This document shows positions 1-20,540 of a DNA stretch of 20,540 bases, piece by piece (the first letter of the stretch is position 1; every line of letters starts with the position of its first letter). The translations under genes were made by a program, and so were the position numbers. Below the pieces are notes generated by a model that saw only the letters and a program-made list of their open reading frames with translations, ran no database searches and was not told where the DNA came from. The DNA comes from Promethearchaeota archaeon. GTDB lineage: Archaea > Asgardarchaeota > Heimdallarchaeia > Hodarchaeales > Hodarchaeaceae. The stretch covers positions 1-20,540 of the forward strand of contig JBHLPG010000050.1 in the NCBI GenBank assembly GCA_048939725.1, in the 5' to 3' direction.

Positions 1-299
1 TTATTTTGATATGGATTAATACCCTCTAAAACAAAAGCTCGCACACCTGAGGTAATAGCATCATCGACATCAGTATTTTTTATTGCATAAGAGAATAGTA
101 GATAGAGAAAGATGAGTATAATCAACCCAGAAACAGGGTACAAAACCTTATAATCATTCAAATACCTTCTGAAGAGAGAATGAATTCTTCCATCTTCCTC
201 CTCCTTGTGGTACTGAATCCATGAAATCCATAAAGAAATAAAAATTAAATTATAGAGGATAGGTCCTAAAGTAGTGAAAATAATTTCAGAAAAATCCAT
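1..299 (-). CDS. Membrane protein, N-terminal 99 codons (gene runs off the left edge); putative GT-C-type (DUF2029/PIG-M-like) glycosyltransferase
   Basis: ATG at 299 on the minus strand, open to position 1 by hand translation: MDFSEIIFTTLGPILYNLIFISLWISWIQYHKEEEDGR...LIILIFLYLLFSYAIKNTDVDDAITSGVRAFVLEGINPYQN. Two hydrophobic helices are followed by an acidic DVDD loop and G-x-NPY. This resembles the first loop of GT-C enzymes at pattern level only. Not in the ORF track because it is open-ended. Confidence 0.5.
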   Translation of the reverse strand, partial: MDFSEIIFTTLGPILYNLIFISLWISWIQYHKEEEDGRIHSLFRRYLNDYKVLYPVSGLIILIFLYLLFSYAIKNTDVDDAITSGVRAFVLEGINPYQN

Positions 300-381
300 T
301 TTGTTATTCATCTAATTCTAATTTTAAATTTTTAATTAAATGGACTGAGGTACGTTATAAATTATGAATAATTCTTAGTTG

Positions 382-534
382 TCATCCTTTTTCGATTTTC
401 AAGCTTTTTTCATCAAGGATTGAAAAGAATATTGTGTCTCCCTTTTTCCATCCCATTTTTTCAATATACTCTTTTGGAATGGTTATCACGTAAGTTGTTC
501 CTGTATTTGTTTTCCTTTCTTGTAGTTTAGGCAT
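382..534 (-). CDS. Small AbrB/SpoVT-domain DNA-binding protein (50 aa)
   Basis: Hand translation from ATG 534 to TGA 382-384: MPKLQERKTNTGTTYVITIPKEYIEKMGWKKGDTIFFSILDEKSLKIEKG. It matches the swapped-hairpin AbrB/MazE pattern (x-V-x-IPKE...G-x-KKGD-x-hydrophobic...L-x-I-x-K). Below the 60-aa cutoff of the ORF track. Confidence 0.6.
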   Translation of the reverse strand: MPKLQERKTNTGTTYVITIPKEYIEKMGWKKGDTIFFSILDEKSLKIEKG

Positions 535-727
535 TTTTTCCTCTTATGTAATGGAAACCACTTAATTTTTATGTTTTTTGTATGCTTTTAGTCATTATTA
601 TTACATTATTAATAACTTATTTATTATAGTATATTTCATTAGAAAAACATTTATAATTGCAGTATTATGCATTATTTAGTAGGAAGAATTAATGACATTA
701 TTATAATACAGGGATAGAAAGAGTCAG

Positions 728-1969
728 ATGGTCTCCAAAAATAGACATTTCTGTTCAGTTCACCTGTGGAAATTAACTAGACTATATGTTCTCTTGAATC
801 ATGATCTTTGGTTGTTTCTCTCCTCGTTTTTAAGAAAAACCACAATATCAGGGCTATCAAAAAGGTTGAGAATACAGTATAAAGTTTTAACCAATTTTCG
901 TGACTCCCCTCAGAAGTCAATTTCTGTAAGAAATTTGTTTAAAATCTGCAAAGAGTTGAATTTAAATTTTGAAACAGTTGAAAAGTCAATACGAGCTGTA
1001 CGTTTTTCTAATCACGGTAAATTAGAAAAAATCTCTTTTCCCTTTAATATGGATATCTATTCTTGGCGGTTGATCTGTCATATTATTGGGGATGGAACGA
1101 TCGACAAACGACATTCCTTTCCTTCCTTAACTTGGTCTCAAAACTTAAAAAATCAAGTAGAAATACGTACCTTAATAGAGAGATTAAGTCGTTATCCGAA
1201 TGGTAATAGCATACGAGTTAACTACCCTAAAGGTTTAACTTATGTAATCATGAAAGCTATTCCAGAACTAACTGTTAATGATTTGAAAAAGCCCAAATTT
1301 GTACAATTTGTAATTAACTTGCCATCTGAATATTATGACTGGAAAGTACAATTTCTTACAGCTTTTCTTCTGGATGATGGTAATGTGGGGAAGAATATCT
1401 CATTTGCTCAAAAGAAAAAGGCAATCTTAACTAATGTGATGCGATTATGTGATCAGCTTGGTTATGATCACACTCCTTATCCGCCGAAACTACATCCAAA
1501 TGGAAGAGTTTACAGATTTCGTTTATATCAAGGAGGAGTACTGCAGTTTTATAATGATCTCGAAAGAATCGCTTCTAATGATCCAATATTAGGACTGTGG
1601 CATAAAAAGAGTGATTTGGAATCGGTTATAAACTCGTACAATTTAGATAAGGGCTCAGCATTACGAGACTCACGGGAATTTTATGTTACTCTTCTTGAAA
1701 TTCTTGGAGATCATCAGATAAAAACTACTATAGATCTCCGTAAAAATCCAAGAATACAATCTTTTCTATCAAAAAAGCATCCCAACTTCCTATTACACCG
1801 CTTATACTATTTACGAGATAAAGGATTTATTAGGCATGTTAAGAATAATGAAAAAAGACCTTCTTCGTGGTGGATTCCCCCATCAAATGACCCTGTAAAA
1901 CTGTCAACAGAATTTCGAAAAAATTATGGTCTTAAATCGTTTACATCTTCAAAGAGGGTGAAATTATGA
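728..1969 (+). CDS. Free-standing double-motif LAGLIDADG homing-endonuclease-like protein with N-terminal HTH and C-terminal winged-helix-like region
   Basis: Two LAGLIDADG motifs sit 95 aa apart: WRLICHIIGDGTI (Asp codon 1091-1093) and FLTAFLLDDGNV (Asp codon 1376-1378). N-terminal TISGLSKRLRIQYKVLTNF looks like an HTH. C-terminal LLHRLYYLRDKGFIRH looks like a wHTH recognition region. Confidence 0.7.
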   Translation: MVSKNRHFCSVHLWKLTRLYVLLNHDLWLFLSSFLRKTTISGLSKRLRIQYKVLTNFRDSPQKSISVRNLFKICKELNLNFETVEKSIRAVRFSNHGKLEKISFPFNMDIYSWRLICHIIGDGTIDKRHSFPSLTWSQNLKNQVEIRTLIERLSRYPNGNSIRVNYPKGLTYVIMKAIPELTVNDLKKPKFVQFVINLPSEYYDWKVQFLTAFLLDDGNVGKNISFAQKKKAILTNVMRLCDQLGYDHTPYPPKLHPNGRVYRFRLYQGGVLQFYNDLERIASNDPILGLWHKKSDLESVINSYNLDKGSALRDSREFYVTLLEILGDHQIKTTIDLRKNPRIQSFLSKKHPNFLLHRLYYLRDKGFIRHVKNNEKRPSSWWIPPSNDPVKLSTEFRKNYGLKSFTSSKRVKL

Positions 1970-1976
1970 ATATCTG

Positions 1977-2204
1977 TGTTTTCCAGATGGCATACGACAA
2001 TAAGAAATAGAGAAAAATTATGATTCATGAACCTGGGATAAGATAAAACCAAGTATCATTGCTAAGGTACTTCCTGAAGTAGTGTTTGAGTCCTTGACCT
2101 TCTTCTTCGCGGTGGTACATAAACCAGAGAATCCATAAAGATACAAAAATGAGATTGTAGAGGAAGGGCCCTAAATAGACAAACACTAGTTCTGAAATAT
2201 CCAT
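1977..2204 (-). pseudogene. Truncated, nonsense-containing 5' fragment of a paralog of the glycosyltransferase gene at 1-299
   Basis: ATG at 2204 on the minus strand gives MDISELVFVYLGPFLYNLIFVSLWILWFMYHREEEGQGLKHYFRKYLSNDTWFYLIPGS, then TGA (2025-2027), then in the same frame IIIFLYFLLSYAIWKT. About 42 of 76 aligned residues are identical to the N-terminus encoded at 299-72. Homology stops near 1977. The tracked 71-aa ORF 2062-2277 is a different, spurious frame. Confidence 0.55.
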
Positions 2205-2299
2205 AAAAAACCATCTTGTAGTGAAATTTGTCGTTTAGTATTTGCTTAGAAAAGAATATAAGAAGTCCTCGCCTCAAGTCCTAGATTGAGGTTTAATTT

Positions 2300-3442
2300 G
2301 TGGAAAAAACCACGAAAACTGATGTAGAAGTTACAGAGATCTCGTTACGCCAGGCTTTTGATAGAAAAACGCTTTTACTACTGGGAATTGCCGCGATAGC
2401 GCTATTGATTTACCTATATTTAGGAGAAGTGAGCATTTTCACCATGATTGGGATTATGTTATCAGCAAATCCAATAATTCTTCTTTTAGGTACTGTATTC
2501 ACCTTTATTGCCATTTTAATTGATACAATTGCTTGGAAAGTTCTCTTAGGGATTTCTTCTATCCATCCATCCACTTCATCTATCTACCAAGTTCAACTTG
2601 CCTCATTTTCTTATGGGTTATTAATTCCCAGTGCTGGAGCTGTAGAAGGATTAATGCGTATTGCCTTAGGAACCCAAGAGTTTGATAATGAGTTAGAAAA
2701 TAGAAAAGCGACAAGTGGTGAGATATTATCAAGCGTAATTGCTCATAAGCTATGTGGATTGCTTGCTTTCATCCCTATTTCAGTTTTTGTGGCATTTGCG
2801 ATTATAGCTTATTTTAACGAAATCGTTGAAAATTTGACTGGTCAATCATTATCCGATGAAGTAGCCATTTTCTTTGTCATAATTATCTCTTTTATTTCGA
2901 TAGTTGTCATCTTATTTTTTGGTTTAGTTGCAAAAGCGCCTAATACAGCAAAAGCAGTCGTCACGAATATTTTAAGAATTTTTTCCGTTTTTCCTCTTAT
3001 TGGAACAAGAATGAGGGATCTAATCGAACCATCTGAGAAAATTATAGATGATTTCAGCATCCAATTCTCATATCTTGCTCGAAATAAGTTTTCTTCACTA
3101 ATAGCGCTTATATTAGCCTTTTTTTCACAAATTGCCCACTGGATTTCTATCTATTTCATTCTAACTTCCTTAGCTGGAATAACAATAACACTTGATCAAG
3201 TGGCTGCTGTTAATTTTCTAGGAGGTACAATTGATTTTCTACCTGTCGGTATTCCAGGAATGGCTGGATTGAAAGAGATTACTCTTTCTGTTTTTTTAGA
3301 TATTGGTTTAGGATTAGGTTCTACATTAGCTGCATCTGGAGCTATTTTGGTACAATTAATGAAGTTTTATTTTGTAATTATTGTTGGACTGTTAGTCTAT
3401 GTTGCAGGTAAAACCAAGGTTACTTCTCATGTACAGGAGTAG
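2300..3442 (+). CDS. Polytopic membrane protein, UPF0104 / lysyl-PG-synthase-TM (flippase-like) family
   Basis: 380 aa and hydrophobic throughout (8 or more predicted helices). The N-terminal IDTIAWKVLLG region sits where the family R-x-x-R-W motif lies. GTG 2300 is the first start after in-frame TAA 2294-2296, with GAGGT 7-11 nt upstream. Confidence 0.6.
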   Translation: MEKTTKTDVEVTEISLRQAFDRKTLLLLGIAAIALLIYLYLGEVSIFTMIGIMLSANPIILLLGTVFTFIAILIDTIAWKVLLGISSIHPSTSSIYQVQLASFSYGLLIPSAGAVEGLMRIALGTQEFDNELENRKATSGEILSSVIAHKLCGLLAFIPISVFVAFAIIAYFNEIVENLTGQSLSDEVAIFFVIIISFISIVVILFFGLVAKAPNTAKAVVTNILRIFSVFPLIGTRMRDLIEPSEKIIDDFSIQFSYLARNKFSSLIALILAFFSQIAHWISIYFILTSLAGITITLDQVAAVNFLGGTIDFLPVGIPGMAGLKEITLSVFLDIGLGLGSTLAASGAILVQLMKFYFVIIVGLLVYVAGKTKVTSHVQE

Positions 3443-3479
3443 CTTTGCTTCTGATTGATGTTACATATGAAAATGCTTG

Positions 3480-4088
3480 TCAACCATGTTCATGTCTATC
3501 AAAAATATAGACACCTGAAGTAAGCAGTCCTTTTCTATGAAAAATGGAGGCACCTAGAATAGGATAATCAATCGTGATTACTTTACATGAATAGTTTTGT
3601 TTTTTGAACCTACAGATTTCAAATGGATAGAATTCATAATAATGCCCCTGGAATACAAAATTATCTACTCCTCGCAAGATTCTACGGAGAAAATTGAATA
3701 AGGGGCGTATGGAACGACTTTTAGTTGTTGGGACGATTATTATGACCCGTTTAATTGCAATTCGTAGCATATCCTCAATGACTGATGAATAATCCTTAAT
3801 ATGTTCGATAACGTCAAAAGATACAACATATTCAATTGATTGATCTGCAAAAGGAATTTTCATTGCACTTGCTTGGATAACGTTCTCTTGTTGACCAGGA
3901 TTGAGATCAATGCCTAGAACATCTTTATATTTCTGTTTCAACCGATTATGACAGTATAGGTGGCCTCCAACATCTTTATCCCCACAACCAACATCCAAGA
4001 CTCTTTTAGCGCCCCTTGGAATAAACTGTTCAACAATATCCATCTTATTCATACAATATTGGTGATATATACTCGGAATCGAACTCAC
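3480..4088 (-). CDS. Class I SAM-dependent methyltransferase
   Basis: Motif I VLDVGCGDKDVGG and post-II region VVSFDVIEHI (Methyltransf_11-like). Start is ambiguous: GTG at 4088, or ATG at 4052 or 4043. Confidence 0.8.
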   Translation of the reverse strand: MSSIPSIYHQYCMNKMDIVEQFIPRGAKRVLDVGCGDKDVGGHLYCHNRLKQKYKDVLGIDLNPGQQENVIQASAMKIPFADQSIEYVVSFDVIEHIKDYSSVIEDMLRIAIKRVIIIVPTTKSRSIRPLFNFLRRILRGVDNFVFQGHYYEFYPFEICRFKKQNYSCKVITIDYPILGASIFHRKGLLTSGVYIFDRHEHG

Positions 4089-4341
4089 CAGAAGTTTTTT
4101 CAGGCTAACCTTAGAGAAAAAGGCTTAAATTTATTAGTTGTCTTATTTCTTTAAGAAATCAAAACTTGGGTTCGACTATTGCAGAATCTCCGCAATCATT
4201 TTAATTGTTAAAAATTGAGGAATATTAAAGATTTAGGCATAAATATTATTTAAAAGGCAATATTGTGACTCAACTGATGACTTGTCATCACGCATCACAT
4301 GTAACAATTGGTTTATGGGAAAATAATAGAAGGAACTGATT

Positions 4342-5676
4342 TTGGCTTTACCTGAATGGTTTATTTTACAATCCCCACCTAATTTAGATATAGATATCAA
4401 GAAGTGGAAAGAATTAGCGTGGAATAGGGTGAAGCTTCTTGAGGAGCTTCCTAAAGGGCGATCACGAGTTGTCCGAGATTATTTCCCACCAACAGATGAT
4501 GATTCATTAACACAGATATATAATGATTACCGTTTAGGAGCATATCTCCTCAGATTAGTTGCTGCGACCAATCGTAGGTTAGAGGCCTGGTTGATAGAAA
4601 CGGAAGGCGATCTATTTGAATATTTGTACTCTGATCGCACATCTGGAGATCAAAAGTGGGAAATTTTCAAGTGTTTATTTGGTTCTGAGAACGTAATGAC
4701 CTATGAAGAGTTCAAGTATAAAATGGACGAAAGGCAAAATGAATATTTAGCTGACCTCTATCACCAATTTTATTCGGCCCGAGGAAGGGTATCAAGTGAT
4801 TTCCTGACGTGTGTTCATTTCACTCAAGTTCCATGGATGGTTTCAAATCGACGAGGATACCTTCGAAAGGGATGGGTAATATCAAATGAAAATTCTTTTC
4901 GAGGGAGTCTTAAGAAAGCTTTTGAAAGCAAGCTCCAAGAAGAGGTGGTAAAAGCTCAGGATCGATTGGGAGTAATCGAAAGTATAGATCAAGCAGTTGA
5001 GGATATTGAACAAAACCTCGCAAGACACACTCAAATTCGTTCCCAATTTTCTTCTGAAGAATTCGAAGGGAGAGACCTACAATCACATCCTGAAATCTTT
5101 CCTCCTTGCATGATATATCTATTCTCAGAATTGGAAAATACAGGACGTCTAATCCACGCACATCGTCTTCAATTAGGTTTCTTTCTAAAGAAAATTGGGA
5201 TGGCTGTTGAAGAACAACTGCTATTTTGGTATGAAAAATCTGTAGATAATCTGAATATTACCTATGAAAATTTCTTACGGACTTCTGGGTACCAAATACG
5301 CCATCTCTACGGATTAGAAGGTGGAAAGAAGGATTATAACGTTCCAAAATGCTCTACTATCGCCACAAGCTATTTCTGTCCATTTGTTCATCTAGCCCCA
5401 GCAATTTTACTCGAGTTTCTTAGTAAAAATTACCTAACTCATGCAAGATCTTTGACTCCACCAAGGAATCACCTTGAAAGAATTGTTTCTCAGAGCGGAA
5501 GTAATCCAACCTTGGCTTGTACGATGTATTTTCCGAGTATCTTTAAGCAATCTCTCTATCGAAAAATAGTTCATCCGTTACAATGGGCTAGATATGCTAG
5601 TCGATTTGAAGGATTAATGGTTGACCAGGAGGAGAGTGATTCATCGGTAAATGAAGAGGCGGAAAGAAATCAGTGA
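4342..5676 (+). CDS. priL: DNA primase large (regulatory) subunit PriL
   Basis: 444 aa. The C-terminal domain has four Cys in the usual Fe-S context (FPPCMIYLF, VPKCSTIATSYFCPF, LACTMYF). TTG 4342 follows in-frame TAG 4327-4329. The stop overlaps the priS start. Confidence 0.85.
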   Translation: MALPEWFILQSPPNLDIDIKKWKELAWNRVKLLEELPKGRSRVVRDYFPPTDDDSLTQIYNDYRLGAYLLRLVAATNRRLEAWLIETEGDLFEYLYSDRTSGDQKWEIFKCLFGSENVMTYEEFKYKMDERQNEYLADLYHQFYSARGRVSSDFLTCVHFTQVPWMVSNRRGYLRKGWVISNENSFRGSLKKAFESKLQEEVVKAQDRLGVIESIDQAVEDIEQNLARHTQIRSQFSSEEFEGRDLQSHPEIFPPCMIYLFSELENTGRLIHAHRLQLGFFLKKIGMAVEEQLLFWYEKSVDNLNITYENFLRTSGYQIRHLYGLEGGKKDYNVPKCSTIATSYFCPFVHLAPAILLEFLSKNYLTHARSLTPPRNHLERIVSQSGSNPTLACTMYFPSIFKQSLYRKIVHPLQWARYASRFEGLMVDQEESDSSVNEEAERNQ

Positions 5677-6656
5677 ATCAAGCTCAACAGCGAACCGCTC
5701 TTCGTGATTACTATTCCACCCATTTTAGCTTTGATGACCTATCAAGATTTATTGACTTTTCAAAATTTTCAACGCGCGAATTTGGTTTTGCTACATTTGA
5801 AGGGAAATTTTTTCGGAATATTTCTTTTGAAACCCCTAAAGCATTACTCGATTTTCTGGTAGATCGGACACCCTTTCATGCTTATATTGGTGCGGTATAT
5901 AGCGAACCTCCATCTCGGGAGAATCCCATTCATTCACTTGAGTGGATCGGGCATGAACTTGTGTTTGATATCGATCTAAATGAATACGATGCAGTACGAC
6001 AGTTTGTTTGTAGTTGCCAAGGTGCAGACCAAGTATGCATTCGATGTTGGCAACTAGTTAATCTTGCAGTTCATATCATAGATGAAACATTACGTCATGA
6101 CTTTGGGATGAAGGAGATAACTTGGATTTTTTCAGGACGGCGGGGTGTTCATGGTTGGGTTACAGATGATTTTCTGAATTCTTTAAATCAAGAACAACGA
6201 ATGTCAATTATTGATTATCTATCAATCATTCACGGTGAGGCTGAAACAGCACGAATTCAAGATCGTAAGAAGTTGAAGTATGATTTTAGGTATCGAATTG
6301 AACACACTGTTTTCAAATATTTTCTGAAAACTGTTCGCCGAAAAGATCTAATAGACCTGGGTTTCAGCTCCTCTGGAGCGACCAATATCATGAAGCAATT
6401 GGAATACCAAGAAGGGCAGATTGATGAGAGCTTGTTGAGGAATTTCAATCTTAGGATTGCTAAGATTAATAAATACGATGAAATATTACGACGATGGGTA
6501 CCACGGATAGATCACAAAGTAACTATCGATCTACGACGATTGCTACGATTGCCTACCTCTATACATGGAAAAACGGGCAAAATTGCACAAATATTAGATC
6601 CTAGTAGCATCTTTTCATTTAATCCTGATGAAGAATCTTCCATTTTTGCCAAATAA
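5673..6656 (+). CDS. priS: DNA primase small (catalytic) subunit PriS
   Basis: REFGF, catalytic DxD in FDIDLNEYD, Zn knuckle CSCQGADQVCIRCW, SGRRGVHGWV, RLPTSIHGKTG. GTG 5673 is the first start after in-frame TGA 5652-5654 and overlaps the priL stop by 4 nt (GTGA). Confidence 0.9.
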   Translation: MNQAQQRTALRDYYSTHFSFDDLSRFIDFSKFSTREFGFATFEGKFFRNISFETPKALLDFLVDRTPFHAYIGAVYSEPPSRENPIHSLEWIGHELVFDIDLNEYDAVRQFVCSCQGADQVCIRCWQLVNLAVHIIDETLRHDFGMKEITWIFSGRRGVHGWVTDDFLNSLNQEQRMSIIDYLSIIHGEAETARIQDRKKLKYDFRYRIEHTVFKYFLKTVRRKDLIDLGFSSSGATNIMKQLEYQEGQIDESLLRNFNLRIAKINKYDEILRRWVPRIDHKVTIDLRRLLRLPTSIHGKTGKIAQILDPSSIFSFNPDEESSIFAK

Positions 6657-6733
6657 GCCTTGAATAGACAAAAAAACTGCAATAAATGCTTCATGTGTGT
6701 GAAGGGAGAAAAAAATTAGAATAGACCAAAAAT

Positions 6734-6856
6734 TTTCGAATCACCCTTTTACGCTTCTTTTTCCTCCTTCCATCTCTTTGTTTTAGGTTAAAAATCCCTT
6801 ATCTTCCAATTGTTTTCTCAATCTTTCATTTTTAATATATAAAGGGTGAATCGGAA
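6734..6856. repeat. Long-range inverted repeat (16-nt arms, core TCACCCTTT/AAAGGGTGA) enclosing a 91-nt pyrimidine-rich segment
   Basis: 6737-6749 cgaatcacccttt pairs with 6841-6853 aaagggtgaatcg (12 of 13 Watson-Crick). It is extendable to 6734-6749 / 6841-6856 with one G-T pair. Confidence 0.5.
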
Positions 6857-6938
6857 TCATAGCTGATATGAAATTCTTGATGTATCTCTTTTAAGATCTG
6901 TATTAGCTTTTTACTAGTGAATGAAATGAGGTTCCACG

Positions 6939-7061
6939 ATGTTTTATTGCGAAAGAATTGGGAAAGAGATGTTTGATACACAGGAATGTACGAGCATTGA
7001 TTGTGAACTCTATACTGATGAATGTGACGAAAGACTACAACTAATCAGTCAAACAGAGTAA
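6939..7061 (+). CDS. Hypothetical small acidic 4-Cys protein (40 aa)
   Basis: ATG 6939 is preceded by GAGGT (6928-6932). Product MFYCERIGKEMFDTQECTSIDCELYTDECDERLQLISQTE, with Cys at 4, 17, 22, 29. No recognisable family; it could be a chance ORF. Confidence 0.25.
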   Translation: MFYCERIGKEMFDTQECTSIDCELYTDECDERLQLISQTE

Positions 7062-7065
7062 AATT

Positions 7066-7599
7066 TCACCTTCTCAATTTCTTTCTCTGTATTCCTTGGG
7101 GATTTCCTAGCAGATTAAGTAAATAATGAATTTGTCCCCGATGATGTGCTTCGTGAATGTAAAAGGCTTCCAGTAACTCTGTGAACTCCATTTCTTCTCC
7201 CCATGGAGCCTTAACTTTCCTATGGAAGCTTTCTTCTTGACTCTTCTCTAGAAACAATTGTGTTTTATCCTCGATTGCGGATGATAGGTTTTTAATCTCA
7301 TTTTGAGTAAAATGGGGTAATTCATTCAATTTTATGTCATAATCCCCAACCCATTGAGCCCCAACTCCAAAATCTTTGGGTGATGCTGAAGGGTCGAATT
7401 TCTGATGAACGTAAACAACTTCTGAAGCTAACATATGCCTGAAAATTTCATCGATTGCCCATAAATGTTCTTTAGGACGCTTAATGAAGAGTTCGTGTGA
7501 CAGATTATATTTCTCTAAGTATTGCCAGAGTTCTTTTCTGTGTTGTAATACTCGCTTGTATTGAGATTGCCAATAATCTCGATAGATTGAGACAGTCAT
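7066..7599 (-). CDS. DinB-family (DinB_2-like) metal-dependent four-helix-bundle protein
   Basis: 177 aa. His-triad pattern with FRHMLASE and the C-terminal HEAHHRGQIHYL signature. Confidence 0.8.
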   Translation of the reverse strand: MTVSIYRDYWQSQYKRVLQHRKELWQYLEKYNLSHELFIKRPKEHLWAIDEIFRHMLASEVVYVHQKFDPSASPKDFGVGAQWVGDYDIKLNELPHFTQNEIKNLSSAIEDKTQLFLEKSQEESFHRKVKAPWGEEMEFTELLEAFYIHEAHHRGQIHYLLNLLGNPQGIQRKKLRR

Positions 7600-7631
7600 T
7601 AAAACCTACCTTAGCAAATTTGCTAATAAAG

Positions 7632-7982
7632 TCAGCTTCTGGAGTATAAACCTAATTCATTTCCAAAACAATCTTTGAATTGAGCTGAAAAGCCAACTCC
7701 AGGAGCAATTTCATATTTTTCCCTAACAATTTCTCCTCCAGCGCTTTCAATCTCCTTAAGCTTCTTTTCTATGTTCTCCACTTCAAAGACGACATTAATC
7801 CCGTGATCAGGGATTTTCTCCACTAAATAGAATCCAATGCTTGCAGAATTTTTAATCTCAACAATACCATAGTTGTTAAATGATTCAAGATCAACATTCC
7901 ATTCGAAAAGGGTTTGATAAAACTCTTTTGCCTTTTTCAAATCAAGAACAGGAATTTCCACATGATTTACAGTAGTTACCAT
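7632..7982 (-). CDS. VOC / glyoxalase-bleomycin-resistance family protein
   Basis: 116 aa. N-terminal VNHVEIPVLDLKKAKEFYQTLFEW is typical of the VOC beta-alpha-beta-beta-beta module. Confidence 0.8.
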   Translation of the reverse strand: MVTTVNHVEIPVLDLKKAKEFYQTLFEWNVDLESFNNYGIVEIKNSASIGFYLVEKIPDHGINVVFEVENIEKKLKEIESAGGEIVREKYEIAPGVGFSAQFKDCFGNELGLYSRS

Positions 7983-8048
7983 AATTATTCACCAACAAAC
8001 GTCGAATTTTATAAGTTTAAATAGAATTAGTTACCAATTGGTAACTAT

Positions 8049-8435
8049 TTATTCAATCTGAAAGATCGATCTCGAGAGAGAGGTAAACTCCTCTTTTAAG
8101 AGATTCTCATTTTCAAAGAGTTCTTCTATATAAGTATCATAACTAAACAGAGCTAATTCATACAAGACCCTGTTTAAACGAAAACCTCTCTCAGTTAAAT
8201 GGTATTCAACAGTTAAATGATTTCCGTTTGTTGTTTTAGTAATAATCTTCTGTTTTTCTAAGTCTCTTAATCGTTGAGCTAAAACTTTGCTACTTAACTG
8301 AGGATTTTCCCTTAAAAAGTCTTTAAACCGAGTATTACCAAACATCATATCTCGAATAATTTCTATTGTCCATTTTTTCCCAATATATGAGAGAGCAACC
8401 TTAACAGGGCATTTCTTAAAAGGAATTGAGCTCAT
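8049..8435 (-). CDS. HxlR-family winged-helix transcriptional regulator
   Basis: CPVKVALSYIGKKWTIEIIRDM...FKDFLRENPQLSSKVLAQRLRDLEKQKII is the canonical HxlR pattern. It is the first gene of a same-strand triplet with the VOC and DinB genes. Confidence 0.85.
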   Translation of the reverse strand: MSSIPFKKCPVKVALSYIGKKWTIEIIRDMMFGNTRFKDFLRENPQLSSKVLAQRLRDLEKQKIITKTTNGNHLTVEYHLTERGFRLNRVLYELALFSYDTYIEELFENENLLKEEFTSLSRSIFQIE

Positions 8436-8535
8436 CAGAATTCCTCTGATTCAGAGTAATAAATTATAAATTTAAAATTAAGTCATTGAGTAAATCAAGT
8501 ATCTAAAATGTTAAGAAATAGCTCTGAAGGATTCC

Positions 8536-8616
8536 TCAAAAAGGTTTTTGAGCTGCTATACCCAACCAACTTGGAGGGTGACGTATTTTCCGAATTTGCG
8601 GATTTTCGTGGTGGAA
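8536..8616 (-). pseudogene. Relic 3' end (26 codons plus stop) of a paralog of the methyltransferase gene at 10329-10958
   Basis: Minus-strand frame reads FHHENPQIRKIRHPPSWLGIAAQKPF*, against the intact gene tail PFHVKEF...VKRIRHLPGWIGIAAKQPR*. In the core (agc...tat) 30 of 36 nt are identical. The frame is closed upstream by TAG. Confidence 0.5.
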
Positions 8617-8686
8617 GTTTAGCTATTTGTGGCTGGGATTAGAAACAATAAACTCAACCATAAGTAGCTAGAAAAGCGTATGGTTT

Positions 8687-10231
8687 TCAAGTACGACTTT
8701 TTCGTCTTCTAAGCCATATATGTCCAAATACTATAAATATTAGAGTGAAAGTTGGAAAATTCCACCCTGTAATATTGGGATAATTATCCTTCTTTGAAGT
8801 CAACGATAGTGAAGAAGATTTGATTGATGAAGAAGGGTTTGTTAATGATGAGCTCATAGATGTACTAGAGCTTAAAGGGACATCTTCTCCTAATGAGACT
8901 TGAATATTGTCCCAAAAATAATGACCTTGCTCAGTCGATGTCGCTCGATCTGATCCATCACCGAAACATATGTCAGTCCATGAAGAATGATAAGACTGTG
9001 AATTACTCGATGTAATATGTATTCCATTTATTTCCAAAGAAAAATGATCTGTATAAGTGTAAATATTAAAATTATACCATTTTTTGACTTCGAATGGGAA
9101 ATCATGCCATGTTTGTAGTTGTGGATAGTCAGGAGGTTGTTCATAAATCGTAAACCTTACTTTACTAACATTATATATTCTAATCTGAAATGGAAACAGA
9201 ACAGAGGAACTATCACTCCCTGTAATAACTGATATCGATCCAATTTGATGTTCTGGGATGAAAAAATCAACAGATGTCCTTATATATTCTTTTTCTTGCA
9301 ACTCGGGTAAGAAAATTTCTTGTTTGCAAACGCCTCTCTGAGTAAGGGTTGATCGAATTTCTACTGAAGGAGGAGGTGCCCCTAAAGTGTCGTTTCGAGT
9401 AATAACACCCGGATTTGTGATTATCCAATTATTTAATTCATTAAAGGAGTCCTCAAGAATGATGGTCTCATTTCCTGGTTCTTCTGGATAGGATTCATTA
9501 TATATTCCTAGAAATGCACCCTGACTTTCAGAGGATCTTGGTAACTCCTCAGTTATCAAAGGTTGAGAATAGCGGACAAACCTTGGACCATTATACGAGA
9601 TAGTGCTTTGATGAACAAACGAAACGGAAACTAACGTCATAGAGCTTGTTTGAAAGAAATCAAAAAAGGGGTCGAGTTCAATTCCCCACTGTTCCCAATA
9701 ATTTCCAAGTTCTATTGTTGGGTTGGCAAATTTCAGAACAGCGGGCGAAGAATTACTATAACCACTACTAGAATAAGCTTTTGCAATATAGATCCAATAA
9801 AATTCTTCAAGATCGGTTTTAATACCCACTCGCGCGCCAATATAGGTTGCATACTCGAGTTCACCGAAATCCATCCAATGAAACAACAAACCATGCCCAC
9901 GGGGTAAGTTAATTTCACAATCATGCTTTGTTAAATTAAACATCAACCACCCATTACCAATAAGCTCAAATGTAGATGCACCAAACATTTTAATGTCTGG
10001 ATTTATTGTATAACTAGTAAAATGACGTGTATTTGCCGCAAAGTTGTCAAGATTACTCCAATTCCCGATAAAATCAACAAGAAGCCGAGATTTCGAATCA
10101 TAATTGATAGAATCGGATGTATTGGTGATTTTAAGACGCGCTAGCTTACTATTTAATGGAATAGAACTACCTAGAAAAAATATTACAAAGCATATTTTGA
10201 AAAAAATAAAAAGCTTTTTTCCTTCTTTCAC
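8687..10231 (-). CDS. Secreted/surface-anchored protein of unknown family; possible glycoprotein
   Basis: N-terminal signal/TM KKLFIFFKICFVIFFLGSS. About nine N-x-S/T sequons by my count. C-terminal Ser-rich linker (SSSTSMSSSLTNPSSSIKSSSLSLTS), then hydrophobic FPTFTLIFIVFGHIWL and basic RRRKSRT. WYNFNIYTYTDHFSLEINGIHI weakly suggests a ConA/LamG-like sandwich. Confidence 0.65.
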   Translation of the reverse strand: MKEGKKLFIFFKICFVIFFLGSSIPLNSKLARLKITNTSDSINYDSKSRLLVDFIGNWSNLDNFAANTRHFTSYTINPDIKMFGASTFELIGNGWLMFNLTKHDCEINLPRGHGLLFHWMDFGELEYATYIGARVGIKTDLEEFYWIYIAKAYSSSGYSNSSPAVLKFANPTIELGNYWEQWGIELDPFFDFFQTSSMTLVSVSFVHQSTISYNGPRFVRYSQPLITEELPRSSESQGAFLGIYNESYPEEPGNETIILEDSFNELNNWIITNPGVITRNDTLGAPPPSVEIRSTLTQRGVCKQEIFLPELQEKEYIRTSVDFFIPEHQIGSISVITGSDSSSVLFPFQIRIYNVSKVRFTIYEQPPDYPQLQTWHDFPFEVKKWYNFNIYTYTDHFSLEINGIHITSSNSQSYHSSWTDICFGDGSDRATSTEQGHYFWDNIQVSLGEDVPLSSSTSMSSSLTNPSSSIKSSSLSLTSKKDNYPNITGWNFPTFTLIFIVFGHIWLRRRKSRT

Positions 10232-10328
10232 AGGAACCCCATCTAGTGAATATCCGATTTTTCCTATAAATAGCTATGCATCTCTTGAAAATATTTAAAT
10301 CATATTTATCATAAAGTTCCTATTTCTT

Positions 10329-10958
10329 TTATCGTGGCTGTTTAGCTGCAATGCCAATCCAACCTGGAAGGTGACGTATTCTTTTAACCAGTAAATTCCT
10401 TTGTTGAAAGATAGAGATAAATTCTTTGACATGAAAAGGTTTCTCATAACCAAATATCCACTGACCTGTTCTTTCCATATACCAACGACTTAAACGATAG
10501 AGAACATCTGATGTCGGAACCCAGCAGATAAGCCAACCTCCTGGAGCTACATGTTTTACATGGTTATGGAAGGCAATTTGTTGAGCTGAATGCTTGAAGT
10601 GTTCTAGTAACCCATGTGAATGGACGAAATCAAACTTTTGATTAAGTGATAATTCTAATACGTCTTGGTGGACTAATTTAGGTACGATGTTGGCTTGACG
10701 ATAGAGATTATTTGCTAAAGCTAGGGCAAATTTCGAATTATCTACTAAAGTTGGTTTTAGCTTGAATTTTTTTGAAAGACGAAGAGAATTCAACCCCGTA
10801 GAGGATCCTAACTCTAATAATGAACCTTGCGGTATTTCTAAGCCATGTAAGAGAATTCGATAATTACGCCAAACAGTGAAGAAATAATGAGCACGAATGA
10901 AAGCAGAAAAAGTACTCTTAGCATAAGCTTCCCAGTCTGCAGAAATGGCAGAAGGCAT
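10329..10958 (-). CDS. Class I SAM-dependent methyltransferase
   Basis: LLELGSSTGLNS (motif I variant), FDFVHSHGLLEHF, APGGWLICWVP. Confidence 0.8.
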   Translation of the reverse strand: MPSAISADWEAYAKSTFSAFIRAHYFFTVWRNYRILLHGLEIPQGSLLELGSSTGLNSLRLSKKFKLKPTLVDNSKFALALANNLYRQANIVPKLVHQDVLELSLNQKFDFVHSHGLLEHFKHSAQQIAFHNHVKHVAPGGWLICWVPTSDVLYRLSRWYMERTGQWIFGYEKPFHVKEFISIFQQRNLLVKRIRHLPGWIGIAAKQPR

Positions 10959-10987
10959 AATCTTTCACATTAAGAACCTTAGGGTCG

Positions 10988-12106
10988 TTAAGGAAATCGT
11001 GTTATATTCTGATATGCATTTTGGATTGCTTGCATGAGATCCGTTGCTGTTGTCCCTGGGCTTTCACAATCATGGCTGTTTAAGAAAGATTCAATGTAAG
11101 AAGCCAGAGGGGTTGTGTTTAAGTCAACATTACGGAGATGTTGTTCCAATTGAGGAAGGATAGAATCAGGATATATCCAGAAATCACCACTAATTAGAAT
11201 ATCCATAAGAATTGAGCCTTGAAATTCACAGATCACTTGGATTAACCCACCAATTGATTTGTGAGTTCCCTCTACAATGAAATTAGAAGCTTGGATCTTC
11301 ACTTTATGAATTAGGTTTTTTCCTCGATTAGTTACCTGGAATTTCCATTCATCAGCTAAATAGGTAGACCTTAGTTGCTGCATTAATTCAAGAGTTTTAG
11401 ACTCAAGAGTAGTAGGATTCAGGTGAACATTCAAGGTTGATTCAAATTCTTGGCAATATATCTCAATAATCTCATTCCGATCTGGAATGAAACCAAGTTC
11501 ATCCTGAAAAGAGGTAAGCCCAGCTTCTAATGATTTATAGACTTTATCACGGAACTTTTCATTCGGGACTCTTAGTATCTTTGTCATCTCTTTACGGGGA
11601 AAATCTAATATAAAATTACCAACCAAAACTTGCGCACTCTCAAGGAGTGCAGCTCCATTTCCTGATATTTTTCGCCCATTTACCAATATATCATTGACGG
11701 GTTGATATTTGGCATCTACACTAAAATGACGATAAGTATTTACAACTGGCTCAAGAAGTTTCGAGAATAAGGCTGAAACTTGCCGTGGAACAATTTTTGA
11801 ATCAATGTGGGCTACAACATTATAAAAAAGTTGGTTAGAATCTAGTAAGACTGCTCCACCACCACAGGCTCTTCTAACGACAGGAATCTCTTTCGTTTCA
11901 CAATAATTCAGATCTACAACTTGATTGATGGATTGGTGGAGTCCACAACAGACAATTGGATCCTTTGGCCAATCAATAATTACCAAATCGCGTTTTTGAA
12001 TCCCTCTACTCCTTGCTAAACTAGCAGCGTGCCAAATCGTCTGAGTATTGATGCTTTCGTTCTCCCCAAAAACAATCAGATCCCATTCATTGGTTTTTAT
12101 GGGCAT
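10988..12106 (-). CDS. lplA: Lipoate-protein ligase A family protein (catalytic plus C-terminal domain)
   Basis: RRACGGGAVLLDSNQLFYNV and NDILVNGRKISGNGA (lipoyl-AMP lysine motif). C-terminal GGLIQVICEFQGSILMDILISGDFW matches the LplA accessory domain pattern. Confidence 0.8.
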   Translation of the reverse strand: MPIKTNEWDLIVFGENESINTQTIWHAASLARSRGIQKRDLVIIDWPKDPIVCCGLHQSINQVVDLNYCETKEIPVVRRACGGGAVLLDSNQLFYNVVAHIDSKIVPRQVSALFSKLLEPVVNTYRHFSVDAKYQPVNDILVNGRKISGNGAALLESAQVLVGNFILDFPRKEMTKILRVPNEKFRDKVYKSLEAGLTSFQDELGFIPDRNEIIEIYCQEFESTLNVHLNPTTLESKTLELMQQLRSTYLADEWKFQVTNRGKNLIHKVKIQASNFIVEGTHKSIGGLIQVICEFQGSILMDILISGDFWIYPDSILPQLEQHLRNVDLNTTPLASYIESFLNSHDCESPGTTATDLMQAIQNAYQNITRFP

Positions 12107-12405
12107 ATTCCATCACTTGATGAAGAAAAACAAAATTTAATATTTTTTTCTAGCGAAATAAGTAATATTAAAACCAAAAGAATTTCTAAGGCTGTTACGG
12201 ATTCCCAGACTGATACACGACCGTGTTGGAAGAGTGAATTGTTCCATCTCAGCTAAAATGCTTTTTATTCAATTTTCATCTAAAATTTTATGTTAATAAT
12301 TATATCAGATTGATTTCTTAGGTGCTTTTAAGGAAATATCTAAATTTCTTCTTGGTCAATAGTAACACCTCTATATCTTCAAAGAACGATCAAAAGTGAT
12401 GCTGC

Positions 12406-13625
12406 TTGACCGAACAGATGAGAGTTATCAGAACAGAACAGATATGGTTAAAACCGAATAAATACTTCTCTTGGCTTTGTCATTTATCAAAGAACCTCTA
12501 CAACGAAGGAAATTATCTAATCCGTCAAGAATTTTTTAATAATGGTAAATGGATTCGGTATAATTCCCTGTATCACCTTCTAAAAACTTCAGAAAATTAT
12601 CACTTACTTCCAGCTCAAACAGCTCAACAAGTGTTGAAAATCCTTGATAGGAGTTGGAAAGCCTTTTTTGGAGCGATTAAAGAGTGGAAGAAGGATAAAT
12701 CAAAGTTTCAAGGGAGGCCAAAACCTCCTAGATACAAACCGAAGAATGGAGAGGTTATACTGGTTTTTACGAATCAACAGGTGAAAATAAAAGATAATAT
12801 CCTGCTATTTCCTAAAAAAGTAAGTTTCCAGCTAAAAACTAGACTTCCTGACAGAACCGACATCAGAGAAGTACGAATTATTCCAAAGGGGGTGGGTTAT
12901 ATAGTAGAAATTATCTATGAAAAAATAATTTATCCTAAACCTTTGAATAAAGATAACATTGTAGCTATTGATTTGGGGGTTCGCAATCTCATAACTATGG
13001 TCAATAACAATGGTTTGAAACCGTTTGTTATTAAAGGTGGAATTGTTAAATCCATTAATCAATATTATAACAAAGAAAGAGCACGAATTCAATCAACCTA
13101 TAACCGTCAGGGAATAAAAACAGGGAGATCAATGCAAAAATTAACCAATAAACGGAATAAGAAGATATACGACTATTTCCATAAAACTAGCAGAAAAATT
13201 ATAGAGTACTGTGTGATGAACGGCATTGGAACAATTGTGATCGGGTACAATTCTAATTGGAAGCAAAAGTGTCGAATTGGAAAAAGGAATACTCAAAATT
13301 TTGTCACCACTCCATACTACAAGTTAATTCAGCAATTAGACTACAAGGCCACAGAGCAGGGAATTTCAGTCTTTAAACAAAAAGAAAATTATTCAAGTAA
13401 ATGTTCTTTTTTGGATAATGAATCAATCGAATACCATAGTAAATATCTAGGCTGACGAATGACTAGAGGACTCTTCAAATCTCAAAAAGGCACTGTTATT
13501 AATGCTGATGTGAACGGTGCCTATAATATTATGAAAAAAGGTTCCTGAACGCAATTAATGCTGACAGGATAGAGGATGTAGGGTTACATCCCACACGATG
13601 GAGACTAGCAGCGGTGACGGGCTAG
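12406..13625 (+). pseudogene. tnpB: IS200/IS605-family TnpB (OrfB) RNA-guided endonuclease gene, disrupted by an in-frame TGA and a 1-nt frameshift
   Basis: RuvC-I VAIDLGVRNL, RuvC-II region KENYSSKCSFLD, then YLG-TGA(13453-13455)-RMTRGLFKSQKGTVINADVNGAYNIMKK (RuvC-III Asp lies after the stop). At the A6 tract 13534-13539 the frame shifts by -1 to RFLNAINADRIEDVGLHPTRWRLAAVTG*, stop 13623-13625. The likely true start is ATG 12418 rather than TTG 12406. Confidence 0.85.
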
Positions 13626-13671
13626 TTGATGACCTCATGTGAAAAAAACTGAATATATTTTTATCAGTTTT
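13560..13671 (+). ncRNA. Candidate omega-RNA (reRNA) scaffold of the TnpB element
   Basis: Locally GC-enriched segment overlapping the tnpB 3' end, with three hairpins: ggatgta-gggt-tacatcc (13574-13591), ctagc-N11-gctag (13605-13625), aaaactga-N11-tcagtttt (13645-13671). The position matches where TnpB omega-RNAs are encoded. Confidence 0.3.
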
Positions 13672-13744
13672 AATAACCTCTCATTATTAAAATAACGCAA
13701 GGAAAACGACATCTTCAGTTTTCCTCAGCCAAGGTGATGATTTA

Positions 13745-14677
13745 TTGAGTTCTCCAAGAATAGTTTTTTTGTCAGGGGGTACTGGGACACCAAAATTACT
13801 TCGAGGCGTTGTTAATGTAATTGATGCTCGAAATATTACAGTTATTGGAAATACTGGAGATGATTGGCATTTCTATGGATTACACGTATCGCCTGACATC
13901 GATAGTATCTTATTGACATTATCAGATCTCATAGATACCGATAAATGGTGGGGGATAAAAGATGACACATTCAATTTAGTAGATTTTCTAAAAAGACACT
14001 TAAAGCAAGATGTATGGTTCAATCTAGGGGATTTTGACGCAGGGTTGTGCCTATATAGAACTCATTTGTTGAACCTAGGAAAGAGTCTTACTGAGTCTGT
14101 AGAAACAATCCGAAGACGTTTGAACGTCAGCTCTCGCGTATTACCAATGGCCGATCAACCTATTCAAACAAAAATTCGAACTCCCGAACAAACACTGCAT
14201 TTACAGGAGTTTTGGGTAAAATATAAGGGGGAAGGACCGGTTTCAAATGTTTTTTTTGAAGGAGATTTGAGAAAAACCACTGATCAGGTTCTAGAAGCCA
14301 TTCAAAATGCTGATGTTATTATTATAGGCCCTAGTAATCCAATTTCATCAGTGGGCCCCATTTTAGCTCTTCATCCCCTGAGAAAAGCATTACAGAAGGC
14401 TTCTGGATATCGTATAGCAATTAGTCCAATAATTGGTAAAAATGCAGTTTCAGGTCCAACTTCAGCATTTTTAAAAGCATGGGGACATGAGGTTTCTCCT
14501 GTAGCGATTGTGGAATTATTTCATGATGTTCTAGATGCATTTATGATTCATAAAACCGATCAGAATTATTTTGATCTCATCCAAAGAATGGGAATCACTC
14601 CGATATTAGAAGATATTTACATTCATACAAAAGCTGACGCGTCGAGATTGTTTGAGCGAATAATGGATAGTAAATGA
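13745..14677 (+). CDS. cofD: 2-phospho-L-lactate transferase (LPPG:FO transferase) CofD
   Basis: FLSGGTGTPKLLRG, VSPDIDSIL, IIIGPSNPISSVGPIL, SPIIGKNAVSGP closely parallel Methanocaldococcus CofD as I recall it. TTG 13745 has AGGTGAT 6 nt upstream. No in-frame ATG or GTG back to TAA 13688-13690. Confidence 0.9.
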   Translation: MSSPRIVFLSGGTGTPKLLRGVVNVIDARNITVIGNTGDDWHFYGLHVSPDIDSILLTLSDLIDTDKWWGIKDDTFNLVDFLKRHLKQDVWFNLGDFDAGLCLYRTHLLNLGKSLTESVETIRRRLNVSSRVLPMADQPIQTKIRTPEQTLHLQEFWVKYKGEGPVSNVFFEGDLRKTTDQVLEAIQNADVIIIGPSNPISSVGPILALHPLRKALQKASGYRIAISPIIGKNAVSGPTSAFLKAWGHEVSPVAIVELFHDVLDAFMIHKTDQNYFDLIQRMGITPILEDIYIHTKADASRLFERIMDSK

Positions 14678-15433
14678 ATGTCCAGTTCCAGAAACCCTAG
14701 TATTTTAGCCGCAATGGCTGGCATAACTAATGGAGATTTCGCGAAACAGTGTTTATTCAAGGGAGGAGCTGGCATGGTTACTATTGGAGGGTATCCTATT
14801 GGAAGAGATATGATTACTGCTTCGTCTAAAATCGCTCAAAGAGGTCGAAAGGAATTTATCCTTCATTTTGGAAAAGAACATGATGAAATATTAAAAGAAA
14901 CCCATGGTATTCAAGATTTGTCGCGGTTTATAGTTAATTTAAGGATTAAAAGTTCAAAAGAAGCAAAGAGATTTGCACAGAATTTTCAAGATTTGATTTC
15001 AGAAGAACCGATAATTGAGATAAACGCTCACTGTCGTCAACCTGAAGTTACTAAATTGGGAGGTGGCCAAGGTCTTTTACAGCGGTGTGATGTTCTTACA
15101 GAAATTATACAAGCATTTCAATTTAGAAACTTCAAGATTTCTCTAAAATTTCGTGGAAATGCGATTGATCCGAATATTCTTGTCCCTAAAGTTGAAAAAT
15201 GGCAGGTTGATTTTCTACATATCGATTCATATAAGAATGGAATTATGGGAACAGATTTAGAGTCACTAGAATTATATGCAGCGAAAACTAACATACCAAT
15301 CATTGGAAATAATTCAGTAGTGGATTTCAAAAGTGCTCAAGCCATTTTAAACACTGGAGCGGACTATTTTTCTGTGGCTCGAGCTGCAAGAAACAATTCA
15401 AACATCTTCAAAACGATATTGAAACATTTTTAG
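14678..15433 (+). CDS. DUS/NifR3-related archaeal FMN-type TIM-barrel protein, function unassigned
   Basis: 251 aa. LAAMAGITNGDFA, INAHCRQPEVTKLGGGQGLL, ISLKFRG, FLHIDS parallel dihydrouridine-synthase motifs (APMxGxTD, NxGCP, KxR, H). ATG immediately follows the cofD stop. Confidence 0.65.
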   Translation: MSSSRNPSILAAMAGITNGDFAKQCLFKGGAGMVTIGGYPIGRDMITASSKIAQRGRKEFILHFGKEHDEILKETHGIQDLSRFIVNLRIKSSKEAKRFAQNFQDLISEEPIIEINAHCRQPEVTKLGGGQGLLQRCDVLTEIIQAFQFRNFKISLKFRGNAIDPNILVPKVEKWQVDFLHIDSYKNGIMGTDLESLELYAAKTNIPIIGNNSVVDFKSAQAILNTGADYFSVARAARNNSNIFKTILKHF

Positions 15434-15497
15434 AAAAATTAAACTTTCGAATTTTTGACCTAATGAAGGTGTTAAACCCCTGGAAATCCCGAAACCT

Positions 15498-16151
15498 TTG
15501 ATACTCATCCCAATTAAGGATTTTTCAGAAACCAAATCACGAATTAAAGCGGTAATACCAGCTGAATATTCGACTTTTATAGATCGTTTGGTAGAATTAA
15601 CATTTTTTCGAACAATTGAAATCGTAAAATCTTTTTCATGTCCTTTTGGTGTTATTTCACCTTCAACTTCTGTCATAAACAAAAGCAAGAAAATAGGAGC
15701 TACATTCACTTACCGTGACACAGGTATCGATCTGAATATGGCATTAACAGAGGCTGTTCAAGAATTACCCCTAGACCAAACGATTTTAATTATTTTACCA
15801 GATTTACCATTTATTTCGGAAGATTTTTTCCACAAATTACTAAATGAAGCTAGTCAATACGACATGTTGATAGTCCCATCAATCTCAAGTGATAAAAACT
15901 TGGGAACAGCAGCGTTGTATCTAAAAAATCGAACGATGGTATCATTTCAATTTGGGAGGAACAGTAGTGAACGATATCAGTTAGAAGCGAAAAAAAATAA
16001 CCTTAAAGTTCGTTTATTAACTTTTGATCCATTTGCTAGAGATTTAGATACATTAAATGATGTTAAATATTTAAAACAACATTTGAAGGCGATCATTAAA
16101 CCTGAACCTTTCAGGAAGGTATTAGAACAATTGGATATTATTGCTCTTTAG
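15498..16151 (+). CDS. cofC: 2-phospho-L-lactate (or PEP) guanylyltransferase CofC
   Basis: MILIPIKDFSETKSRI N-terminus, ILIILPDLPFIS, MLIVPS...GTAALYL, DLDTLNDV. TTG 15498 is the only plausible start after in-frame TGA 15456-15458. Confidence 0.8.
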   Translation: MILIPIKDFSETKSRIKAVIPAEYSTFIDRLVELTFFRTIEIVKSFSCPFGVISPSTSVINKSKKIGATFTYRDTGIDLNMALTEAVQELPLDQTILIILPDLPFISEDFFHKLLNEASQYDMLIVPSISSDKNLGTAALYLKNRTMVSFQFGRNSSERYQLEAKKNNLKVRLLTFDPFARDLDTLNDVKYLKQHLKAIIKPEPFRKVLEQLDIIAL

Positions 16152-16206
16152 TAAGAAGAGGCTATTTTTGACCAATAATACTTATATAATAACACCTACC
16201 CAAAAA

Positions 16207-17340
16207 ATGACAAAAAATCACGCTGTAGAATTCTTAAATCAAAACAGGTTAGATGTAGTTGATACATGGAGGAAATCAGCTCAATCTATTACAGACCGAG
16301 TTTATCAACGGCGAATTACATTCACAACCAATGTTTTTCTACCTTTAACCTTTCTTTGTAGAAATGCGTGTCATTATTGCGGATTTCGTCAATCTAAAGT
16401 GCCTAAAGGTCAGGAATATTTAAAACCAGAGAAAATAGAAACGATTCTTGCTAGAGCAAAACGATTACGGGTATCTGAAGTCTTAATCACAATGGGAGAC
16501 AAGCCTGAGCAAAAATATCCAAATGCAAAAAAATGGTTACAAACGCATGGTTTTGACTCTACGATAGATTACACGCATTTTATTGCAAAAAAAGCATTAA
16601 AATATGAACTTTTACCCCATATTAATGCGGGTACATTAACTATTGACGATCTAACTCGCCTACGTGAAGTATCTGCGAGTATAGGATTAATGCTTGAAAC
16701 TACAAGTCTAAGACTAACACAAAACGGATTCCCCCACGATCAATCACCTGATAAAACTCCAGAGAAACGAAAGCGGACTATTGCTCTCGCAGGACAATTG
16801 AAAATTCCCTTTACAACTGGAATTCTAGTAGGAATAGGAGAAACTCTAGAAGAGATAGTAGATAGTCTTTTTACTTTAAAATGTCTTTATCAGGAATATC
16901 AACATCTCCAAGAAGTCATAATTCAAAACTTTCAACCTCAGAAAGATACTCGAATGGCAAATTCCGCCCCTCCTTCAGTTGAACTGATAGAGAAAATTTT
17001 AATTGTAGCCCGTCACATCCTTCCTGCAGAAATCTCAATTCAAATTCCACCAAATCTTATTAAGGGGTACGAAAAGCGATTCCTACGAGCAGGGATGTCT
17101 GATTGGGGAGGAATATCCTCAATTTCATCAGATTATATAAATCCAGATCATACCTGGCCCTTGCAGTCGGAATTAAATCAAATAACTGAGGAAGCAGGGT
17201 ATTCCCTACAAGAAAGACTCCCAGTCTACCCTCGTTACATTAATGTAGATTGGTTATCAGTGCAAATTTACCAGTTAATTAAGCAAAAAAAGCTGAAAAC
17301 AAGGATGGTTATCGAAAACGGTGCATCAGGCGGATTTTGA
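16207..17340 (+). CDS. cofG: FO synthase subunit 1 CofG (radical SAM)
   Basis: CRNACHYCGF radical-SAM cluster motif with CofG-like context (TFTTNVFLPLT, ITMGDKPE, GILVGIGET). I prefer ATG 16207. The tracked TTG 16141 would add 22 aa and overlap cofC. Confidence 0.85.
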   Translation: MTKNHAVEFLNQNRLDVVDTWRKSAQSITDRVYQRRITFTTNVFLPLTFLCRNACHYCGFRQSKVPKGQEYLKPEKIETILARAKRLRVSEVLITMGDKPEQKYPNAKKWLQTHGFDSTIDYTHFIAKKALKYELLPHINAGTLTIDDLTRLREVSASIGLMLETTSLRLTQNGFPHDQSPDKTPEKRKRTIALAGQLKIPFTTGILVGIGETLEEIVDSLFTLKCLYQEYQHLQEVIIQNFQPQKDTRMANSAPPSVELIEKILIVARHILPAEISIQIPPNLIKGYEKRFLRAGMSDWGGISSISSDYINPDHTWPLQSELNQITEEAGYSLQERLPVYPRYINVDWLSVQIYQLIKQKKLKTRMVIENGASGGF

Positions 17341-18460
17341 GGAAATTAATCTTCGAATAGCCAAGAAAGAGATTCAATGTATCCTTAGAAGAGCATTGGA
17401 TGAACAGGGGCCAACAGTTGAAGAATTATCTGTTTTATTTTCAGCACAGGGGCGCGAAATTTATCTATTGGCTCAAGTAGCTGACATCATTAGGGAACGT
17501 CAGGTTGGATCGGTTATCACTTATGTAGTAAATCGCAATATTAACTTTACAAATGTCTGTACCAACAATTGTCTCTTCTGTGCTTATTCAGTTCCACCTG
17601 ATTCAATTACAGGGTATATAGATATTTCAATTGACACTTTACGGGAAAAAATCGAAGAAACACTCCCCTATCACATTACTGAAGTCTGTGTTCAAGGGGG
17701 AATCCATCCAGAAATAACATTTGAAACCTATATCGAAATTCTTCAAAATCTCAAAGAGATTGATTCAAATCTTCACATCCATGCTTTTTCTCCTCAAGAG
17801 ATTACTCATGCAGCTAATTCTATAGGGGAAGATGTTGAAGAGGTTTTGAGGGAATTTAAACGAAAAGGCTTAGATTCTATACCAGGTACAGCTGCTGAGA
17901 TCCTTGATGACAAAATTCGGAGAATTATTTGCCCTCAAAAGATCAATAGCTCGAACTGGATTAATATTATCGAATTAAGTCATCAATTGGGGATTCCAAC
18001 AACAGCAACAATTCTATTTGGACATATTGAGAATTCCAATCACTGGATACATCACCTCACATTATTACAGAAGATACAAGAGAAGACAAAAGGCTTCACA
18101 GAATTTATTCCGCTCCCATTTATTGCCGAAAATACTCAATTGAAGTCAAAATTTTCCTCCCAAATCAATGAACTAACTGGTTTGGATTATATGAAGTTTT
18201 ATGCTATTTCTCGGTTGTATTTAGGAGACAGTTTCAAGAATATTCAAACATCTTGGGTGAAGCTAGGTTTTCCACTGGCTCAAATTACATTAACAACTGG
18301 ATGTAATGATTTTGGCGGAACTTTATTTGAGGAAAATATCACTCGATCAGCTGGAGGGCGATTCGGGCAACTAACTACCCCCGAAAAATTTCAGTCGTAT
18401 ATTCTGCAGCTAGAAAGAACCGCGTGTGAGCGAGGGACATTGTACAACCTCTTGTGTTAA
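17321..18460 (+). CDS. cofH: FO synthase subunit 2 CofH (radical SAM)
   Basis: CTNNCLFCAY motif, VCVQGGIHPE, TATILFGHIE, EFIPLPF. GTG start overlaps cofG by 20 nt. Confidence 0.9.
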   Translation: MHQADFEEINLRIAKKEIQCILRRALDEQGPTVEELSVLFSAQGREIYLLAQVADIIRERQVGSVITYVVNRNINFTNVCTNNCLFCAYSVPPDSITGYIDISIDTLREKIEETLPYHITEVCVQGGIHPEITFETYIEILQNLKEIDSNLHIHAFSPQEITHAANSIGEDVEEVLREFKRKGLDSIPGTAAEILDDKIRRIICPQKINSSNWINIIELSHQLGIPTTATILFGHIENSNHWIHHLTLLQKIQEKTKGFTEFIPLPFIAENTQLKSKFSSQINELTGLDYMKFYAISRLYLGDSFKNIQTSWVKLGFPLAQITLTTGCNDFGGTLFEENITRSAGGRFGQLTTPEKFQSYILQLERTACERGTLYNLLC

Positions 18461-18618
18461 TAAAGCTTTAAATTAGGATAATTAAACTCTTTAAGCAAGA
18501 ATTGAAAGTTAGAAAACGAAATCATAAAGTTACTAATCACATTTAGTTCAAAGAAAGATCTAAATACTGTATATAGACCATACTCCCATAAAAACACGAA
18601 ATAATAACATATCATTTA

Positions 18619-18647
18619 TTATAAAGCTTATAAAGTTCTTATAAAAG
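18619..18647 (+). promoter_or_regulatory. Three tandem TATA-like TTATAAAG boxes upstream of the response-regulator gene
   Basis: ttataaag at 18619-18626 and 18628-18635, ttataaaag at 18639-18647, plus cctataatta at 18651-18660. The ATG is at 18699. Confidence 0.3.
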
Positions 18648-18698
18648 CAACCTATAATTATCAGTGGCTTCGAGATTCCCATTAAATAAGGTCTGACA

Positions 18699-19070
18699 AT
18701 GCCTGAGGAGAAGAAAAGGATCTTAATTGTTGATGATGAGGAAGATACCCTCGAAATGCTTAGTACAATCTTAGAACATGAAGATTATGAAACTTGGAGA
18801 GCAACAAACGGGAAAGAAGCATTAGAATTAGCAAAAAAGAATCCTGATCTCATACTTTTAGATATAAGAATGCCAGGAGTCTCTGGACTTGAAGTATGCC
18901 GTCGGTTGAAACAAGATGATGAGTTTAAGCACATTCCGATTATTATTTTCTCTGCTAAAGTATTAAGTCATGATATAGAGCTCGGATTAAACGCGGGAGC
19001 CAATGAATATCTCACAAAGCCATTTAGCACAAAAGAACTTACTCAGTTAATTAAAAAATACATTTCTTGA
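18699..19070 (+). CDS. Single-domain response regulator (CheY-like receiver only)
   Basis: DDEED acidic pocket, LILLDIRMPG phospho-acceptor Asp, IIFSAK, EYLTKPF. 123 aa with no output domain. Confidence 0.9.
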   Translation: MPEEKKRILIVDDEEDTLEMLSTILEHEDYETWRATNGKEALELAKKNPDLILLDIRMPGVSGLEVCRRLKQDDEFKHIPIIIFSAKVLSHDIELGLNAGANEYLTKPFSTKELTQLIKKYIS

Positions 19071-19174
19071 AATACCCCGACAAATCATTGATAAGTTTTC
19101 AATTAAATAAGTTGATAACTTAATTAAATCTCTTGTAAAATTAGAATGTATTCTCTAGGATTGAGGCGAAATTA

Positions 19175-20227
19175 GTGGTTCTTGTTGTTATCCTTGCAGG
19201 AGGAGGAGGTGAACGTTTGTGGCCAATATCCCGCAAAAATCAACCCAAACAATTCATTTCTCTCGATGGAAAACAGTCTTTAATACAGCGAACATTTGAA
19301 ATTGCTAGTGAAATAGCAGGAGAAGAAAGCATTGTTGTATCTACTAGAAATGAATTAACATCAATTATTCAAGAACAATTACCCAAGGCTCGAATGGTTG
19401 TAGAGCCAATAGGTCGAGATTCAGCTGCTGGAATGGGATTTGTGTGTGCTCACCTTCTTCACAAGAATAAAGATGAAGTTACATTATTTATGGGAGCAGA
19501 TTATCATATTCCAGATTTAAGACACTTCAAAGAGGTTTTAGCCATAGCAATTAAAATGGCAGAAAAAGGTAGGATTTCGACAATTGGAATAAAACCTAGT
19601 CGTGTTGAGACTCGCTTTGGGTATATTAGTCCCGGAAAGATGATTAACGAATCTCCTATTCCTGTATTTGAAGTTGAGAGTTTCAAGGAAAAACCAGATG
19701 AGATTAAAGCACAAGAATATATTGACAGTGGATATCTATGGAATTCGGGGATGTTTATTGTCAAACCATCAATTTTATATCAAAAGATACGTCAATATTT
19801 GCCCACATTATATCAAGCTCTTGAGCGAATAAAAGAAGCAGATTTTGAAGAAACTGAAGCTTATAATGCTTTCAAACCTCTTCCTAAGGTTTCCATTGAT
19901 TACGGAATAATGGAAAAGACATCTGATTTAGTGGTAATTAAGGGAGAATTTCATTGGGATGATATTGGAACCTGGGATTCCTTAGATCGCATATTAAAAA
20001 CAGATTCTAATGGAAATATAATACAAGGAGATTTTTTGGGTCTAGAAGTACAAAATAATGTTGTTTTTGGAGAAAAACCAGTTATAATGCTGGGTATTTC
20101 CAACATAGTCCTAATTGATACACAGGATTGTGTGTTTGTTTGTCATCGCAACAGAGCACGTGAGATTAAACGCATAACGGAGAAACTCACAAAAGATCCA
20201 AATTTAAGGCATTTATTAGCCTATTAA
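19175..20227 (+). CDS. Mannose-1-phosphate guanylyltransferase-like sugar nucleotidyltransferase
   Basis: VVILAGGGGERLWPISRKNQPKQF (GxGxRLxPxS motif), FGYI, GYLWNSGMF, DIGTWDSL. 350 aa with no cupin/PMI tail evident. GTG 19175 is the first start after TAG 19142-19144, with GAGG upstream. Confidence 0.8.
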   Translation: MVLVVILAGGGGERLWPISRKNQPKQFISLDGKQSLIQRTFEIASEIAGEESIVVSTRNELTSIIQEQLPKARMVVEPIGRDSAAGMGFVCAHLLHKNKDEVTLFMGADYHIPDLRHFKEVLAIAIKMAEKGRISTIGIKPSRVETRFGYISPGKMINESPIPVFEVESFKEKPDEIKAQEYIDSGYLWNSGMFIVKPSILYQKIRQYLPTLYQALERIKEADFEETEAYNAFKPLPKVSIDYGIMEKTSDLVVIKGEFHWDDIGTWDSLDRILKTDSNGNIIQGDFLGLEVQNNVVFGEKPVIMLGISNIVLIDTQDCVFVCHRNRAREIKRITEKLTKDPNLRHLLAY

Positions 20228-20258
20228 TTAGCTCAAAACGATAATTTCATAATAAATT

Positions 20259-20540
20259 ATGGTCATTTCAATGGAAAAGTCAAAACAGGACACTTTAGCC
20301 CAAATTTTAAGTTTTCGTTCATTTGTTTTTGCGATAATACTAGCTATATTCGTTTATCTTCTGATCATGATATTAAGTGATTGGGAAGAGCTGATAATAC
20401 AAATCATCCGTATTGACCCAGTTATAGTCATACTAGCTACGTTTTTGAGTCTAGGAAATTATTTCTGTCGATTTTTTAAATGGCTTCTATTCACACAAAG
20501 CCTAGAACTTGATATCCCATTGATAGAAAATTTTTTGATT
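20259..20540 (+). CDS. UPF0104 / flippase-like membrane protein, N-terminal 94 codons (runs off the right edge)
   Basis: Hand translation MVISMEKSKQDTLAQILSFRSFVFAIILAIFVYLLIMILSDWEEL...LGNYFCRFFKWLLFTQSLELDIPLIENFLI. The R-F-F-K-W region matches the family R-x-x-R-W motif. No stop before the window end. Confidence 0.55.
   Translation, partial: MVISMEKSKQDTLAQILSFRSFVFAIILAIFVYLLIMILSDWEELIIQIIRIDPVIVILATFLSLGNYFCRFFKWLLFTQSLELDIPLIENFLI

Follow-up and report, generated by a model that had tools for sequence, protein, structure and literature searches.

F420-producing Actinobacteria and Chloroflexi use a nitroreductase-type dehydro-F420-0 reductase, FbiB's C-terminal domain or the stand-alone FbiE (PMC8498797). 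Where archaeal F420 gets its lactyl-phosphate linker has been a question for about twenty years, and the groups working on it are split between PEP and 2-phospholactate. CofC and CofD from M. jannaschii convert PEP to dehydro-F420-0 in vitro, and in yeast they do so exclusively (PMC6450877, PMC10949242). The archaeal reductase acting on this product has been postulated under the name 'CofX' and is described as 'yet unknown' (PMC6450877, PMC10949242); the surroundings of cofE have been searched for nitroreductase-fold genes without success (PMC6450877). On the other side, archaeal CofC/CofD pairs favour 2-phospho-L-lactate (2-PL) in vitro, and 2-PL has been 're-established' as the compound from which the archaeal route starts (PMC8764529). 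This route involves a lactate kinase (CofB), for which the literature, in agreement with a preliminary description of the DNA studied here, names no gene (PMC6450877, PMC8498797, PMC8305020, PMC10949242).

The closest described proteins by sequence and fold are the dihydrouridine synthases (Dus; DusA/B/C, Dus1-4; PF01207, COG0042). Among these, MJ0144 (Q57608) represents an 'archaeal Dus' subfamily (PMC3674756, PMC9775027), which is 'not well-characterized to date' (PMC13136901). In searchable papers we found none that links the MJ0144 family or Dus to F420 or CofD, and none on MJ0144 or methanogenesis marker 9; 'CofX' was found just in the 2019 paper and its preprint.

The window, i.e., the whole stretch of 20,540 nucleotides that was analysed, contains a Dus-like gene, here called DusL (X in the gene orders below), within a one-strand cluster of the order cofD-X-cofC-cofG-cofH, see Table 1. 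The cluster starts with cofD, which has a TTG start codon with GGTGA 5' of it. As the preliminary description had it, the cofD stop codon (14675-14677) directly abuts the ATG at 14678, and open reading frames and HMM matches place the 251-residue product on the strand of all four cof genes. The reading frame is shared across the junction, whose context is ...AGT AAA TGA ATG TCC.... Because TGAATG leaves no intergenic base, the sequence suggests that cofD and DusL are co-transcribed and translationally coupled; an abutting or overlapping cofD/DusL junction also recurs in relatives. DusL ends 64 nt before the start of cofC, whose match to TIGR03552 falls slightly short of the cut-off of 105 bits. 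DusL has a GC content of 0.356, similar to its neighbours, and 191 database homologues at E<=1e-5, with identities down to 84% in other metagenomes. DusL is thus a genuine, conserved gene rather than an ORF that arose by chance.

Table 1. Position of the cof cluster genes and of the conserved DusL motifs in the window.
Feature	Position	Strand	Description
cofD	13745..14677	+	LPPG/EPPG:Fo 2-phospho-L-lactate transferase; TIGR01819 (F420_cofD) 301 bits, cut-off 257
TGAATG junction	14675..14680	+	cofD stop/DusL ATG; zero intergenic bases
DusL (X)	14678..15433	+	Dus-like gene, predicted FMN-type TIM barrel; 251 aa, ATG start
AAMAGITNGDF	14708..14740	+	Residues 11-21, after strand 1; corresponds to the flavin-binding motif APMAGITD of Dus
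RGRKEF	14840..14857	+	Residues 55-60; family-specific basic motif, insert after strand 2
EINAHCRQPE	15017..15046	+	Residues 114-123; Cys119 aligned with the Dus catalytic Cys
SLKFRG	15140..15157	+	Residues 155-160; K-x-R motif whose Lys157 corresponds to the lysine essential in Dus
HID	15218..15226	+	Residues 181-183; H-x-D in place of Dus H-x-R
IGNNSV ... SVARAA	15302..15388	+	Residues 209-237, on strands 7 and 8; correspond to the FMN-phosphate loops ANG and GR(A/G) of Dus
cofC	15498..16151	+	2-phospho-L-lactate / PEP guanylyltransferase; TIGR03552 99 bits, E 2.5e-28
cofG	16141..17340	+	Fo synthase subunit; NF004884 414 bits; 5' part overlaps cofC end
cofH	17321..18460	+	Fo synthase subunit; NF005609 430 bits; overlaps cofG end; closes the cluster

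Homologue searches of the full window found no cofE, as had been claimed before, and no nitroreductase, CitG-like, DUF447, arfA or methanogenesis marker 9 homologue. Scanning the window for Rfam families and tRNA genes gave no match. A promoter and terminator scan of 13400-18800 gave signals at or below the level of shuffled sequence; it used bacterial-type motifs, which are not informative for an archaeon.

HMM searches clearly place the protein in the Dus/nifR3-related family that had been proposed for it. PF01207 matches residues 70-246 with 35.5 bits (gathering score 20.4), while the model of the MJ0144 family (TIGR00736, nifR3_rel_arch; Kasprzak et al. 2012) aligns end to end, residues 13-244 on 1-230/231, with 177.3 bits and an E-value of 3e-52. 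The curated cut-off of TIGR00736 (218.7 bits) is not reached by the window protein, nor by a Methanosarcinales member (187.6 bits); euryarchaeal sequences were the basis of this model. A family profile also finds DusB (E 5.7e-20). DHOD-type models (PF01180/TIGR01037) match the window protein weakly, E about 0.02. The Pfam scan gave no match to Old Yellow Enzyme/enoate reductase (PF00724) at E<=1, and neither Pfam nor NCBIfam gave a nitroreductase (PF00881-type) match.

Every Dus-like motif named in the preliminary description is present (AAMAGITNGDF, EINAHCRQPE with Cys119, SLKFRG and HID), and conservation was computed over 80 family sequences. The first motif aligns with residues 26-55 of DusB, and its M13 and G15 are nearly invariant or invariant. 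EINAHCRQPE aligns with DINMGCPA of DusB and has E114, H118, C119 and Q121 invariant, so that the family has E-x-[ND]-x-H-C-R-Q where Dus has D-x-N-x-G-C-P. In SLKFRG, aligned with TLKIRTG of DusB, K157 and R159 are invariant, and in HID D183 is invariant and H181 conserved in at least 90% of the sequences. The two last loops align with IPVIANGDI and MIGRAA of DusB; I209, N211 and N212 are invariant there, and S232, A234 and R235 reach at least 90%. The alignments thus retain the apparatus for C=C reduction, i.e., Cys119, Lys157 and the FMN loops. RGRKEF is absent from the Dus alignment; R57 and E59 are invariant and R55, G56 and F60 conserved in at least 90%, and we infer a putative anion (phosphate/carboxylate) binding site or lid at this loop.

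The window protein shares the signature ExN/DxHCRQ + KxR + HxD with about 60 cluster representatives. An exhaustive search of 50%-identity clusters returned about 62 at E<=1e-30, and ordinary Dus-like proteins of 300-330 aa start near 1e-25. The family forms a single clade, apart from the Dus of bacteria and eukaryotes, that branches by organismal group. Its length class, end-to-end alignment, signature motifs and position in this clade make the window protein an Asgard representative of the MJ0144, or 'archaeal Dus', family. Two candidates, P0172 and P0176, lack the RQ + HxD signature and were rejected as members (P0172 lies in a glycosyltransferase cluster), and P0184, at 447 aa, proved to be a Dus of the ordinary kind with no fusion.

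The AF2 model of DusL is a bare TIM barrel that ends at residue 251 (pLDDT 94.8), in line with the FMN-type barrel foreseen for it. Its top Foldseek matches are DusB, TM0096 and DusC (E 1e-10 to 1e-9, TMq about 0.7), followed by class 1 DHOD and the FMN domain of DPD. The TMt is just 0.53-0.60, because the extra domain of the solved Dus structures is unmatched; these chains have 305-346 aa, and their C-terminal helical tRNA-binding domain is missing from the DusL model. DusL is confidently modelled as an FMN-type TIM barrel of the Dus/DHOD/DPD fold and would presumably bind FMN.

Databases label the family as tRNA-dihydrouridine synthases, and DusL could in principle be a minimal one-domain archaeal enzyme that converts U to D in RNA. 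The PF01207 score above the gathering score, the DusB match, the Foldseek ranking and the retained catalytic Cys and Lys agree with this label, as does its filing in the 'archaeal Dus' subfamily (PMC3674756, PMC9775027). However, the domain that carries the tRNA-binding surface is absent in DusL, a protein of 251 aa compared to 305-346 aa, and the motifs around the catalytic Cys are replaced: NxGCP by NxHCRQ, and HxR by HxD; replacement of these two motifs in archaeal Dus has been noted before (PMC3674756). Further, hyperthermophilic archaea contain D rarely or not at all, H. volcanii tRNA lacks it, and the D-loop modifications reported for M. maripaludis do not include it (PMC7668247, PMC2584109); the family is nevertheless present in M. 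jannaschii (PMC9775027) and across Halobacteria. No RNA-modification gene is a conserved neighbour, and the named homologues follow F420 producers, not archaea generally. We therefore consider an RNA substrate very improbable.

The named homologues are restricted to archaea that carry F420 genes, Halobacteria included; among the named matches there is no bacterial member except for one contig that is probably mis-binned. F420 is present in Halobacteria, from which methanopterin is reported to be missing (PMC8305020).

Linkage to cof genes, which had been set beforehand as the test of an F420 role, is strongly conserved. In 28 of the 98 homologue loci cofD lies directly upstream on the same strand, and in 10 more it is at most 1.3 kb away. 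These loci come from Asgard (Heimdall-, Hod-, Hermod-, Borr-, Frey- and Jord- lineages), Thermoproteota, Methanobacteriales and Halobacteria, which by our own placement of the sampled lineages amount to four phyla. Genes outside the cluster vary among the cofD-linked loci. The order cofD-X-cofC-cofG-cofH is that of the Heimdall-, Hod- and Hermod-type loci, cofE-cofD-X-cofC is found in Thermoproteota (L011) and Freyarchaeota (L027), cofE-cofD-X in Jordarchaeales, cofD-X-cofC in L084-86, cofD-X in L087 and L095, and cofE-cofD-arfA-X in Methanobacteriales. Halococcus, Halorubrum, Natrinema and Haloferacaceae have cofD-X-..., the halobacterial order being cofD-X-citG-like-DUF447. cofC is missing from the examined Methanobacteriales and halobacterial loci and from L001. 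The constant partner is thus cofD and not cofC, which points to the product of CofD rather than to the substrate of CofC.

This bears directly on the alternative that DusL reduces PEP to 2-PL for CofC and CofD, replacing the lactate kinase CofB; such a PEP reductase, or 2-PL synthase, would hand the toxic and poorly connected 2-PL straight to CofC and CofD. The lactate kinase gene that was never found and the high 2-PL specificity of archaeal CofC/CofD pairs (PMC8764529) fit this alternative, and so do most Asgard, Thermoproteota and L084 loci, in which X is flanked by cofD and cofC and a three-enzyme channel can be imagined. The invariant or at least 90% conserved R55, R57, R89, H118, R120, K157, R159 and R235 would suit a small tri-anionic substrate. 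Across the cof-linked loci, however, it is cofD rather than cofC that stays linked. In addition, Graupner and White are said to have reported in 2001 a GTP-dependent lactate kinase activity, together with 2-PL, in methanogen extracts. As MjCofC and MjCofD readily accept PEP without 2-PL (PMC10949242), a reductase downstream of them is equally plausible. On balance, PEP as the substrate of DusL seems unlikely, but it is the strongest of the alternatives. The 2-PL results also count against our preferred reading, as a dehydro-F420-0 reductase would be superfluous if 2-PL is the true precursor.

The CofE that adjoins X is always a single-domain protein of 248-300 aa with PF01996 alone, consistent with the earlier statement that archaeal CofE lacks the reductase domain; the known dehydro-F420-0 reductase module is thus absent from these loci. 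The best 120 matches of a Freyarchaeota CofE query are likewise all single-domain; they come from Frey-, Jord- and Bathyarchaeia and include none from Hod- or Heimdallarchaeia. An FbiB-like fusion has been reported in Lokiarchaeum (PMC6450877).

Not all loci carry cof genes. In Methanosarcinaceae, Methanocellales, Mnemosynella and L090 no cof gene is nearby, which counts against an F420 role; here X and a CitG-like gene overlap, and DUF447 and a DmrX-like flavoprotein come next. No informative neighbour of X was found in Methanoperedens, ANME-2 and Methanopyri, and in Methanopyri X has MptE-like and methanopterin radical-SAM genes at distances of up to 4 kb. The CitG-like, DUF447 and DmrX-like genes we take to be of the methanopterin-biosynthesis type, as homologues of orf7, orf5 and afpA in the H4MPT islands of methylotrophs. 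This second tight linkage, to CitG-like/DUF447, was not foreseen in the preliminary description, nor was the fusion or operon with methanogenesis marker 9 that is described below.

These neighbours raise the alternative that DusL is a reductase for another cofactor, most likely a methanopterin-type pterin, e.g., for reduction of the ribofuranosylaminobenzene intermediate to its ribityl form, or else for a step in the riboflavin/Fo pyrimidine branch; the linkage to cofD would then reflect a general clustering of cofactor genes. Besides the CitG-like overlap, the CitG-like and DUF447 genes 3' of X in Halobacteria, arfA (GTP cyclohydrolase IIa/III) directly upstream of X in Methanobacteriales and the genes near X in Methanopyri argue for it. 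Against it, the family is widespread in the folate-using Halobacteria, from which methanopterin-specific enzymes are reported absent (PMC8305020), and the named matches include no bacterial methylotroph. The examined Asgard and Thermoproteota clusters hold F420 genes only, and the CitG/DUF447 linkage is limited to one phylum (Halobacteriota) while the linkage to cofD spans four. A methanopterin-type role is therefore rather improbable. We also considered, and rejected, a split of the family into a cof-linked and a CitG-linked paralogous subfamily, as the tree follows the organisms and Halobacteria have a single gene with both linkages.

In methanogens, a Cys-rich, probably Fe-S, 'methanogenesis marker 9' domain is either fused to X or encoded in an operon with it. 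The only other fusion in an exhaustive search of representatives is in L087, where a DusL::gamma-glutamylcyclotransferase-like (GGACT) protein is placed after cofD, a hint that gamma-glutamylated forms of F420 may be ligands. The same search found no fusion of X to CofC, CofD or CofE.

The Fe-S-like domain in methanogens could also indicate that DusL is an F420-linked redox enzyme, either an F420 (Fo) reductase using NAD(P)H or ferredoxin, or a flavin reductase that maintains the newly made cofactor, or a partner enzyme, in the reduced state. The DUF447 that follows X in Halobacteriota points the same way, and we take DUF447 to be an FMN-binding family from the PDB entries it matched. Its place in the cluster would then be comparable to the one that Fno, Fgd or FDOR genes have in the F420 clusters of bacteria; according to a figure legend (Figure 10 of PMC8498797), F420-using oxidoreductases often sit in F420 biosynthesis clusters. 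However, the invariant Cys/Lys/His acid-base set is not needed for hydride transfer between a flavin and a deazaflavin, and the cofD-X-cofC abutment across four phyla is tighter than the loose association of Fno and Fgd. We regard such a role as improbable, to about the same degree as a methanopterin-type one.

We suggest instead that DusL is an FMN- and Cys-dependent enolpyruvyl reductase in the synthesis of the F420 side chain. As judged from the sequence, this role is somewhat better than an even bet when either substrate is allowed. Dehydro-F420-0 is favoured over PEP as its substrate; that DusL is the archaeal 'CofX' is, on the same grounds, a tentative but serious possibility. The case for a reductase is carried by the gene itself, its family, its fold, its conserved residues and its conserved operon, while FMN binding, substrate, reductant and stereochemistry we infer. 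Background chemistry is available in the fold, as Dus, DHOD and DPD use FMN and a Cys or Ser acid/base to reduce or oxidise a C=C bond conjugated to a carbonyl.

The proposed DusL would be a stand-alone FMN reductase built on the catalytic barrel of the Dus/DHOD clade, without RNA as its substrate. It would be made together with CofD (here also with CofC, CofG and CofH) and carry out the single redox step of the lactyl-phosphate linker, with dehydro-F420-0, the product of CofC and CofD from PEP, as its proposed substrate. In this scheme; (i) the bound FMN would be reduced, by NAD(P)H or F420H2 in the window organism and by the fused or nearby Cys-rich marker 9 domain in methanogens, (ii) FMNH- would transfer a hydride to C3 (CH2=) of the enolpyruvyl group, and (iii) Cys119 would protonate C2 to give the (S)-lactyl group. 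His118, Arg120, Lys157, Arg159 and the RGRxEF loop may grip the carboxylate and the phosphate.

Compared to Dus, DusL shares the FMN TIM barrel, the (A)xMAGITD motif, the Cys after strand 4, K-x-R and the FMN-phosphate loops, but it has no helical domain, has NxHCRQ, HxD and the additional invariant RGRxEF loop, and sits within F420 operons, or, in methanogens, is fused to the Fe-S-like marker 9. With the FbiB C-terminal domain/FbiE of Actinobacteria and Chloroflexi, DusL would share the FMNH2-dependent enolpyruvyl-to-lactyl reaction on dehydro-F420-0, the position in the pathway and the encoding alongside cofE/cofD-type genes. However, FbiB/FbiE is an alpha+beta nitroreductase dimer with no sequence similarity to the DusL barrel, and the Cys proposed here as general acid has no counterpart in it. 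DusL would be its non-homologous archaeal counterpart, i.e., a non-orthologous gene displacement and a functional analogy rather than a member of that family.

A chemical precedent for the proposed reaction is MurB (UDP-N-acetylenolpyruvylglucosamine reductase), a flavoenzyme that turns an enolpyruvyl ether into the lactyl ether by transferring a hydride to C3 and a proton to C2. MurB is, however, not homologous to DusL; it has an FAD/PCMH fold, binds NADPH, uses a Ser acid and gives a D-lactyl product. Class 1 DHOD and the FMN domain of DPD share the fold, and the use of FMN and an active-site Cys on a carbonyl-conjugated C=C, with DusL, but their set of pyrimidine-binding Asn residues and their electron-transfer partners differ from DusL, and the sequence signal is weak.

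For the missing lactyl-forming reduction of archaeal F420 synthesis, DusL is so far the strongest candidate. For the MJ0144-type family as a whole, the chances appear evenly balanced that it is the lactyl-forming F420 enzyme, on dehydro-F420-0 or PEP and driven by marker 9 in methanogens, and not an RNA modifier. If this is true, the archaeal F420 pathway would be complete and F420 could be produced heterologously without mycobacterial FbiB. It would also be a clean case of displacement, with a Dus-type TIM barrel in archaea and a nitroreductase fold in bacteria. Corrections would be needed to the family-wide annotation as 'tRNA-dihydrouridine synthase' or 'dihydropyrimidine dehydrogenase' and to the eight Dus subfamilies listed in textbooks, 'Dus' would drop out of the archaeal inventory of tRNA modification, and the orphan methanogenesis marker 9 would gain a first function. 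If PEP is the precursor, the never-found lactate kinase CofB would be unnecessary. A single gene abutting cofD in Asgard, Thermoproteota, Methanobacteriales and Halobacteria makes the question of the origin of the lactyl group experimentally direct.

The gene directly downstream of cofD encodes a Dus-like protein of the MJ0144, or 'archaeal Dus', family. Its ATG abuts the cofD stop without a spacer (AAA TGA ATG TCC), and the four motifs quoted in the preliminary description are all found in it, at residues 11-21, 114-123, 155-160 and 181-183. The same-strand cof genes named around it match their family HMMs, with overlaps between cofC and cofG and between cofG and cofH. As had been noted, cofE is absent from the window, and searches of the window for nitroreductase, CitG-like, DUF447, arfA and marker 9 ('methanogenesis marker 9') sequences found none. 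What had been observed about this gene is confirmed. An identical protein, with the annotation 'tRNA-dihydrouridine synthase', is recorded on a 20.5-kb contig belonging to a 'Promethearchaeota' (Asgard) MAG.

Features of the window, with family matches where available
Feature	Position	Strand	Length	Match or remark
ORF	728-1969	+	413 aa	no Pfam match
PriL and PriS	4342-6656	+		eukaryotic/archaeal-type DNA primase large and small subunits, overlapping genes
ORF	8687-10231	-	514 aa	no Pfam match
Lipoate-ligase-like gene	10988-12106	-		
TnpB ORF	12406-13546	+		IS200/IS605-type RNA-guided nuclease; in-frame TGA at 13453-13455
cofD		+		TIGR01819, 301 bits
Dus-like gene	14678-15433	+	251 aa	
cofC		+		TIGR03552, 99 bits, slightly below cut-off
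cofG		+		414 bits
cofH		+		430 bits

Past the in-frame TGA of TnpB the reading goes on as RMTRGLFKSQKGTVINADVNGAYNIMKKGS*, a RuvC-III-like motif, and TnpB is therefore a pseudogene or read through. It looks like a recent insertion directly upstream of the cof operon. Two homologue loci in other genomes (L001 and L004) have an unannotated 372-aa ORF some 100 nt away from cofD. It agrees with the TnpB ORF in size, position and strand and is assumed to be its counterpart. The 413-aa ORF has two LAGLIDADG-like motifs recognised by eye (ICHIIGDGTID and FLLDDGNVG) and may be a free-standing homing-endonuclease-like protein. In the 514-aa ORF, a hydrophobic N-terminus, a Ser-rich stretch and a hydrophobic anchor at the C-terminus, with basic residues after it, suggest a surface protein.

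The proposed family of the Dus-like protein holds: it matches Dus (PF01207) with 35.5 bits, gathering score 20.4, and aligns end to end with NCBIfam TIGR00736, 'MJ0144 family RNA dihydrouridine synthase-like protein', at an E-value of 3e-52, under the curated cut-off. A profile from 80 homologues aligns to E. coli DusB (E 5.7e-20), including the segments AAMAGITD/APMAGITD, EINAHCRQ/DINMGCPA, SLKIR/TLKIR, IGNNS/IANGD and SVARAA/MIGRAA. The AlphaFold2 model (pLDDT 94.8, pTM 0.93) is a bare eight-stranded barrel, and the chain ends with the barrel. The first Foldseek matches are DusB, TM0096, DusC and T. thermophilus Dus, with DHOD and DPD next. Target coverage for the top Dus structures is only 0.53-0.60, because these have an additional domain. 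Thus, in the predicted structure the protein holds the catalytic core of a Dus/DHOD-type flavoenzyme, while the helical tRNA-binding domain that Dus proteins have is missing.

Among 1.84 billion representatives scanned exhaustively with HMMER, 62 proteins reach E<=1e-30, and ordinary Dus proteins (300-330 aa) start near 1e-25; by sequence, the family is small and clearly set apart from them. A neighbour-joining tree of the barrel domain branches by organismal group, which indicates one orthologous family and not two paralogues, one linked to cof genes and the other not.

Invariant across the family are E114, H118, C119, Q121, K157, R159, D183, N211 and N212, as well as R57 and E59 in a basic RGRxEF loop. 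The motifs E-x-[ND]-x-H-C-R-Q and H-x-D are present in about 60 cluster representatives, and the same deviations from NxGCP and HxR were given for the 'archaeal Dus' subfamily by Kasprzak et al. (PMC3674756). In Dus, Gly and Pro flank the catalytic Cys, whereas here cationic His118 and Arg120 flank Cys119. Two sequences at the margin of the family, P0172 (L089:5001-5783, in a glycosyltransferase/cytidylyltransferase cluster) and P0176 (L088), have EIDAHCNS and ELNAHCAA, respectively, without H-x-D, and probably differ in specificity. Homology is the one argument for a genuine RNA Dus, which we consider very improbable: the tRNA-binding domain is missing, the motifs are replaced, and dihydrouridine is absent from H. 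volcanii tRNA, missing from the reported modifications of the M. maripaludis D-loop and rare in hyperthermophiles (PMC2584109, PMC7668247). Gene context, too, speaks against it.

The conserved synteny with cof genes was examined in 98 loci, 80 from a genome scan and 18 more from contig look-ups. A same-strand cofD lies directly upstream in 28 of these and within 1.3 kb in 10 further loci; as the sample is biased and the loci are not independent, the weight lies on the number of deep lineages and on the differing outer genes. The linkage spans four phyla. The order is cofD-X-cofC-cofG-cofH (X being the Dus-like gene) or shorter in Heimdall-, Hod-, Hermod- and 'Prometh'-labelled Asgard MAGs, cofD-X in Borrarchaeota and two unplaced contigs, cofE-cofD-X-cofC with overlapping genes in Freyarchaeota and one Thermoproteota MAG, cofE-cofD-X with a divergent upstream cofC in Jordarchaeales, cofD-X-cofC in a further lineage (L084-86), cofE-cofD-arfA-X-atwA-marker 9 in Methanobacteriales, and cofD-X-CitG-like-DUF447 in Halococcus, Halorubrum, Natrinema and one Haloferacaceae MAG. 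The outer flank in the window is the lipoate-ligase-like gene, from which the TnpB element separates cofD; relatives have RNA polymerase subunit H or Rpb5, HD-domain proteins or a response regulator there. The partner always kept is cofD, not cofC, and within the conserved cofE-cofD-X-cofC core only X lacks an assigned function. Every CofE adjoining X is single-domain (248-300 aa, PF01996 only). At L095:7077-8432, on an unrelated contig, another TnpB-family gene directly follows cofD-X, at the position of cofC in other lineages. A divergent member (L087:221-1270) carries a C-terminal gamma-glutamylcyclotransferase-like (GGACT/AIG2) domain and lies immediately after a cofD 3' end.

A second linkage is found in Methanosarcinaceae, Methanocellales, Mnemosynella and one further lineage. 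Here X lies away from cof genes; a CitG-like gene overlaps its stop, and DUF447 and a flavoprotein+Fer4 (DmrX-like) gene come next. We take these three to be orf7/orf5/afpA-type genes of methanopterin biosynthesis islands. DUF447 proteins are presumably FMN binders; their PDB matches are described as uncharacterised only. In the first three lineages X is fused to a 109-aa marker 9 domain (TIGR03277) with two Cys-rich repeats. The fusion is seen in class II methanogens and ANME (L012, L025, L028, L049 and other Methanosarcinales, Methanocellales and Methanoperedens loci), and in Methanobacteriales (L048, L058, L068, L074 and others) marker 9 is a separate gene after atwA, the MCR component A2 ATPase. 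At Methanoperedens, ANME-2 and Methanopyri loci the neighbours are uninformative. Halobacteria unite both linkages in one operon, conserved with overlapping stops and starts (L091-L093, L096, L097, L098). Such neighbours, with arfA, would fit a reductase of the pterin or riboflavin pathway, a quite improbable reading that the Halobacteria and Asgard contexts contradict. Halobacteria are reported to use folate, without methanopterin-specific enzymes (PMC8305020), which suggests an unrecognised role for the CitG-like/DUF447 pair there. This linkage, a complication for the F420 reading, is limited to one phylum (Halobacteriota), whereas that with cofD spans four.

All named family members come from archaea with F420 genes: Asgard groups including Baldrarchaeia and Heimdallarchaeaceae, Thermoproteota, Methanobacteriales, Methanopyri, Methanosarcinales and many cultured Halobacteria. 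The only 'bacterial' locus (L018, JAIWAT010000062.1, labelled Anaerolineales bacterium) encodes a marker 9 fusion placed beside a Methanosarcinales sequence (L015) in the tree, and is probably a mis-binned archaeal contig. The family is present in Halobacteria (F420 but no methanopterin) and methanogens (both). Among the named matches there are none from methylotrophic bacteria (methanopterin but no F420) or from F420-producing Actinobacteria and Chloroflexi, which have a nitroreductase-type reductase instead (PMC8498797). This pattern is as expected for non-orthologous replacement of the dehydro-F420-0 reductase.

Bashiri et al. showed that MjCofC makes dehydro-F420-0 from PEP, postulated an unknown archaeal reductase, 'CofX', and sought nitroreductase-fold genes around cofE, finding none (PMC6450877). 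Yeast with MjCofC and MjCofD makes dehydro-F420-0 only, the archaeal reductase being 'yet-unknown' (PMC10949242). According to Hasan et al. (PMC8764529), archaeal CofC/CofD pairs have 2-phospholactate as their specific substrate, and its source is likewise described as unknown (PMC8764529, PMC8498797, PMC8305020); a detailed haloarchaeal annotation review lists its origin as open and does not name the neighbour of cofD. On either precursor route, the archaeal pathway still lacks one activity, be it reductive or phosphorylating.

In this barrel clade (Dus, DHOD and DPD), the substrate has a carbonyl-conjugated C=C; FMN donates hydride to its beta carbon or accepts it from there, and proton transfer at the alpha carbon falls to a Cys or Ser. 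The enolpyruvyl group, CH2=C(OPO3R)-COO-, is of this type: a hydride added at C3 and a proton at C2 give the lactyl group, as in MurB, which performs the same reduction with an unrelated fold. His118, Arg120, Lys157, Arg159 and the RGRxEF loop would be expected for binding carboxylate and phosphate rather than uracil. An F420-using redox enzyme, which leaves the invariant acid-base residues unaccounted for, seems quite improbable. From context, fold and conserved residues we tentatively favour dehydro-F420-0 as substrate, because cofD is the partner always kept, because bacteria, too, carry out the reduction at that step, and because one lineage has the gamma-glutamylcyclotransferase-like fusion directly after cofD. 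Reduction of PEP to 2-phospholactate is a close second; it fits the 2-phospholactate specificity of archaeal CofC/CofD but is on balance unlikely. The reductant in the window organism would probably be NAD(P)H or F420H2, and in methanogens the marker 9 domain would likely be the electron entry point.

The family itself is already known and annotated and is not a new kind of protein: MJ0144 (Q57608) is the representative used for the 'archaeal Dus' subfamily (PMC9775027), still termed 'not well-characterized' in 2026 (PMC13136901). In the literature searched, no paper ties it to F420. What is new is the function to which the evidence points and the breadth of the cofD linkage, which makes a twenty-year-old gap in the F420 pathway directly testable. 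If true, the F420 reading would overturn the annotation of the entire family.
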